From positions 352,001-416,000 of the forward strand of contig JAVLKG010000005.1 in NCBI GenBank assembly GCA_032128875.1: a stretch of 64,000 nucleotides of DNA, written 5' to 3'. Source of the stretch: Candidatus Melainabacteria bacterium 17Bon1m (lineage in GTDB: Bacteria > Cyanobacteriota > Vampirovibrionia > Obscuribacterales > Obscuribacteraceae). This document shows, piece by piece, positions 1 through 64,000 of the stretch; position 1 is the stretch's first letter, and every line of letters begins with the position of its first letter. The notes under the pieces are model-generated. The model was given only the letters and a program-made list of their open reading frames with translations, did not search any database and had not been told where the DNA came from. The translations under genes and the position numbers were made by a program.

Positions 1-51
1 CGCATGCAATGCGCCACTACGCGAACAAGCGACGCATTGCGTCGCCCCTGC
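1..51 (-). repeat. Pair of GTAG-type REP-like palindromes (first truncated by window edge)
   Basis: Minus strand reads GCAGGGGCGACGCAATGCGTCGC (51-29) and GTAGTGGCGCATTGCATGCG (20-1): a G(T/C)AG foot followed by a GC-rich palindrome, directly 3' of the gene ending at 74. Confidence 0.6.
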
Positions 52-73
52 ACGGCTGACCTGTATCTAATTT

Positions 74-1039
74 CTAATGACGATGGCGGCGGTGATGGCG
101 CTGCGGCGGATCTGGTGCGTCTTGCTGACGTACTCCTGCAAAACTGAAGTGATGCAAGTCACCTTTGATTGGTCCTTTGCTGTCACCTTGTCTCCAACCG
201 TTTGCAAGCAAGGCGCGCTTTACGTCAGGGTCTTGCCAGTTGGACACATCCATCGCATTGCCACGAGTGTGATTGGAGAGTGTAGGTTTTCCAGCCGCGA
301 AATCGCGTCCGTTTCTGCTTCTTGAGCGGATTTCGGTTTGTGTATCTACAGTCCTTCCCGCTCCATTTTTGTCAGAGACGATAATTGATTTGCCTTTCGC
401 CGCGAGCTGTTCTTGCGCTCGAGCAAACGCTTGTGCCGCTGGACCTGAGAGCCAATAGTCCTGGGTTTCACCGCTCCTGTTGCGCGTTGATGTCACCAGA
501 CCCTTCTGTCCGATGTATAGCGCGTCGGGTACGCGAGCTAAAATGTTTTGATCGCGGACGGGCTCAAGTAGCCTCTTTGCGTCGAGTCTGTTGAAGTCCA
601 AATTGCCGCTTGGTGAGAGGCGGTCTCTCCCCTGGTTAATGTCAGGAAACGCAGTAGGCGGTAGTGATGCCCTTAGCTGGCGCGGTCCGAGTCCTGTCGT
701 TTGGCGCTCCGGCAGCGGATTGATAGTTATCGTCTTGCCGGCGGCGAGTGCATTCCAGTCGATCAAAGAGCGTCCGCTAGCTTGATCCTGAAGCGCGGGA
801 TACTGCATCCCGGGGCGTTCTGCCGGGCGCGCCGTCAGACCCAGCATCTCATTTAAATTCTGTCGGCTTATATCCGGCATAGACGCTGCTGTGATCTCGT
901 TTTTCGTCCAGGCCGCGCGCGCAATGCTGCGCCAGGCTTCGCTTGCGTCATCTGCAGAGGCGGCGGCGAAATTCCTTTCGGTTGATTGTTCTTGACTCTG
1001 CGCAGCAAATCGCTGTGGGGGTGTTGCGGATTCCGTCAT
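74..1039 (-). CDS. Protein with low-complexity N-terminal leader and C-terminal M15 (VanY/D,D-carboxypeptidase-like) Zn peptidase domain
   Basis: GRTVDTQ...SNHTRGNAMD (SxH-x6-D) and DLHHF distal His motif typical of M15 peptidases. No hydrophobic signal peptide. His/Arg-rich C-terminal tail. Confidence 0.75.
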   Translation of the reverse strand: MTESATPPQRFAAQSQEQSTERNFAAASADDASEAWRSIARAAWTKNEITAASMPDISRQNLNEMLGLTARPAERPGMQYPALQDQASGRSLIDWNALAAGKTITINPLPERQTTGLGPRQLRASLPPTAFPDINQGRDRLSPSGNLDFNRLDAKRLLEPVRDQNILARVPDALYIGQKGLVTSTRNRSGETQDYWLSGPAAQAFARAQEQLAAKGKSIIVSDKNGAGRTVDTQTEIRSRSRNGRDFAAGKPTLSNHTRGNAMDVSNWQDPDVKRALLANGWRQGDSKGPIKGDLHHFSFAGVRQQDAPDPPQRHHRRHRH

Positions 1040-1348
1040 GGCGTTATTTCGAAATTCTTAGGGCGGTAAGTTGGGCTAGAAGGCTATGCGTCTCAATATC
1101 CTGGATGGACCTGATCGTGCCGTGGGCGCGGACTTTTGGTACTCGATTTTCTGGTAAGTGAAACGGAAAAGTTAACGGTAAGGCGGTTTTGAAGAAACGA
1201 ATAGGTGTGCGGCCTGAACTCGAGAGCTCAAGGCCGTTTTTCACGAATCGGATGTACTTATCTGGGGTCGGTGCTGGTCGACTCCAGGACGAAAGATCGT
1301 CCCACCCTAACGGTATGACAGGGAGGGTGACTTTTACGTGAAAAATCT

Positions 1349-2629
1349 TCACGGGACTCTCCTTTCGGATTTAAGGAGTTGGCGTAAATAGACATGGGTC
1401 ATCGCTCCGTGCGCGCCATCGCCCCTGTTGGTGAACTCGCTTCTTTTGAAAACGAAGCCGTGCTGAGCGATTGCGTCTGGGCTAACGAGTCCGGTGCCTC
1501 TGGCGTGGTCTTTATAGATGCTTTGATTACCTAAACCTGCTCGCGCCAACTGTTGCTCTACTCGCCCTTGCAAGCCGGTGCTCTGATTCGCTAAATGTCC
1601 GGTGTAGATCAATTGGAAGTGCTTATTTCCTGAAGCGAGGTCGCGAAGATTGCTCTTTATCCAACCGTCGTAGGCAGTCGGGTTGTACATTGAATCGAGT
1701 GCCGTCACCGAAGTGATTTTGTCCTGAAGTCCATTTTTGTAGAGCTGCGCGATTGAAGGGTTGTAGCCTGCGGAATGCGAGATGATGCCAATGCTTGCCA
1801 AATTGTCGACGTTCTTGCCTGCCAGTTCCGGTGTTTTCTTCATGATTTCGTTGAACATGTTGCGGTAGAAGTTGGGCTGATCAGAACGCCCGCGCGCGGA
1901 GCTGTTGGAGCCCGGGGACGCCTGCCATTCCGGAACGACGAGAATCGTTTGAGGATCTGCCGAGCGCATTTGTTCTCTCAACTCGCTGTAGCTGATAGCT
2001 GCATGTGCATCGGTTCGAAAGCCGTGGTTGTAAACGAGCATGCGCGTGGGTTTTTGCGGATCATAGCCTTGCGGAATGATCACGGATGCATCGACTTTGT
2101 GTCGGCCAGTATTGTTTTGGAGTTGGAATTCGTAGACCTTGCCCAGTCCACCTTCGGGCGCGACTATGCGGCGACCAGCTTCTCCTGCCCTATCCCCCTG
2201 GCCTCTTAGCTCCGGCTGACCGGTTCTACCCCGCTGGCCGGCTCGCTCCATTTGTATGTCCGGCAGTTTCACAATGGCGTTTCTTTGCCCTTCTGCACCG
2301 GTTGGGGAAATTCTTGTTTTGGGAAGAAGTCCACGGTTTTCCAGTTGGGCTTGCACATCGGGAGGCTGTATTCCTTGAAACTGCATTGCAGCAATTGGTG
2401 TGCTCAGACCAAGGCTGTCGCTCAGTGCCTTTGGCACGCTGAAGTCCATTGGTTTGCCGTTAGAGCCCACTGCGTCGCTTTTCGAGGAATCGCTGCTCCA
2501 GATTTTGCTGGCAATCGAGGACCAGGTTTTACTAGTTTCGCAGGACGAAAAATTTGAAACGGCATCCCCTGCCGGTTGCGCCGCAGAGCGTTCTGAAACA
2601 AAATCTGATTGCTGTGATGTTTGTGCCAT
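1349..2629 (-). CDS. Alpha/beta-hydrolase-fold protein with low-complexity N-terminal leader
   Basis: LVYNHGF oxyanion motif, ISHSAG nucleophile elbow, LDS and late GAHGA His. Confidence 0.7.
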   Translation of the reverse strand: MAQTSQQSDFVSERSAAQPAGDAVSNFSSCETSKTWSSIASKIWSSDSSKSDAVGSNGKPMDFSVPKALSDSLGLSTPIAAMQFQGIQPPDVQAQLENRGLLPKTRISPTGAEGQRNAIVKLPDIQMERAGQRGRTGQPELRGQGDRAGEAGRRIVAPEGGLGKVYEFQLQNNTGRHKVDASVIIPQGYDPQKPTRMLVYNHGFRTDAHAAISYSELREQMRSADPQTILVVPEWQASPGSNSSARGRSDQPNFYRNMFNEIMKKTPELAGKNVDNLASIGIISHSAGYNPSIAQLYKNGLQDKITSVTALDSMYNPTAYDGWIKSNLRDLASGNKHFQLIYTGHLANQSTGLQGRVEQQLARAGLGNQSIYKDHARGTGLVSPDAIAQHGFVFKRSEFTNRGDGAHGAMTHVYLRQLLKSERRVP

Positions 2630-2686
2630 AAGAGATTCCGTTAAAGAGCTTGGTGCGTGCGGAATGTGAAAGTGCTGGAAATGTGG

Positions 2687-3985
2687 CTATGTGCGGCCAT
2701 CTGCCGTTATCCTTTTTACTTGTGCGAGAAGTTCTTCTTTACCGTCTTTTCTCAAATTGCGTCTGGCATTGCCCCATGCTCGATCGGCTGGAATGCTTTC
2801 CACTGTTATTTCCATAGCTCTCGGCGTTGTGTCTTTCATGCCGATTGCGTTCGCTGCGCCGAGGGATATGTCCAGGACGCGGTTGTGGACCTTTTCACTA
2901 CCGTCTGGGCGAACTTCTTTCTTGCCCGCAAACGGTCCGTTATCAGTGATTACAACGCGTGTTTCTTTGCCGTTTTCAGGATTTCGCACTTTGAGAACAG
3001 TGCCAAAGGGAAACTCTCGGCTGGCAGCGGTGAGTTCGTTTTTGTTGAACCTTATCCCGCTTGCTGTGCTGCTGTCTTCCCAGTAAACGGAGGTAATGCC
3101 TTTGAACTTATCGCCTTCGCCATATTTGCGTTCGTAGGGACTCTTCCATTCACCTGGCTTTTCTGGCTCTTTCTTTGCAGGTTCCAGCCTTTCTTCCGGT
3201 TTTTTCTTCAGGTCTTCAGCAGATTGCTTTGCTTCTTTGTCTGCGTCGGTCCTGCGTTTGTCAGCCGTTTTGGTGTCTTTGCCACCAGGCTTGGTGCCCT
3301 CGCCAATTGTTTTTTCGTTGTCGGAAAGCCTGTCTAGTAAAGCAACTCCACGATTTTTATAATCAACAGCCTTGCCGTTTGCGTCTTTCTGCGGGGTCAG
3401 AGATCCGTCGGCGTTTTGTATTGCGCGTAGAGCATTCAGTTCGCCGCCATTCTTGCCTGAGACGTAGACACCAAGCATACTCCTGCCTTTGGAGATTTCC
3501 TCTTTCTCGAGCCTGACTTTGTTGATCGCGCCGTCAGCGCTTTGCACTGAAAAACTTGTTACGCCTGCGCTGACGAGTTCGCTAGCCGCTTTCAGTCGGT
3601 CTTGAGGATCAGCTTTTGAATTCATGACTGCCTCAGTGCGTTTTTTGTTGTCTCCTTGAAGAGCTTTAGGGGTGTCAAAACCTTCAGCTCGAGCTTCTGC
3701 TGTGACGCCCGCTCTTGTGTCTGCGCTGTCCTGAACGATGCTCAGGTCTGGAATGGTGCCGCCTTTAACCAGGTCTTGCTCTTTTGAGCCGCCAATTCCG
3801 AGTGCGTCACCGATTTTCTGCCCTGCTGAGGCGACGCACCCTTTGAGGTCGCCATTCCAGCACTGGCTAGCAATGTCAGACCATGTACTTGTTTTGGGCG
3901 GAGAAAAATCGACTGTATCGCTGACGACGGGCGCGGCCGGGCGCTCCGAAGCAGCACCCTGGTGTTGTGCTGTTTCTGCTGTCAT
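2687..3985 (-). CDS. RlpA-like (double-psi beta-barrel) lytic transglycosylase domain protein with N-terminal leader
   Basis: TASGIRFNKNELTAASREFPFGTVLKVRNPENGK...VVITDNGPF...RVLDIS matches the RlpA/DPBB pattern. ATG at 3985 preferred over 4054 because it aligns the leader with the two neighbouring genes. No lipobox or SPOR domain. Confidence 0.8.
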   Translation of the reverse strand: MTAETAQHQGAASERPAAPVVSDTVDFSPPKTSTWSDIASQCWNGDLKGCVASAGQKIGDALGIGGSKEQDLVKGGTIPDLSIVQDSADTRAGVTAEARAEGFDTPKALQGDNKKRTEAVMNSKADPQDRLKAASELVSAGVTSFSVQSADGAINKVRLEKEEISKGRSMLGVYVSGKNGGELNALRAIQNADGSLTPQKDANGKAVDYKNRGVALLDRLSDNEKTIGEGTKPGGKDTKTADKRRTDADKEAKQSAEDLKKKPEERLEPAKKEPEKPGEWKSPYERKYGEGDKFKGITSVYWEDSSTASGIRFNKNELTAASREFPFGTVLKVRNPENGKETRVVITDNGPFAGKKEVRPDGSEKVHNRVLDISLGAANAIGMKDTTPRAMEITVESIPADRAWGNARRNLRKDGKEELLAQVKRITADGRT

Positions 3986-4134
3986 AAATTTTCTGTTGTG
4001 GCTGTAGGGTGGGGGCTCGATATTTGGCGATGTTTCGACGCCGGTGAATCTCACCGCGTATTTGCTTTATTGGAAGGAAAGAACGTTAGTAAATTTCGCA
4101 TCAATAGCTTTCTCAAAAACATATCACTGGTGCG

Positions 4135-4980
4135 TTACCGGATCGTGACGTGCTGCTTGAGTTCGGCGCCGAACATTCTTTCGCGGAGTTCTGGAACGAA
4201 CCTTTGTATGGACAAATCTTCGGTTGCGTTGAAATCTCGCAGTCGATCTTGAATCTGCCTATCGGTGAGAAAGGCGCTGTAATTTTTTAGCGCAGGCAGT
4301 TTCTGCGTTTCAAAAAAATGCTGGTCGCGCGTCCAGTAGTGGTTGATACGGACCTGCTCTACACTGACATACGAAGAGCGGCTGCCGCTCATCGGAATCT
4401 TCTCTTCATTTACCTGTGTGCCGTGTTTTACATATTTTGCAAAATGCGGGTTGGTGACGCGTATTATCAGCTCCGGGCGGGAGATTGTTTTGACATGCAA
4501 ATTGTCCTCGTTGTTTGCTTCGGCGCAACGAGTCAGCATCTCAATCATGAGCTTATCTTCTGGAATTCCTTGGCAGTTTGATGTTCCAAACATTTGCCAA
4601 TTGACTGAGAGTCCGCCGAAATCTTCGTAATCTTCGAGAAGATCAGTAAGTTTCTCTTCTTTAGTCGGATAGAGATACTCATCTACATCTATTAAAGCCA
4701 GCCATTTTGCGGATTCTGCAGTTAGATCGACAATGCGTCTGTAAGCGCTGCATTGAATATTGTTGAAGTCTTCTTGCGATTTGATCTCAATTGGCCAGTG
4801 GTCAAGTTTGACAATGCCTGATTTTATGTATGGTTTGAGAACAGATTCAAAATCGTCTGTGCTCAAATTGTTGAACAAGTAAAAGCGTTCTACTCCAACG
4901 AGCATGTGGAATTCGAGCCATTCTTTCAGGAAGGGAGCCTGATTTTGAATGATGGCGCCAACGACAAGCTGGTTGGGATA
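4135..4980 (-). CDS. Glycosyltransferase family 92-like domain; apparent frameshifted C-terminal half of the upstream GT2 gene
   Basis: The frame continues upstream of ATG 4905 as YPNQLVVGAIIQNQAPFLKEWLEFHMLVGVERFYLFNN, the usual GT92 N-terminus, with no in-frame start codon. DVDE motif present. Confidence 0.75.
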   Translation of the reverse strand, partial: YPNQLVVGAIIQNQAPFLKEWLEFHMLVGVERFYLFNNLSTDDFESVLKPYIKSGIVKLDHWPIEIKSQEDFNNIQCSAYRRIVDLTAESAKWLALIDVDEYLYPTKEEKLTDLLEDYEDFGGLSVNWQMFGTSNCQGIPEDKLMIEMLTRCAEANNEDNLHVKTISRPELIIRVTNPHFAKYVKHGTQVNEEKIPMSGSRSSYVSVEQVRINHYWTRDQHFFETQKLPALKNYSAFLTDRQIQDRLRDFNATEDLSIQRFVPELRERMFGAELKQHVTIR

Positions 4981-6530
4981 ACGCGGTCCACGCGTGTTTT
5001 TTTGCTGCGTGTCTTTTGAGTTGTGCTTACTTGTGTGTTGGTTGCGGTGCTCGCTGTTGCGTTGCTTGTTGCCGCATTTTTTGATGAACTGTTTGATGAA
5101 CTGTTTGATGCGCTGTTCGATGCGCTGTTCGATGCGCTGTTTGATGAGCTGTTTGATGCACCTGTTGTCGAAGGCGCTGGCTGACGCGTCGATTGCTGAC
5201 CTGGCGCGCTTTGGCTACCTTTCGTTCTGCTGGTGTTAGCGCTGGGGCGATTCTTCTTGCCGAAAAGAACTTCCGGGGCGCGTTTTGGTGCAATTTGCTT
5301 TTGCAAAGTTCTGAAGTGTCGCGTCAATTTCCACGATCGACTTTTCAGAACTCGGCGAATTGACTGGCGTAAATATTGGATGTACTCTTCTTGCGCGTCC
5401 AGTGAAAGAGTGAATTCTTCAGTTGCCTTCTCATCGCCTCCGCTGCCGATGAGTTTGTTTATCTCTCTCAGGCTTCGCGTAAGTGTCCATGATGGAGTAT
5501 CCATCACGCGCCGAAGATCCGCTTCCAGTTCGCGAATTCTCAGCTCTCTTCGCAATGCGCCCATAGGAGTGTCCTCTCCATCGCCTGATTGGGCAAGCAC
5601 AAGCATCGTATGAAAGAGTGCTTCTTTGAGACCAAACATATCTTCGCGGCGAAGAAATTGGTCGTTGTGCAATTTCTTTTCGCTCAGCTCGCCAGTGTCG
5701 ATAAGGTTGCTTAGAGCGCAGGAGAGCCAATAAAGAGTTTCGCGGACAAACTTGTGGCGAGACTTGCCGATTTTTTTCAATGAGCTTTCCATCGCGTATG
5801 ACAGATGGACAATGTCGGAGGCAAGCCACAGTTGGGCATTATTGGCAGCCGTCGCACCGCTTGCATGTTTTCGGAAGCTGGCAAGTTCTTCGTTAATGAA
5901 GGCGTAGTCGCCTTTTTGCAAAATCCGAAGCCAGTACTCAATGTCACCGATATGGCGAAATTGCGTGGCGAAGCCGCTGCCTACGGAAGTCTTCCGGAAC
6001 ATCACCGTGCAGGGCTCGCCTATGATATTGCGCAATGGGTCGAGACTGTGGCTGATTATGTCTTCTGCAGCATAGAAGGGCTCCGAGCCGAAAAGGTCTA
6101 AGGCCGTGGCAATGCCTTCGTGAGGAATCGATCTCCCGTTTTCGTCGATTACTTTTCGACGCGAGCTTACTAAAGCAATCTTTGGGTTCTCTTGAAGAAC
6201 TGCGACCTGGCGTTCAATAAGAGTTGGCTCCCAGAGATCGTCCTGCGCGTGAGGCTTGATGTATTCGCCTTTTGCTCGCAGCAGGCATATGTTGTAATTC
6301 TGAAAGAGTCCCAGCCGCTGATCATTTTTTGAATACCGGATGCGGGGGTCATTCTTTGCATATCGCTCAATGATTTCAAACGTGGCGTCTGACGAGCCAT
6401 CATCTGAAATTATGAATTCGAAATTCTGGTAAGTTTGCCCAAGAGCGCTTTCGATTGCCTGAGGCAAAAATTCGGCGCCGTTATAAGTCGGCAAGCATAT
6501 TGAAACTAGGAATTCCACCAGGCTGCCCAT
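4926..6530 (-). CDS. Family 2 glycosyltransferase with coiled-coil SWxLT repeats and Ser/Asn-rich linker
   Basis: VSICLPTYNGAEFL...DDGSSD...AQDD; two SW(T/K)LTR motifs; SNS(A/S) repeat linker. Confidence 0.85.
   Translation of the reverse strand: MGSLVEFLVSICLPTYNGAEFLPQAIESALGQTYQNFEFIISDDGSSDATFEIIERYAKNDPRIRYSKNDQRLGLFQNYNICLLRAKGEYIKPHAQDDLWEPTLIERQVAVLQENPKIALVSSRRKVIDENGRSIPHEGIATALDLFGSEPFYAAEDIISHSLDPLRNIIGEPCTVMFRKTSVGSGFATQFRHIGDIEYWLRILQKGDYAFINEELASFRKHASGATAANNAQLWLASDIVHLSYAMESSLKKIGKSRHKFVRETLYWLSCALSNLIDTGELSEKKLHNDQFLRREDMFGLKEALFHTMLVLAQSGDGEDTPMGALRRELRIRELEADLRRVMDTPSWTLTRSLREINKLIGSGGDEKATEEFTLSLDAQEEYIQYLRQSIRRVLKSRSWKLTRHFRTLQKQIAPKRAPEVLFGKKNRPSANTSRTKGSQSAPGQQSTRQPAPSTTGASNSSSNSASNSASNSASNSSSNSSSKNAATSNATASTATNTQVSTTQKTRSKKTRVDRVIPTSLSLAPSFKIRLPS
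5080..5160. repeat. 12-bp coding tandem repeat (six full units plus a partial), encodes SNS(A/S) repeats
   Basis: Units ctgtt(t/c)gatg(aa/cg/ag/ca) at 5089, 5101, 5113, 5125, 5137, 5149. Confidence 0.9.
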
Positions 6531-6974
6531 TCCATGGTAATCAATCGGACAATTATTACATGCCGATGGGTTGTGAATTCTCAGCTACAACAGTTAGACT
6601 TTCCTCATCGCGGCACGATCCTGCGGCCGGCGAGGCTTGAGCAGTCTATTGAAAAGCGCTAATAGTCACAATTTGAGCGAGCCCAAAACTATTGTCGCCC
6701 AATCCTTGCCGACCTGGCGGACCAGCTGCGTGATCGCATAAATATCGAGTTTGTCGTTGTGGCACCACCGGTAGTGTTTTCTCATGAGTGTTGGCGACAC
6801 TTTCTAGTTGGGTGCCAAAAGAAACACCATATTGGATACGTGGCTAGCATCTGCTCAGTAGAATGTATTTTGGCGTGGCATAATGTGCAAAGCCGTGTGA
6901 CAAAAGGTGGTTGTAAGATTGCTCAGTGACACGGATTGTCAGCACGGGAAGAAGAGGAAGCTTCTTAACCACTT

Positions 6975-7658
6975 ATGGCACGAGTTCTCTTTGTTGAAGA
7001 CGATAAAGACCTTGCAACAGCCGTAGAGATGGCGCTCGAGGCGCAAAATTTTGTCGTTGAAGTTGTGCATGATGGCAAGTCTGCTCTGGACCGGCTGACA
7101 TTCGGGCATTACGACGTGGCGATAGTCGATTGGATGTTGCCGCAAATGAGTGGATACGAAGTCTGCCAGGAATACAGGCGCAATGGCGGGCAAACGCCGA
7201 TTCTTTTCTTGACCGGGCAATCTGATGTAATGCATCGCGTGCAGGCGCTTGATACGGGCGCTGATGACTATCTGTGCAAACCTTTCGCGTATGCCGAATT
7301 GATGTCGCGCGTGCGTGCGCTGCTTCGCCGTTTTCCAAAAATGGAGAATCAGGTGATTAGCCTCGGGCATCTTGAACTTGATGTTCAGCGCTGCCGAGCT
7401 AAAGTCGAAGGCAAGGATGTAGACCTGGCACCCAGCGAATTTGCCTTGTTAGAACTTTTGATGAAACACCAGGGGCGTATTTTTAGTGCCGACGATTTGC
7501 TTGACCGCGTCTTTAAGCTCGATCGAGAGGCAACTGGTGAGGCTGTCCGCCAGCGCATTTTACGTTTGCGGAAGAAAATCGACCTTGTCGGCAAACCGTC
7601 ATTGATCAAAACTGTGAAAGGCCTCGGCTATTGCATGGAAGAAGCGGCTGAAAGTTAG
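6975..7658 (+). CDS. OmpR/PhoB-family response regulator (no adjacent kinase)
   Basis: VEDD, DWMLP, GADDYLCKPF receiver motifs; winged-helix C-terminus TVKGLGY. Confidence 0.95.
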   Translation: MARVLFVEDDKDLATAVEMALEAQNFVVEVVHDGKSALDRLTFGHYDVAIVDWMLPQMSGYEVCQEYRRNGGQTPILFLTGQSDVMHRVQALDTGADDYLCKPFAYAELMSRVRALLRRFPKMENQVISLGHLELDVQRCRAKVEGKDVDLAPSEFALLELLMKHQGRIFSADDLLDRVFKLDREATGEAVRQRILRLRKKIDLVGKPSLIKTVKGLGYCMEEAAES

Positions 7659-7827
7659 CAATTGGATGGACACAGCGGGTAAAGAACCGCACCAGATCGG
7701 CAATAGCGAGTGGCCAATATCCAGTCGCTGTTACTTCGGCAATTGCTTGCATCGCAGCTTGTTTAGACCGTTGCTGGTGCGATGCGCCTAACCTTGCCTT
7801 CCGGCAAGCTCCGATATGACCTGATCT

Positions 7828-7863
7828 AGGTGGTCTGAATTTCTCGAGAAATTCAGACCACCT
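7828..7863. repeat. Perfect 36-bp palindrome without spacer
   Basis: AGGTGGTCTGAATTTCTC|GAGAAATTCAGACCACCT; the second half is the exact reverse complement of the first. Confidence 0.95.
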
Positions 7864-7900
7864 GCAACCGCTCGCATTTACGGCCTGCCAGTCGGGAAAG

Positions 7901-7936
7901 AAAAAAACCCTGCTGGATCGCTCCTGCAGGGGTTCT
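7901..7936 (-). terminator. Probable intrinsic terminator of murQ
   Basis: Minus strand AACCCCTGCAGGAGCGATCCAGCAGGG stem-loop followed by T7. Confidence 0.7.
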
Positions 7937-7993
7937 GTATTTCTATTGCATTCTCGCAACTGTTTGAGCAATGCGAGCCTATAGTCTATGCGC

Positions 7994-8944
7994 TTAGCAG
8001 CACTTTTCTGCTTGCGGCTTTGCGGAGCCCTCAGGTGCCGGAGAATTGGCGAGCGCTTTACGCAACGAGCCACCATACTTAGTGAGCAGCTCTTCAGCTT
8101 GCGCGCGGCCGAGTTTTCTCTTGGTCATCAAAATGGCCGTTTTTGCTTTGTTTTGCGATGCGACCAGCGCGCCTTCAGCGATGTGTCGTGGCACTTCGCC
8201 ACAGATCGAGATGATCGAAACAGCACGCTCTCTCAATTTCTCATTGGTCGGTTTGAGGTCAACCATGAGGTTTTCGTAGACTTTTCCGAGGCGAACCATC
8301 GTACAGGTCGTGAGAAGATTGAGAATCATCTTTTGAGCCGTACCGGCTTTCATGCGGGTTGAACCCGTCAAGGCTTCGGCTCCGACGACTGCAGTGATGG
8401 TCACATCACACAGTCCGTCCAGTCCGCCGAAGTTGTTGACGATACCGATTCTGGCTGCTCCAGCTTCGCGCGCTTGTTCGAGAGCGCCTATTACGTACGG
8501 TGTCCTGCCAGAGGCCGTGATCCCAACAACAATGTCTTTGTCTGTGATTTTTGCGGAGATTGCGTCTTGCTCGCCCATCTCTTTTGAGTCTTCGGCATTT
8601 TCGAATGAGCGGAACATCGCTTCTTTGCCGCCGGCAATGTGCGCTGCTACCAATTCTGAATCGATGCCGAAAGTCGGCGAGCATTCGGTGGCGTCCAGAA
8701 CGCCGAGGCGACCACTGGTGCCTGCTCCGAAATAAATGAGTCTTCCACCGTTGTGGAGTCTTTCTGTAATCAAGTCAACGGCTTTGGCGATGTCCGGCAC
8801 TGCGGCTTTTACCGCTTCGGCTACCGCGAAATCTTCGTTTTGTACTCGAGAGACCAATTCGGTCGTATCAAGAAGATCCAGGTCCATCGTGTGAGCATTG
8901 CGCTCTTCCGTGATCATCTTGTTGAACTCTTGCGTGAAACCCAT
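7994..8944 (-). CDS. murQ: N-acetylmuramic acid 6-phosphate etherase
   Basis: TEERN, GAGTSGRLGVLDATECSPTFG, GSTRMKAGTAQK, GKVYENLMVD. ATG at 8944 has a GGAGA RBS. Confidence 0.95.
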   Translation of the reverse strand: MGFTQEFNKMITEERNAHTMDLDLLDTTELVSRVQNEDFAVAEAVKAAVPDIAKAVDLITERLHNGGRLIYFGAGTSGRLGVLDATECSPTFGIDSELVAAHIAGGKEAMFRSFENAEDSKEMGEQDAISAKITDKDIVVGITASGRTPYVIGALEQAREAGAARIGIVNNFGGLDGLCDVTITAVVGAEALTGSTRMKAGTAQKMILNLLTTCTMVRLGKVYENLMVDLKPTNEKLRERAVSIISICGEVPRHIAEGALVASQNKAKTAILMTKRKLGRAQAEELLTKYGGSLRKALANSPAPEGSAKPQAEKCC

Positions 8945-9213
8945 GTCTGATCTCCAAATGTTCCCAGGCACCCCATTTCAATGAGTGTAGCGTACTTAAT
9001 GAGAATAAGAGGGTTACACGCTCGAAGGATTGGTGAATCCCCGCTTTTAATCAATCTCACGAATTGTCATGTGGTGCGAGACTGGCAACCTGTGGCGCTG
9101 CCGAGGTTTTGTCCTGATATCCGAACGGATACCGGATGTTGCAAGGTCGCAACAACTTTGGCTGTCCGGCTCAATTTGTGGCGAAGGTAACCAGGCTGAG
9201 CTCTGCGCTCGAT

Positions 9214-10629
9214 TTACTTGACGCAAGCAGTCTCTGGCTCATTGTGTTTGAGTGAAACCCGTCCGCGCTTGATAAACTTGCCGTCGCCGGCTTTGCCGAC
9301 ATATTTCTCGTTCTCTATGACGACTTTTCCACGTGAAAGCACTGTTTCCGTAACACCCTGAACCTCCATGCCCTCGTAGCAGTTGTAGTCCACGTTCATG
9401 TGATGGGTTTTGGCCGAAAGAATCATTTTTTTGTTAGGGTTGAAGATAACGATGTCAGCGTCTGAGCCGACTGCAATAGTGCCCTTTTTCGGGAAGAGTC
9501 CGAAGATTTTGGCTGGGCTGGTCGAGGTCAATTCCACAAAACGGTTTACCGAAATACGCCCTTGCACGACACCGCCGTTGTAGATAAGGCTCATGCGAGT
9601 TTCGACGCCTGGTCCGCCGTTAGGAATCTTGCTGAAATCGTCTTTGCCGAGTTCCTTTTGGTCTTTGAAGCAGAACGGACAGTGGTCAGTGGAGATGACT
9701 TGCAAGTCGTTCATTCGCAAACCGGTCCAGAGCTTTTCTTGATTCCACTTTTCTCGCAGCGCTGGCGTCATGACATATTTTGCGCCTTCGAAACCTTCTT
9801 TCTCATAGTGGGTGTAGTCGAGGAAAAGGTATTGCGGACAAGTCTCGGCGAATGCCGGAATGCCTTCATCGCGGGCTTCTACGACTTTCTTGAGGGCGTC
9901 ATAGCAGCTCAAGTGGACGATGTAAACAGGCGAATTTGCCATTTCGGCTAGCGCAATGGAGCGGTTGACGCCTTCTGATTCGGCCTGGGTCGGTCGCGTG
10001 AGCGCGTGATATTTAGGCGCGGTGTGTCCTTTGGCTAACGCTCGTTGCACAATTTCGTTGATAACGATGCCGTTTTCCGCGTGCATGCAAACAAGCCCGC
10101 CTTCGTTGCCGCAGAATTCCATGGCTCTGAAGATGGTGGCATCGTCGACCAGCAAAACCCCTGGATAAGCCATAAACATCTTGAAACTGGTTACGCCTTC
10201 ATCGTGAATCAGGCGTTTCAAATCTTTCGTGCGCTCATGTGGCAGGTCCGTCACGATCATGTGAAAGGCGTAGTCGATTGCGGTTTTGCCGGCAGCCTTT
10301 TCGTGCCAGGTGTCCAGAGCTTCCATAATCGCCTGCCCCTTAGTCTGGATAGCGAAGTCGATGATGGTTGTGGTTCCGCCGTGCGCAGCCGCCAGTGTGC
10401 CTGTTTTGAAATCGTCGGCCGATGTCGTGCCGCCGAAAGGCATGTCCATATGGGTGTGAGCGTCGATGCCGCCGGGTATGACCAGGCGATCTTTCGCATC
10501 AATGACCTTGTCTGCTTCCATATCCAGCGTTTTGCCAATCACTGATATGGTTTCGCCGTCTATCAAAATGTCGGCTACGTAATCGTCTACCGCTGTGACT
10601 ATGCGACCGTTTTTGATCAGTGTCTTCAC
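9214..10629 (-). CDS. hydA: Dihydropyrimidinase / D-hydantoinase
   Basis: PGGIDAHTH, SFKMFMAY, HAENG, VHLS, STDHCPF motifs. Likely GTG start at 10629. Confidence 0.93.
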   Translation of the reverse strand: MKTLIKNGRIVTAVDDYVADILIDGETISVIGKTLDMEADKVIDAKDRLVIPGGIDAHTHMDMPFGGTTSADDFKTGTLAAAHGGTTTIIDFAIQTKGQAIMEALDTWHEKAAGKTAIDYAFHMIVTDLPHERTKDLKRLIHDEGVTSFKMFMAYPGVLLVDDATIFRAMEFCGNEGGLVCMHAENGIVINEIVQRALAKGHTAPKYHALTRPTQAESEGVNRSIALAEMANSPVYIVHLSCYDALKKVVEARDEGIPAFAETCPQYLFLDYTHYEKEGFEGAKYVMTPALREKWNQEKLWTGLRMNDLQVISTDHCPFCFKDQKELGKDDFSKIPNGGPGVETRMSLIYNGGVVQGRISVNRFVELTSTSPAKIFGLFPKKGTIAVGSDADIVIFNPNKKMILSAKTHHMNVDYNCYEGMEVQGVTETVLSRGKVVIENEKYVGKAGDGKFIKRGRVSLKHNEPETACVK

Positions 10630-11063
10630 TTGAACCACCTTTGTTGAAACGACGTCGTGTCTGGCTGGCGCCTGATTTGAGCAAATGTCAGGCTAAAACG
10701 CCCTCGACCCTTGCTGTAGTCAAAACTACCCAGTGCGCGAAGAACTGAAAACCCTGTGTATCGAAGTAGTAGGACCGCAGATCCGGAAGGATGCCTGGTG
10801 GATATGCGATCGGCTCGCGGTGTTCCGCTTAGAAACTTTGGCTTGAAGGTTAATTTCGAGGTGTTGGCTAAATAAGATCTGAGGTTGAAATCTGTAGAAT
10901 TCACCATTTCGCCCGAGAGGCTCACCGAGTTATAAAACTGGCACCCTCACATTGCAAAATGACTCCGAGCGCCTTAAACCGCAAGCACTGGAAACAAGCG
11001 CAAGCATGTCCGATGATCACCATCTAGTTGCTTTGCCCTGTTTGTCCGAGGAGTTTCCAGTCT

Positions 11064-12989
11064 GTGAAAGGTGTGACGCCTGAAGTAATTTCCGAAGTTC
11101 GCCACCGAGCGAACATTGTCGACATCATCTCCGAAACAGTCGTCTTGAAGAAAGCCGGCAAGGAGTATCGCGGGCTTTGCCCGTTTCACAACGAAAAGTC
11201 AGGGTCTTTTTACGTCAATCCGGACAAAGGAATTTTTAAATGCTTTGGCTGCGGTGAAGGCGGTGATGTTTTCGCTTTTCTGCAAAAGGCGAAGGGCAAC
11301 GATTTCATTGATACAGTGCGTGATCTTGCTAATCGCTATGGCATTCGATTGGTCGAAACGGTTGAGGAAAAACAGCATTACGACCGGCGCGCGCAATTTT
11401 TCTCATTAAACGACGCCGCCTGCAACTATTTCTGTCAATTGCTGCAAGACCCTACTGATGGCGCTACTGCCAGGGCCTATCTGGAAGGGCGCGGTATCAG
11501 CGAGGAAATAATCGCTCGTTTCAAACTGGGCTTCGCGCCAAATTCTTGGGACGGTCTGCTGCGTTATTTGAACAGCACGATGAAAGTTTCGGAAGCGACG
11601 CTTGAAGAAGCAGGGCTTGTCCGCCGCCGCGCGGAGTCGACTGGAGTGTATGACCTTTTCCGCAATCGTTTAATGGTTCCGATTATGGACGATCAGGGGC
11701 GTGTAGTGGCGTTTGGCGGACGTACTCTTGGCGACGATCAAGTGAAATATCTCAATTCCCCTGAGACCCCGATATACGTAAAAGGGCAGCACCTTTACGG
11801 TTTTAACCTCGCAAAAGAGGCAATCAAAGCTAAGGACTCAGTTATTGTTGTCGAAGGATATTTCGATGCAATCAGTCTCCACCAGTACGGATTCACCAAT
11901 TCCGTAGCGACTCTGGGAACAGCACTGACCGAGCAGCAAGCAAAAATGCTTGTTCGATACACCGATTCGAAACGTGTCTTTCTTTCATTCGATAGCGACC
12001 AGGCTGGACAGAAAGCCGTCGAACGCGGGGCTGAAGCCATCAATCAGATTGCCGAAGGCGTCGGTATCGAATTGCGAGTCATCCGCATTCCGGGCGGCAA
12101 AGATCCCGATGAGTGTTTGCGCAGCGAAGGCGGACCGGAAGCATTCGCAAGGGCAATGGATTCAGCGCCACCTTTTATCGATCACGAACTTCGGACCGCT
12201 CTAAAAGACGCCGACCTGACGACACACACCGGGCGATTGGAGGCGGCAGGGCAGATTGTTCCTATCCTTGCGCAGATCAAGAACCCCATGGTGCGTGGCG
12301 AGTATATTCGTTTGTTTGCAATGGAGATCGGAGCCAAAGAAGATGAGCTCGGGCATTCTGTCCGTGAACAAATGAAGCAAATCAGAAAGCCTTTCAAGCC
12401 GGACAGTTTCGGTAGCGGCGCCGCCAAAGTTATGAAAAGCCGCGGAACGGTTGGTACACCGGGCTCCGGTGGCTTGGCTGGAGTAATGGATGCAGAACGA
12501 AACTTGCTGGCGTTGTTGCTAACAAGCCGCGAAGACTATACGCAAGCATTTCCTGTTGTGATGAATATCGATTTCAATGTGCCCGCGCATCGTACTCTCA
12601 AAGACGCATTTGAAGGTGTCGGCGACCAGTTTGCCACTGTCCAGGACCTGAGCGATCGCGTCATGGACCGTGCCGCGCCTGACAAAGCCGCTTCGTCGGC
12701 GATGGTCGACGTTATTCTCAAAGTAGAAGAGTTTCGCAAGCAGCAGCGTCCGTCCGATGTGGTTATCAAAGATTCTTTCGCCAGGCTTATTAAAGAGCGC
12801 ATGGAGCTGGCCAGCCGCCAGATGCGCGCCACGCTGGCTTCAACTCTTCCTGAGGACGAGTTGATAGAGCTGCAGGGTAAAATATCCATGCTTCAGCGTC
12901 TGCAATCGAGCGATTTGCTCGCCGCCAGTTCTCTCGACGAACTCAACGAATTGACCTCAAAGATCAACGAAATAATACCGGTGAATTAA
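11064..12989 (+). CDS. dnaG: DNA primase
   Basis: CPFH...CFGC zinc-binding domain, KYLNSPET, VEGYFD and FDSDQAG TOPRIM motifs. GTG start after a GAGGAG RBS. Confidence 0.97.
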   Translation: MKGVTPEVISEVRHRANIVDIISETVVLKKAGKEYRGLCPFHNEKSGSFYVNPDKGIFKCFGCGEGGDVFAFLQKAKGNDFIDTVRDLANRYGIRLVETVEEKQHYDRRAQFFSLNDAACNYFCQLLQDPTDGATARAYLEGRGISEEIIARFKLGFAPNSWDGLLRYLNSTMKVSEATLEEAGLVRRRAESTGVYDLFRNRLMVPIMDDQGRVVAFGGRTLGDDQVKYLNSPETPIYVKGQHLYGFNLAKEAIKAKDSVIVVEGYFDAISLHQYGFTNSVATLGTALTEQQAKMLVRYTDSKRVFLSFDSDQAGQKAVERGAEAINQIAEGVGIELRVIRIPGGKDPDECLRSEGGPEAFARAMDSAPPFIDHELRTALKDADLTTHTGRLEAAGQIVPILAQIKNPMVRGEYIRLFAMEIGAKEDELGHSVREQMKQIRKPFKPDSFGSGAAKVMKSRGTVGTPGSGGLAGVMDAERNLLALLLTSREDYTQAFPVVMNIDFNVPAHRTLKDAFEGVGDQFATVQDLSDRVMDRAAPDKAASSAMVDVILKVEEFRKQQRPSDVVIKDSFARLIKERMELASRQMRATLASTLPEDELIELQGKISMLQRLQSSDLLAASSLDELNELTSKINEIIPVN

Positions 12990-14038
12990 TGGAAGTAGGT
13001 GCGCCAGCCAATTTGTTGATGGGTGTCATTGCCGGCGCCACCATTTTTCTGGGATTGCCTGTCGCTTTTTTGCGTGGTGTTGGTGAGAAAACCCGCGGCA
13101 GCCTGACGATGGCAGCGTGCGGTGTGCTCGTATTGCTGATTGTCGATGTCGGCTACCACATGATCGAATCGCTCGAAAGAACCGCTATGGAAGCCAATTG
13201 GCACAAGCTCGGTATCATGTCGGCAATTGTTTTTCTGGGCTTGATGTACGGACTTGTCGGTCTGGCAAAACTCGAAGAAAGGCGTGGCGCAATGAAAGGG
13301 GAAGGCGATCCGCTTTCGATAGCCACGATGATCGCAATCGGTATCGGCTTGCACAATTTCGCAGAAGGGCTGGCGATCGGCCAGTCGTTCTCTGGCGGAT
13401 CGATAAGTCTTGGCGTGGTTCTGGTTGTCGGTTTTGCCATGCACAACGCCACTGAAGGTTTTGGAATTGCCGCACCGCTTGCCGGCAAACCTGTAAGCTT
13501 TTGGCGCATTGCGCTGCTTGGATTGATCGGCGGAGGACCCACAGCCATCGGTGCGCTTATCGGCGGTTTTTTCGTCAATGAGTACGTCACACTTCTTTTC
13601 CTCACGCTCGCTGTCGGATCTTTGATTTATGTCGTGAGAGAGCTATTGCGCTTGCGTTTTGCTTCTTTGACGCCTTCAGGAGCCATGCTGGCGCTTAGCA
13701 TGGGGCTTTTGTTTGGCATCTATACAGAAATTGCTGTCGAGGCAGCCACGAATTCGAGTCGTTCAACCACTGTGCAAAATGCTATCGAAATTGACTTTTC
13801 GCGCGCTACGGCGGGTAAATCAATGTCTGTGCCTGCCGGCTGCAACATTGTCATCAAAAACTCTGAATCCACGACATTGGAGTTTGAATCAGATGGACTC
13901 TTTGCAGGCGAACTCTTTTTGAAGTCAGGAGAGCAAGCTTCCGTCTCAGTTACAAACAAGGCCGGTGAATACAAATTGATTATCGAAGATACTGATTTCG
14001 CGCCGATCTCTGTAAAAGTAACACCGGTAAGCAAGTAA
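12989..14038 (+). CDS. ZIP-family metal transporter with C-terminal cupredoxin-like domain
   Basis: GLHNFAEG and MHNATEG TM4/TM5 motifs. Soluble tail VPAG...IKNSESTTLEFES...GEY resembles EfeO/FtrB-type cupredoxin domains. Confidence 0.85.
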   Translation: MEVGAPANLLMGVIAGATIFLGLPVAFLRGVGEKTRGSLTMAACGVLVLLIVDVGYHMIESLERTAMEANWHKLGIMSAIVFLGLMYGLVGLAKLEERRGAMKGEGDPLSIATMIAIGIGLHNFAEGLAIGQSFSGGSISLGVVLVVGFAMHNATEGFGIAAPLAGKPVSFWRIALLGLIGGGPTAIGALIGGFFVNEYVTLLFLTLAVGSLIYVVRELLRLRFASLTPSGAMLALSMGLLFGIYTEIAVEAATNSSRSTTVQNAIEIDFSRATAGKSMSVPAGCNIVIKNSESTTLEFESDGLFAGELFLKSGEQASVSVTNKAGEYKLIIEDTDFAPISVKVTPVSK

Positions 14039-14057
14039 GTTCTCTTTCTGAGCAGTA

Positions 14058-14489
14058 CTAATTGTGGCTGGAGTAAGGCGGTAACGCAACCGTCGAAAAC
14101 CAGTATTCGAGTATGTTTTTTGCCACTCGTTTGTATTCTTCGAAGCGAATAGGTTTCACAATATAGCTGTTGCAATAATTGTCATAGCAAAACGAAATGT
14201 CTTGCTCGAGGTTTGACGTGCTCAAGATAACTACTGGAATGCGGCGCAGCTGCGGGTGCTCTTTGAGACGTTTTAACATCTCGCGTCCGTCCATCTTGGG
14301 AAGATTCAGATCCAGAACGATGAGATCAGGTGTTGTTTCACCCTGATTTTGAATTCCTTCCTCCAGAACAATCAATGCTTTTTTAGCGTCATGAGTCACT
14401 TGTACTGAGGCTTCGATGCCTATGCACTCGAACGCTTCTTTCAATAAATCCGAATCAGCACGATTATCTTCAACGTGGAGGATGTTCAT
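14058..14489 (-). CDS. Single-domain response regulator, Rcp1-like
   Basis: VEDN, PDLIVLDLNLPKMDG, LSTS, NSYIVKP, YWF signature of phytochrome-type regulators. Confidence 0.92.
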   Translation of the reverse strand: MNILHVEDNRADSDLLKEAFECIGIEASVQVTHDAKKALIVLEEGIQNQGETTPDLIVLDLNLPKMDGREMLKRLKEHPQLRRIPVVILSTSNLEQDISFCYDNYCNSYIVKPIRFEEYKRVAKNILEYWFSTVALPPYSSHN

Positions 14490-16746
14490 TCGCTGAAGAA
14501 TCCCCCGTGGCATTTTGGGTTAATGGCAGTTGGACGAAGAAATCCGAACCTTTTCCAGGCTTTGATTTTACCCAGATGGCACCATTGTGCCGGTCTACGA
14601 TTCTTTTGCAAATTGCTAGTCCCATACCTGTTCCCGGATATTCATCGCGAGTATGGAGGCGCTGGAAAATGACAAATATTCTCTCGAAATGTTCTTCTTC
14701 CATGCCAATACCGTTGTCCTTGAAATCCAGCGTAAGAACGCCGTTTTCCACAGTCGGGCTGATTGAGATCTGCGGGGTTTCCTTCCTTCTGTATTTGATG
14801 GCATTGCCGATCAAGTTTTGAAAGAGAAGCAGCATTTGTGAGCGATCTGCCTGTATCTTGGGCAGTTTGCTCGCCATAACGATGGCATTGCTTTCTTCAA
14901 TTGCTATACGCAAGTTTTTTGTAGCGGAGAGAAAAACCTCTTCAAGATCGACTACTGTGAATGGCTTTCCGTGAGTGTCTACACGGCTATAATGCAAGAG
15001 GTCTTGGATCAAGGCTTGCATTCTTTCCGAAGACTCGGCAATTCGGTTGATGTATTTTACCGCCCGCTCATCGAGATTGGCAGCGTACCTGCTCGTTAGC
15101 AAATCGCTGTAATTCGCCATTGCTCTCAGCGGTTCTTGGAGGTCATGAGCGGCGGCAAAAGCAAACTGCTTTAACTCGTTGTTTGAGCGTTCTAAATCGC
15201 GAGAGAATTTTTTCAGTGCCTCTTCTGATTTTCTCTTTTCAGTGATGTCGCGTGATATGACGGAAATTTCTGTGATTTTGTCCTTTTCGTTTCGAATGCA
15301 AGAGATAGTTAAGGCAACTGGAATTTCCACCCCGTCTTTGCGTTTGTGGACAGCCTCGAGCATCTTTGGCGGTGTGCCTGCCATTACCATTGTTCTTATT
15401 GCTTCGGTCTCAGGCGTGGGTCCATCATCGAGAGTAATTGTGTAAATCGACTTTCCGAGAATTTCTTCTTGCGAGTATCCGTAGATTTTTTCCGCGCCGC
15501 TATTCCAACTCATTACATTGCTTTCGAGATCTACGCTGAAAATGGCATCGTTACTCTGTTCTACAATGTCGGCTAGCTTCAGTCTTTCTCTTTCGGCCGG
15601 CTCTAACTCTCTAATGCGCTCCTTAAGCATCATGTTGAGTTTTTGAATTTCCATTTTCCCGCGGCGACGCTCAACGATCTCTGCGATTAAATGCGCCGCA
15701 GAGAGCAATCTTTTCTTTGACTGCTCAATGATGAAAGGCGGGCGGCTGTGATACTTTTGCGATTGATTGGATAGCTCTTCGCTGCTTGTTTCATACTTAG
15801 CAGCGAGTTCGTCCAGCACACTTTTATCTTTAGGCGGATCTCCGTATCCAATGTTGATTGATCCGACAATGTCATTGCCGGCCTTGATAGGAACAGCAAA
15901 GATGCGGATGCCGCCGTTGCAAGGTTGGTCGACTGGCATACCGCTTGCGACTGCGCTCATCGAGGTTTCGCGGCAAGACTGGTTGCAATGCCATTTGCCT
16001 GAATCTATAGCCTGCTGGTTGTCTCCGGGCGCCAATTGCCTGGAGCGCTCATCCATGAAGCGGCACCACTTCGAGGCTTTGATGCTCAATGCGCAATCGC
16101 CGTTTGCTTCGAAAATTGCCGCTGAAGTTTCCAGCAGATTGAGTCCATCGTCCAAAATTTCTTTCAAAAGCGAGTCACCGACTGCCTCAAGAATTATGCG
16201 GCTAGTATTGAGCTCAGACAGATCTCCATAAGGTTGAGGCGCTCGACTGTCACTATCTGTGGTGCCAAGGCTTTTTTGCAATAGCCATTGAATTCGATTG
16301 AGCGCGTCGCGCGCTCCTGATTCGAGATCTTGCGACGGGGGATTTCCTTTGATGCGCATGCATGTCAGCGTCATCAGGTTTGTCGCCCTGTCCAGCAAGA
16401 CTTCAGTATCGATGCCCAGGTCTGCCGCTGTGCAGATGTGTTTGCAGACTTCACTGTTTAGCGATGTTATGGCTTTCAGGCACGGCTCGCTCTCGAAAAG
16501 AAGGCTTTCCAATAGCTCGCACAATACGACTGCGCAGTCCCGGGGCATCCTTAAGTCGGTAGAAAAGATCGCGTCGACAAAGACTTGAGCGATTGTCTGG
16601 AATAAGTCTTCTTTGCCCGCGATATAGAGGGACTTTGCCCTCAGCTTTTTCATCCAGCCGCCACTCACTGCTGCATCAAGAAGACCGCGTCGAAGCTCAC
16701 TGACGCTGTTTTCAACAGGCTGAGTACTACTGGTTGAGTCTCGCAT
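14470..16746 (-). CDS. Soluble PocR-PAS histidine kinase with Cph1/BphP-type transmitter
   Basis: Cys-containing PocR-like segment (KWCRF...WHCNQSC...PCNGGIRIFAVPI), PAS (SWNSGAEKIYGY), HDLQEPLR H-box, FQRLHTRDEYPGTGMGLAIC. Confidence 0.88.
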   Translation of the reverse strand: MRDSTSSTQPVENSVSELRRGLLDAAVSGGWMKKLRAKSLYIAGKEDLFQTIAQVFVDAIFSTDLRMPRDCAVVLCELLESLLFESEPCLKAITSLNSEVCKHICTAADLGIDTEVLLDRATNLMTLTCMRIKGNPPSQDLESGARDALNRIQWLLQKSLGTTDSDSRAPQPYGDLSELNTSRIILEAVGDSLLKEILDDGLNLLETSAAIFEANGDCALSIKASKWCRFMDERSRQLAPGDNQQAIDSGKWHCNQSCRETSMSAVASGMPVDQPCNGGIRIFAVPIKAGNDIVGSINIGYGDPPKDKSVLDELAAKYETSSEELSNQSQKYHSRPPFIIEQSKKRLLSAAHLIAEIVERRRGKMEIQKLNMMLKERIRELEPAERERLKLADIVEQSNDAIFSVDLESNVMSWNSGAEKIYGYSQEEILGKSIYTITLDDGPTPETEAIRTMVMAGTPPKMLEAVHKRKDGVEIPVALTISCIRNEKDKITEISVISRDITEKRKSEEALKKFSRDLERSNNELKQFAFAAAHDLQEPLRAMANYSDLLTSRYAANLDERAVKYINRIAESSERMQALIQDLLHYSRVDTHGKPFTVVDLEEVFLSATKNLRIAIEESNAIVMASKLPKIQADRSQMLLLFQNLIGNAIKYRRKETPQISISPTVENGVLTLDFKDNGIGMEEEHFERIFVIFQRLHTRDEYPGTGMGLAICKRIVDRHNGAIWVKSKPGKGSDFFVQLPLTQNATGDSSANEHPPR

Positions 16747-16851
16747 ATACCTTTAGCTTAATCTTTTCCAGTTTAAGTTGGAGCGGCCTTTCGAGTGATC
16801 TCGATGTGTATTTTGTGCCCCAAATTAGTGATTTAACTGTTGAAGAAGCTC

Positions 16852-16883
16852 AAAAACAACGAGAGAGGGTTCCCCCCCTCTCG
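16852..16883 (-). terminator. Probable intrinsic terminator
   Basis: Minus strand CGAGAGGGGGGGAACCCTCTCTCG stem-loop followed by TTGTTTTT. Confidence 0.6.
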
Positions 16884-17071
16884 CCCCTCCGATATAAATT
16901 CTTTCCTCACTTGCCAGGTGGGCTTTCAGCCGCGACAGGCGTTCGTTTGAGGATGTTTCAAATATAAGGCGAGTTTTGCCCGGAGTTGTTATCAACTTGT
17001 AAACGAATTCGATAATGCACTGCTCTGTCGCCTGAGATGCTTGCCAAGGTTGTGTTTGGCGCAGTTTTGGC

Positions 17072-17506
17072 TCAATTGCCTTTTCGGCGCTCTAGCCAGG
17101 CTACGCGACCCTTTAGCTGTCTGGTGAAAGGCACTAGCGTGACGTTCAGAATTGCCTCATTTGCATGCGTAGACGGCACTCCGGGTTTTTTACTTACAGT
17201 AATGTGTAAGGTGCCGCCGTCGAAAGGTCTCTCGCTCGAACCGTCGATTGAGACGACCAGTACCTGAATTTCCTCATTTACGGAAAAGCCTCTCGTTTCA
17301 AACTGGAGCGAGTCTCCAACGCAGCGCCCTCCCGGTATCCAGTCTGGCGAAAATGCCTCGCCATTGTGCGTGTAGGCAAGCGTTACGTGGTGGGCTCGCA
17401 CCTCTTCGTAGAGAGCGAGCTCCCGCACTAATTGGCGGCTGTCTTCGTCCAGCTCAACAGCCAAATACTTGCTTTCGTCATTGCTTTGCGAGTATGGGGC
17501 GCTCAT
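17072..17506 (-). CDS. Putative 2H phosphoesterase (cyclic phosphodiesterase-like)
   Basis: Two HxT motifs (HVTL and HITV) in a 144-aa protein. ATGA overlap with the upstream gene. Confidence 0.6.
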   Translation of the reverse strand: MSAPYSQSNDESKYLAVELDEDSRQLVRELALYEEVRAHHVTLAYTHNGEAFSPDWIPGGRCVGDSLQFETRGFSVNEEIQVLVVSIDGSSERPFDGGTLHITVSKKPGVPSTHANEAILNVTLVPFTRQLKGRVAWLERRKGN

Positions 17507-17790
17507 TCCTCAAGCCACTCCAGGACTTCTGCCTGACGTTTTATCTCTTCTATCATCTCGTACAACGAAGAAGCGTCCTGAGCCGGAACAGAGCCCGTTG
17601 GTACGGTTATGACTTTGACCGTGACGGCTCGAGAGCCCAATTCCAGATGGACCAGGTCGCCATCTTTGAGTGTCAGCGATGATTTGGCGGGACGATCATT
17701 GACATAAACTCGATTCTGATCGCAGGCCATTTGCGCCACGGTACGGCGTTTTATCAATCTGGAGACTTTTAGCCACTTATCTAGTCGCAT
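17503..17790 (-). CDS. S4-domain RNA-binding protein (YabO/RqcP/Hsp15-like)
   Basis: MRLDKWLKVSRLIKRRTVA...AK...GD pattern; short, with no Hsp15 basic C-terminal extension. Confidence 0.9.
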   Translation of the reverse strand: MRLDKWLKVSRLIKRRTVAQMACDQNRVYVNDRPAKSSLTLKDGDLVHLELGSRAVTVKVITVPTGSVPAQDASSLYEMIEEIKRQAEVLEWLEE

Positions 17791-17882
17791 TGAGAAAACT
17801 CTATCTCTGTATAAAACCGAAAACGCGGATTATATCTGAGCGTGTCTCGAATTAGCTGTTTGTGTGGCGCTCGGTTAAGCAG

Positions 17883-20765
17883 CTAGTAAACAGAATGCTT
17901 TGCAGCAAAAGGATAAGCCGTCAGGCTTGTGATTTCCAATCGCACATTCTCGAACTGGCAACTAGAACGCTGCATCTCTTCCGGCTCGACAGGACGCGTC
18001 AGATTGTGAAAGATAGGACTGAGAACATGCATGCGCACTTCCACGGAATTGAGTTTTCCTGGAAACGCCCGCGGTGTAAGCGGGCACGCTACATCGAATT
18101 GGCGCCATTCATTCGATGGAGGCAATACTTTCGGTGCCCATGGCGCATTGTAGGAGAATTCATCATTTTTCTCGGATGACTTGGTGATTACTTCCACGCC
18201 TGGCGAGAGTTTGCCTTTTGTTTTATAACGCCCGGATACTCGAATCATCCACTGATCTCCGCTGGAATAATCCGGTACCGGACTCAATTTCATCGTTTTG
18301 AAGATCTCGTTTGTCAGCGACAGCTTCGGTTCAACGTTTACTTCCTTGACTTCTTGAAAGGATAAAAGCTTTGATTGCTTTTGATTTTCGCCCGTTGGCT
18401 CAGGCAAAAGTAGTCGCACGTAGTGACCGGCGTCACCCTTTTGCGCATTTAGCTTGCGGTCGGTGCGGGGATCGCAAATTCCGCCTCGACGTTCTACTCC
18501 GTAGAAAGCTTTGTCCCAGCTGGAATATTGCCAGTCTGGCACAATCAGTTCAGCATCGTCGCGAGTCAGTGCTTTAAACAATCGCGTGCGTCCGTGAGTC
18601 GTTCGTTTCACTGTTATCCGCATGGAATGGCTGCCTTCCTGGCTGGCACGAGAACCAGCCATCAGTGACGGCTCTGTCTCGGCCGGAATAGCAACGAGAA
18701 ACCATTGCCGAACATCATTATTGCCAACGCCGACTACGCTGGAAAAGCTCTCGAAGCAACATTCGGCCACACGTGTGAGTTCGTTGCCACGCCTTTCGAA
18801 ATTGTCTTGATCGTCCAGCAATGAAAGTCCCGGGACATAGGGGCCAGTCAAACTCTTGCCATCGATTGTAATGGAGAGCCCATTGGTAAGGCTATCCAGA
18901 CTTTCGGAATCGACCATCAAATAAGCTTTGCCGTCCCGCACGTACTTAGCCACTGCAGGTGGTGCTACTAGTTCGAATGTGACTCCGTCTCCTGCTCTGT
19001 TGAATGTGACCGCACGCTCAAACCATCTGCCATTGGCTCGTACTGGTAAGCAGAGCGATGAGAACGTAAGAATCATTATGCTGAAGAGCAAAATATTAGT
19101 CAGCGAGCGGGAATACGATCCTGCTTGCCTCTTATTGATAAGTACATAGGTCATGCCGCCGAGAAAGAGAAATAGAACGATCTTCAGTCCAATCGTGGTC
19201 ATAATGCCGATTTCGGCGGCGCCACGTTCGCCAAAAGCATTGACCAGCATCGCTAACGGATCGGCCAATACAAAGATAGTAAAGAGCAAATAGATGGATG
19301 GATAAGCCAGTTCCAGAACATCCGTCTTTTCCCTGTTCAAATTTCCTAAATGCCTTAGGCGGCGTAATCCCCAGGCACCAAAGACTATGAGAAACGGCAT
19401 GGCTGTAAGGTTATATCGTCCAACCGTGATGAAAAACATGTATGGCAAATGCATCAGCAGTACGAGCACCATAAAGATGACACCCGTCATGCGTCCTCTC
19501 CACTTATTGGTTTTTTCTTTGACGCCGTCGAGACTGAGAATTATTCCTGCAGCAGCAAAAGCAATGATGAATTGATGCAATACGTCTTGTGCAGGCGGCG
19601 AAAAGAGCCCCAGCCAGGTTTTGAAATCGTTCCAGCCGCACTTGAATAGTCGAGGAATTTTGTCCTGCAAGAGCCATAGAAATGGAAGGGGGTCATCAGA
19701 TAAATGAGTGATCAACTGCAGGTTGACCGTGCGGTCCATAATCGGTTTGAAGTGCAGCGGGAAGCCCGTCCATCCTTGCGTTTGGGACGACGTGCCCAAG
19801 CCGAAATTGAGACGACTGACACGATCTATAACTAGGTTGGATTCCCCGACAATCAATTCTTGTGCTGCAAACCACGGCATGACGACAAGAGCAAATCCAA
19901 CCACGAAGGAAGCCAGTGACCCAATTCGCATTTTGCCGTTCAGTCTGAAAAACAGCATAAGGAATACAACAGCAGACAAGGGCAAAAGGGTTGTGCGTGC
20001 CAGCGACAGGCAAGCTGCGACACATCCGAGAAAAATTGCAGCGGGAAGGATTTTTAGAAAAAGAAGTCTTTCTCCAGTCCTTTCTTCTGACGAACGATTT
20101 TGAGTTTGCGCGACAAAAAGGAAGACGTAGGAGAACAAAACAAGCAAAAATGCAGCATAGGTTTCTGTGCAAGCGCGCCCGCAATTGATAATAAACGGCG
20201 GGTAAATTGCAGCTATGGCACCAGCCATAACGCCGGTCTTGCGGTCGAAGAGCTGACGTCCAATTGCCGCGACAAGAACAACCATCACAGACGAAATCAT
20301 GCACTGCGCTGCTACTGGCTTCACCCAATCATTGGGATCGTAAGCAGACATCGTCAAAATATTGGAAAGGACAAGAAAAACTGGATAGGAAGGGCCCGAC
20401 AACATCAAAGGTTGTAATGCCGATAATCTTTCGTGCACATATGAGGCAACAGCCGCATTAGCACTGCCAGTCAGCAATGCCAGGCAGTCTTTCGCGAAAC
20501 TTGCAGGAAGAGTGTTAAGCTCGGCAATTGCCTTAGCAGCATTTATATATCCAACCGCATCAAAGCCTGCATATGCATTGATGTGAGTGTGGAAGAAGCA
20601 GAACCAGAGACGAATCAGCAGCGCGATGGCGAACAACCAAAAGAGCGCGCCGCGCACACCCTGCTTGGAGATATCTCCTTTATCTTCCTGAGGCAAAAAC
20701 GGCTCAGAATCTTCGTTTGTAAGCAGTCGATACACTGATATGTCGGGTTCGCCAATCGGGCGCAT
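17883..20765 (-). CDS. Large GT-C (family 39/ArnT-like) membrane glycosyltransferase
   Basis: FDAVGY loop, PSYPVFL, TETYAAF, many TM helices, RYNL motif, large soluble C-terminal region. Confidence 0.7.
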   Translation of the reverse strand: MRPIGEPDISVYRLLTNEDSEPFLPQEDKGDISKQGVRGALFWLFAIALLIRLWFCFFHTHINAYAGFDAVGYINAAKAIAELNTLPASFAKDCLALLTGSANAAVASYVHERLSALQPLMLSGPSYPVFLVLSNILTMSAYDPNDWVKPVAAQCMISSVMVVLVAAIGRQLFDRKTGVMAGAIAAIYPPFIINCGRACTETYAAFLLVLFSYVFLFVAQTQNRSSEERTGERLLFLKILPAAIFLGCVAACLSLARTTLLPLSAVVFLMLFFRLNGKMRIGSLASFVVGFALVVMPWFAAQELIVGESNLVIDRVSRLNFGLGTSSQTQGWTGFPLHFKPIMDRTVNLQLITHLSDDPLPFLWLLQDKIPRLFKCGWNDFKTWLGLFSPPAQDVLHQFIIAFAAAGIILSLDGVKEKTNKWRGRMTGVIFMVLVLLMHLPYMFFITVGRYNLTAMPFLIVFGAWGLRRLRHLGNLNREKTDVLELAYPSIYLLFTIFVLADPLAMLVNAFGERGAAEIGIMTTIGLKIVLFLFLGGMTYVLINKRQAGSYSRSLTNILLFSIMILTFSSLCLPVRANGRWFERAVTFNRAGDGVTFELVAPPAVAKYVRDGKAYLMVDSESLDSLTNGLSITIDGKSLTGPYVPGLSLLDDQDNFERRGNELTRVAECCFESFSSVVGVGNNDVRQWFLVAIPAETEPSLMAGSRASQEGSHSMRITVKRTTHGRTRLFKALTRDDAELIVPDWQYSSWDKAFYGVERRGGICDPRTDRKLNAQKGDAGHYVRLLLPEPTGENQKQSKLLSFQEVKEVNVEPKLSLTNEIFKTMKLSPVPDYSSGDQWMIRVSGRYKTKGKLSPGVEVITKSSEKNDEFSYNAPWAPKVLPPSNEWRQFDVACPLTPRAFPGKLNSVEVRMHVLSPIFHNLTRPVEPEEMQRSSCQFENVRLEITSLTAYPFAAKHSVY

Positions 20766-20839
20766 ACGATGCGCCGCTACATCATCTGGTTATAACGCAC
20801 TTCACAGAATAAGCGCCCAGTCTACTTCTTTGATAGTGT

Positions 20840-22342
20840 ATGCTCATAACTGGCGGTCAAACTATTTTTAGTGCTTGTCCGCAATCGGAGACTCTAATGT
20901 GCAGACAACACCTCATAAATACGCCTCGTGAAGGTTCGATTCAAGGTGTATCTAGACCCGGCAATTTCCTAGCCAGTGTTTTTCTTTCGGTAATTGCTGT
21001 CGTGAGCCTTTCTTCTTGCGGCACCAAGAGCGATTCTGCGGATGCATCGCTTTCCAATCATTCAGTCCCGTCCGGTCCGAAATTAATAAAAGTTAGTGAG
21101 AAAGTTGCACAGCAAATAGATATCCAGCATGAGGTCATTGAGAAACGGTCGCTGACTATTCCCATGCATGTGACTGGAAAAATCGAGCCCGATCTCGGCA
21201 AGGAAGTTGATGTCACCAGCCGTATTAGCGGCCGCGTGAAAGAGATTCGCGTTGCACCCGGTCAAGAGGTCAAACGCGGGCAAATTATGGCTGTTCTCGA
21301 CAGCCAAGAAATTTCCGACCTGCAAGCTGAACTCATTGAAGCAAAAGCCAAGTTGAATATCGCCGAGGCTCACGAAGAGCGAGAGCGGATGATTTACGCT
21401 GAATTGTTGGTTCGTCCCAAGTCGCTAATCGAGGCTCAAACTCAATTTGATGCCATCCAAGTCCAGAAGGATTTAGCCGAGACTGAATTTCACCGTCAGG
21501 AAGGTTTGTACAAAGAAAAGATTTCCGCTCAAAAGGACTACCTGGCAGCCAAAGCTGCGTCGGCGACCGCAAATGCCAACTACGAGCAAGCCCTCATCGC
21601 TTACGAGCGCGAAAAGAATTTGTTCAAGAACAAGGCAATGCTCAGAAAAGACTTGCAGTTGGCAGAAGCAGAAACTGCCAAGGAGAGACAGCACTACAAC
21701 ACGCTTAAGCAAAGACTTGATTTCTTGGGCGCCGATGTCAGCATCCTTTCAAATGTATTGAGTACTGGGCATATCAGTGGACTTGTCCGTATCGTAGCTC
21801 CGGTCTCTGGAATCGTAAGCCACCATGATCTGGCAGTAGGAGAGCTTGTCCATCCAGACAAGAGCATTTTCAAAGTCACCGATTTATCCTCGGTCGCTGT
21901 GAAGGCGGACCTTCCGGAAGTAGATATCTCGCGTGTCAAACTTGGCGGCAAAGTGAAGGTCAACGTGCCGAGCTACCCGAACGAACAGTTCTACGCAACG
22001 GTCAGTTTTATTAGTGAGCACGTTAATCCAGAGACCCGCACAGTATCGGTGCGTGCGCGCTTGCCTAATACAGCGCGCAAGTTCAAATTGCAGATGTTCG
22101 CAGAAATTGACCTGGAAGGGGCGGCACGAGATTTGCTCGCCTGTCCGAAATCAGCCATTCAAGAACTCGATGGCAAGCCGGTAGTCTTTGTCAAAAGGGC
22201 GGAAGGCTATGAAGAAAGACATATCAAAACCGGTGTCGATACAGAAAAGTATGTCGAGGTTCTCTCAGGATTGGAGCAAGGTGAAGACGTGGTCACGCAG
22301 GGAAGTTTGATGCTTCGCACGGAGCTTACCTATAAGCACTAG
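20840..22342 (+). CDS. RND efflux periplasmic adaptor (CzcB/CusB-like) with long coiled coil
   Basis: SRISGRV...GQEVKRGQ lipoyl half-motifs, APVSG, PETRT, GLEQGEDVVTQGS. Possible lipobox LSSC. The true start may be downstream. Confidence 0.92.
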   Translation: MLITGGQTIFSACPQSETLMCRQHLINTPREGSIQGVSRPGNFLASVFLSVIAVVSLSSCGTKSDSADASLSNHSVPSGPKLIKVSEKVAQQIDIQHEVIEKRSLTIPMHVTGKIEPDLGKEVDVTSRISGRVKEIRVAPGQEVKRGQIMAVLDSQEISDLQAELIEAKAKLNIAEAHEERERMIYAELLVRPKSLIEAQTQFDAIQVQKDLAETEFHRQEGLYKEKISAQKDYLAAKAASATANANYEQALIAYEREKNLFKNKAMLRKDLQLAEAETAKERQHYNTLKQRLDFLGADVSILSNVLSTGHISGLVRIVAPVSGIVSHHDLAVGELVHPDKSIFKVTDLSSVAVKADLPEVDISRVKLGGKVKVNVPSYPNEQFYATVSFISEHVNPETRTVSVRARLPNTARKFKLQMFAEIDLEGAARDLLACPKSAIQELDGKPVVFVKRAEGYEERHIKTGVDTEKYVEVLSGLEQGEDVVTQGSLMLRTELTYKH

Positions 22343-22392
22343 CTCAATCAAAAAGAGACAGGTAGATTCAGGAGGGGGCTGAAAATTACTAA

Positions 22393-25300
22393 ATGATCGA
22401 CAAGATCATTACCTTTGCTATGCGGGAGCGACTCCTGACCATTGCTGCATTCGTTGGCATGGCCATGTTTGGAGCCTGGTGTACGCTGACTTTGCCTGTT
22501 GATTCGTTTCCGGACGTGAGTAACGTTCAGGTGCAAATCATCTCCGATTGCGAAACGCTGGCAACAGAAGAAGTCGAGAGCTTGATTACGTTTCCGATTG
22601 AAAACGGGCTGAATGGCTTGCCCAAGGTAAATAAGATCCGCTCCAACTCGAGTTTTGGCCTCTCGGTTGTTACTGTAATTTTTGACGACGACACTGATGT
22701 GTATTGGGCTCGCAATCTCGTTCAGCAAAGACTGAGCCAGATCGAACTGCCGGCATGGGCGCCTACGCCCCACCTGGGTCCGGTTGTATCTACTTTCAGT
22801 AACGTATTCAATTACTATCTTGTCTCCGATCGTCATGACATGATCGAGTTGCGCACCATCCAAGATTGGCAAGTGGCACGACGTTTGAAGTCTGTTCAGG
22901 GCGTTGGCAACGTTGTCAGCTACGGCGGCTTCGTCAAACAATATCAAGTGCTCGTCGATCCTAACGTGCTGAAAGGCTACGGGGTGACGATTCCCGACGT
23001 AAAAAATGCGCTCACCAATAACAATATAAATGCGGGTGGAAACTTCATTGAGCGCGGCGGCGAGGAAATTATTATTCGCGGGCTGGGGCGAATCGAAAAC
23101 GAAAACGACATAAAGAACGTTGTTTTGAAAACGGTTGGCGGTACCCCGGTAAAAGTTGGACAAGTGGCTCAGGTTGTTGTCGGACCAGCTTTCAGACGCG
23201 GTTCGGCTTCAATGAATGGCAAGGGTGAGGTTGTCACTGGCATGGTGCTCACTCGCAAGGGGGTTAACACAAAAGACGTTGTAGAGAAGGTTCGTCACCG
23301 CATCGAAGAAATCCGCAAAGAATTGCCGGCCGGCGTCACACTGCATGCGTATTACGATCAAACCGAGCTTGTAGAGAAGACGATTGAAACAGTAAAAGAG
23401 ATTTTGATGTTCTCTGGTGGTTTGGTTATCGTCATTCTGACCGCCATCATGTTGCACATTCCCAGCGGTTTGATCGTTGCTGTCATCATTCCTCTGTCAC
23501 TGCTTTTCTCCTTCATTCTTATGAAGTACACGGGACTCACGGCTAACTTGATGACCCTGGGAGCGGTTGATTTCGGTGTTATTGTCGACGCTGGGGTGGT
23601 CATGGTGGAAAACATATTCCGCCAACTTTCTATTGCCAATGAGCATAAGAAAGAAGGCGAGAAGATCAACCACTATCAAATAATCATCACCGCAGCGCGC
23701 GAGGTCGGGCGACCGATTGCATTTGCAGTCATTATTATTGTTTCTGTCTATCTGCCCCTTTTCACGCTTGAGGGAGTCGAGGGGAGGATGTTCCACCCCC
23801 TGGCACTCACTTTTATTTATGCCATCTTGGGCGCCTTGATCGCCTCTTTGACGGTCATTCCAATTCTTTGCTATTGGTTCTTGAGGGGAAATATCAAAGA
23901 AAAACACAATCCTGTGGTGGAGAAAATTCACCAGTGGCACGAGCCTTTGCTTGCAAAATCAATGGATCATCCATATTTCACTGTCCTGATTGCCGTCGGT
24001 ATTCTTATCGCCAGCTTTGCTGCAATACCTTTTTTAGGCTCCGAGTTCATTCCTACTCTGGATGAAGGTTCGATTCTGTTGCGTACCAAGCTATCGCCTA
24101 GCGTCGCGCACTCTGAGTCTATGCGCGTTGCCGGTGAAGTCGAGGAGATGATCAAAAAATTTCCTGAAGTTACCGTTGTCGTGTCTCGTATTGGTCGCTC
24201 CGGCATGGGCTCCGACCTTGAAGGCGTGGACAATGCGGATGTCTACATCGGTTTGAAACCGAAGAAAGAGTGGACTTCTGCGCATGATAAAGAAGAACTT
24301 GTCAATCTGATGTCGAAAGAGGTGGAAGGTATCCCAGGTCTTATCCACTCATTCTCTCAGCCGATTGGCGACATGATCGATGACCTTGTCGCCGGTATTA
24401 AAGCCGACCTTGGGATCAAAATCTTTGGCGAAGACTTGAAGGTTCTTGATAAAACCGCAAAGCAAGTTGAGAACATTGTGTCGAAGGTGCCTGGTGCGGC
24501 GGATATGCAGCGCGAGCATATCTTGGGCTTGCCGCAGATGACCATCAAGATGAAACGCGACGTAATCGCGCGGTATGGGCTGAATGTTGCTGACATTCAA
24601 GAAATTATTGAAACCGCGGTTGCAGGAAAAGTTGTCACCGATGTTGTTGAAGACAACAGGCGATTCGGGTTGCTAATTCGTTTGCCCAGCCAATTCCGTG
24701 ACACAGAAAACGATATCGAAAGTATTCTCATCGACACGCCGGATGGAGCCAAAGTGCCTCTTAAGCAATTGGCCGACATAAAGTTGCCGCGCGGAACCGT
24801 GATGATTAACCGCGAGGATGGTCAGAGAAGAACTGCTGTCTTAGCCAATGTGCGGGGCCGCGACTTGGGTTCTTTCGTTGAAGAAGCTCAACAGAGAATC
24901 AATCAGGAGCTTCAGTTGCCGAAGGGCTATCGCATTGTCTGGGGTGGACAATTTGAAAACCAACAGCGCGCCATGACTCGATTGGCGGTTGTTGTGCCGG
25001 TCGTCCTTCTGCTTATCTTCATTCTACTTTTTGCATCTTTCAATTCGCTTAAGAACGCCGCGCTCATTATGATGAATGTTCCGTTCGCTCTAATCGGCGG
25101 AATTCTAGCCTTGCTTATTTCGAGGCAAACGCTCTCCGTACCTGCGATTATCGGCTTTATCTCACTGTTTGGTGTGGCTGTGCAGAACGGGGTCATTCTT
25201 GTCAGCTATATCATGCAGCTGCAAAATCGAGGATATAAAGTTCGAGAGGCTGCGATGGAAGGAGTCACCGTGCGGCTGCGCCCGGTGCTTATGACCGCGC

Positions 25301-25488
25301 TCGTCGCCATTATGGGATTCATGCCGCTCATTCTTTCCCATGGAACCGGCGCCGAGGTGCAGCGTCCGCTCGCTACCGTCGTGGTCGGCGGGTTGGTTTC
25401 AGCGACTCTTCTGACTTTGTTCGTGCTGCCGACTGTTTACACACTCATCAATAAAGACAGTGATGAAGAGGAACAGCCGAGTGGCTAG
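22393..25488 (+). CDS. Heavy-metal efflux RND permease (CzcA/CusA family), copy 1
   Basis: LPVDSFPD, GAVDFGVIVDAGVVMVEN, RLRPVLMTA, EVQRPLATVVVGG. Confidence 0.95.
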   Translation: MIDKIITFAMRERLLTIAAFVGMAMFGAWCTLTLPVDSFPDVSNVQVQIISDCETLATEEVESLITFPIENGLNGLPKVNKIRSNSSFGLSVVTVIFDDDTDVYWARNLVQQRLSQIELPAWAPTPHLGPVVSTFSNVFNYYLVSDRHDMIELRTIQDWQVARRLKSVQGVGNVVSYGGFVKQYQVLVDPNVLKGYGVTIPDVKNALTNNNINAGGNFIERGGEEIIIRGLGRIENENDIKNVVLKTVGGTPVKVGQVAQVVVGPAFRRGSASMNGKGEVVTGMVLTRKGVNTKDVVEKVRHRIEEIRKELPAGVTLHAYYDQTELVEKTIETVKEILMFSGGLVIVILTAIMLHIPSGLIVAVIIPLSLLFSFILMKYTGLTANLMTLGAVDFGVIVDAGVVMVENIFRQLSIANEHKKEGEKINHYQIIITAAREVGRPIAFAVIIIVSVYLPLFTLEGVEGRMFHPLALTFIYAILGALIASLTVIPILCYWFLRGNIKEKHNPVVEKIHQWHEPLLAKSMDHPYFTVLIAVGILIASFAAIPFLGSEFIPTLDEGSILLRTKLSPSVAHSESMRVAGEVEEMIKKFPEVTVVVSRIGRSGMGSDLEGVDNADVYIGLKPKKEWTSAHDKEELVNLMSKEVEGIPGLIHSFSQPIGDMIDDLVAGIKADLGIKIFGEDLKVLDKTAKQVENIVSKVPGAADMQREHILGLPQMTIKMKRDVIARYGLNVADIQEIIETAVAGKVVTDVVEDNRRFGLLIRLPSQFRDTENDIESILIDTPDGAKVPLKQLADIKLPRGTVMINREDGQRRTAVLANVRGRDLGSFVEEAQQRINQELQLPKGYRIVWGGQFENQQRAMTRLAVVVPVVLLLIFILLFASFNSLKNAALIMMNVPFALIGGILALLISRQTLSVPAIIGFISLFGVAVQNGVILVSYIMQLQNRGYKVREAAMEGVTVRLRPVLMTALVAIMGFMPLILSHGTGAEVQRPLATVVVGGLVSATLLTLFVLPTVYTLINKDSDEEEQPSG

Positions 25489-25555
25489 GTGTCCCGTTTT
25501 ACACACTATTCATCGGCAACCGCAAGGAGTTGTCTGACGACCGGCGGCGATAAAG

Positions 25556-28500
25556 TTGATAGACAAACTAATCACTTTTGCTATCACGCAGCGCTTACTC
25601 ACATGCGCCGCGGTCATTGTAATGGCGGCTTTTGGCGTGTTTTGCATGATGAGCTTGCCGGTCGACTCGTTTCCTGACGTAAGTAACGTGCAGGTGCAGG
25701 TAATCACCGACTGCGAAACGCTCGCCACCGAGGAAGTTGAAAGCCTCATTACTTATCCCATCGAGTATGTAATGAGCGGTTTGCACAAGGTGACCAATAT
25801 CCGCTCCAACTCTAGTTTCGGCTTGTCTGTTGTGACGGTGATTTTCGAGGACGATACCGATGTCTACTGGGCGCGCAATCTAGTCCAGCAAAGGCTTATG
25901 CAAGTGGAGTTACCTACCTGGGCGCCGACGCCGCAATTGGGTCCTGTGGTTTCCACATTCAGTAACGTTTACAACTATTACCTGAGGAGCGATCGTCACG
26001 ACCTTACCGAGTTGCGAACCATTCAAGATTGGTATCTGGCCAAACGCTTACGCGCAGTGCAAGGCGTCGGCAATGTCGTCAGTTATGGCGGCTATGTAAA
26101 ACAGTATCAAGTGCAAGTGAACCCGCGACTCATGGCTGGCTATGGAATCACGCTTCACGAGCTGGTTGTTGCACTGACCCGCAACAACATCAATGCGGGT
26201 GGCAACTTCTTAGAGCGAGCCAATGAAGAAATCATTGTGCGTGGAATTGGGCGTATCGAGACGACGAAGGACATAGAGGAAATTGTTCTAAAAGCTGTGG
26301 ATGGAACACCTGTGAAGGTAGGCGAAGTCGCGAAAGTCGTGATTGGTCCGGCATTCCGTCGTGGTTCGGCTTCGATGGACGGGAAAGGCGAGGTGGTCAC
26401 CGGCATGGTTCTCACTCGAAAGGGTGTGAACACGAAAGCCGTTGTCGAGAAAGTTCGCGAGCGAATTGAAGAACTGAAGAAAGAGTTGCCGCCTGGTGTT
26501 GAGCTTGTTTCATACTACGACCAAACCGAATTGGTCGAAAAGACCATTGAAACAGTAAAAGAGATATTGATGTTCAGCGGCTGGCTGGTCATTGTTGTTT
26601 TAACTGCAATCTTGCTGCATATCCCGAGCGGTTTGATCGTCTCTGTCATCATTCCGTTGTCACTTCTTTTCTCTTTCATCTTGATGAAGTACACCGGATT
26701 GTCTGCCAATTTGATGACTCTAGGCGCCGTTGATTTCGGCGTTATCGTCGACGCCGGTGTTGTTATGGTTGAAAACATCTACCGGCAACTGGCAATCGCG
26801 CACGAGCACGAAACGGAAGACCGCCATGCCAACCACTTTCAGGTAGTTCTCAACGCTGCCAGAGAAGTGGGACGTCCGATTGTCTTCGCTATCTTTATCA
26901 TTGTCTCTGTCTACTTGCCGCTCTTCTCTTTAGAAGGGATCGAAGGCAAGATGTTCCACCCTCTGGCGCTCACGTTTATCTATGCGATTCTTGGCGCGCT
27001 GCTGTTGTCTTTGACGATTGTACCTGTGCTTTGCTACTGGTTTCTTCGCGGCACCATAAGGGAGAAGCATAATCCATTCGTAGAGGCTGCAAAAAACCTC
27101 CACGAGCCTGCCCTTCAGCGGACGATGAAACACCCCTGGGCAACTGCTTTTGTTTGTATTGGTGCTCTGGTTGGAAGCTTTTGCCTTGTACCTTTTCTAG
27201 GCTCAGAGTTTATTCCAACACTCGATGAAGGCTCAATTCTCTTGCGAACCAAACTATCACCCAGCGTTGCGCACACTGAATCAATGCGTGTAGCGCAGCG
27301 TGTAGAAGAGTCGATGAAGAAGTTTCCGGAAGTGACGGGGGTTGTGTCGCGGATTGGTCGCTCCGGCATGGGCTCTGACCTTGAAGGTGTAGAAAACGCT
27401 GACGTTTATATAGGTCTCAAGCCGAAGGAGCAGTGGACGACAACTCATGATAAAGAAAAGCTCGTCATGTTGATGGCAAAGGAATTGGAAGGTATTCCGG
27501 GCTTGATTTTCTCTTTCTCCCAGCCGATTGCGGACATGATCGATGACCTTGTCGCCGGTATTAAAGCCGACCTTGGCATCAAGATCTTTGGTGATGATTT
27601 GGAAACTTTGGATAAGCTTGCTTCAGACATTGAAACTTCAATTTCGGCGGTGCCCGGTTGTGCTGATTTGCAGAGAGAGCACATTCTTGGCTTGCCTCAA
27701 ATGACTCTAAAACTGGACCGCAACGTGATGGCGAGATATGGACTCAACGTTACCGACATCCAGGATGTTCTGCAAAACGAAATTGCAGGCAATGTAATTA
27801 CCGACGTTATTGAAGGCAATATGCGGTTTGGATTGCTCACTAGACTGCCTGTACAGATGAGAGACACAAAAGAAAAAATTGAAGCGCTGATGATCGATAC
27901 TCCAACTGGAGCGCGAGTGCCGTTGAAGCAATTGGCGAAAATCGATTTGCCCAGAGGAACAGCGATGATCAATCGAGAGGAAACATATCGGCGTACTGCT
28001 GTTCTTGCCAATGTTCGCGGACGCGATTTGGGATCATTCGTAGGCGAAGCACAAGAGAGGATTAAGAAAGACGTGAAAATTCCCAAGGGCTATCGGCTCG
28101 TTTGGGGGGGGACATTTGAGAACCAGCAACGAGCTATGGTGCGGCTTTCGATTGTTGTGCCGATTGTTTTATTGCTGATTTTCTTGTTGCTCTATGCGTC
28201 CTTTAATTCGTTCAAGAACGCCGGACTAATCATGTTGAACGTGCCGTTTGCGATGATAGGCGGGATTGTGGCGCTGTTCTTATCGCATCAAACAGTATCA
28301 GTGCCTGCAATCATCGGCTTTATCGCATTGTTTGGCGTGTCCGTACAGAACGGTGTGATACTTGTGACTTATATCATGCACTTGCAGCGGCGGGGCGTGC
28401 CTGTTGCTCAGGCTGCTGTTGAAGGCGCTGCCATTCGTTTGCGTCCGGTTTTGATGACCGCATTGGTGGCAATTATGGGTCTAATTCCAAAAATCGTTTC

Positions 28501-28657
28501 TAACGGCACCGGCGCTGAGGTGCAACGTCCACTCGCTACAGTCGTTCTCGGCGGGCTTGTGTCGGCGACCCTATTGACGCTTGTTGTGCTGCCGACTGTT
28601 TATGCGCAAATCAACAAGGACGACGACCTGCCGCCAGAGCAGTCGGAAACCGTTTGA
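25556..28657 (+). CDS. Heavy-metal efflux RND permease (CzcA/CusA family), copy 2
   Basis: Same motifs as copy 1 and collinear with it over the full length. TTG start. Confidence 0.95.
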   Translation: MIDKLITFAITQRLLTCAAVIVMAAFGVFCMMSLPVDSFPDVSNVQVQVITDCETLATEEVESLITYPIEYVMSGLHKVTNIRSNSSFGLSVVTVIFEDDTDVYWARNLVQQRLMQVELPTWAPTPQLGPVVSTFSNVYNYYLRSDRHDLTELRTIQDWYLAKRLRAVQGVGNVVSYGGYVKQYQVQVNPRLMAGYGITLHELVVALTRNNINAGGNFLERANEEIIVRGIGRIETTKDIEEIVLKAVDGTPVKVGEVAKVVIGPAFRRGSASMDGKGEVVTGMVLTRKGVNTKAVVEKVRERIEELKKELPPGVELVSYYDQTELVEKTIETVKEILMFSGWLVIVVLTAILLHIPSGLIVSVIIPLSLLFSFILMKYTGLSANLMTLGAVDFGVIVDAGVVMVENIYRQLAIAHEHETEDRHANHFQVVLNAAREVGRPIVFAIFIIVSVYLPLFSLEGIEGKMFHPLALTFIYAILGALLLSLTIVPVLCYWFLRGTIREKHNPFVEAAKNLHEPALQRTMKHPWATAFVCIGALVGSFCLVPFLGSEFIPTLDEGSILLRTKLSPSVAHTESMRVAQRVEESMKKFPEVTGVVSRIGRSGMGSDLEGVENADVYIGLKPKEQWTTTHDKEKLVMLMAKELEGIPGLIFSFSQPIADMIDDLVAGIKADLGIKIFGDDLETLDKLASDIETSISAVPGCADLQREHILGLPQMTLKLDRNVMARYGLNVTDIQDVLQNEIAGNVITDVIEGNMRFGLLTRLPVQMRDTKEKIEALMIDTPTGARVPLKQLAKIDLPRGTAMINREETYRRTAVLANVRGRDLGSFVGEAQERIKKDVKIPKGYRLVWGGTFENQQRAMVRLSIVVPIVLLLIFLLLYASFNSFKNAGLIMLNVPFAMIGGIVALFLSHQTVSVPAIIGFIALFGVSVQNGVILVTYIMHLQRRGVPVAQAAVEGAAIRLRPVLMTALVAIMGLIPKIVSNGTGAEVQRPLATVVLGGLVSATLLTLVVLPTVYAQINKDDDLPPEQSETV

Positions 28658-28897
28658 GTCGAACCTACGGAAATGGCGGCCCACACAATCGCGCGCGCCG
28701 ATGACTTCTTTGCGCTAGGGCCCCGGGCGACACTAGCGCACAGGCTTTACACGCCGCCCAGCGGGGCCGTCTCGTGCGAAGCAAATCTGTATATCGATTA
28801 TACATACAAATGTATGATGGTCAACTAAATTTGCGCAATTTGGGTGAAATTAAAGTATCGGATACGTCAAATTTGCTGCGAGGAAACTTTGATCTCG

Positions 28898-29518
28898 ATG
28901 TGCTGGCGCCCTCACCCACTGCTGCTCACATTTGCTCTAGGCGTCGCCGCTTCTTTTCAGATGGAAGCTGTCGCATTTAGGTATAAAACTCCGGAAAAAA
29001 CAGACTCTACTTTGGCCCGGGCAAAAACGCTTCTCGCTCACGAAGATATTGAAGAGGCTGCCAGAGAGTTTCGCAAACTGATCAAAAGCGAACCGCAAAA
29101 CTTCGAAGGCTATCTCGGAATTGCTGATTGTTCGTACCTCCAAAACGATTACCTGAAGGCTAGGGAGTCCGCCGACAAAGCTCTCAAGCTTAATCCCAAA
29201 TCCGCAGAGACTTTCAGAAGGCGCGGCAAAATCAATGAAAAGCTAAACCAGCTAGTTCCAGCTATCGAAGACTACACGCATGCAATTGCACTTTCGCCTA
29301 ACAATCATCTGTATTTGAGCGACAGGGCAGAAGTCTATAACAAGAAAGGCGAGTATTCAAAAGCAATTGCAGACTTAGACAAGTATTTGAAACTTGTGAA
29401 GAGCCCCAACCCGAGGACGTTTTATGCACGCTCGGCCCTCTATGCGAAACTGGGAAAGAAGGCTCAAGCGGATGCGGAAAGAAAGCGCGGCGACATGATT
29501 ATCGACAGGAATTATTGA
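28898..29518 (+). CDS. Exported tetratricopeptide-repeat protein
   Basis: Hydrophobic N-terminus followed by about five TPR helix pairs (e.g. AIEDYTHAIALSP). Confidence 0.8.
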   Translation: MCWRPHPLLLTFALGVAASFQMEAVAFRYKTPEKTDSTLARAKTLLAHEDIEEAAREFRKLIKSEPQNFEGYLGIADCSYLQNDYLKARESADKALKLNPKSAETFRRRGKINEKLNQLVPAIEDYTHAIALSPNNHLYLSDRAEVYNKKGEYSKAIADLDKYLKLVKSPNPRTFYARSALYAKLGKKAQADAERKRGDMIIDRNY

Positions 29519-30482
29519 TCCCTGCTCCGACTGGTTGCTTCTCACTTGTTTGGATTTGAGATTGCACAGCAGCGGACTTATCCGGTTTCGGGCCGATTGC
29601 AAAAGCGGGCTTTTTCCTTTTCACCTGCGCGATTTGAACACCGGCAATGGTCAGAACTATTCCGAGAATTTGCCACATTGATGCGGGTTCGTTCAATACA
29701 ACAACTGCGAGAATCAAGAGCAGGGGGCGTTGCAGAAGCGATATTATCGAGACTCGTGTAGAGCCGATAAGAGCCATCGCACTCAGGAATGCGATGTTTG
29801 CCAGAGCAGCAGCCGAGCCGGTAATCGCTCCCACTTTGACTGCTTCAAAGGTGAGGGCCGGAGTGAAGAACATCAGTGGAATGCAATACATTGCACACAG
29901 TGGAAATTGATAAGACGAGATGGTGAGCGGTTTCATCACGCTTGTTGCTGTTTCCATATTGACTCGATAGATGCTCGACGAAACTACTGCCGCAAGCACT
30001 GCGAGAATTCCCATGGGCGTGCCGGACAAAGTTTTCACTTCCAGCATCAGGACTACTCCAAGCAGGCAAAGTGCGAACCCGCCCCAAAACTTCGCAGTCA
30101 GCTTGTCTCGCCCGATGACCGAGTTAATGATTGCCACCAAAGCCGGTGTCGTTGTAACTAACGTCATTACCACCACTGCAGGTACGAGAGTCAGCGACAG
30201 CAAGATCAATCCGTTTGTGCAGAACAGAAGAAATGCGAGAAACATTAGTCGCGGCAGGTTGTTCCAGCCCACCCACTTAAAGGCACGAGTGAGCGGCAGA
30301 ACAATCAGCGCAGCGCAGACGTTCTTCAAAACAAAAACTTGCAGAGGCGTAACGCCCGCTGAATAGCCGAGTTTCACAAAGATAGGCTCTGCCGAAGCGG
30401 CGAAAATTGCCGCTGTCAGCCACAACGTGACGGCAGCTTCGCCTTTAAGAATTGAGGAATCGAACCATTTCACTCTGGTCAA
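29499..30482 (-). CDS. DMT/EamA-family transporter
   Basis: About ten TM helices in two repeats; ends LNEP...QILGIVLTIAGV. Exact start uncertain. Confidence 0.85.
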   Translation of the reverse strand: MTRVKWFDSSILKGEAAVTLWLTAAIFAASAEPIFVKLGYSAGVTPLQVFVLKNVCAALIVLPLTRAFKWVGWNNLPRLMFLAFLLFCTNGLILLSLTLVPAVVVMTLVTTTPALVAIINSVIGRDKLTAKFWGGFALCLLGVVLMLEVKTLSGTPMGILAVLAAVVSSSIYRVNMETATSVMKPLTISSYQFPLCAMYCIPLMFFTPALTFEAVKVGAITGSAAALANIAFLSAMALIGSTRVSIISLLQRPLLLILAVVVLNEPASMWQILGIVLTIAGVQIAQVKRKKPAFAIGPKPDKSAAVQSQIQTSEKQPVGAGINNSCR

Positions 30483-31710
30483 AATCTCCCAACCCGAGAC
30501 TTTCTAGCGTCCTGCCAGTTTTGCGGAAGTCCTCGCCGACGACGCATGTCGCAAGGCTAATCATCGAGCTCAGTATTGGAGTCTCTTTTCCTGCCAACCG
30601 TGCCAATTGTTCAAAAGGCACAAGACTGCAGGCAACGTCTTCATAGAAGAAGCGGTGATTTAGGGTTTTTGGAGACAGGCTATGTCTGTAATTCGGCACT
30701 GTTGTCATCGCCGAATAAAGGTCGCTCGCATCGCAACCGTAATAGCGATCGAGCAAGTCTTTCATTGGAATCAAATCGCATCCGTATGCTTTTGCAATGG
30801 TTCGAAACTCCTCTTCCATCTGCTCAAGAATAGCGACAGTGCGGGGCGTCATGCCCTGATAGTAGAAGAGAAATTCTTCGGCGCGGTCGATTGAGTGCAT
30901 GTTAGTCAATGCAATCGGCGCGTGCGCAAGCGCTCCAAAATCTGTTAGTCCTCTTTGAACTAGATTGGTAGCCGGTGTTAGACCCGGGAAGTAAGCATTA
31001 ATGATTGGTGCGCAGACTTCGGTTTGGGATTTCGTGACGGATGAAAAAAGCGTCCAGCGTTTGATGCCGCGTATCCAAACGCGCGAATCAGCAACTAGAC
31101 GGCATGCGAAAAGGGAGTCCGTTTCAACTATTTTCGGCAAATCGCTAAGACACTTCGCGAGCAATTGCAATTGAAACTCGCGAGCGCCTCCGAATTTTCC
31201 CGAAAAAAGAATTATCGTGTGCGAGCTGTTCAAGTAAGGTGCCAGGGTTTCCGCTACTTCTCGATAGGCGGTGGCGACGGTGGCTACAAAAATAGTTTTG
31301 CAATGCTTGGCGAAGTCGCGAGGGGCTGAATAAGCACCCTTGAGTTCAAACCTGCCCAGGATGCGATCTTCGGAATAAACGTGCCGAATGGAGTTGATGT
31401 GATCTGCTTTGATCGGGCTGCGGCTGTACATTCTTACATCGCAGCCAGCCGCTGAAAGATAGGATGCAAGCGCATGAGCGGAGTTGCCGGTACCCACGAT
31501 ACCGGTCGATAGAATAGATTTATCCGGATGAGCACGCAGTTCTGGAATCGCAATACCAGCAGCCGGCGATACGCAGGTCGTGCGGGTACTGAGCAACTCC
31601 GCAATTTGCCTTTGCGTTTCGGCGATTGTGGCCAAACGCGCTTCCAACGCGGAGACGTCGGATTGACTGCGGAGTTTTTGAGAAACTGCAAATGCTGAGA
31701 CGTCACCCAT
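30445..31710 (-). CDS. NAD(P)-dependent opine (octopine/nopaline family) dehydrogenase
   Basis: GIVGTGNSAHALA Rossmann motif, ETDSLFACR, HRFFYEDVACSLVP C-terminal motif. Confidence 0.85.
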   Translation of the reverse strand: MGDVSAFAVSQKLRSQSDVSALEARLATIAETQRQIAELLSTRTTCVSPAAGIAIPELRAHPDKSILSTGIVGTGNSAHALASYLSAAGCDVRMYSRSPIKADHINSIRHVYSEDRILGRFELKGAYSAPRDFAKHCKTIFVATVATAYREVAETLAPYLNSSHTIILFSGKFGGAREFQLQLLAKCLSDLPKIVETDSLFACRLVADSRVWIRGIKRWTLFSSVTKSQTEVCAPIINAYFPGLTPATNLVQRGLTDFGALAHAPIALTNMHSIDRAEEFLFYYQGMTPRTVAILEQMEEEFRTIAKAYGCDLIPMKDLLDRYYGCDASDLYSAMTTVPNYRHSLSPKTLNHRFFYEDVACSLVPFEQLARLAGKETPILSSMISLATCVVGEDFRKTGRTLESLGLGDFDQSEMVRFLNS

Positions 31711-31912
31711 AAGACGCACCTCAGTTTATAAAGCTTACCGCCAGCTAATCCAGTATATGTGACGCCTCTCACCATTGGTAATTAAATTCGAGGGTTAGCC
31801 ACTTCGATGACAAGCTGTCGCACATTCTTGTGCCGAAAGGTTTTTCGGAAATTGTGACGGGCGCCGATTCCCCGTCCATCGCATTCGCGCACTTGCTGAT
31901 TATTAGTCTTGC

Positions 31913-33733
31913 TTAAGCTTGGTTGGTCGGTATGACGACAATAAATTTACTGCCCTGACCAAGGACGCTGTCGACTGTAATCGTTCCTTTATGCGCATCG
32001 CAAATCAGTTTGCAAATCGCCAAGCCCAGTCCTGTTCCTTCTCCTTTGCTCACTGCTTCGGGAGTCTGCTCGAAGGCTTCGAAAATCCGCTTCTTATGCT
32101 CATCGGCAATGCCTGGACCATTATCGGTAACGGAAATTTCGACGCTTTCCTTGTCTTGCTTCCAGGCGACCGCAATGTGACCTTCTTTGGGCGTGTAGTT
32201 AATTGCATTCGCAAGCAGATTTGTCAAAAGTTGAACGAGTTTTTTCGGGTCGCACCACAAAATTATTTCGTCGCCCGTCGATTCGATTTCAATATTTTTG
32301 GCTTGCAATGCTGGTTTTACAAGATCAATGGCAGATTGAACCATGCTCTCAATGCTGGCATTGTCGTGTTCGAGCTGCAGTGCTCCGTGTTTCAACTTTT
32401 GGAAGTCGAGCAAATCATTGACGAAATCCAGCAGTCTGTCGAGGTTTCGACTCGCGCCTCTAACCTCTTTCAGTGCCTCTTCGCTCAGCGGTCCATAGAC
32501 CTCTTGCCCGATCATGTCTAGAGATACTTGCATTGATGAAAGTGGGCTGCGCAGGTCATGGCTGACCATGTCTACAAAATCCTGCTTCAATTTCTCCAGT
32601 ATTTTTTCTTGTTCGATGTTATGCACGACTGCGAAAAGTTCTTCTGTCTCCCGCGAAAAGAGGCATGACCAGCGCGTATGCACCGGGGTTTCTGCGTTCT
32701 TACCCTGGACTCGCAATTCAAATGACTTGCTCTCTTCGTCGCTTATTGCGCTTTTAAAACTCGCTTCTGCCGCGTTTCGTTCTTCAGATTCGACAAAATC
32801 GAGAAACGATTTGCCCACGATCGTCTGCGGTGCTTCGTTGAAAAACTGCATGGTGGAAGCATTGGCGCGCAAGAACTTTCCGTCTTTACTGAGCGCGCAG
32901 ATCAAGTCGTTGGTGTTCTCGACCATCGATTTTTCGCGCTCTTGCTCTTCAACCGTTGCTGCTCTTATGCCGTGCAATATCGAATCGATATTAGAAAATT
33001 CGCTGCCGTCAGCGAGCACAGGCAATAACTCTTCCTGTCTGGAGATGCGCAGGCAGTTGGCGCCTAAGTGCTTTAGTGGAATCAGGATATCTCTTATATA
33101 AAATGCAGCCATCACAAAAGCCGCCGCAATTGTCAACCCAATTGCACCAGTCAAAAACATATTCAAGGTTTGAAACTGAGTATTTGTCGCTTCCTCGCTG
33201 CCCTGCCGTTTGGCTTCTTCGTATTGAACGACGCTGTCGGCTGCATTGAGCAGACGATTGCAAGCATAGATGAGCGCTATTTCAAAATTTTCGTGCACGT
33301 GTTTCCAATACTTCCAACCCCTTTGCTGGTTGTCTCGCAGCTCGTTAAGGCGCAGAAGCGTTTCCTGTCCCGCATTCACTAAGTAGGAGATTTTTTTGCG
33401 CTGCACCTCGTCCTGCTCCTCCCGAGAGCTGATTTGCTCCAATTTGTCATTGATGACGGCGAACATTCTTTTGTCGCCGGTCACTGTTGCGAGCCTGCTG
33501 TGAGCCGACGGGAAGAAGTACTGAGGTTGATGACTTATGTAGCCCAGGTTGATCGATGACGAAATCAATGAAATGGTTTTGGTGATCAACTCGCAAGAGC
33601 GAGATTGTTTCACAATGTTGGATTGAATGCTCCAGAGTTGTGCCGTGAGAAAAACGACGAAGACGATTTGGCAGGCGAGCGGAAACAGCACCAGCAAAAA
33701 CCCTCTTTCTTCGATACTGAGCTTTTTCATCAA
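31913..33733 (-). CDS. Membrane PAS-domain sensor histidine kinase
   Basis: Two TM helices, PAS, SHDLRSPL H-box, NLLANA, GTGLGLAI. Confidence 0.92.
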   Translation of the reverse strand: MMKKLSIEERGFLLVLFPLACQIVFVVFLTAQLWSIQSNIVKQSRSCELITKTISLISSSINLGYISHQPQYFFPSAHSRLATVTGDKRMFAVINDKLEQISSREEQDEVQRKKISYLVNAGQETLLRLNELRDNQQRGWKYWKHVHENFEIALIYACNRLLNAADSVVQYEEAKRQGSEEATNTQFQTLNMFLTGAIGLTIAAAFVMAAFYIRDILIPLKHLGANCLRISRQEELLPVLADGSEFSNIDSILHGIRAATVEEQEREKSMVENTNDLICALSKDGKFLRANASTMQFFNEAPQTIVGKSFLDFVESEERNAAEASFKSAISDEESKSFELRVQGKNAETPVHTRWSCLFSRETEELFAVVHNIEQEKILEKLKQDFVDMVSHDLRSPLSSMQVSLDMIGQEVYGPLSEEALKEVRGASRNLDRLLDFVNDLLDFQKLKHGALQLEHDNASIESMVQSAIDLVKPALQAKNIEIESTGDEIILWCDPKKLVQLLTNLLANAINYTPKEGHIAVAWKQDKESVEISVTDNGPGIADEHKKRIFEAFEQTPEAVSKGEGTGLGLAICKLICDAHKGTITVDSVLGQGSKFIVVIPTNQA

Positions 33734-35553
33734 GCTTCACTCTCCGGCGAGCTTGATAGTCTGGGTATTCTCAAGAAAAAGATGCTGCCGCCTGGAGGAG
33801 AGTCTACGACCCCTGCGGACCCGTTGTGTGCTTCGGCAACGGCTTTCACGATGGCCAAGCCAATGCCGCTGCTCTTTCCTTTGATATTTGATTTTACTGC
33901 GGTCTGTTTGAATTTGTCGAAAACATGCGGTTTGTCTTTCTCCGGTACGCCTGGGCCCTGATCGATGACCTGAAGTTCTGCCATGTCATCGCTCAGCTTT
34001 ACTTCGAGGCGCACTGTCGAGCCCCTAGGCGAAAATTTTATCGCGTTAGACACCAGGTTGGTCAAAGCTTGCGTCAGGCGCAACTCGTCTGCCCAGAGCG
34101 AGCAATCGGTGTCCGCTACAACAAGGCTGATTCCGGCTGAGTCGGCAAGACCGACCAGCACATCACGCACTCTAGTAAAAATATCACGCGCACTGACTAT
34201 CGAAGAATTGAGCGACATTTTTCCGGCTTCTAATTTGTTCAAGTCTAGAAGTTCATTGACCAGCACGGTGAGAGTGGAGAGACTGCCTTCTGCTCGTTCA
34301 AGCACGGCTGACGCCTTTTCCGGCATCTCACCACGTTTTCCTTGCGACAATAAATTGAATGAAATGCCAATTGATGTAATTGGTGCGCGCAAGTCATGGC
34401 TGACAATCGAAAGAAACTTTTCTTTCAGCCGCTCAACTGCACGAAGTTCCGTGACGTCGTGAACCGTGCAGAAATAACGCTTTTCCTCTCTTGACCAGCG
34501 AACACTCCATTGAAAATCTGCAACTGAATCATCCGACAATTCAATTCTGGTTTCGAATTCTCCGCTTCCTTCTTTCGCGATTTTCTTCAGTGCTTCGATG
34601 GTTGGCTCGATCGAGTCTTCCTTTAGAATCGTTGCTAGCGGTGCTCCAATCAAATCTCGCTCTGATTTGTGCCAGCGCTTTTCGGCGACCGCGCTCACGC
34701 CGACAAACTTGTATTTTGCATCGAGCGAACAAATAACGTCCGCCGCATTGTGCAAAATGGCTTGCTCTCTCAATCTTGCCTGGCGATGCTGTTCTGCGGC
34801 TTTGTGCAGGGTCTTATCGAGCTGTGCAATTTCATCGTTGCCAGGTTGTACTGCACCAAGATCTTTGCCCTGAAAGACATTTTGCGCTTCGTTGGAAATT
34901 GTTTTCAATCTGCTGGTGATGTCTCGCGAAAACGCCTTCATCAGAAGGAATGACAGCAGGCAGCCGACTGCTGTTCCTATAGTAAGTATTGAGAGCATGC
35001 GGGTTTGAATTGCCGACAACTCTGCCGGAATGCGCGTTTCGAATTGCTTTTCGACCCTGTCGATCTTGTGCATGAAGCGACGATTTTCCGAGAAAGCATT
35101 GACCATAAGAAATGGATTCAGGTGCTGATTACGGCGTCCGGATGGAATTGTAGGGTCGAGTATGACTTCTTTTGCTAGTTTGAATCCTTCCGTCAGAACG
35201 GTCAGTATTTTGTCGAATTGATTGCATACATCGCTAACTTCGGGCGAAACGGAAGTGAGATGTGCAATGCGCTCTTGCATGTCCTTTGCTCGCCCAGTCT
35301 CCATGTCAATCATCTGAAGTGTGCGCGGATCATCCTTTGGTCCTGGGGTGAATATGCGGATCATTGTGCGCATAAGGGACACGTTGATCTGGTTGAGTTG
35401 AACGATCATTGAGCGTTCTTTGAGGATTGTCTGCAATCCTGTCTGTGCTCTGTTCAACTCTGTCGATAAGAGAAAGACGAAAAAGAGCTCGAAAATTACT
35501 GGTAGTAAAACCAGCAGAACTCCCTTTTGTGTGACTGTAAGTCGGTTTAGCAA
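33730..35553 (-). CDS. Membrane PAS-domain sensor histidine kinase (paralog of the adjacent one)
   Basis: Same architecture; SHDLRAPI, NLVSNAIKFSP. 4-bp overlap with the downstream paralog. Confidence 0.92.
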   Translation of the reverse strand: MLNRLTVTQKGVLLVLLPVIFELFFVFLLSTELNRAQTGLQTILKERSMIVQLNQINVSLMRTMIRIFTPGPKDDPRTLQMIDMETGRAKDMQERIAHLTSVSPEVSDVCNQFDKILTVLTEGFKLAKEVILDPTIPSGRRNQHLNPFLMVNAFSENRRFMHKIDRVEKQFETRIPAELSAIQTRMLSILTIGTAVGCLLSFLLMKAFSRDITSRLKTISNEAQNVFQGKDLGAVQPGNDEIAQLDKTLHKAAEQHRQARLREQAILHNAADVICSLDAKYKFVGVSAVAEKRWHKSERDLIGAPLATILKEDSIEPTIEALKKIAKEGSGEFETRIELSDDSVADFQWSVRWSREEKRYFCTVHDVTELRAVERLKEKFLSIVSHDLRAPITSIGISFNLLSQGKRGEMPEKASAVLERAEGSLSTLTVLVNELLDLNKLEAGKMSLNSSIVSARDIFTRVRDVLVGLADSAGISLVVADTDCSLWADELRLTQALTNLVSNAIKFSPRGSTVRLEVKLSDDMAELQVIDQGPGVPEKDKPHVFDKFKQTAVKSNIKGKSSGIGLAIVKAVAEAHNGSAGVVDSPPGGSIFFLRIPRLSSSPESEA

Positions 35554-35676
35554 GTGAATTAGAAGAAGGTTCGGACCGCGACGTCAATTTTAGTCGGATC
35601 GGCCTTATATAAGTACCGCCCTGAACAAACAGGTTCAGCTTTTCGCGAACAGACTCAATAAGATGTATATCCTTAT

Positions 35677-35691
35677 TGAAAATGATTGTCA
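35677..35691. promoter_or_regulatory. Fur-box-like 7-1-7 inverted repeat
   Basis: TGAAAATGATTGTCA vs consensus TGATAATnATTATCA (2 mismatches). Confidence 0.6.
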
Positions 35692-35803
35692 TATTTTATT
35701 GCCTGTCTTTGCAAATTTTTCTGGCGTCTGTGGCGATTTGAAGTTTTTTTTGAAATTTGCCCTTCTTTTTTGAAACTTTAAGTGGACAGGATTTGCAAAA
35801 TAG

Positions 35804-35820
35804 TTGAGAATAAGTCTCAA
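35804..35820. promoter_or_regulatory. Second Fur-box-like inverted repeat upstream of flavodoxin
   Basis: TTGAGAATAAGTCTCAA, with TTGAGA/TCTCAA arms. Confidence 0.6.
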
Positions 35821-35939
35821 CAAATTCGAACTCAGTTCCGGCAGTATTTTGCTCTGTCGGGATGGTTCTTGCGCTTTGTGGGTGAATGACATCGCGTGCG
35901 CTTTCGCGTGCTTATGCGGCCGCGCTCAAGGAGACAAAA

Positions 35940-36461
35940 ATGGGAAAACTTTTCTACGGAACGCAGACTGGCACCACAGAAGGTGTTGCTGATGTAATTA
36001 AAAAGCACTTGCCAAACTTAGTATCTGAAATCAAATGCATCCAGTTTGCCAAGAAAGAAGAACTCGAAGCCTGCGACTTCTTGGTTTTGGGCGGTTCTAC
36101 CTGGGGCGACGGTGAACTCACCGACGATTGGCTGGACTTCTTTCCTCAAATGGATCTGATCGATTTCACTGGAAAGAAGGTTGCTCTCTTTTCTTTAGGC
36201 GATCAAGTCGGCTATTCCTACAACTTCGTTAGCGCTATGAAGTTGCTCTATGACAAGGTTATTGAGCGCGGCGGCGAAGTCGTTGCATCTAGAATTTCCA
36301 GAGAAGGATTTGAATTCGACCACTCCGAGTCGATCGTGGACGGGCATTTTGTCGGACTGGTAACTGACGAAGTCAACGAACCTGAATTGACCGAACAGCG
36401 TGTGAGCATTTGGGCTCAAGCGGTTCTTGCTGCCGTCGGTGGCACAGCGGTGGCGGTTTAG
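35940..36461 (+). CDS. fldA: Long-chain flavodoxin
   Basis: FYGTQTGTTE, STWGDGE, FSLGDQ, FVGL.DE.N motifs. ATG at 35940 after an AAGGAG RBS. Confidence 0.93.
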   Translation: MGKLFYGTQTGTTEGVADVIKKHLPNLVSEIKCIQFAKKEELEACDFLVLGGSTWGDGELTDDWLDFFPQMDLIDFTGKKVALFSLGDQVGYSYNFVSAMKLLYDKVIERGGEVVASRISREGFEFDHSESIVDGHFVGLVTDEVNEPELTEQRVSIWAQAVLAAVGGTAVAV

Positions 36462-36496
36462 TCGTCTTTTCGGGCGTGTCGATTAGGAGGTGCTTC

Positions 36497-36646
36497 ATGA
36501 ACGCAACGATCACTTTCGCCACTCGCACTCGCCCAAACAAAGCGGCGCAGCATAAAAAACCCCGGAATGCGCGCCGCTCAATTTTCTCTTTGATCGAGAA
36601 CTCGATTCTCAACTGGCTTATGTCCTACCCGATTGAGATCATTTAG
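36497..36646 (+). CDS. Small 49-aa basic protein
   Basis: Strong AGGAGG RBS 6 nt before ATG, directly after flavodoxin. Confidence 0.5.
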   Translation: MNATITFATRTRPNKAAQHKKPRNARRSIFSLIENSILNWLMSYPIEII

Positions 36647-37009
36647 ATGAAAGAAACATCCAGTCACCGCCAGTGGTTGCACACTCGATTTCCCGTTAGT
36701 CCGGTTGGACCTGCTTCCGACCTTACTAGACAGCAGTCGCACAACAATTTGCGCGGGCGGCGAGTCTGGTCGAAGACGCCATTCATAGATTGGGGAAATG
36801 CGCTTACGACAAGCGTTATTGTTCCCAGCGAAGTAGGCGGGACTGTCGTTTTTCACGGCTCTGACGATATCTTCGTCGTTCGCTGGGATAACGGTCGTGT
36901 AGCCATGCACAGAAAAGATGATTTGCTCAGAGCGGCAGTGCTAATTGGTGCGCATGAGAGTTTGAAGAGTTATCTCAATGGCATGAGGCAGCACGCATGC
37001 ACGCCTTAG
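36647..37009 (+). CDS. Hypothetical protein, possibly an SH3-like beta-barrel
   Basis: Abuts the preceding stop codon; GTVV...FVVRWDNG motif. Confidence 0.45.
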   Translation: MKETSSHRQWLHTRFPVSPVGPASDLTRQQSHNNLRGRRVWSKTPFIDWGNALTTSVIVPSEVGGTVVFHGSDDIFVVRWDNGRVAMHRKDDLLRAAVLIGAHESLKSYLNGMRQHACTP

Positions 37010-37370
37010 CCAGCGTCAGACCGGCGGAAGCCGGCTTTACAGCTTGGTTGGAAGGGTTTCCCAACTCTTCCATCTTGCGCTTGAAGGCGATCAACACAAG
37101 CACTTCGTCCAGTCGGCATATAATTTTGGCGCTGGCCTATGGATTGACAGATTTCAGGATAGCCAAATTGAACGGGCTTATCACCGGCCTTATGCTCCGG
37201 CGCATGCAGGCCGAGCGACGGGGAGATAAAGCCAGGATAGAACGTATAGAAAAGGTTCTCCACTCACTGCACCTGGCAATTGATAAAGTGACCGGCTTCG
37301 AGGCGTCTAAAGTCCACGGTGACGGTCAAGTCTGCCGAGCCGTAACCAAGTCTAAGAAAGCCTCATCGCG

Positions 37371-39152
37371 TTACTGAAGCACTGTTCCGATTGACTGTTC
37401 TAAGTCAGTGAATGCCTGCTGGTATGAATTAACCGCGTCCAAATACTGATTGCGAATTTGAATATTCGCTTGTTGCGTCAAAAGAGTTGAAGTAATGTCG
37501 GACTGACCAACTTCATAACTGCGTCTTGCCAGTCGAGCCACTTCATTCGAGTCGTTGAGCAGTTTTTGCTGATACGTCAAAATCCGTTGTCTGGCAGCCA
37601 GCACTCTTTGGTATGCGGCAGAAACTTCCTGTTGAATGACGTTTTCTTGCGATGTTACCTGCGAGTTCAATGCACGGATTGTCGCTCTATATTTGCTGAT
37701 GTCGCCCTGATTCAAATCGAATATCGGCAATGGTTGGAAGACCTGGATAAAGTAACCATGGAAAACGTTTTTCGGCAGTGGCTTGTCCGGGTCTAATTGG
37801 GACGGATTAAGAGGCGGACCGTTGACCACGGAACTACCAACACCAAGAGTAGGGTTTGGCAGTATTTCTCCGTATGCAACTTTCAGTTGCGCTTTGGCAG
37901 CAGCAATTGCTCTTTCCAAGACCTTCAGCTCAAGCCTGTTTTGCTTGGCTGCTGCAAGCAGGACATCCAACTTCGGCATCTCTTTATTGAAGTCTGGCAG
38001 CAAGTCTATGATTTCGGCACGCAGCTTAAACGGCTGCAGGCGCGGAACCTCAACTTGCGTGTCGACGTTTCGGCCCAGCAAAATCGCCAGTGCTTGCCTC
38101 GCTTGCACGACTCTTCTGGCACCCACATCGCGCTCGATACCGTTTTGACCATTCAAAAGGCGAGCTTTGAGAACGTCCAACTCCGGAACGTCACCAGCTT
38201 GGAAGCGTTTTGCCGCAACCTCGTAAAGCCTGGCGCTAAGGTCATACAAGTCGACAAGAGTTTCATATGTCTCTTGCGCAACAACCAGCTCCGTATAAGC
38301 TTTTCTGATATCACCGCGAAGCTGCCAGAGCGCATTGCGAATTTCAAAATCAGTTTGTTTGATCTGTTTTTTCGCAGCCAAGATTCTAAAGACCAGCTTC
38401 CATGGCGGCTCGATTGGAATCGTTACGCCATAGCGGTATGTGAATTCAGCTTTGTAACCGCTGTCCATAAAGATTGTCGGATTCGGCAATTCTGTGGCGC
38501 GAATCAGTTCTGACTTCGTGATTCCCAAATTGAAACGCACGGCTGCTGCTCGCGGGCTATTGATGAGCGTTTCGTTCATCGCTTGCCCAATGGTCATCGA
38601 GTCACCCATCGGTCCGCGCAGGTTAAGTGCGTCCTGCGGAGTCACTGATGGAGGAGTATGTGCGCCCTGCTCCGGGATGCCGGATGGATTACTTTCCCCG
38701 CGCGATGCTGGGTCGATCGGGGACGTCACCGGGGTATTGCTCAATGGAGTCGTGGGCGTGGGTTTAGGCGTAAATCGTTCCTTCGGATCGACTGTGCTGC
38801 CTGGTCCACCTGGACCCTCCACGCCCTCTGAGGGCACCTTGGTGCCTTCGCCCGGGATGCCAATCGGCAGATTAAGCGACGGCTGCGTGGGAGCCTCGAC
38901 TGGTTTTATAACTTGTGGGGAGGCGGACGGCAGGATTACTGGAGGCGCGTCCGAATAACTTGGTGTGGAAGCTCTCTTTGCCGCAGCGATTTTTAAGCGC
39001 GACCGCAGGCTTAGCGGTTGCCTGAAATTGGGGCTAAAAGTCTTGTCGGAACTTGTGTCGCCAGCTATTGCCGCTTCCGGGATGGAAGCAGCGAAAAGGT
39101 TTAGGACTAAGAATCCAACAAAGCGTTGTCTGGTAAAGGGGCTCATTATCAA
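37371..39152 (-). CDS. TolC/CzcC-family outer-membrane efflux protein with Pro-rich N-terminal extension
   Basis: Signal-like N-terminus; two OEP repeats (LPNPT; RFQAGDVPELDVLKA; SYEVGQSDITSTL). Confidence 0.92.
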   Translation of the reverse strand: MIMSPFTRQRFVGFLVLNLFAASIPEAAIAGDTSSDKTFSPNFRQPLSLRSRLKIAAAKRASTPSYSDAPPVILPSASPQVIKPVEAPTQPSLNLPIGIPGEGTKVPSEGVEGPGGPGSTVDPKERFTPKPTPTTPLSNTPVTSPIDPASRGESNPSGIPEQGAHTPPSVTPQDALNLRGPMGDSMTIGQAMNETLINSPRAAAVRFNLGITKSELIRATELPNPTIFMDSGYKAEFTYRYGVTIPIEPPWKLVFRILAAKKQIKQTDFEIRNALWQLRGDIRKAYTELVVAQETYETLVDLYDLSARLYEVAAKRFQAGDVPELDVLKARLLNGQNGIERDVGARRVVQARQALAILLGRNVDTQVEVPRLQPFKLRAEIIDLLPDFNKEMPKLDVLLAAAKQNRLELKVLERAIAAAKAQLKVAYGEILPNPTLGVGSSVVNGPPLNPSQLDPDKPLPKNVFHGYFIQVFQPLPIFDLNQGDISKYRATIRALNSQVTSQENVIQQEVSAAYQRVLAARQRILTYQQKLLNDSNEVARLARRSYEVGQSDITSTLLTQQANIQIRNQYLDAVNSYQQAFTDLEQSIGTVLQ

Positions 39153-39469
39153 GGTTAGTATAGCCCAGAGACGGTGAAAGTCCTGGGAAAGAGGCAGCCC
39201 GAACGCGCCCGTACAGCGAAGCTTGTTATCGAATTGACGTAAAAGACGGTGAAAAACCTCAAAGCTGGGCTGTTACACAGTAAGCCGAACGGGAAGATCG
39301 CCTATAGATGGCTGCTTCCCGCCTGCGGACGGCTAATGCGCTTGCGCCAGCGCACTTATAATTTGCTAACATTGGGCCGGTCGGCGCATGGCTAACTATT
39401 TAAAGGGTGTCCGAGATTGACTGAAATCCGTATATACATCCTTTTGGAGTCGCCGGGCAGACGGGGGAT

Positions 39470-40216
39470 ATGAAGGACAGCGAAAGTAGGGCTTTTTTAA
39501 GAGGGGAGATGGATTTCACTCCCCAGCGTATGATGCGGTACATCCGTTCACGCGCTCGCCTTGCCACGGATGAAGATATCGAGGACATTCTCCAAAATGC
39601 CCTCGTATTGGTCTGTCAGCACTTCGACCCCACCCACCCGGACGCGAACCTATCCTTATATTGTCTGGGAGCCTGCAACAAGGCAATTGCTCAGAATCTC
39701 GAGCGCTATCACAAGGTTCAGCTGAAAAAACGCGACCCAAACGCAAAAGACAAGCCGCGCGTCGCGCCTGTCGGTGTTTCCAGCTCCGAGACCGAAATGG
39801 ATGGACAGGCAATGAAGGTGACTGGGCTTGCCCCTGGCAAGTCTTTTGACGATACGCCGGGAAATTCGACCCAATGGCGGACCACATCCTTAGATAGTAT
39901 GTTCGACGAAGACGACGGCAGAAATCCCGAAGACGTATTGGGCTGGGAGCTTTCTGTGCTCGCCGGTGATTCTGAGACATCTGACCCGGCGATTAAGGCC
40001 TTAATTAATGATCTGATCGAACAGATTTTGGCCGAGTTGCCCACCCAATTGCACCGTACCTGCTTCCTTTTGAAGTATGTGGAAGGTCATAAAAGAGAAG
40101 ATTTGATTTCATGTCTAAAAATGGACCCCAAGAGTATAGATACGGTCGACAAGAAGATCGTCCGAACGCTGAAAGCATTCAAAGAAAAACTCGACAGGGA
40201 CGAGGCACGAATTTAG
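39470..40216 (+). CDS. Divergent sigma-70 family (ECF-like) sigma factor
   Basis: Region 2-like EDIEDILQNAL...FDP, SLD motif, region 4-like LAELP...RTCFLLKYVEG. Confidence 0.65.
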   Translation: MKDSESRAFLRGEMDFTPQRMMRYIRSRARLATDEDIEDILQNALVLVCQHFDPTHPDANLSLYCLGACNKAIAQNLERYHKVQLKKRDPNAKDKPRVAPVGVSSSETEMDGQAMKVTGLAPGKSFDDTPGNSTQWRTTSLDSMFDEDDGRNPEDVLGWELSVLAGDSETSDPAIKALINDLIEQILAELPTQLHRTCFLLKYVEGHKREDLISCLKMDPKSIDTVDKKIVRTLKAFKEKLDRDEARI

Positions 40217-40219
40217 GAG

Positions 40220-40918
40220 ATGACCATGAACACCCTTCAAGAAAAACTGGCAAAGATTCTCTCTATAAAGGATGAGCGTGCGTGCGCTGATACTTTCGAA
40301 TCGTTCTGCCAGGAGCATGCAGATGTTCTGCCGATGCCCGGCGAAAACAGCATGTTCGACAAAGCCATGTGGGCTGCCTCTAAGCACACAACTTTGTCCA
40401 AGAAGGACGAAGCGATTCTCAAGCGTGTCACCGGAAGAATGATTCAAGAGTCTGTTGTTAAGCCGGTCGTGGCTAAGGCAGAGTCTGCAGTGCTCATGCT
40501 CAAGGACCTTGTCGGCAGTACGAAAGAAAGTGCAATTGGTGCATGGCAAGATATGCTCGACGCTATGCAATGGCAGCAAATGGTCCCGGCTGGCGCGCTG
40601 CGGGGGGTGGGAACCCAATTGGTTTCTCTGGGTACTTTCCAAAAACAGATTGATGATGCGACTGTGCAAGTCAATCTCGGATGGTTGGTAGACAAAGACC
40701 AGTTGCGCGTTCTCTTGCAAGCAAAAGATAAAGAAGAAAATGCCCTTGCCGATGTTGAAGTTAGAGTTACAGAGATGGAACGTGGCGTCGTTTTCTCTCG
40801 CAAAACCAACGAAGACGGCTCTGTTGTTGCACCAAGCGTGCAATGCGGACCTGGTCAGTATCAGATCCAAGTGATCTGGCTCGATAAGGTCGTTGAGACT
40901 CCGTTCTTTAGAATTTAG
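40220..40918 (+). CDS. Soluble hypothetical protein, candidate anti-sigma/partner
   Basis: AGGAG RBS overlapping the sigma stop codon; helical N-half, W...ALRG motif, beta-rich C-half. Confidence 0.7.
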   Translation: MTMNTLQEKLAKILSIKDERACADTFESFCQEHADVLPMPGENSMFDKAMWAASKHTTLSKKDEAILKRVTGRMIQESVVKPVVAKAESAVLMLKDLVGSTKESAIGAWQDMLDAMQWQQMVPAGALRGVGTQLVSLGTFQKQIDDATVQVNLGWLVDKDQLRVLLQAKDKEENALADVEVRVTEMERGVVFSRKTNEDGSVVAPSVQCGPGQYQIQVIWLDKVVETPFFRI

Positions 40919-40979
40919 AAGTCAAATCTAAATCTAGATTCTCAGTCACATCTACCTCGGCAGCAGATGAGACTAGATA

Positions 40980-41015
40980 CAAAGTCCCCGGATAACACCG
41001 GGGACTTTGCTTTTT
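40980..41015 (+). terminator. Intrinsic terminator of the sigma/partner operon
   Basis: CAAAGTCCCCGG-ATAACA-CCGGGGACTTTG followed by a T tract. Confidence 0.85.
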
Positions 41016-41129
41016 GTAGCTTCCTTACCATAGTGTAAGCATAAGACACGTATAATCGACCATTTTTGCATTGGTGGTATCCTTGGCCGCCAAAAAGCGC
41101 TTGGTGGCCTAATACGAAGTAACTGGTTA

Positions 41130-42710
41130 GTGTTGCAATTGGATGCAAGGGATACACTCGAAAAAGACTCTTTACCTGCGGCAAGGGGGCGCAGGGGGCT
41201 AACCGGTCTTAATAGATTCGCAACTGCGATCGCATGCACCGTATTCATCGCCATAAGCGTCGCTGTCCTCGTCGACAGAATTTTGGTTCCATATCTGGAA
41301 GATCAAAACATCCTGGTGTCCAGAAGCTGGAAAGAAGATACTTGGAAAATTGGGCAGATGTCTGATCAGCGCTGGCAGTTCCCAGACGGTTGCAGAGTCC
41401 TCCAATCTGCAGGTATACCGACGACCGAGAAAAAGCCAAAGTCGAAAAGAATTCTAGTAGCAGGTGATTCGTTTTGCGCGGGATATGCACTGGCAAATAT
41501 CAATGATGCCTGGTGGCGTGCTCTGCATCGGGAACTCATAAGACGAGGTTACAACGATGTCGATGTCATAGCGCTTTGCGGATTTTATGGTTCGACTGCT
41601 TCAACATTGGAAAAGCTGGAGAGATGGGGGAAGCAATACAGTCCCGATCTGATTCTTTTCGGTTACGTTTGCGACGATCCAGAAGAATTTGAAGGGAAGC
41701 GCTACATCGTCCCCTACTTAAGAAAATTCGAGCCCGATGCGCGAACCAAATTGGTAAGACGAATTCTTCGCTCGCTACTTCCGAATAGTGCCGAAGTATA
41801 TATTGGCTGGCAGGAGAAACAAGAAAACTCAAGATCGTCTGGACCAGAGCGAGGGTTTGAATGCAACAAGCGTGAATTAGAACTGCTAAAAGGCAAAAAT
41901 ATCAATCAATATCAAAAGACGTTGCAACACATGAGCGATTTGATGAAACGTTGGAATTTGCCTTGTTATGTGATTACGCTTCCTTGTGTGGCTGGTTTTC
42001 ATCCCGAGTTAGACGTAAGCATCGGCCATCGCGAGTTTGTGCCATACGTGCACAATTACTATAAAGAGCGTTATGACACAATTGCGCCCTACTTCCAAAA
42101 GGCCAGGCTTGAATTTGTAAATCTGCTTGAACCTTACATTGCGATGCTTTGGGCTGAGCCTAAGTTGAAGAACGGGAGTAATTCTGCCCTTTTGAGCGCA
42201 ACGCCGGCGGATGGTCATCCAGGTGGTTTGGTCACGCACTTTTACGCCTCCCAAGTCGTCGACTTGTTAGAGCGAAAATGCCCGTCGGTACTGGGGAGAA
42301 AGTCGGAGGTCGTAGAAAAATACCCTATAAATATCAATGATTGGATGCCTCCCAGTACCAACGTTTATAAAGTGTCAGACTCAAGCTACATCTTCATGGT
42401 GCCATCCTTCGCCGTAAATCAACTCTATATGCCAGTCCGGCAACCGCATGTTCAAATCAATTTTGAAATGCCTGCTGATCTCACAAAAATTCGACTGAGC
42501 GGACCTGGGCTCAAGAAAAGCACGATCTGGCTGAGTTCTGTCGATCCCAAAGACGGCTATGACAGCAGAGTTCTTCACCCTCTGGGTACATTGAAAGGTC
42601 ATGACGTAACCTGGCAGCTTCCGAACGAAGCGTGGGCTCGGAGCGTCAATACAATAAAGGTTTCGGCAGAAGTGAAAGGTCCGGATCGTCGCGTTGCCAT
42701 CTCATTTTAG
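41130..42710 (+). CDS. Membrane-anchored SGNH/GDSL hydrolase-family protein
   Basis: One N-terminal TM helix, ILVAGDSF block I, DGHP block V. Confidence 0.75.
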   Translation: MLQLDARDTLEKDSLPAARGRRGLTGLNRFATAIACTVFIAISVAVLVDRILVPYLEDQNILVSRSWKEDTWKIGQMSDQRWQFPDGCRVLQSAGIPTTEKKPKSKRILVAGDSFCAGYALANINDAWWRALHRELIRRGYNDVDVIALCGFYGSTASTLEKLERWGKQYSPDLILFGYVCDDPEEFEGKRYIVPYLRKFEPDARTKLVRRILRSLLPNSAEVYIGWQEKQENSRSSGPERGFECNKRELELLKGKNINQYQKTLQHMSDLMKRWNLPCYVITLPCVAGFHPELDVSIGHREFVPYVHNYYKERYDTIAPYFQKARLEFVNLLEPYIAMLWAEPKLKNGSNSALLSATPADGHPGGLVTHFYASQVVDLLERKCPSVLGRKSEVVEKYPININDWMPPSTNVYKVSDSSYIFMVPSFAVNQLYMPVRQPHVQINFEMPADLTKIRLSGPGLKKSTIWLSSVDPKDGYDSRVLHPLGTLKGHDVTWQLPNEAWARSVNTIKVSAEVKGPDRRVAISF

Positions 42711-42867
42711 GGACTGATTACGAGCCGGCTGGACCATTTGTTGTCACATCGAAACATATTTGCCGCCTGTCAGTGACGGGCCGGCTGCTTTCGGGAATGA
42801 GTAGAATGAGAATGACTGAGTCTCACGGAGTCTGGATCCTGGTTGTTACGGTAACTCTGGAGGCCGA

Positions 42868-44130
42868 TTGGACAGGAATGTCGCTGAACGCCCCATTGGT
42901 GACTGGCTGGTCGAATGGGGATTGATTTCCGAGAAGCAACTGCAAGTTGCCCTCAATGACTCGCGTGCGCACATGTTGCCTGTTGGAATGTGCCTGGTTT
43001 TGCGCGAGCAGGTCGATTCCGAGCTGATTCAGTCGGGCGTTATTGCTCAGTCGTATTTGCGAGATGGCGCGATTTCGGCTCAAGACGCCACTAATGCCAT
43101 GGCTCTTGCTAAAAGAAAACACGTCTCAATCGGGGTCGCTTTCAACCTGCTGGCCATTCAGCCCGAGCCTATTCCTCGCAACCGGCTTGGTGATTTGCTT
43201 ACTGCCTCCGGCGCCATATCCAGCGGTGAGCTGAAGGTTGTGCTCAACCTGGCAAAAGCGACCGGCTTGCCCTTGGGGCGCATTCTTCTCAATCATGGCA
43301 GTATCACCGAAGACTTGATTCAGCTTGCTCTTGGACTGCAGCGGAATATTCGCATCGGCGAAATTGACAGAAATGGCGCTTTTGAAAAACTCAGCCGGTA
43401 TGTCGAAGACGGCGCTAGAAATTCTATTTTGGCAGGTATTGGTTTGCATGCCGAAACCTTGACCGGCTGTCTGCTTGTGAAGTCCGGAGTGATCTCGGAA
43501 GGCAACATCAAAGACGCTCTTAGATCCGGCACGAAAGAGGGAGCCAGGCTTGGAGAGGTTCTTGTCGGCAAAGGCATGGTCAAGCAGGACATGATCGAAT
43601 CGACTTTGGAAGTGCAAAAACTGATTCGTGCTCACAAATTCACGGTCCCTCAAGGGCTGAGTGTGTTGCGCAATGTCCATGCCGCTCAGCGCCGTGAAGA
43701 GATAAAGTCTGAATTCGGAAATCATGGACAGCGCAATAAGGCGTTGGTGATGTCCTTTTACAGATATTTGAAATTGACCCGCGCCCTTCCCGATGTAATT
43801 TTGCGCGGAGGCGTCAATCATGAACCAGCTACACAAGAAGCGGTTCAAAGCGAGATGGAAATGACCTGGCAGGAGCTTAGAGCCGTTTCGCCGCTGGCAG
43901 AGCCTGTTGTTCCTTCTCTTCCTGAAGATGTTCGCTCGCTTTTACAGCGCTGCGGATTTATCACGGATGAGCAGCTGGTAGTGGCACAGCGTGCCGCTTA
44001 TACGTATAAGCTAGTTCTTGATCAGGTTCTTTCAATCGAACAATCTTTGATTGAGTTTCACCGACTGAAGATGGAAGAAGTGCAGCCAAAAGACTGGACG
44101 GGCACATTCCCGAATCTATCGGCAATATAG
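42868..44130 (+). CDS. Protein with multiple MshEN/T2SSE_N-like repeats and no ATPase domain
   Basis: RPIGDWLVEWGLIS, RLGDLLTASGAIS, PLGRILLNHGSIT, RLGEVLVGKGMV motifs; no Walker A. Confidence 0.75.
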   Translation: MDRNVAERPIGDWLVEWGLISEKQLQVALNDSRAHMLPVGMCLVLREQVDSELIQSGVIAQSYLRDGAISAQDATNAMALAKRKHVSIGVAFNLLAIQPEPIPRNRLGDLLTASGAISSGELKVVLNLAKATGLPLGRILLNHGSITEDLIQLALGLQRNIRIGEIDRNGAFEKLSRYVEDGARNSILAGIGLHAETLTGCLLVKSGVISEGNIKDALRSGTKEGARLGEVLVGKGMVKQDMIESTLEVQKLIRAHKFTVPQGLSVLRNVHAAQRREEIKSEFGNHGQRNKALVMSFYRYLKLTRALPDVILRGGVNHEPATQEAVQSEMEMTWQELRAVSPLAEPVVPSLPEDVRSLLQRCGFITDEQLVVAQRAAYTYKLVLDQVLSIEQSLIEFHRLKMEEVQPKDWTGTFPNLSAI

Positions 44131-44192
44131 CGTGCATTAAGAAAGGGCGATGCTGTTGCACGCCCCTCTCGATTTCTGTATTGCCGAGCGCC

Positions 44193-45926
44193 TTAAGCGT
44201 GACGTCTGTGTTGCCAGCCGTTCAGGTGCGCGTGGCGCATGCAGCTTGCATCTTTCGAATGCATTCTTAGCAGTTCCAGTCCGGTGATTTCCACTTCCAA
44301 TTTGCCGGTTCTATGGCATTCGGATTGGAAAGCCAGGATATTGGAAGCGCTTGTGTGATCGACAAGACCCACAGATGGAGCGAAGATGAGCTTCAGTTGA
44401 GTGCAGTTGGCTGGAATCTTTTCGAGTTCTTTCTGAACATGCAAAGCGTTGAAGCAAACTACTGGTCCATTGAAGCGAATCTTGTGCACGCCGTCTTGAG
44501 TATCGTGCATGGTGACCGGATTACGGAAGAGTTTCACAAACTCCACCCAAAGCGTTTTTGCAGTCACTGGTCCGTGTCCATGGTGTCTTTCCAGTGTGCT
44601 TGATAAAGAGTAGACCCATGCAATAACCAGTTTTGCAGCCATGCCGTAGATCAAGCCCCAGAGCAAGTCGGTGTAGAGCGTGACGGCAATAGTTGAAGCG
44701 AATAAGAACAATTGTTCTTTGCCCACTGCCGCTGCGTAGAACCATTTCTTAGGTTCGCAGAGTTTGTAACCAATGTGGATGAGAACAGCTGCCAGTGCCG
44801 CAAGCGGGATCATATTGATGCATTCGCGTGCAACCAAAAGATAGCAACTCAGGAAGCATGCATTGTAGAAGTTCGCCCACAATGTTTTTCCTCCGGACAA
44901 GATGTTGGTTGTGCTCTTGATTCCTCCCGGAATGATTGTCAGACCGCCTGCCAGACTGGAGCAGATGTTGGACATGCCCATTGCAAAAAGAGTGCGGTCG
45001 GGATTGGACTTTCTGTGAAAGGGGTCAATTCTGTCGACAGCCATGATGGTAGCCAGCGATTCAAAACCATCGATCAAAGTAAGAGTAAGAACGCAGCCTG
45101 CGATCGTCCACCACATGCTGGGATCACTGAAGAGCCCGACGAAATTTGGCATTACGATTCCGTGCTTGAGCGGGTCAGCAGGAATATTGATCAAGAATTT
45201 GGGATCGATATTCATGACCTGACCGAGTACAGCACCAACAACGACAGCAATCAACTGAGGTGGCACCATGCGCAGTTTTGTCTTGGCCAAAAGTTTTGGA
45301 AAGGAAAATAGAATGAGCAGGCAGACGACGCCGATAAATAGAACTGATGCGTTCGATTGCATTAGATTGGAAGGTGCTTCAGCCATGAGCCCGAAGAACT
45401 CGTGTGCATGACCCTTGTGACCGACCAGCGCCGGGATTTGTTTGGCGATGATCATCAAGCCTATTGATGCAAGCATTGCTTCCACCGCGATTACAGGAAA
45501 CATCGCGCTGAATCTTGCCGCTTTCATTTGGCTAAGAATGAGCTGAACAATTCCTGCCATCGTTATTACGCCTAAGACAAGCGTATAACCGTATTCCATG
45601 TTGCCTTTGCCGAGCACCATTATGCAAGCCATAACGGCGGGAGCCAGACCGGCGGCCGGTCCGCTTATCGTGCAGTAGGCGCCGCCCAGGAGGGGAAACA
45701 CTAGACCAGCAATAATTGCAGAAATTAGTCCACACACAGGCGGCGCGCCCGAGGCGATAGCAATGCCTAACGAAAGAGGCACCGACACGAGGGATACGAT
45801 TAATCCCGCGACAAGATCGTGCCTCCAGTGTTTCAGACCCTTAATACCGTTTTCCGGTTTTTCCGTAGACGATGCGGCCTTGGGTGTGACCCTGGTGACT
45901 GTGAGTTCCATATTTATTGATTCCAA
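44193..45926 (-). CDS. SulP/SLC26 anion (possibly bicarbonate) transporter with STAS-like tail
   Basis: DLVAGLIVSLVSVPLSLGIAIASGAPP, ISGPAAGL, ESLAT, IPLAALAAVL. Start may be ATG 45911. Confidence 0.92.
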   Translation of the reverse strand: MESINMELTVTRVTPKAASSTEKPENGIKGLKHWRHDLVAGLIVSLVSVPLSLGIAIASGAPPVCGLISAIIAGLVFPLLGGAYCTISGPAAGLAPAVMACIMVLGKGNMEYGYTLVLGVITMAGIVQLILSQMKAARFSAMFPVIAVEAMLASIGLMIIAKQIPALVGHKGHAHEFFGLMAEAPSNLMQSNASVLFIGVVCLLILFSFPKLLAKTKLRMVPPQLIAVVVGAVLGQVMNIDPKFLINIPADPLKHGIVMPNFVGLFSDPSMWWTIAGCVLTLTLIDGFESLATIMAVDRIDPFHRKSNPDRTLFAMGMSNICSSLAGGLTIIPGGIKSTTNILSGGKTLWANFYNACFLSCYLLVARECINMIPLAALAAVLIHIGYKLCEPKKWFYAAAVGKEQLFLFASTIAVTLYTDLLWGLIYGMAAKLVIAWVYSLSSTLERHHGHGPVTAKTLWVEFVKLFRNPVTMHDTQDGVHKIRFNGPVVCFNALHVQKELEKIPANCTQLKLIFAPSVGLVDHTSASNILAFQSECHRTGKLEVEITGLELLRMHSKDASCMRHAHLNGWQHRRHA

Positions 45927-46046
45927 CGCAAATTGAGGGAAGCCATCTTGGTAGGATGGCTCTGCACTTCGGTATTCAGTTCAGGAGGAGCAAGCCACGT
46001 ACCTGGCTTGTTTCATGGATAATCTAACAACAGTATGTTGTTAACT

Positions 46047-46073
46047 TGTGATCGCCATGTGACGGTTTTGTGA
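46047..46073 (-). promoter_or_regulatory. Three TCACA direct repeats at 11-bp period upstream of SulP (OmpR/PhoB-type operator candidate)
   Basis: TGTGA on the + strand at 46047, 46058 and 46069. Confidence 0.6.
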
Positions 46074-46118
46074 TCAAAACAAAATTCTGTCGTGGAATTC
46101 CCACTGAGGTCTTCCTGT

Positions 46119-47357
46119 TTAAGCCAGCGGGATGGTGACTTTGAACGTGCTGCCGCGCCCGACTTCGCTGGTTACGCTGATATTTCCCTTGTGCGATTCC
46201 ACGACTGCTTTCACGATAGAAAGTCCGAGACCCGCTCCGCCGGCGGCTCTTGCGCGAGCTTTGTCGACGCGGTAGAAACGATCGAAGACGTGATCTATGC
46301 TTTCGGGGGGAATTCCAATGCCTGTATCGCTTACTTTTATCGCGAGATTTCGACCTTCGGCTTCTGACCAAATAATAATGGTTCCGCCCGCATCAGTGTA
46401 ACGAAGCGCGTTACTTGCAAGGTTTGTCACCATTCTTCTAAGGAATTCCAGATTGCCCATTACCTCTAAATCCGTGACGGCGCCCAGCTTAAACTGAATA
46501 TCGCGCGTTTTTGCCAGGGTTGAGAAATCTTCGCAGACATCTTCGAGCAGCTTTCTCACGCTGACCGGTGCCATCACATAGTGCGAAATGGGATTTTCTA
46601 CACGGGCAAGAAAGATCAAATCGGAAGCCAATTCGCTCATTCTGGCGCTGGCTTTGGCGATGATATCGGTAAGGTCCTCTTTGACATTGTTCTCCCGTAA
46701 AATCTCCGTTAGAGCCTCCAGGCTGGCTTCTATGATGGCTATGGGGGTATTCAGTTCGTGCCCGGCATCGGCAACAAAGCGTCGCGTCAATTGCATAGCT
46801 TGTTCGGCGGGCTTCAATGCTAATCCTGAAAATAGATACCCGGCAATGGCGACGAGTGCGCCGAGAAACGGCATAGCCACAATAGCTGCGTAAATCGCCA
46901 GCTCGCTAGCTTGGTCGTTCTGTTTGGTAGAAACCTGCACTTGCAAATAGCCGCACAATTTTCCAGCGGAATTGATCCTTTCATTTAGCGACCTGACGGT
47001 TATTCTGCCCGATTGATCACGCTCTTCCAGTCTGCCTTTAGCCAGCTTTTCGATTCCATCGCTGCCATATTTTTCGAGCAAATTCTTGTCTTTGTCAAAG
47101 ACTTGAATACTCGCTGTCACCATGGAGTGGGCTTCGTCAGCGCGTTCTGCCCAGTCTTTCAAAGTAGGGCGACCGTTCTCAACTTTTATTGACGGACGAA
47201 TTTCTGAAACAAGATCGGCAAGAAGTGCTTCATTCGATCGAACCAGACTTGCTGAAAACAGAACATAAAACGCGGTCGCACCGACCGTGTGCAGAACCAG
47301 AACCAGACACATAAAGTAAAGCGCGAGCTTTACCCGCATCTGATTAAGCATCTTCAA
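46119..47357 (-). CDS. Membrane sensor histidine kinase
   Basis: Two TM helices, DAGHELNTPI, FDRFYRVDKAR, GAGLGLSI. Confidence 0.93.
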   Translation of the reverse strand: MKMLNQMRVKLALYFMCLVLVLHTVGATAFYVLFSASLVRSNEALLADLVSEIRPSIKVENGRPTLKDWAERADEAHSMVTASIQVFDKDKNLLEKYGSDGIEKLAKGRLEERDQSGRITVRSLNERINSAGKLCGYLQVQVSTKQNDQASELAIYAAIVAMPFLGALVAIAGYLFSGLALKPAEQAMQLTRRFVADAGHELNTPIAIIEASLEALTEILRENNVKEDLTDIIAKASARMSELASDLIFLARVENPISHYVMAPVSVRKLLEDVCEDFSTLAKTRDIQFKLGAVTDLEVMGNLEFLRRMVTNLASNALRYTDAGGTIIIWSEAEGRNLAIKVSDTGIGIPPESIDHVFDRFYRVDKARARAAGGAGLGLSIVKAVVESHKGNISVTSEVGRGSTFKVTIPLA

Positions 47358-48024
47358 TTCCTAATTTGTAACCGACGCCGTGCACGGTAACAATGATGGA
47401 CGGACCTTCGTCATTGTCGAGCTTCTTGCGCAGTCTTGTGACGTGCCCGCGGACAGTGTCGTGATGGGCATTCGAATCCATTTCCCACACGCTGTCCAGA
47501 ATTTCGTCTGCACTGAAAACTCGTTGAGGATGGCGCAGCAGAAATTCAAGGAGGCGAAACTCTTTCGGCAGCAAATGCACTTCTTTGCCGTCTTTTAGCA
47601 CCCTGTGATTCTCGATGTCCAACTCGATATTGCGAAGCGACAGCTTCGTGTGATGCTCGGATGAAGAACGCCTGAGCAGCGCCTTGACACGCATTGCCAG
47701 CTCTTTGAGCTGGAACGGTTTTGTCAAATAATCATCAGCGCCTGATTCGAATCCTTCCGCCTTGTCATCTAATGATTGCTTGGCTGTAAGCATGATTATG
47801 GCTGCATTGCCGCCGCTTTGTCTGTAGCGTCTGCATACTTCTATGCCCTGCATTTCCGGGAGCATCCAGTCTAAAACAACTACGTCAAAACTTGTGCCGG
47901 TCATTTGCAAGAGCGCAGATTTGCCGTCGTAGACTTGTTCTACAAGATGATGGTCGCGCTTGAGCCAATCGGCTATAAGCCTGGAAAGATCCTTTTCGTC
48001 TTCAACAACCAGTATGCGAGCCAT
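47344..48024 (-). CDS. OmpR-family response regulator
   Basis: VEDE, DWMLP, GADDYLTKPF, TVHGVGY. Overlaps the kinase start. Confidence 0.95.
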   Translation of the reverse strand: MARILVVEDEKDLSRLIADWLKRDHHLVEQVYDGKSALLQMTGTSFDVVVLDWMLPEMQGIEVCRRYRQSGGNAAIIMLTAKQSLDDKAEGFESGADDYLTKPFQLKELAMRVKALLRRSSSEHHTKLSLRNIELDIENHRVLKDGKEVHLLPKEFRLLEFLLRHPQRVFSADEILDSVWEMDSNAHHDTVRGHVTRLRKKLDNDEGPSIIVTVHGVGYKLGIEDA

Positions 48025-48052
48025 TCAGCAGCTTATTTCTATAGAACCGATA

Positions 48053-48382
48053 CTATTCTGGCGAGATCTTGAGCGCGTCTGCGCCACGTTTTCCTGAGGC
48101 TATGTCGACTACTTGATCGATATTGGTTACGAAAAGCAGTCCATCGCCGTCCTGGTGCGTGCCGACAGCGTGGAGAATGATATTGATCAATTCCTCTACG
48201 TGCTCTTCTCTGATGACGATTTCGACTTTCGAGCGTGGCACCAAATACTGTGGATTGGACATGTCGGGCTTTGCGGAGCCTTGTGACTCGGTTACGGTAT
48301 AACCACTGATAGGCGCCTTGAAAAGCGCGCGTGCCAATCTGTCGATCATAAACGGCTGGATAATCGCCGTCACGAGCTTCAT
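48053..48382 (-). CDS. P-II family signal transduction protein (non-canonical T-loop)
   Basis: MKLVTAIIQPF...KVEIVI...GTHQDGDGLLFV...IASGKRG. ATG at 48382 after an AGGAG RBS. Confidence 0.85.
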   Translation of the reverse strand: MKLVTAIIQPFMIDRLARALFKAPISGYTVTESQGSAKPDMSNPQYLVPRSKVEIVIREEHVEELINIILHAVGTHQDGDGLLFVTNIDQVVDIASGKRGADALKISPE

Positions 48383-48480
48383 CGCGGGCTCCTTTTCTTT
48401 GTCGCCGTATTTCGTATTTTGAGATGCCGGCTGCAGCCCTGTGTAAGAGCGCGATGCCACTGATGCGTTAAAACCTGAGC

Positions 48481-49788
48481 TCATTCGGATAACTGCTTCA
48501 ACATTTGTCCCTGCAACTGCAAACTTCCGTGTGCAACCACAGTTTCGCCCGGACGCAGACCTTTCAAAATTTCCACGCTGCCACCGAGTCTCCTGCCTAC
48601 CTCTATCTTTCGTTCCTCGAAACGGTTATTACCGAGCACCACATACGCCACCGTCGCTTCACCCGTTTTTCGCACCGATTCGAAAGGAATCGAAAGCGCT
48701 TGGGTTTCTCCTATTTCAACGCGCATATTGGCAAACATCTCCGGCTTAAGAATAATCTGGGGATTTTGCACCGTAGCGCGCACCGGCATCGTACGTGAGT
48801 CCGTATCGAGCATGACGCCAGTATAATCGACTTTGCCAGGAAAAACCTTGTCAGGGTAGCTATTGACAGTTACGGCGACGCGCTGACCTTTCTTGATGTA
48901 GTGGATGTCTTTCTCAAACGCCTGCGCCGTGAGCCATACCTGCTTCAGGTCGGTAACGACGAAAATATTGTGCGCGTTGTCAATAAGCTGTCCGACGTCC
49001 GCATTTCTTTCGGTGATGATTCCATCGCGCGGAGAAAGCATATAGAAATCGTCGTCGATTTTTTTCTTCGCCAACACTCTATCAAGCTCGTCTTTTTCCA
49101 CTCCGTAGAGCCTTAGTCTCTCTCGAGCCGTCGTAATTAGTGCTTCGCGCTTGTCTTTCAATGTTTCAAGCGCTACTTGAGCTTTTTGATATTCGTTTTC
49201 TGCCGAGTCGAGATCGGCTCTGGCACTTATTCCTTCGCTAAATAATTGTTTGTGTCTTCCGTAGATTTTTTCTGTCAAAGCAAGCTGAAAACGCGCCTGA
49301 TCTATATCCGCTTCGAAATCAAGGACATTCTTCAACAGCTCCGCTTCGATTTGAGCGATGTCGTCGCTTCTGATGAAGGCTAGTTTTTGACCTTCTTTGA
49401 CTACGTCGCCGAGCTGCACAAAGCACTTCTCTATGCGCCCCGGTACGAGCGAAATAACAGGCGTTGTTATGTTTGCATCAGGCTCGACCTGTCCGGTCAG
49501 GCAAACTTCTTTGATCATCTTATGTTGCTGAACGACTTCAGTGGTCAAATGTATTTCGTTCATTTGATCCGGCCTTATTGTCACGTAGCCGGTTGATGGA
49601 ACGCTGTCGTCCATATCGACTTCGCCTTTGTGAGGCTGTTTGAGGCTGGAGACCATAGCGCTTTGTGCACCGTGATCGCAGCCTGTGATAAGAAATGGCA
49701 GCACGAGCATGCCGAGAGCCATGAGCGGCGAGACCAGGGATGCTTGATTCGAAAATCGTCTGGTTTCGATCTTCATTGATGTACTCAT
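48481..49788 (-). CDS. RND efflux periplasmic adaptor
   Basis: Lipobox-like ITGC, PGRIEK...GDVVKEGQ, SPRDG, LKPEMFA. Confidence 0.92.
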   Translation of the reverse strand: MSTSMKIETRRFSNQASLVSPLMALGMLVLPFLITGCDHGAQSAMVSSLKQPHKGEVDMDDSVPSTGYVTIRPDQMNEIHLTTEVVQQHKMIKEVCLTGQVEPDANITTPVISLVPGRIEKCFVQLGDVVKEGQKLAFIRSDDIAQIEAELLKNVLDFEADIDQARFQLALTEKIYGRHKQLFSEGISARADLDSAENEYQKAQVALETLKDKREALITTARERLRLYGVEKDELDRVLAKKKIDDDFYMLSPRDGIITERNADVGQLIDNAHNIFVVTDLKQVWLTAQAFEKDIHYIKKGQRVAVTVNSYPDKVFPGKVDYTGVMLDTDSRTMPVRATVQNPQIILKPEMFANMRVEIGETQALSIPFESVRKTGEATVAYVVLGNNRFEERKIEVGRRLGGSVEILKGLRPGETVVAHGSLQLQGQMLKQLSE

Positions 49789-52700
49789 ACTTCCTTTGCG
49801 GGCGGCTCTTTGCGCCGTTGTGTAGATTCGACCTTGCTTGAAGTACCAATCTGACCGGGTCTGGTGGCTCTAGGTTGGAATTTTATGTATAAAACAGGTA
49901 AGACGTAAAGGGTGAGAAGAGTACAAGATACCAAACCGCCAATTATGACTATAGCGAATGGTTTTTGAGTCTGCGATCCGATTTCATTGGAAAGAGCTGC
50001 CGGCAAGAGCCCTGCTGCGGCAATTACAGCGGTCATCAATACGGGTCTCAAACGGATCAGAGCGCCTTTATAAACAGCTTCTTCAATGGGCAGACCCTCC
50101 TGCCTCAGTTCGTTAACGAATGACACAAGCAGAATGCCGTTTTTCACCGCTAATCCGAACAAGGCAATGAAGCCGACACCGGCAGAAATTGAGAAGTATG
50201 TTCCGGTCAAGTACATAGCCAAAATCGCGCCGATTGCTGCTAGAGGCACGACCGAGAACATCACCATCGCGCCACGGAAGGTTCCGCAAGACAAGTAGAG
50301 AATAGTTATGATGACGACGAGTGTGACGGGGACAACAATCGCCAACTGGTGCGAAGCTTCTTTCTGTCTTTGAAATTCGCCGCTCCACGAAACCCTGTAG
50401 CCCGGCGGAAAACTTACTTCCTTATTCACTCTTTGCTGCGCATCTTCCACTGCTGTTGCGAGATCTCGTCCGCGTACGTTGGCACGAATTGTAGCTAAGC
50501 GCGAACCCTGCTCTCGCCAGATTTGAGTCGCGCCGGAGATCTCCTTCAAGCTGGCAAATTGCGAAAGGGGTACCTTTTGACCATTGGGAGTATCTACGAA
50601 AATATTGCCTAGCGATTCTTCGGTAGAGCGATCCTCCTTCGCTAACCTGACCATGAGGTCAAACTTTCGCTCACCCTCAATTACCTTAGTAGCTGATGCG
50701 CCTGCGATGGCTATTTCAACCAATCTCTTCAAATCATCGACGTTCAATTGATAGCGCGCCGCTGCATCGCGATCGATTTCGATAGCGAACTGGGGCTGCC
50801 CTACGAGCGGGTCTACGATAACGTCGACGATGCCCGGCGTCCTATCCATGACGCCGCCTACTTTGTGGCCAAGCCCTTCCAGCATGTACAAGTCGGGTCC
50901 TGAAATCTTTGCAACAAGTGACCCCTGGACTCCGGAGAGCGCTTCGTCGACGGTAGTTTGAATGTATTGCGTGAAGTAATAACCGACGCCAGGTATCTCT
51001 TCGAGCTCCTTTTTCATGCTGGCAATCAGCTCGTCTTTCTTCTCGTGGAATTCTGGACGCCACTCTTTAGCGGGTTTCAGTCCAATGTAATATTCTTGGT
51101 CTGCGAACTTTGCCGGGTCTGTTCCGTCATCAGGACCGCCAGCTTGTGACAAAACCTGGGTCACTTCAGGGTATTTGAGTACGCGCTCGCGAATTTTTCT
51201 TGCCACCTTGACCGATTCGTCCAATGTGACAGAGCCAGGCTTTACGGTTGCTCGCAGCCAGATGTTGCCCTCTTCGAGGTGAGGCAAGAATTCGCTTCCC
51301 AAGTTGACAAACAGCAGGGCTGACCCTAAAAACGCTACGGTTGCAATGAAGATGACAAGCCCTTTGACCTTTAGCGCCCATTTTAGGGTCGGTTTATATA
51401 TCAGCAAGGAAAGGCTGATAAGCGGACTTGTGCGTTCTGTGACCGGTTTCTTGGTCAGTATAAGTGAGCAAAGAACTGGAACCAAAGTAAGTGCGACCAG
51501 CCCCGCGCCAATCAATGCACAGACCATTGTGGTAGCTAGCGGGCGAAACAGCTTGCCCTCGACGCCTTGAAAAGTGAAAATCGGCAGGAATGTTGCGACG
51601 ATGACTGCGATACCAAAAAGGATAGGTGCGCCTACTTCTCGGGCGGATTCGTTCAGAAGCATCAGCCGGTGATTTACAGATAAATCACGCCCTTCTTCCG
51701 ATAGTCTGCGGATAATGTTTTCCACCATGACCACAGAGCTGTCGACCAAGATGCCGAAGTCGATGGCACCAAGGCTGAGCAAGTTTGCCGGCACGCCAAA
51801 GAGATTCAAACATATGAAGGCGACCAGCATGGCCAGTGGAATTGGGATAGCTGTAATAATCGCTGCCGGGATATCCAGAAGGAAAAGGCAGAGCAGGACG
51901 ACAACCAGACCTATGCCAAATTGGATATTGGTGCTAATGGTTTTGATCGTTTGATTAATCAGGTCCATCCGGTCATAGAGGACTTCCATGTTGACGCCTG
52001 GTGGAAGCCGTTTCACTATTTCCGGCAGGCGTTCGTAAACTCTTTCCAATACTTGCGATGGGTTTTCTCCTCGTCGCAGAAGAATAATTCCTTCGACGAC
52101 GTCGTCTTCATGCCCTTTTCCAACCTGACCGCGTCGGACCAGCGAGCCGATTTTGACCTCTGCGACGTCTCTGATTCGAATCGGCGTTCCCTTTTTGTCC
52201 GCACTCACAACTACCGATTCAATATCACCGATATCTTCGAGCAGTCCGAGTTCTCGCACGATCAGAGCCGTCCCGCTCTTTTCTATAAAGCCACCACCCG
52301 AGGTGGCGTTTGCTTTGGTCAGGCTGTCGAAAACTTGTTGCAGCGTGATGCCATAAGACTTAAGGGCGTACTGATTGACGTTGACTTCATAGGCCTTTGT
52401 AGGTCCGCCTTCACTGATGACTCCAATGACTCCCGGGATTTGACGGAAAAGTTTTTCCATCTCCCACTGTTGCATCGAGCGCAAGCCCATAGCTGAGTAA
52501 TAGGGGCTGTGTAAGCAATAACGAAAAATTTCCCTGAGTGATCCGACGTCAGGTTCCAAATGTGGGTGGCAATCTGACGGAATATCCGCCTGCTCCAGTC
52601 GTTCCAGCACTTGCTGGCGGGCCAATGTGGTTGGAGTTGCTTCCGTAAAGGTTGTGGTTACAACCGATAATCCGTAGAGCGATAAGGAGCGCAAGCTTGT

Positions 52701-52946
52701 CTGTCCCGGGATGCCGTTCAGCTCTTTTTCCAGCGGAACGGTAACAATGCGCTCCATTTCTTCAGCGCCCTTGCCCGGATAGAGTGTAATTACCCGAACC
52801 TGAGGGTTGGTCAGTTCAGGATAAGCTTCCAGAGGCAGCATCTTTACTGCCACAAGTCCGGCGATTATGACGAGAATTGTCGCGACAAGCGTCAGGTAAC
52901 GCCCCTTAAGGGCGCTGTTGATTAGTTTGTCGATCCAGGAATTCAT
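49785..52946 (-). CDS. CzcA/CusA-family RND permease (third, more distant copy)
   Basis: LPLEAYPE, GAIDFGILVDSSVVMVEN, GGPDDGTDP, RLRPVLMTA. Confidence 0.95.
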   Translation of the reverse strand: MNSWIDKLINSALKGRYLTLVATILVIIAGLVAVKMLPLEAYPELTNPQVRVITLYPGKGAEEMERIVTVPLEKELNGIPGQTSLRSLSLYGLSVVTTTFTEATPTTLARQQVLERLEQADIPSDCHPHLEPDVGSLREIFRYCLHSPYYSAMGLRSMQQWEMEKLFRQIPGVIGVISEGGPTKAYEVNVNQYALKSYGITLQQVFDSLTKANATSGGGFIEKSGTALIVRELGLLEDIGDIESVVVSADKKGTPIRIRDVAEVKIGSLVRRGQVGKGHEDDVVEGIILLRRGENPSQVLERVYERLPEIVKRLPPGVNMEVLYDRMDLINQTIKTISTNIQFGIGLVVVLLCLFLLDIPAAIITAIPIPLAMLVAFICLNLFGVPANLLSLGAIDFGILVDSSVVMVENIIRRLSEEGRDLSVNHRLMLLNESAREVGAPILFGIAVIVATFLPIFTFQGVEGKLFRPLATTMVCALIGAGLVALTLVPVLCSLILTKKPVTERTSPLISLSLLIYKPTLKWALKVKGLVIFIATVAFLGSALLFVNLGSEFLPHLEEGNIWLRATVKPGSVTLDESVKVARKIRERVLKYPEVTQVLSQAGGPDDGTDPAKFADQEYYIGLKPAKEWRPEFHEKKDELIASMKKELEEIPGVGYYFTQYIQTTVDEALSGVQGSLVAKISGPDLYMLEGLGHKVGGVMDRTPGIVDVIVDPLVGQPQFAIEIDRDAAARYQLNVDDLKRLVEIAIAGASATKVIEGERKFDLMVRLAKEDRSTEESLGNIFVDTPNGQKVPLSQFASLKEISGATQIWREQGSRLATIRANVRGRDLATAVEDAQQRVNKEVSFPPGYRVSWSGEFQRQKEASHQLAIVVPVTLVVIITILYLSCGTFRGAMVMFSVVPLAAIGAILAMYLTGTYFSISAGVGFIALFGLAVKNGILLVSFVNELRQEGLPIEEAVYKGALIRLRPVLMTAVIAAAGLLPAALSNEIGSQTQKPFAIVIIGGLVSCTLLTLYVLPVLYIKFQPRATRPGQIGTSSKVESTQRRKEPPAKEV

Positions 52947-53074
52947 CCGGATATGTCGCGCTCGGAAATGTCTCTCTAAATAGTAGCGAGTCTTCTATAT
53001 AAAACGCATTGATAATCTCTTGATTGTCATTAGACGTTAAAAGTGTAAGAATCCCCTCTCGCCTGTTTTTGTGA

Positions 53075-54010
53075 GTGCATTGCTTGATGCTGGAAGTCAA
53101 GAAGATTCGTGATTTGATGATGAATAAAGGCGATCTGGGTGTCGCTTATGTTTCTGCCGCCAGTGGCATTGCCATAGTAGGCAAGTATGCCTATGTCGTT
53201 GCCGATGACCAGATGTGTCTTGCTTGTTTCGATTTTGACGCCGGCACACCTGGCGACTGGATAAGGCTTTTCAGCGGCGAATTGCCCCATGAGCACATGG
53301 CGCGCAAGGCAAAGAAGCCCGATCTCGAGGCGATTTGTGTTTTGCCGCCAAGCAAGTATGCTCAGCAAGGCGCACTGCTGGTGGTGCCTTCAGGATCAAA
53401 GGAATGGCGGAGTAAAGGTTGTCTTTTGCCGGTTGATGCGAATGGTAAGATCGCCGGAGAGCTTTTGCCACTGAGCTTTTCTGGACTTTTCAGTTTTTTG
53501 GGAACTAAAGTAAGAAAACTCAATATTGAAGGCGTTGCGGTTTTGGGCGAAAAACTATTATTAGCCAATCGAGGCAATTCGAAAAATGGCGACAATGCTG
53601 TCATTGTCTTGAGTCTAAACGACTTTTTGTATCAGGCTTATGACACCCATGAGATTAATAGTCAGTCGTTTTTGGCTGTCCACCATAAAGAATTAGGCAA
53701 GGTAAACGGTGTTGCGCTTTCTTTTACAGATCTTTGCGTCTTTCCTGGTGATCGCATCATTTATTGCGCTGCAGCTGAAGCAACGAATGACGACTATGTA
53801 GATGGCGCATGTGCCGGTTCGGCAATTGCCATTGGTGACGGAACGTTTCAAGATTTGCAGATGCAGATTTTGAATACCCGCCTTAAGGTCGAGGGTGTGT
53901 ACGCTCGTTCTGTCCACAATCAGCCGGGTCTTGCGGAATTAATTCTTGTAACGGATGGTGACGCAGATTCCTCGATAGGCGGAATGCTTTCTACTTTCGT
54001 TACTTTATAA
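53075..54010 (+). CDS. Conserved hypothetical protein, probable beta-propeller (DUF6929-like)
   Basis: SAASG...YVVADD, KPDLEA, LNIEG, KVEG, TDGD repeated acidic blade motifs. The family label is from recall only. Confidence 0.6.
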   Translation: MHCLMLEVKKIRDLMMNKGDLGVAYVSAASGIAIVGKYAYVVADDQMCLACFDFDAGTPGDWIRLFSGELPHEHMARKAKKPDLEAICVLPPSKYAQQGALLVVPSGSKEWRSKGCLLPVDANGKIAGELLPLSFSGLFSFLGTKVRKLNIEGVAVLGEKLLLANRGNSKNGDNAVIVLSLNDFLYQAYDTHEINSQSFLAVHHKELGKVNGVALSFTDLCVFPGDRIIYCAAAEATNDDYVDGACAGSAIAIGDGTFQDLQMQILNTRLKVEGVYARSVHNQPGLAELILVTDGDADSSIGGMLSTFVTL

Positions 54011-54119
54011 ATCGTGAAATATGGCTTGGTGACGGGCGCTAGGCATAACGTTGTCGGTTAGACTGTGCTGGCTTGAGTTATGCACTTAAGTTCATGTGCC
54101 ACGCCCTGGGAGGCTTTTA

Positions 54120-55448
54120 ATGGTCGCGACCACGCCGGTTAGAGCAAATGCAAAACTACTGCGCATTATTCGTCTGCGCGTTACAGACAAGCCGGGCTTC
54201 CTCGGCAAGATTGCCACGCTTCTGGGTGAGCTGGACGCGAATATCGGTGAAATCACTATCGTTACCCAGGGGCACGACTTCATCATCCGCGAATTCAGTT
54301 TGCAAATCGATGATGACACCCATCTACAATGCATCCTCGAAGGACTTAAGGTTCTCGAAGGTGTGCAGGTAGAAGCCGTTATCGATCCGGTGCAACATAT
54401 ACACGAGGGCGGCAAGATTGAGATGCGTAGCCGTGTAAAGCTCGACAGCGTCGGCGAGATGCACAAAATTTATACGCCGGGCGTCGCGCAAATTTGCAAG
54501 CTGATCGAGAAAGAACCGCAGGCAAGCAAGCTTTACACCTCTATTTCGAATACTGTCGCAGTCGTGACAAATGGAACCGCCATCCTTGGACTGGGTAACA
54601 TCGGAGCCGTTGCCGGCATGCCGGTGATGGAAGGAAAGTCTGTGCTGTACCAACAGCTGGTCGGCATCAGTGCGGTGCCTATACTTTTGAATTCCACAGA
54701 TATTGATGTAATCGTAAATACGGTCGCAGAAATTGCTCCGACTTTCGCAGCGATTCACTTAGAAGATATTGCAGCTCCCGAATGTTTTGCCATAGAAGAG
54801 CAATTGCAAAAACGTCTGAACATCCCTGTTCTGCACGATGACCAGCATGCTACCGCCGTCGTCGTACTCGGCGCATTAATGACAGTTACTCAAAGGACAG
54901 GCATCGATTTGGGCACTGCAAAAGTAGGCATCATCGGGCTCGGTGCTGCCGGTTTTGGCATCGCTAGTTTGCTGAAAGCCTTTGGTGTCCGTGAAATTTT
55001 GGGTACCGACCTTAAGAAAGAAGCGATGGAGAGGCTCAAGAAAGCCGGCGGAAAACCGGTTGACCTCAGTGCTCTGATGGACGATTCAGATGTGGTCGTT
55101 GCCACGACGGGCGTTCCTGGCTTAATCAAACCTGAGATGGTGAAGAAAGGGCAGGTGATTTTGGCGCTTTCAAATCCTGATCCCGAAATCGATCCTGAGC
55201 TTGCCATCAAATGTGGTGCCGAGTTTGCAGCCGATGGAAGAACGATTAATAATGCACTCGCCTTCCCTGGCTTGTTCCGCGGTGCTCTAAAAATTGGCGC
55301 AACTCACTTTACTGATGCGATGAAGATTGCCGCTGCGCATGCCATCGCAGGACAGACAAAAATGGATTCGCTCGTGCCTAGTATCTTGGATAAAGATACT
55401 CACCAGGCGGTTGCAGAAGCGGTTATGCAGGCGTGGTTGGACGGCTAG
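54120..55448 (+). CDS. NAD(P)-dependent malic enzyme with N-terminal ACT domain
   Basis: DKPGFLG ACT motif, YTPGVA, PVMEGK, LEDIAAPECF, HDDQH, GLGAAG, ALSNPDPEI, NNALAFPG. Confidence 0.93.
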   Translation: MVATTPVRANAKLLRIIRLRVTDKPGFLGKIATLLGELDANIGEITIVTQGHDFIIREFSLQIDDDTHLQCILEGLKVLEGVQVEAVIDPVQHIHEGGKIEMRSRVKLDSVGEMHKIYTPGVAQICKLIEKEPQASKLYTSISNTVAVVTNGTAILGLGNIGAVAGMPVMEGKSVLYQQLVGISAVPILLNSTDIDVIVNTVAEIAPTFAAIHLEDIAAPECFAIEEQLQKRLNIPVLHDDQHATAVVVLGALMTVTQRTGIDLGTAKVGIIGLGAAGFGIASLLKAFGVREILGTDLKKEAMERLKKAGGKPVDLSALMDDSDVVVATTGVPGLIKPEMVKKGQVILALSNPDPEIDPELAIKCGAEFAADGRTINNALAFPGLFRGALKIGATHFTDAMKIAAAHAIAGQTKMDSLVPSILDKDTHQAVAEAVMQAWLDG

Positions 55449-56698
55449 CTCGGCGCGAAAACGATTCTTAGCAGTTGAAGAAAGAATAGAATCGACACGG
55501 CAGTCACAATGATCGCAATGATTGATTGTACGAACCATGCGGGCAATTTCTGTGGTTCGTCCGTTTTTTCTAATTTGTTCTCAGGCATTGCTGCGGGCAT
55601 TGCCTCTTCTGCGATCTCTGCCGGTGCAGCTTTAGTTTCACTCGGCGCTCTGGTTTTGATTGGCTCTTCTTTTGTTTTCAGAGCTCTCAACTTTGTCCCG
55701 AGTACATCTCGCATTTCGGTTGCGTTTTCAAATCTCTCTTCGGGATTTTTTGCCAGCCCGCGCATTATCAACGCTTCCAGGTTAGCTCCTTCAATGCCGC
55801 TTAGATTGAGCGGAGCCGGGGCGGATGAGCGATGCATGCTCATCGTTTGTACTGGCGTTTCGCCATGAAAAGGTGGTCTGCCACTTAGACATTCGTACAT
55901 CGTGCAGCATGAAGAATAAACGTCGGAGCGTGCATCCGTAGGTTTTCCTTCGCACTGCTCAGGGCTCATGTAGAGTGGGCTTCCAAACACCATTCCTTTC
56001 GCGGTAAGTCGTTGAATTTCTTCTGCGGTTGCAATGCGCTGGGCAATTCCAAAGTCGACTAACTTGATCTGTTCGGTGCCGTCTGCGCCTTTCGTCACGA
56101 TTATATTGCTAGGCTTGATGTCTCTGTGAATAATGCCGAGTTGGTGCGCGACCGACAATGCACTCGATAATTGAATGAATATTGACTTTGTTCTTTCTAT
56201 CGTCAGTGTATGTTCTGAGCCGATGATGTCTGCCAGGCTCTGACCTTCGACATATTCCATTACGTAATACGGGCAACCGTTGTCCGTTATTCCGATGTCG
56301 GAAACCGCAATTAGGTTAGGGTGCTTGAGCGCAGCCACCGAGCCGATTTCGCGCATGAATCGGTAGACGCTTTCTTTCTTCTCGGCAAGAACCTTGGAAA
56401 GAACCTTAATAGCGACCGGCTGGTTGGTCTTTTCGTTTTTGCCTTTATAAACTTCGCCCATGCCGCCTTTGGCGATGAGCGAAACTATGCGATAGCGTCC
56501 ATACAGCAATTCGCCGACAAATGCTTTGCCTGATTTTGCGGGCAAATAGGCAACATCGTCATCATCTTCTAATTCTGGATGACCGGGATTCTGTATTTCG
56601 GAAGTTTCGCCTTGATCAGAAACCGCCTGCGGCTCGATCGAGTTCGTCAGGTCAGTTACAGGCTCGTCACCGTGATTTTCAGTCATTGAGGATAACAA
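55445..56698 (-). CDS. Hanks-type Ser/Thr protein kinase with C-terminal TM helix
   Basis: KGGMGEVY, VAIK, HRDIKPSN, DFG, YMSPEQ. Confidence 0.95.
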   Translation of the reverse strand: MLSSMTENHGDEPVTDLTNSIEPQAVSDQGETSEIQNPGHPELEDDDDVAYLPAKSGKAFVGELLYGRYRIVSLIAKGGMGEVYKGKNEKTNQPVAIKVLSKVLAEKKESVYRFMREIGSVAALKHPNLIAVSDIGITDNGCPYYVMEYVEGQSLADIIGSEHTLTIERTKSIFIQLSSALSVAHQLGIIHRDIKPSNIIVTKGADGTEQIKLVDFGIAQRIATAEEIQRLTAKGMVFGSPLYMSPEQCEGKPTDARSDVYSSCCTMYECLSGRPPFHGETPVQTMSMHRSSAPAPLNLSGIEGANLEALIMRGLAKNPEERFENATEMRDVLGTKLRALKTKEEPIKTRAPSETKAAPAEIAEEAMPAAMPENKLEKTDEPQKLPAWFVQSIIAIIVTAVSILFFLQLLRIVFAPS

Positions 56699-56727
56699 TA
56701 TCGCCTGAAATGAGTTACGGATACTCT

Positions 56728-57024
56728 TTAACTAAAGAGCGGCGCGTTCGGATTGCAAGCGAATAGATAGTTGAAAATCGGTGTGAGGGCGATGGCGAAA
56801 ACCATCAACAAGATTCCAATCACCATTTTTTTTGAAATTCTCGAAGCCGATTTGTCGCTGAAAGATTTCGCTAAGAGCACAGCGCCGGCAACAAATAGAA
56901 CTGCTGAAGTACCTAGCAGGCAATAGTCGAGTCCGCTGAGCTTGGCGTCACGCACTGTTCCGGCGGTCTGAGCAATCAATTTAATTGCCTCAGTATCCGC
57001 GCAGGTGGAGCTTTTGTTGCTCAT
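56728..57024 (-). CDS. Small two-TM membrane protein
   Basis: Two hydrophobic segments; co-oriented between rfbC and the kinase. Confidence 0.6.
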   Translation of the reverse strand: MSNKSSTCADTEAIKLIAQTAGTVRDAKLSGLDYCLLGTSAVLFVAGAVLLAKSFSDKSASRISKKMVIGILLMVFAIALTPIFNYLFACNPNAPLFS

Positions 57025-57034
57025 GAATCAGGCT

Positions 57035-57613
57035 CTAGCCTTTTTTGATTTCCCAGAAATCACTGCCGAGGGCGTCCCACGGAAGTCTGTGTTCATCCGG
57101 TTCGTCGGGATTGAAGCATTGATTGACGAAATAAATCATGCTCGCTGGCTTTTGCCAAACATTAGCCAAGCCGTGAGCGACTCCGCGCGGAATATAGAGA
57201 GCTTGAGCGCGACCGGCGCCGAGAACAAAGCGCATTGTCTTGTTGTATGTCGGCGAATCTTTGCGGGCATCGAACAAGCCAACGAGTACTCTGTCCGTCG
57301 GAATGACGAACCAGACGTCTTCCTGGTTGTAATGGAGGTGGAAAGCTTTGATCGTTCCCGGAAGCATTTGCGAGAACGTGCTTTGCTTGACTTTGAAATT
57401 CGGCAAGATTTGCAGATTGCCGCTGTCATCCAAGCGGACGATTTCGGCGAGTTGACCGCCGTCGTCGACGAACATATTCAAATTGATGAGCTGCACACCA
57501 TCAATCGGTGTTTTCTTCGTGTAGTCCTGTACGGACAGATCTGACACGTAGTCTTTGCCAATGGCGTCTTTTGTTAGCGGTTTGAGCATGTCGTTGGATG
57601 AGATCGTATTCAT
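57035..57613 (-). CDS. rfbC: dTDP-4-dehydrorhamnose 3,5-epimerase family protein
   Basis: PGTIKAFHLH, DARKDSPT, YIPRGVAHG cupin motifs; located in the rfb cluster. Confidence 0.85.
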   Translation of the reverse strand: MNTISSNDMLKPLTKDAIGKDYVSDLSVQDYTKKTPIDGVQLINLNMFVDDGGQLAEIVRLDDSGNLQILPNFKVKQSTFSQMLPGTIKAFHLHYNQEDVWFVIPTDRVLVGLFDARKDSPTYNKTMRFVLGAGRAQALYIPRGVAHGLANVWQKPASMIYFVNQCFNPDEPDEHRLPWDALGSDFWEIKKG

Positions 57614-57798
57614 GTGTATTGCGGTTAGCTGGTCTGCACCTTGCTTCTGCAAGATGCCCACGGTTGGTCTTATAAACCACCGCTGCATAGAATAGCATGT
57701 AGAGCCGAGAAGCTCCAATGGCGCGGGTTAATCGGCAAATCGGTGTTTACAAGCTGTTGGCTGCACGAGTCTTGCGCTGGAAAGCTCAAATATTGCTG

Positions 57799-58644
57799 CT
57801 ATACGGGCTGTTTCTTCAGATCTAAATAAGCCCGCAAAGATTCTTTCCACGGCTGCAGCTCGCGACCAATAGTGTTGACCGTAGTTGTTTTGTCCAAAAC
57901 CGAATATTTAGGCCGAGTGGCTGGGCGCGGCATGTCCTTTGTTTCAATAGGAATGACCTTCACCGGCAGACCCGCGACAATTTCTTTGGCGAACTCGTAC
58001 CAGCTTGTCACTCCGTCATCGCAGACATGATAAATGCCCCAACGTTCGGTAACGATCAAATCGGCGATAGTTTCCGAGAGGCTGAGCGTACAGGTGGGTG
58101 TGCCGATTTGGTCGCTGACAACGCGCAAGGTATCTTTTTCTTGGGCCATTGAATGGATCGTATCGACAAAGTTGCGTCCATTAGGACCATACAGCCAGCT
58201 CGTACGCACGATGTAGAAGCGAGTCAGGTGACGCTGTACTGCCTTCTCGCCGGCCAATTTCGATTTGCCGTAGACAGAAAGCGGTCTGGTTCTGTCCCAG
58301 GTCGTGTAGGGAGTGTTTTGCTCGCCATCGAAAACGTAATCGGAACTGACATACAGCATTGGGATATTGTGCTTGGCGCAGGCGACGGCAATGTTTTCCG
58401 TGCCGTATCCATTGATTAAATAAGCCAGCCCGGGCTCGGATTCAGCCTGGTCGACTTTTGTATAAGCCGCACAGTGAACGACCAGGTCAGGCTTTTCGGT
58501 GCCGATCGTATCGAGAACTTGGGTGTAGTGGGTGACGTCCAGTTTTTCTTTTGGCAGGTCAATAACCTGGTGATCTCTTGCTTCGAGGCAAGGCACGAGC
58601 GCTTGCCCGAGCATGCCACCGGCGCCGGTGACCATCAGTTTCAT
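57799..58644 (-). CDS. rfbD: dTDP-4-dehydrorhamnose reductase
   Basis: TGAGGMLG, AAYTKVDQAE, SSDYVFDG, YGKSK, DQIGTPT. Confidence 0.95.
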   Translation of the reverse strand: MKLMVTGAGGMLGQALVPCLEARDHQVIDLPKEKLDVTHYTQVLDTIGTEKPDLVVHCAAYTKVDQAESEPGLAYLINGYGTENIAVACAKHNIPMLYVSSDYVFDGEQNTPYTTWDRTRPLSVYGKSKLAGEKAVQRHLTRFYIVRTSWLYGPNGRNFVDTIHSMAQEKDTLRVVSDQIGTPTCTLSLSETIADLIVTERWGIYHVCDDGVTSWYEFAKEIVAGLPVKVIPIETKDMPRPATRPKYSVLDKTTTVNTIGRELQPWKESLRAYLDLKKQPV

Positions 58645-58674
58645 AATTTCTATCTAGCTCCGTATTGCGTGAGT

Positions 58675-59787
58675 TTAGCCAATCACATTTACTGGATTTG
58701 CTGGTTGAGCGACCGGTACTGCCACTGCAGGTGGTGTGGCGTCGAATGCTGCCTGCTTGGACTGCTTGGTGACAGCTTGCATCCAGGCTTGGTTATCCAG
58801 ATACCATTGGATGGTCGAGTGAATACCCGTCTCAAACGTGTACGTTGGCGCCCAGCCCAATTCTTCTTGCAACTTTGTGGAATCTATTGCATAGCGGCGG
58901 TCGTGTCCGAGTCTGTCGGCAACATACTTGATCGACTCTTCGCCTTTGCCCATCTCTGACAAGATCAGGCGGGTGATTTGCATATTGGTGCGCTCGTTGC
59001 TGCCGCCTACGTTGTAGACTTCGCCGGGCACGCCGCGGTGGAAAGCCAGATCGATCGCTTTGCAGTGATCTTCAACGTGCAGCCAATCTCTTACGTTCAA
59101 TCCGTCGCCGTAAACTGGCACTTGCTTGCCGTTCAGCAACTGCAAGATGAAGTATGGGATCAGTTTTTCGGGGTGTTGATAAGGACCATAGTTGTTCGAG
59201 CAGCGTGTGATTACTGCGGGGAAACCGTAGGTTTCGAAGTAAGCGCGGCAGAGGAGATCTGCGCCGGCTTTGGATGAAGAATAAGGGCTGTTCGGTTGAA
59301 GTGGTGTGGTCTCGGTGAAATAGCCTTCCGGTCCGAGAGTGCCATAAACTTCGTCAGTGGAAACTTGCACGTAGCGGATGGAAAATTCTTTCTTGTTTTC
59401 AGCGGCATCAACTGCGGTGCGTCCATAGCGGAAGGCAGCATCGAGCAGCACTTGAGTGCCCAGCACGTTGGTTTTGACGAAAACTTGCGGATCGCTGATC
59501 GAGCGGTCTACGTGGGTTTCGGCAGCCAGGTTGATAATGCCGTCGATGCGACCGAAACGATTTCCGCTGACGATATCGTCAACAATGGCAGCATCTTCGA
59601 TGCGTCCTTGAACATATTTGTAGCGCGGGTCATCAGCCACGTCGGCGAGGTTTTCAGGGTGACCGGCATAGGTCGCGGCATCGAGATTGATGATGGTGTA
59701 ATTCGGATATGTCTTGAGCAAGTGCCGAACCAGGTTGCTTCCGATGAAGCCCAACCCACCAGTGACAAGCAATTGCATGGCTCGCAT
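58675..59787 (-). CDS. rfbB: dTDP-glucose 4,6-dehydratase
   Basis: TGGLGFIGS, AAETHVDRSI, VSTDEVYG, YSSSK, DRLGHDRRYA. Confidence 0.96.
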   Translation of the reverse strand: MRAMQLLVTGGLGFIGSNLVRHLLKTYPNYTIINLDAATYAGHPENLADVADDPRYKYVQGRIEDAAIVDDIVSGNRFGRIDGIINLAAETHVDRSISDPQVFVKTNVLGTQVLLDAAFRYGRTAVDAAENKKEFSIRYVQVSTDEVYGTLGPEGYFTETTPLQPNSPYSSSKAGADLLCRAYFETYGFPAVITRCSNNYGPYQHPEKLIPYFILQLLNGKQVPVYGDGLNVRDWLHVEDHCKAIDLAFHRGVPGEVYNVGGSNERTNMQITRLILSEMGKGEESIKYVADRLGHDRRYAIDSTKLQEELGWAPTYTFETGIHSTIQWYLDNQAWMQAVTKQSKQAAFDATPPAVAVPVAQPANPVNVIG

Positions 59788-59938
59788 GAACGATTTCCCT
59801 CGCTGTGAATGAGATGTTCGGCAGCGCTGACAAAATAGCGCTATTGAAAAGTGAATTGTCGCTTGACAGACGTCATTAGATCAACGTCCATCAAATAATC
59901 TTCGAAGCTGCAGAATGAAAATTGGTTTAGGTTTTGAC

Positions 59939-61012
59939 CTAAACTACTTCGACTTTACTGTCGTCGCCGAGCATCAGGCGGAACGCTACAGGCTTGCTCT
60001 GACTACGAGTAAGTTCAACATTTACTCCAATTAAGCTGTCTTCAATGCGGCCATTGAAGTCCAGAATTTGGCATTTCTCGCGCAAGATCGAATGCTCGAT
60101 TTCTGCATGCGAAACTCGGGCCCCGTCGCCGATTGAAGTAAACGGTCCAACATAGCTGTTTTCCAAAACGCAATCGTCCCCAATTACCGCCGGACCTCTG
60201 ACTGTGCAGTTCTTCAAAATACTGCCTTTGCCTACGTGGACGCGTCCTGAAAGGCGCGACTGTTCGTCGAGATCGCCCAGCATGGATACATCTGTCATCT
60301 CGTCTAGCACGACCCGATTGGCTTCGAGCATATCGTCTTTCTTCCCTGTATCGAGCCACCAGCTGGTCAATACATGGCTGTCGACGTGTTCATTCTTGGT
60401 GATCATGCGCTGGATTGCATCGGTAATTTCCAGCTCGCCGCGCTTCGACGGTTTGATTTCGTCAATGGCATCGTGAATTTTCGAGGTGAAGAGATAAACG
60501 CCAACCAGCGCCAGGTTTGACTTAGGTTTTGCCGGTTTTTCTTCGAGGCAGAGTATGCGCCCGTTGCCGTTCAATTCGGCAACGCCGAAAGAGGTGGGGT
60601 TTGGCACTTCTTTGAGCAAAATTTGCGCATCGGGCTTGTTCTTCTTAAAACGCTCAACAAGCGGTGCTACGCCGTCTTTGATCAAGTTGTCACCGAGATA
60701 CATGACGAAAGTATCGTCTTTCAAATAGTCTCGGGCAGTTTTCACCGCATGTGCCAGACCCAGAGGCTGGTCTTGCAGGATATATTTGATTTCGATGTTC
60801 CAGCGCTCGCCGTCCCCGACGCACTGGCGGACTTCTTCACCGGTCTCTGGGCTGATGATGATACCGATCGATTTAATACCGGCTTCTATCAGCGCTTCAA
60901 CCGCATAGAAGAGAATCGGCTTGTTCGCCACAGGCAATAGCTGTTTTGCTGCCGTGTGGGTGATAGGCCGCATACGCGTGCCTTTTCCGCCGCTGAGAAT
61001 AAGTCCTTTCAT
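59939..61012 (-). CDS. rfbA: Glucose-1-phosphate thymidylyltransferase (long form)
   Basis: GGKGTRMRPITHTAAKQLLPVANKP, RGELEITDA, WWLDTG, hexapeptide tail. Confidence 0.95.
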   Translation of the reverse strand: MKGLILSGGKGTRMRPITHTAAKQLLPVANKPILFYAVEALIEAGIKSIGIIISPETGEEVRQCVGDGERWNIEIKYILQDQPLGLAHAVKTARDYLKDDTFVMYLGDNLIKDGVAPLVERFKKNKPDAQILLKEVPNPTSFGVAELNGNGRILCLEEKPAKPKSNLALVGVYLFTSKIHDAIDEIKPSKRGELEITDAIQRMITKNEHVDSHVLTSWWLDTGKKDDMLEANRVVLDEMTDVSMLGDLDEQSRLSGRVHVGKGSILKNCTVRGPAVIGDDCVLENSYVGPFTSIGDGARVSHAEIEHSILREKCQILDFNGRIEDSLIGVNVELTRSQSKPVAFRLMLGDDSKVEVV

Positions 61013-61035
61013 CCAAATGCACCTATGTATTTACG

Positions 61036-61620
61036 TCAAAAAGCACCGCGTTTGCTAAACACAGCACCAAAAGTGGAGAACATGATTTTCCAGTCGAGCA
61101 AGTAAGTCCAATTGTCGCAATACCACTTATCAGCCTCGACTTTGACGTCGTCCGGCAATTCGTCACGACCGTTGATCTGAGCCCATCCCGTAATTCCGGG
61201 TGGAAACCGCAACACACCAGCCGCCTCACGTTTAGCGGTCAGTTCGGTCTGATTATACAGAGCGGGGCGCGGTCCAACGAGGCTCATTTCGCCCTTAAGC
61301 ACGTTAAACAATTGGGGCAGCTCGTCGATGCTGTACTTCCTTAGCCGCGCTCCGACCGCGGTTATAGGGCTGGGTAGTTTGAGCATCTCTTCCGTGGACA
61401 CATTTGGGGCACCTACATTCATGGTGCGAAATTTATAAATTTGAAAGAATTCGCCGTTTAAGCCGACTCTCTTCTGTTGAAATATGATCGGTCCTCTGGA
61501 GTCAAGCTTGATAGCTATGGCTGCCAAGACAAACAACCAAGCCAGCCCAGTGAGCGCTGCCAGTGAAATTACTATGTCTGTGAGTCGTTTCAAAAACATG
61601 AATGATTCGTATTCAATCAA
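61036..61620 (-). CDS. Monotopic phosphoglycosyl (bacterial sugar) transferase
   Basis: KRLTD, YKFRTM, SIDELPQLFNVLKGEMSLVGPRP, PGITGWAQINGR. Confidence 0.93.
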   Translation of the reverse strand: MIEYESFMFLKRLTDIVISLAALTGLAWLFVLAAIAIKLDSRGPIIFQQKRVGLNGEFFQIYKFRTMNVGAPNVSTEEMLKLPSPITAVGARLRKYSIDELPQLFNVLKGEMSLVGPRPALYNQTELTAKREAAGVLRFPPGITGWAQINGRDELPDDVKVEADKWYCDNWTYLLDWKIMFSTFGAVFSKRGAF

Positions 61621-61691
61621 CAGCGTTATTTTACGGTACGCTTGGTGCCTGCAAGAAAACTGATCGAATTAGAATTTCAATCAAAACGTAA

Positions 61692-62573
61692 ATGGATCTC
61701 TCGGTAGTCATAGTTAGTTGGAACACCTGCGGACTGCTCCGCAAGTGTTTAACCACGTTGAAGGCAGAACTCGACAGTTTTGGAGATTCGCTCAAGTGGG
61801 AAGTTTTTCTCGTCGACAATAATTCTGCCGATGGCTCCGCTGACATGGCGCGTAGCGAGCACTCCTGGGTTAAGCTGACAGCCAATAACGATAACCTTGG
61901 ATTTGCCAAGGCGAACAATCAAGCATTCAGGCAATCTACAGGCAATCTTGTACTACTGCTCAATCCGGACACAGAAGTCCAGCCTGGGGCGATAAAGACA
62001 TTGCTCGAGTTCATGGATACGCACCCGAACGCAGCTATTGTTGCACCACAATTGCTGAACACCGATGGCAGCGTGCAAAGATCTTGCCGTGAGTTTCCCA
62101 CCTTCATTGGTATGGTTTATGAGCTGATCGGGCTCAGTAAGATGTTTCCCGACAACAAAACTTTCGGCAGATACAAAATGCTCGACTGGAATCATGACGA
62201 CGTTCGCAAAGTCGATCAACCAGAAGGTGCATGCCTACTAGTTCGGCGTCAGGTCATGGATAAAGTTGGTTTGCTCGATGAAGGCTTCTTTATGCTGTTT
62301 GAGGAAGTCGACTGGTGCTATCGCATTATCGAAGCCGGCTATGAGATTTGGTTTACGCCGGCTGCCAAAGTCATCCATCACTACGGCCAGTCCATAAAAC
62401 AAGTGAAAGTAAGGATGATTCTTTCATCACACCGAGGGCTTTACCGCTTTTGGCACAAGCATTATCAAAAAGGGCGTTGGTATCTCGCTCCCTTCGCGTA
62501 TGCTGGGTTGATGAGCCTGGCTTATGTCCGCATATTTGCCTATTCGCTAAAATCGAAGCTCTCGAAAGCCTGA
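61692..62573 (+). CDS. Family 2 glycosyltransferase (WbbL-like, possible rhamnosyltransferase)
   Basis: SVVIVSWN, VDNNSADGS, NLGFAKANN, LNPDT, FFMLFEEVDWC; divergent from the rfb cluster. Confidence 0.9.
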   Translation: MDLSVVIVSWNTCGLLRKCLTTLKAELDSFGDSLKWEVFLVDNNSADGSADMARSEHSWVKLTANNDNLGFAKANNQAFRQSTGNLVLLLNPDTEVQPGAIKTLLEFMDTHPNAAIVAPQLLNTDGSVQRSCREFPTFIGMVYELIGLSKMFPDNKTFGRYKMLDWNHDDVRKVDQPEGACLLVRRQVMDKVGLLDEGFFMLFEEVDWCYRIIEAGYEIWFTPAAKVIHHYGQSIKQVKVRMILSSHRGLYRFWHKHYQKGRWYLAPFAYAGLMSLAYVRIFAYSLKSKLSKA

Positions 62574-62626
62574 AATCCACTCTGTCGAAAGCTTAGATCC
62601 AAACTGTCGAGAGCATAAGATTCAAA
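62559..62626 (+). repeat. Three imperfect 22-23-bp tandem copies of the GT2 gene 3' end
   Basis: ctctcgaaagcctgaaatccact / ctgtcgaaagcttagatccaaa / ctgtcgagagcataagattcaaa. Confidence 0.7.
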
Positions 62627-62714
62627 CGAGCGCCGCTCAGTAGCTGTTTAGTAACAAGTCCGGCATAACTTAGATGCATCCGGTACGCCGCTAACATTCT
62701 AAGGAGCTTGGCGA

Positions 62715-63371
62715 ATGTCTCTTTTTTTTGAGCATGATCACAATGCATCGCCTGTTCTCGACCAGCCGGGATTTCTATTCCCTGTAGAAGGGCGCCCTGA
62801 CTTGCTTGAGTCAGGCGAGAGTTCTATCCCGCCCGGTGAGACTCTTGTTGCATCAAGCACTTCTGTTGATCGGCTCTATGCCTATCTTGCCAGCGACTTC
62901 AATAAGTTTGACAGCAATCAAGATAAGAAGCTTGATGCCAAAGAATTTGAAGCTTCCCTTGCGACAACAACGAATAGTGATGAGTTGATGCTCTTGTCTT
63001 GGATGAGCAAGAACATTGATGGTTTGCAAAAACTGGGCGATCGCGACTCTGGCATTTCAATGGAAGATCTTGCCGGACTCAACACTGCAATCAATAAAGG
63101 TACGGGAGACTTGGGTCTTGCTTTTCGACACACCGACTGGGTCGCACGCGGAGGCAGCAGTGCGGTTGGTGGTCTTGGAGGAGCTTTTCTTGGCTCTAAG
63201 CTTACAAGCGCTGCGTTTTCTATGAAAAGTGCCGCTGGTTTTGGTGCTGCCGTGTTCGGCACTCTGTCTGCCATTGACGCGATCGGCTACTACATGTTTG
63301 ATAAACCGAAGCTAGACCAGGCGTTGAAGGAACTGAACGAGATTCCGGATCCGAGCGCGAATCGAAGCTAA
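62715..63371 (+). CDS. EF-hand-like protein with Gly/Ala-rich hydrophobic C-terminal hairpin
   Basis: DSNQDKKLDAKE EF-hand loop, GISMEDL half-site, GGxxG-rich helices; AAGGAG RBS. Confidence 0.65.
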   Translation: MSLFFEHDHNASPVLDQPGFLFPVEGRPDLLESGESSIPPGETLVASSTSVDRLYAYLASDFNKFDSNQDKKLDAKEFEASLATTTNSDELMLLSWMSKNIDGLQKLGDRDSGISMEDLAGLNTAINKGTGDLGLAFRHTDWVARGGSSAVGGLGGAFLGSKLTSAAFSMKSAAGFGAAVFGTLSAIDAIGYYMFDKPKLDQALKELNEIPDPSANRS

Positions 63372-63418
63372 TAGTTTTAAACAGTGCCTACGCGCTGAAA
63401 GCAAGTAACTGGGGAGAT

Positions 63419-63454
63419 AGCCAGCCGGTCGAAAGATCGGCTGGCTGCGTTTTT
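63419..63454 (+). terminator. Intrinsic terminator
   Basis: AGCCAGCCGGTC-GAAA-GATCGGCTGGCT followed by a T tract. Confidence 0.8.
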
Positions 63455-63589
63455 GCTCGCAACATTAATTGTGTGGGAGGAACTGTAACATCTAAATTAC
63501 CGTCGAATTATTTTGTATGATGTCCGTGAAGGCTGAATTGGAGCCGGTTTTAGAGCTAATTGTTGTCTAAGTTTAGAACGGTGATTGTG

Positions 63590-64000
63590 ATGGCAGATCC
63601 TTTGAAAATCGTATCCAGCAACGTCTCTGGAAATTTCTTCGTCGATACGACCTGTATAAATTGCGACACGTGCCGTCAACTTGCGCCTAAGACTTTTGTC
63701 GACGCCGGTGAGTATTCGTCTGTTTTTGATCAACCGAAAACCGATGAAGATGTACTCGCTGCTACCAGGGCTCTCTTATGTTGTCCGACCGGTTCGATTG
63801 GGACAAAGGAGAAGAACGACGCTAAAACCATTCGCTCCGAGTTTCCACTTTTGATTGAAGACAATGTGTATTACTCCGGATTCAATTCTCCGCGATCGTA
63901 TGGTGGCAACAGTTTCTTCATCAAGTCGCCAAGCGGTAATTGGCTCATCGATTCTCCAAAGTTTCTGCCTTTCCTTGCCGAGCAGATAGCAACCATGGGC
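63590..64000 (+). CDS. Ferredoxin-fused MBL-fold metallo-hydrolase (5' part, runs off the window; not in the ORF track)
   Basis: Manual translation MADPLKIVSSNVSGNFFVDTTCINCDTCRQLAP...CCPTGSIG...SYGGNSFFI...NWLIDSP. Confidence 0.85.
   Translation, partial: MADPLKIVSSNVSGNFFVDTTCINCDTCRQLAPKTFVDAGEYSSVFDQPKTDEDVLAATRALLCCPTGSIGTKEKNDAKTIRSEFPLLIEDNVYYSGFNSPRSYGGNSFFIKSPSGNWLIDSPKFLPFLAEQIATMG

Follow-up and report, generated by a model that had tools for sequence, protein, structure and literature searches.

A lineage-restricted family of modular cell wall hydrolases without signal peptides in the Obscuribacteraceae

Peptidoglycan is the substrate of Amidase_3, DPBB/RlpA, and M15 domains, in its polymeric form for the DPBB/RlpA-type and Amidase_3 domains. 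Pesticin is an example of a wall-lytic bacteriocin, and T6SS MIX-type motifs and the N-terminal signals of eCIS and T3SS serve as marker motifs of polymorphic secreted effectors. The translocation domain of ColE9 is intrinsically unstructured, spans 83 residues, and contains three linear epitopes; the W39A substitution in the TolB-binding epitope abolishes TolB binding (PMC8561637). ChiX of Serratia marcescens is a LAS-family zinc peptidoglycan peptidase that lacks a signal peptide, acts in the periplasm, and depends on the holin ChiW to get there (PMC5778951).

Here we describe three co-oriented genes in a 93%-complete MAG of the Obscuribacteraceae (Melainabacteria/Vampirovibrionia), an uncultured, nonphotosynthetic relative of the cyanobacteria. 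The genes occupy positions 74 to 3985 of the window (the whole 64,000-nucleotide stretch of DNA that was analyzed), in the order DPBB-esterase-M15 on the reverse strand (Table 1). They belong to one lineage-restricted family of modular cell wall hydrolases without signal peptides, in which a disordered N-terminal module (here called the leader) and a linker precede a lytic domain that can be swapped, and the C-terminal tail is basic; at least 4 Arg/Lys residues occur among the last 12 residues in 25 of 33 family members, versus 11.9% of 3,550 background ORFs. A preliminary description of this DNA had noted different catalytic domains behind alignable, position-fixed N termini and no hydrophobic signal peptide, an observation borne out by translations, alignment, and HMMs. 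The spacer between the esterase and M15 genes measures about 190 to 360 bp in orthologous clusters, judging from gene coordinates; no gene or RNA family was identified in it here (no Rfam match at E ≤ 1), and a 102-amino-acid ORF at positions 1044 to 1352 has no Pfam match and a counterpart in one relative only. RNA-labeled runs gave no proof of transcription.

Table 1. Positions of the three genes and their parts in the window
Feature	Coordinates	Strand	Basis or characteristics
Gene 1 (P0003), RlpA-like DPBB protein, 432 aa from ATG 3985	2687..3985	-	Translation, Pfam, AF2
DPBB leader, residues 1-104	3674..3985	-	SER, DFSPP, Trp helix W35-W43, Cys42..Cys50, IGDALGI, DLVKGGTIPDL
Middle domain (alpha+beta), residues 105-227	3305..3673	-	pLDDT 72-86
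DPBB (double-psi beta-barrel) domain, residues 286-400	2786..3130	-	VIA-align, PDB sequence match
Gene 2 (P0002), alpha/beta-hydrolase-fold serine esterase, 426 aa	1349..2629	-	Translation, AF2 model, fold search
Esterase leader, residues 1-76	2402..2629	-	SER, SNF, Trp helix W36-W44, LSDSLGL
Esterase domain, residues 160-426	1352..2152	-	AF2, Foldseek, alignment A5
Spacer between esterase and M15 genes	1040..1348	.	309 bp
Gene 3 (P0001), M15/LAS-like (VanY-like) zinc peptidase, 321 aa	74..1039	-	Translation, ortholog alignment, phmmer
M15-like leader, residues 1-70	830..1039	-	MTES.., TER, Trp helix W36-W44, MPDISRQNLNEMLGL; pN/pS 0.45
M15/LAS-like catalytic domain, residues 156-305	125..574	-	Mean ortholog identity 0.80, pN/pS 0.20

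In P0003, the leader is followed by a family-specific middle domain, a Lys/Glu-rich linker, and an RlpA-like DPBB domain (Pfam DPBB_1, 51.7 bits; cutoff, 28.8). A PDB sequence search with this protein returned 4avr_A at 5.8e-7, and VIA-align matched the DPBB domain to PA4485 (4avr_B; Z 11.4, rmsd 1.8 over 91 residues, 35% identity) and to the hub of cyanophage A-1(L) (8kea_A; Z 11.1). The middle domain is specific to the family Obscuribacteraceae: its profile (A9) was found in 71 of 96 other family genomes and in none of 204 genomes from ten other families of the class, and the genome itself holds five further paralogs. Canonical DPBB paralogs with hydrophobic N termini are encoded elsewhere in the same genome.

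The esterase (P0002; leader, disordered linker, esterase domain) has no match in Pfam, PHROG, or NCBIfam. Its AF2 model has pLDDT values above 90 for 248 residues, and the top Foldseek matches are feruloyl esterase 1gkl_A (E 7.9e-8, probability 1.00) and esterase D. S286 (in HSAG), D312, and H407 are invariant in a 40-sequence alignment (A5) and are likely the catalytic triad. P0001 consists of the leader, a conserved “IDW..L..G....I.P” stretch, the M15/LAS-like domain, and an Arg/His-rich C-terminal tail, with SNHTxGxAxD and DLHH invariant among orthologs (alignment A4). By phmmer it resembles two paralogs in its own genome (5.8e-16 and 8.8e-15), both of which exceed the Pfam VanY cutoff (40.8 and 44.7 bits versus 25). 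P0001 itself has only a subthreshold Pfam match to Extensin-like_C (15.5 bits; cutoff, 25.4), reaches no NCBIfam cutoff, and has no PDB sequence match at E ≤ 1.

In all three proteins the leader is polar and disordered, about 70 to 100 residues long, and contains four or five recognizable motifs: M-T/A-E-S/T at the extreme N terminus; ER (TER, SER, and SER in the M15-like, esterase, and DPBB proteins, respectively, each followed by Ala-rich stretches); DF(S/T)P; an amphipathic Trp helix (W36/I39/A40/W44 in the M15-like protein and the esterase, W35/I38/A39/W43 in the DPBB protein numbered from ATG 3985); and L..x.LG (LNEMLGL, LSDSLGL, and IGDALGI, in the same order). Columns M1, E21, R22, A25, D30, W36, I39, A40, W44, L66, and G67 are invariant in the three-leader alignment, and W36, A40, and W44 are nearly invariant over 22 leader sequences. 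The motif with two Trp residues on which the earlier proposal centered is present in all three window genes, but its second Trp is replaced by C-N in some DPBB orthologs. In DPBB-type and single-gene leaders, a Cys-x7-12-Cys pair accompanies the Trp helix. AF2 gives the leaders of the two modeled proteins pLDDT values below 50 and only short helices (residues 36 to 47 and 67 to 72 in the esterase; 35 to 43, 47 to 62, and 69 to 74 in the DPBB protein).

Against 50,660 six-frame ORFs (≥60 amino acids) of the genome, an HMM of the three leaders found the cluster genes and no others (E 6.6e-33 to 8.3e-26), the best ORF outside the cluster scoring E 0.028. With an HMM built from esterase-ortholog leaders alone, the DPBB leader ranked 2nd (1.5e-10) and the M15 leader 3rd (6.5e-3) among these ORFs, and with one built from DPBB leaders alone, the esterase leader ranked 2nd (1.3e-5). 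Across 6.46 million ORF residues there are 43 instances of the bare pattern W..[IVL][AS]...W. The own-genome search, the leave-one-family-out tests, and the rarity of the pattern together exclude chance; the M15 leader is the weakest homology link, since an HMM from M15 leaders alone did not retrieve the others significantly (esterase rank 4, E 1.8). Purifying selection on the leaders (pN/pS 0.42 to 0.51) is intermediate between that on the catalytic domains (0.20 to 0.22) and that on the linkers (0.60 to 0.62).

Many orthologs have an in-frame stop 3 to 6 codons upstream of the same Met, so the start codons hold, and ATG 3985 is favored over GTG 4054, where the DPBB ORF begins in the ORF program's list. 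None of the three proteins has a signal peptide: the top 15-residue Kyte-Doolittle window in the first 120 residues reaches 0.80 to 0.97, compared with 2.37 to 2.41 in two proteins with classical signal peptides, and no 19-residue window across the whole proteins exceeds 0.73. In an esterase homolog, P0037, a classical Sec signal peptide directly replaces the polar N terminus. HMM, start codon, hydropathy, and pN/pS evidence thus agree with the preliminary description that the leader is a genuine non-Sec module at the N terminus, conserved and fixed in position. Other hydrolases without signal peptides in this genome have different polar N termini that do not match the leader profile.

Many further leader-bearing proteins had been predicted, but the proteome contains only the three. 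Among 104 family genomes, 13 have matches to the profile, with no more than three genes each, and 9 of 1,835,955,588 representative proteins match it, all from the same gene family. Of 12 other species in the genus, 10 have the cluster, with its gene order, in conserved synteny. The expected fusion of the leader to unrelated wall-lytic domains was found, and relatives add Amidase_3 and a Cys-peptidase-like domain to the set. These relatives include a leader-M15-esterase fusion of 644 amino acids (G002), a leader-DPBB-M15 fusion of 675 amino acids (G005), the 816-amino-acid P0012 (leader-Amidase_3-VanY-like-esterase; Amidase_3 E 1.9e-36), two proteins with the leader joined directly to DPBB (P0006 and P0011), one with a duplicated Trp motif and the Cys-peptidase-like domain (P0004), and a single-gene form with leader, middle domain, and M15 (G001, G114, and G054). 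Conserved neighbors of the cluster are MurQ (MurNAc-6-P etherase; 351 bits, cutoff 302) and a CHASE3-type histidine kinase/OmpR-type regulator pair. Similar pairs lie near two other loci for hydrolases without signal peptides.

The best reading, which we favor tentatively, is that a single modular lytic enzyme, ancestral to the family, underwent duplication and domain swapping and kept its front-end delivery module. The cluster would have arisen by tandem duplication and domain swapping of a leader/middle-domain/M15 gene, a form that occupies the same chromosomal place in relatives. The leader may consist of consecutive linear recognition motifs that a putative partner reads, and may move folded lytic domains through a membrane independently of Sec and Tat; we favor export from the producing cell, along a holin-like route or one not yet described, over T3SS/eCIS loading. 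Since only this gene family is tagged, the leader does not serve as a general secretion signal. The peptidoglycan-directed domains and the Sec signal peptide of P0037 suggest extracytoplasmic action, and the Cys pair of DPBB-type and single-gene leaders would fit an oxidizing compartment. Against such delivery, three leader proteins per genome are few for a dedicated route, the M15 leader appears only weakly homologous to the other two, and searches gave no export machine or partner candidate. FHIPEP (T3SS/flagellum), TssC (T6SS), phage/eCIS sheath, and VirB4 (T4SS) were not found in the 93%-complete genome, nor was a C39 peptidase; the cluster has no chaperone candidate, and inspection of ORFs of ≥60 amino acids revealed no evident holin-like ORF in or beside it. 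The secretion machine encoded elsewhere (T3SS, flagellar, T4SS, T6SS, or eCIS) that had been proposed is not supported, nor is the widespread tag, while a conserved non-Sec leader on varied wall-lytic domains stands. Retention of the N terminus could also be explained by any shared need, such as regulation or localization, instead of transport.

It is possible, but doubtful, that the proteins are colicin- or pesticin-like lytic bacteriocins with the leader as the import (translocation) domain for a related target cell; the motifs would thread through an outer membrane protein of the target and seize an energy-coupling protein in its periplasm, receptor binding would fall to the middle domain, and the C-terminal domain would digest the target wall. 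The tripartite layout of a disordered, motif-bearing N terminus, folded middle domain, linker, and swappable killing domain is consistent with this, as are the absence of signal peptides and the narrow, lineage-specific distribution. The genome has 16 TonB_C matches (14 above the cutoff), but TolB_N was not found in it and no TonB box was identified. Colicin M and pesticin immunity genes are in convergent orientation, and here a conserved orphan 126-amino-acid gene converges on the M15 gene and has the same phyletic pattern; it is nevertheless a poor candidate for periplasmic immunity, since it lacks both a signal peptide and a membrane span (19-residue Kyte-Doolittle maximum, 0.97) and follows a histidine kinase gene on the same strand. 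The Trp helix at residues 35 to 44 can be compared with W39 of ColE9 (PMC8561637). However, the locus is vertically inherited, with fixed synteny and strongly constrained catalytic domains, and is neither patchy nor mobile; no lysis gene was seen there, and three tandem enzymes plus multienzyme fusions are unusual for bacteriocins.

The shared N terminus might instead be a regulatory or localization module inside the producer, docking on a common scaffold or a division/remodeling site or acting as a pro-region, with release via lysis or an unrelated route. The same N terminus on three enzymes of complementary bond specificities would suggest colocalization, and the conserved MurQ and kinase/regulator neighbors, together with the similar pairs at the two other loci, accord with such a module. 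We consider this unlikely: no scaffold candidate was found, AF2 leaves the leaders undocked on both modeled enzymes (weak evidence, with pLDDT below 50), and a transport step is still needed because scaffolding in the cytoplasm cannot put the enzymes in contact with peptidoglycan. Highly improbable, in our view, is that these are cytoplasmic enzymes that, together with MurQ, recycle or catabolize peptidoglycan by acting on soluble muropeptides, the leader being a minor disordered tail. An export signal would then be unnecessary, some M15-clan enzymes, among them VanX-type dipeptidases, are cytoplasmic, MurQ is a conserved neighbor, and the export-route searches were empty, but the polymer-directed DPBB/RlpA-type and Amidase_3 domains, the signal peptide of P0037, the Cys pair conserved in many leaders, and purifying selection on a leader with nearly invariant W36, A40, and W44 all argue otherwise. 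In the original proposal, the Trp motif would be common to many effectors and would bind a chaperone or direct loading into a T3SS/eCIS-like injection machine. This accords with lytic enzymes having disordered N termini without signal peptides and with the further such hydrolases in the genome, but it is close to refuted by the missing machine components, the confinement of the leader to three proteins, its 9 clusters among 1.84 billion representatives, and the failure of those other hydrolases to fit the profile.

Among known systems, ColE9-type translocation domains share with these leaders a disordered N-terminal stretch about 80 residues long, the lack of a signal peptide, and several short linear motifs, including in ColE9 a critical Trp near residue 39 (PMC8561637). 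Colicin-like bacteriocins likewise place folded domains before a swappable terminal killing domain, but the family leaders have no sequence similarity to them, no TolB or recognized TonB box was found, no exported immunity protein or lysis gene adjoins the cluster, the locus lies on the chromosome and keeps its synteny across a genus, and the polypeptides hold up to three catalytic domains. P0001 resembles ChiX of type 10 (holin-endolysin-derived) secretion in being M15/LAS-like without a signal peptide; ChiX, however, lacks a long disordered leader, and the cluster has neither an evident holin-like gene on ORF inspection nor a PHROG lysis cassette context (P0001 and P0002 have no PHROG match, and only the amidase of P0012 matches endolysin families). 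Polymorphic effector markers are similar in being conserved or disordered N-terminal tags common to unrelated C-terminal enzymatic domains, whereas here the cognate machines were not found in the genome and the leader is carried by three proteins per genome rather than by a large effector set. Although P0001 is below every Pfam and NCBIfam cutoff, it shares with VanY/M15 (LAS) D,D- or L,D-peptidases the invariant SxHxxGxAxD and later His pair, and its own-genome paralogs score above the Pfam VanY cutoff. P0003 lacks the lipoprotein signal of RlpA-family DPBB lytic transglycosylases (PA4485, 4avr), is under the TIGR00413 rlpA cutoff (51.1 versus 82.15 bits), and carries a leader, family-specific middle domain, and charged linker ahead of its DPBB domain, yet it shares the DPBB fold and passes Pfam DPBB_1.

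The three co-oriented genes at the left end of the window encode an M15/LAS-like protein (P0001), an alpha/beta serine esterase (P0002), and an RlpA-like DPBB protein (P0003), and a three-way alignment of their translations confirmed the residue numbers that the preliminary description had given for a shared N-terminal motif exactly. In the aligned N termini, SER or TER and an Ala-rich stretch precede W-x2-I-A-x3-W at positions 35/36 to 43/44, and L..x.LG follows about 20 to 30 residues beyond the Trp motif in all three leaders. With leave-one-family-out profiles, built from orthologues only, the esterase leader retrieved the DPBB leader at rank 2 (E = 1.5e-10) and the M15 leader at rank 3 (E = 6.5e-3), and the esterase leader was itself retrieved by the DPBB-leader profile (E = 1.3e-5). 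The M15 leader is the most diverged member, because its profile did not retrieve the other two significantly. Orthologues in nine other species have an in-frame stop a few codons upstream of the same Met; therefore, no signal peptide is hidden upstream, and the DPBB gene starts at ATG 3985 and not at GTG 4054. The leader had no match in Pfam, NCBIfam, PHROG, PDB, or ESM Atlas (Atlas query, residues 1 to 100), and our literature searches returned no paper on it, on how Obscuribacterales/Melainabacteria secrete proteins, or on their signal-less hydrolases. What was observed is real, and the leader forms a new sequence family.

Across both modeled leaders (P0002 and P0003), AF2 pLDDT is below 50, with short helices only (residues 36 to 47, 67 to 72, and 91 to 98 of P0002; 35 to 43, 47 to 62, and 69 to 74 of P0003). 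The Trp helix is amphipathic (hydrophobic moment of 0.35 to 0.49 at 100 degrees), and in 22 to 28 leader sequences W36 shows no variation and A40 and W44 almost none. Values of pN/pS, which are relative only, as synonymous sites are near saturation, were 0.42 to 0.51 for leaders, 0.60 to 0.62 for linkers, and 0.20 to 0.22 for catalytic domains. A Cys pair directly follows the Trp helix in DPBB-type and single-gene leaders. In some M15-type leaders, a His/Cys-rich insertion (for example, ..HVCSGCDHDH..) separates the N terminus from the Trp helix and may bind metal.

Coordinates of the three genes, their neighbors, and related features (window, positions in the 64,000-nt window; C, contigs of this genome; L, loci)
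Feature	Location	Strand	Remarks
P0003, RlpA-like DPBB protein	window 2687-3985	-	432 aa from ATG 3985
P0002, alpha/beta serine esterase	window 1349-2629	-	426 aa
P0001, M15/LAS-like protein	window 74-1039	-	321 aa
Middle domain of P0003	window 3305-3673	-	residues 105-227
C-terminal tails of the three genes	window 74-112, 1349-1387, 2687-2725		Arg/Lys(/His)-rich
126-aa orphan	C5:351475-351855	+	146-526 bases left of window start; convergent to M15 gene
Histidine kinase/OmpR-type regulator pairs	C5:349120-351381; L083:5335-7950; L085:3933-6480		CHASE3-type in 2/3 pairs (Pfam)
Further signal-less hydrolases	C8:268058-269353; C16:49443-51179; C17:39411-41153; C10:54900-56105; C15:80292-81683; C14:59089-60378; C4:441474-445595		
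Second type of polar N terminus	C15:80292-81683; C5:575552-576643; C12:131967-132992		
M15 orthologue leaders with His/Cys-rich insertion	L024:11678-11962; L027:2708-2992; L029:1556-1840		
Family-2 glycosyltransferase	window 4926-6530	-	long Ser/Asn-rich repetitive C-terminal tail (SNSASNSASNS...)
GT92-like gene	window 4135-4905		
FtsH-like protein	C5:341321-344740	-	1,139 aa; three AAA modules and M41 peptidase domain; ~7 kb from cluster
Paralogous hydrophilic ~520-aa proteins	C5:337766-339325; C5:339687-341252	+	repeated C-terminal '..LL.WF.KRYPKP' modules; no Pfam match, no signal peptide
Coupling-protein-like ATPase	L086:2995-5607 (on C4)	-	871 aa; TrwB/VirD4-type domains, 31 bits, over cut-off

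The preliminary description had expected many more proteins with this leader, attached to diverse hydrolase or toxin domains. A profile of the three leaders, searched against the complete set of 50,660 six-frame ORFs (≥60 aa) of the 7.55-Mb genome, recovered the three genes only (next E value, 0.028); as the search found no further leader proteins, the idea of a general effector leader does not pass the test set for it. The Trp pattern by itself was counted 43 times among 6.46 million ORF residues. The leader is present in 10 of the 12 other species of the genus and, outside the genus, in two further genera (a single species in each), giving 13 of 104 family genomes including this one, with at most three leaders per genome. 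When a 22-leader profile was run against 1,835,955,588 representative proteins, the 9 matches at E values of ≤0.001 all belonged to the same gene family. In genomes G004 and G010, which are without the leader, a search for the flanking kinase gave only paralogues of 35 to 36% identity, consistent with either loss or incomplete assembly. The leader is real and conserved, and its scope, three genes in each genome and essentially a single genus, makes the finding less sweeping than had been proposed.

The three proteins have different catalytic domains. P0003 reached 51.7 bits against Pfam DPBB_1 (PF03330; cut-off, 28.8) and belongs with the RlpA-like DPBB proteins. Its barrel model matches PA4485 (Z = 11.4; rmsd of 1.8 over 91 residues; 35% identity) and also a cyanophage baseplate hub (Z = 11.1). 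It is not RlpA proper, as it scored 51.1 bits against TIGR00413 (cut-off, 82.15) and lacks the hydrophobic N terminus. Pfam gave nothing for P0002; the model of its residues 160 to 426, with 248 residues at a pLDDT of ≥90, matches feruloyl esterases and esterase D (Foldseek E = 7.9e-8; probability, 1.00), and all of 40 homologues retain S286 (in HSAG), D312, and H407. By fold and by its Ser, acid, and His residues, P0002 is predicted to be a serine esterase of the alpha/beta-hydrolase fold. One homologue of this esterase (P0037) has a classical signal peptide fused straight onto the domain, and the remaining distant homologues have long polar N termini of different sequence. For P0001, membership in M15/LAS was judged by H-x6-D within SxHxxGxAxD, a later His, and a family profile match. 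The SNHTxGxAxD and DLHH motifs are invariant in 8 orthologues, the only Pfam hit was a subthreshold Extensin-like_C match (15.5 bits; cut-off, 25.4), and phmmer linked the protein to two paralogues in the same genome that pass Pfam VanY (E = 5.8e-16 and 8.8e-15). P0001 is therefore likely an M15/LAS peptidase by a transitive link, with no curated cut-off passed. A PDB sequence search found nothing for P0002 or for the M15 alignment, and PHROGs and NCBIfam gave no match for P0001, P0002, or P0004 (a leader-bearing representative protein). Peptidoglycan amidases, M15 peptidases, and RlpA-type barrels work outside the cytoplasm.

Relatives and metagenomic representatives combine the leader with these domains in other ways. 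Fusions include leader-M15-esterase (G002; 644 aa) and leader-DPBB-M15 (G005; 675 aa) in other genomes and, among metagenomic representatives, leader-Amidase_3-VanY-like-esterase (P0012; Amidase_3 E = 1.9e-36). In P0006 and P0011 the DPBB domain is joined directly to the leader, and P0010 has a variant M15 domain behind it; the VanY matches of P0010 and P0012 are below the cut-off. P0004 has a duplicated Trp motif and a Cys-peptidase-like domain that is also found within a 1,374-aa protein of the present genome (phmmer E = 9.2e-88). A single gene with the order leader, middle domain, charged linker, and M15 is present in G001 (same genus), G114, and G054, and in G001 it occupies the same chromosomal place as the three-gene cluster. 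An ancestral gene of this leader/middle-domain/M15 form may thus have undergone tandem duplication, followed by domain replacement.

The middle domain, which lies between the leader and the charged linker of P0003, is modeled at a pLDDT of 72 to 86. Its profile matched 71 of 96 other Obscuribacteraceae genomes, with 1 to 8 copies each, and had no match in the 204 genomes searched from ten further families of the class, so that the domain, as judged by profile searches, is specific to Obscuribacteraceae. The present genome has further paralogues (L043 to L047), and in three paralogues the domain lies at the C terminus. No fold could be assigned to it; both VIA-align lists for P0003 were filled by the DPBB domain, and ESM Atlas returned no usable match for residues 105 to 232. 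The C-terminal tails of the three proteins are basic. At least four R/K among the last 12 residues were counted in 25 of 33 family members (kin, not independent proteins, one of them cut by a contig end) vs 11.9% of background ORFs, and these basic tails sit on proteins with different catalytic domains. They may be comparable to the positively charged signals at the C terminus used by T4SS or to the cationic tails that outer-membrane-active lysins carry. A search with the loose motif 'LE..G.LP' gave 24 matches, mostly unrelated.

The cluster sits within a wider pattern of signal-less lytic enzymes in Obscuribacteraceae. At least seven more hydrolases of this genome have long polar N termini with no hydrophobic signal by eye: a DPBB protein, two VanY proteins (one with a weak Amidase_2 match), an esterase paralogue, a GH75 chitosanase-like protein, a PHB-depolymerase-like esterase with an EF-hand, and the 1,374-aa protein, which has a weak glucosaminidase match. 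None of the seven matches the leader profile, and canonical DPBB paralogues with hydrophobic N termini are also present. A second type of polar N terminus, with repeated 'LDYYRFSGDG' or 'NLYQFTGDN' motifs, stands ahead of the middle domain in 2 of 3 proteins and may be another address tag. The gene for the 871-aa coupling-protein-like ATPase lies some 4 kb away from that of the 1,374-aa hydrolase, although no VirB4 was found in the genome.

Gene order around the cluster is fixed throughout the genus: DnaG, dihydropyrimidinase, MurQ, a response regulator, glycosyltransferases in some species, DPBB, esterase, and M15, and then, on the opposite strand, the 126-aa orphan, a CHASE3-type histidine kinase, and a response regulator. 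The family-2 glycosyltransferase and the GT92-like gene are the two that some species lack between the regulator and the DPBB gene. The orphan gene follows that of the kinase and shares its strand; the orphan product has no family assignment and no PHROG or NCBIfam match. Highly conserved, with 77% mean column identity, it is present in 9 of the 12 other species of the genus, which are the leader carriers except for G008, where the contig ends inside the cluster. Such a common phyletic pattern among relatives and neighboring genes is weak evidence for a functional link. A 'DW.SYA.A.AI.L' stretch in the orphan is loosely like the leader Trp helix. Cofolding of the full-length M15 protein with the orphan (alignments A4 and A8; ipSAE of 0.01, mark of 0.32) spoke neither for nor against an interaction. 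Paralogous pairs of histidine kinase and OmpR-type regulator adjoin three separate loci of signal-less hydrolases, which suggests dedicated regulation. The FtsH-like protein and the pair of ~520-aa paralogues are encoded on the same contig as the cluster. An Rfam scan of window positions 1 to 7000 (E ≤ 1) gave no match, and a promoter/terminator scan gave nothing above shuffled expectation.

The lack of a Sec-type signal held up: by Kyte-Doolittle windows, the highest 15-residue window in the first 120 aa was 0.80 to 0.97 in the three proteins vs 2.37 to 2.41 in two signal-peptide controls, and hydropathy gave no membrane span. Among other known routes, T7SS (W-x-G after the helix) was dropped, as one weak FtsK_SpoIIIE match alone (24.8 bits) was found, and Tat was dropped because the leaders have ER (in SER/TER, followed by polar residues) and not RR and lack an h-region. 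A lipoprotein signal is likewise not indicated. A double-glycine/PCAT leader is not indicated, as the motif reads LG then L/I/F, not GG, and PF03412 (C39 peptidase) had 0 matches in the genome. The preliminary description proposed loading into a secretion machine such as T3SS or eCIS. In this 93%-complete genome, FHIPEP (PF00771), TssC (PF05943), phage sheath (PF04984), and VirB4 (PF03135) had 0 matches each while positive controls gave signal; since the machines were not found, such loading is not supported.

If the leader is no more than a regulatory tail, then the finding would be a neat example of gene duplication with shuffled domains and not much beyond that. We favor, modestly, a delivery module read by a partner, for export or import, with export somewhat ahead. 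A leader that is disordered and carries conserved motifs would be in keeping with colicin-like import; neither a TolB box nor a TonB box of known type was recognized, and TolB_N was not found in the genome, which has three secretins and 16 TonB_C matches, with no obvious ExbBD neighbor beside the four TonB_C paralogues inspected. The sole lineage-specific neighbor, the 126-aa orphan, has neither a signal peptide nor a membrane span, which makes it an unlikely periplasmic immunity protein. Transcript data did not demonstrate expression. In the RNA-labeled runs X3 to X5, the region of window positions 1 to 7000 lies inside contigs of 72 to 138 kb, so these runs appear to contain genomic DNA of this or a near-identical organism and are not expression evidence. 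A lake metatranscriptome (X20) has four identical 151- to 235-nt contigs within the first 4200 bases, for which DNA carry-over is possible.

Peptidoglycan hydrolases have to cross the cytoplasmic membrane, and this modular wall-hydrolase family would cross it, if at all, without a recognizable signal. We speculate, with some doubt, that Obscuribacteraceae have an undescribed Sec-independent delivery (export or colicin-like import) of a family-specific set of signal-less, modular lytic enzymes, with the Trp-helix leader, middle domain, and basic tails as a delivery code in which the leader would serve as one of a number of exchangeable address tags. Should the leader act as a tag for export or import, it would represent a new address code and imply a partner in poorly known, uncultured, nonphotosynthetic relatives of cyanobacteria. 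On the practical side, this family is a natural source of fusion proteins that combine amidase, peptidase, transglycosylase-like, and esterase domains and bear cationic tails.

Among known systems, ChiX is a signal-less LAS peptidase that requires a holin (PMC5778951). At this cluster no small multispan ORF was noticed when ORFs of ≥60 aa between C5:335,000 and window position 9,000 were inspected, and no lysis gene was seen among the ORFs around the cluster. The disordered translocation domain of ColE9 is 83 residues long and contains three epitopes, with W39 being critical (PMC8561637); at the present cluster, no exported immunity protein was seen, TolB was not found in the genome, and synteny is fixed. 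Sec-independent delivery would also bear on whether bacteriolysis or predation is wider in Melainabacteria than the single cultured predator would indicate, for which a T4SS route was proposed only (PMC4451040). If it is true, then a bacteriolytic or predatory lifestyle would extend to a second Melainabacteria order and would operate without the T4SS proposed for Vampirovibrio.
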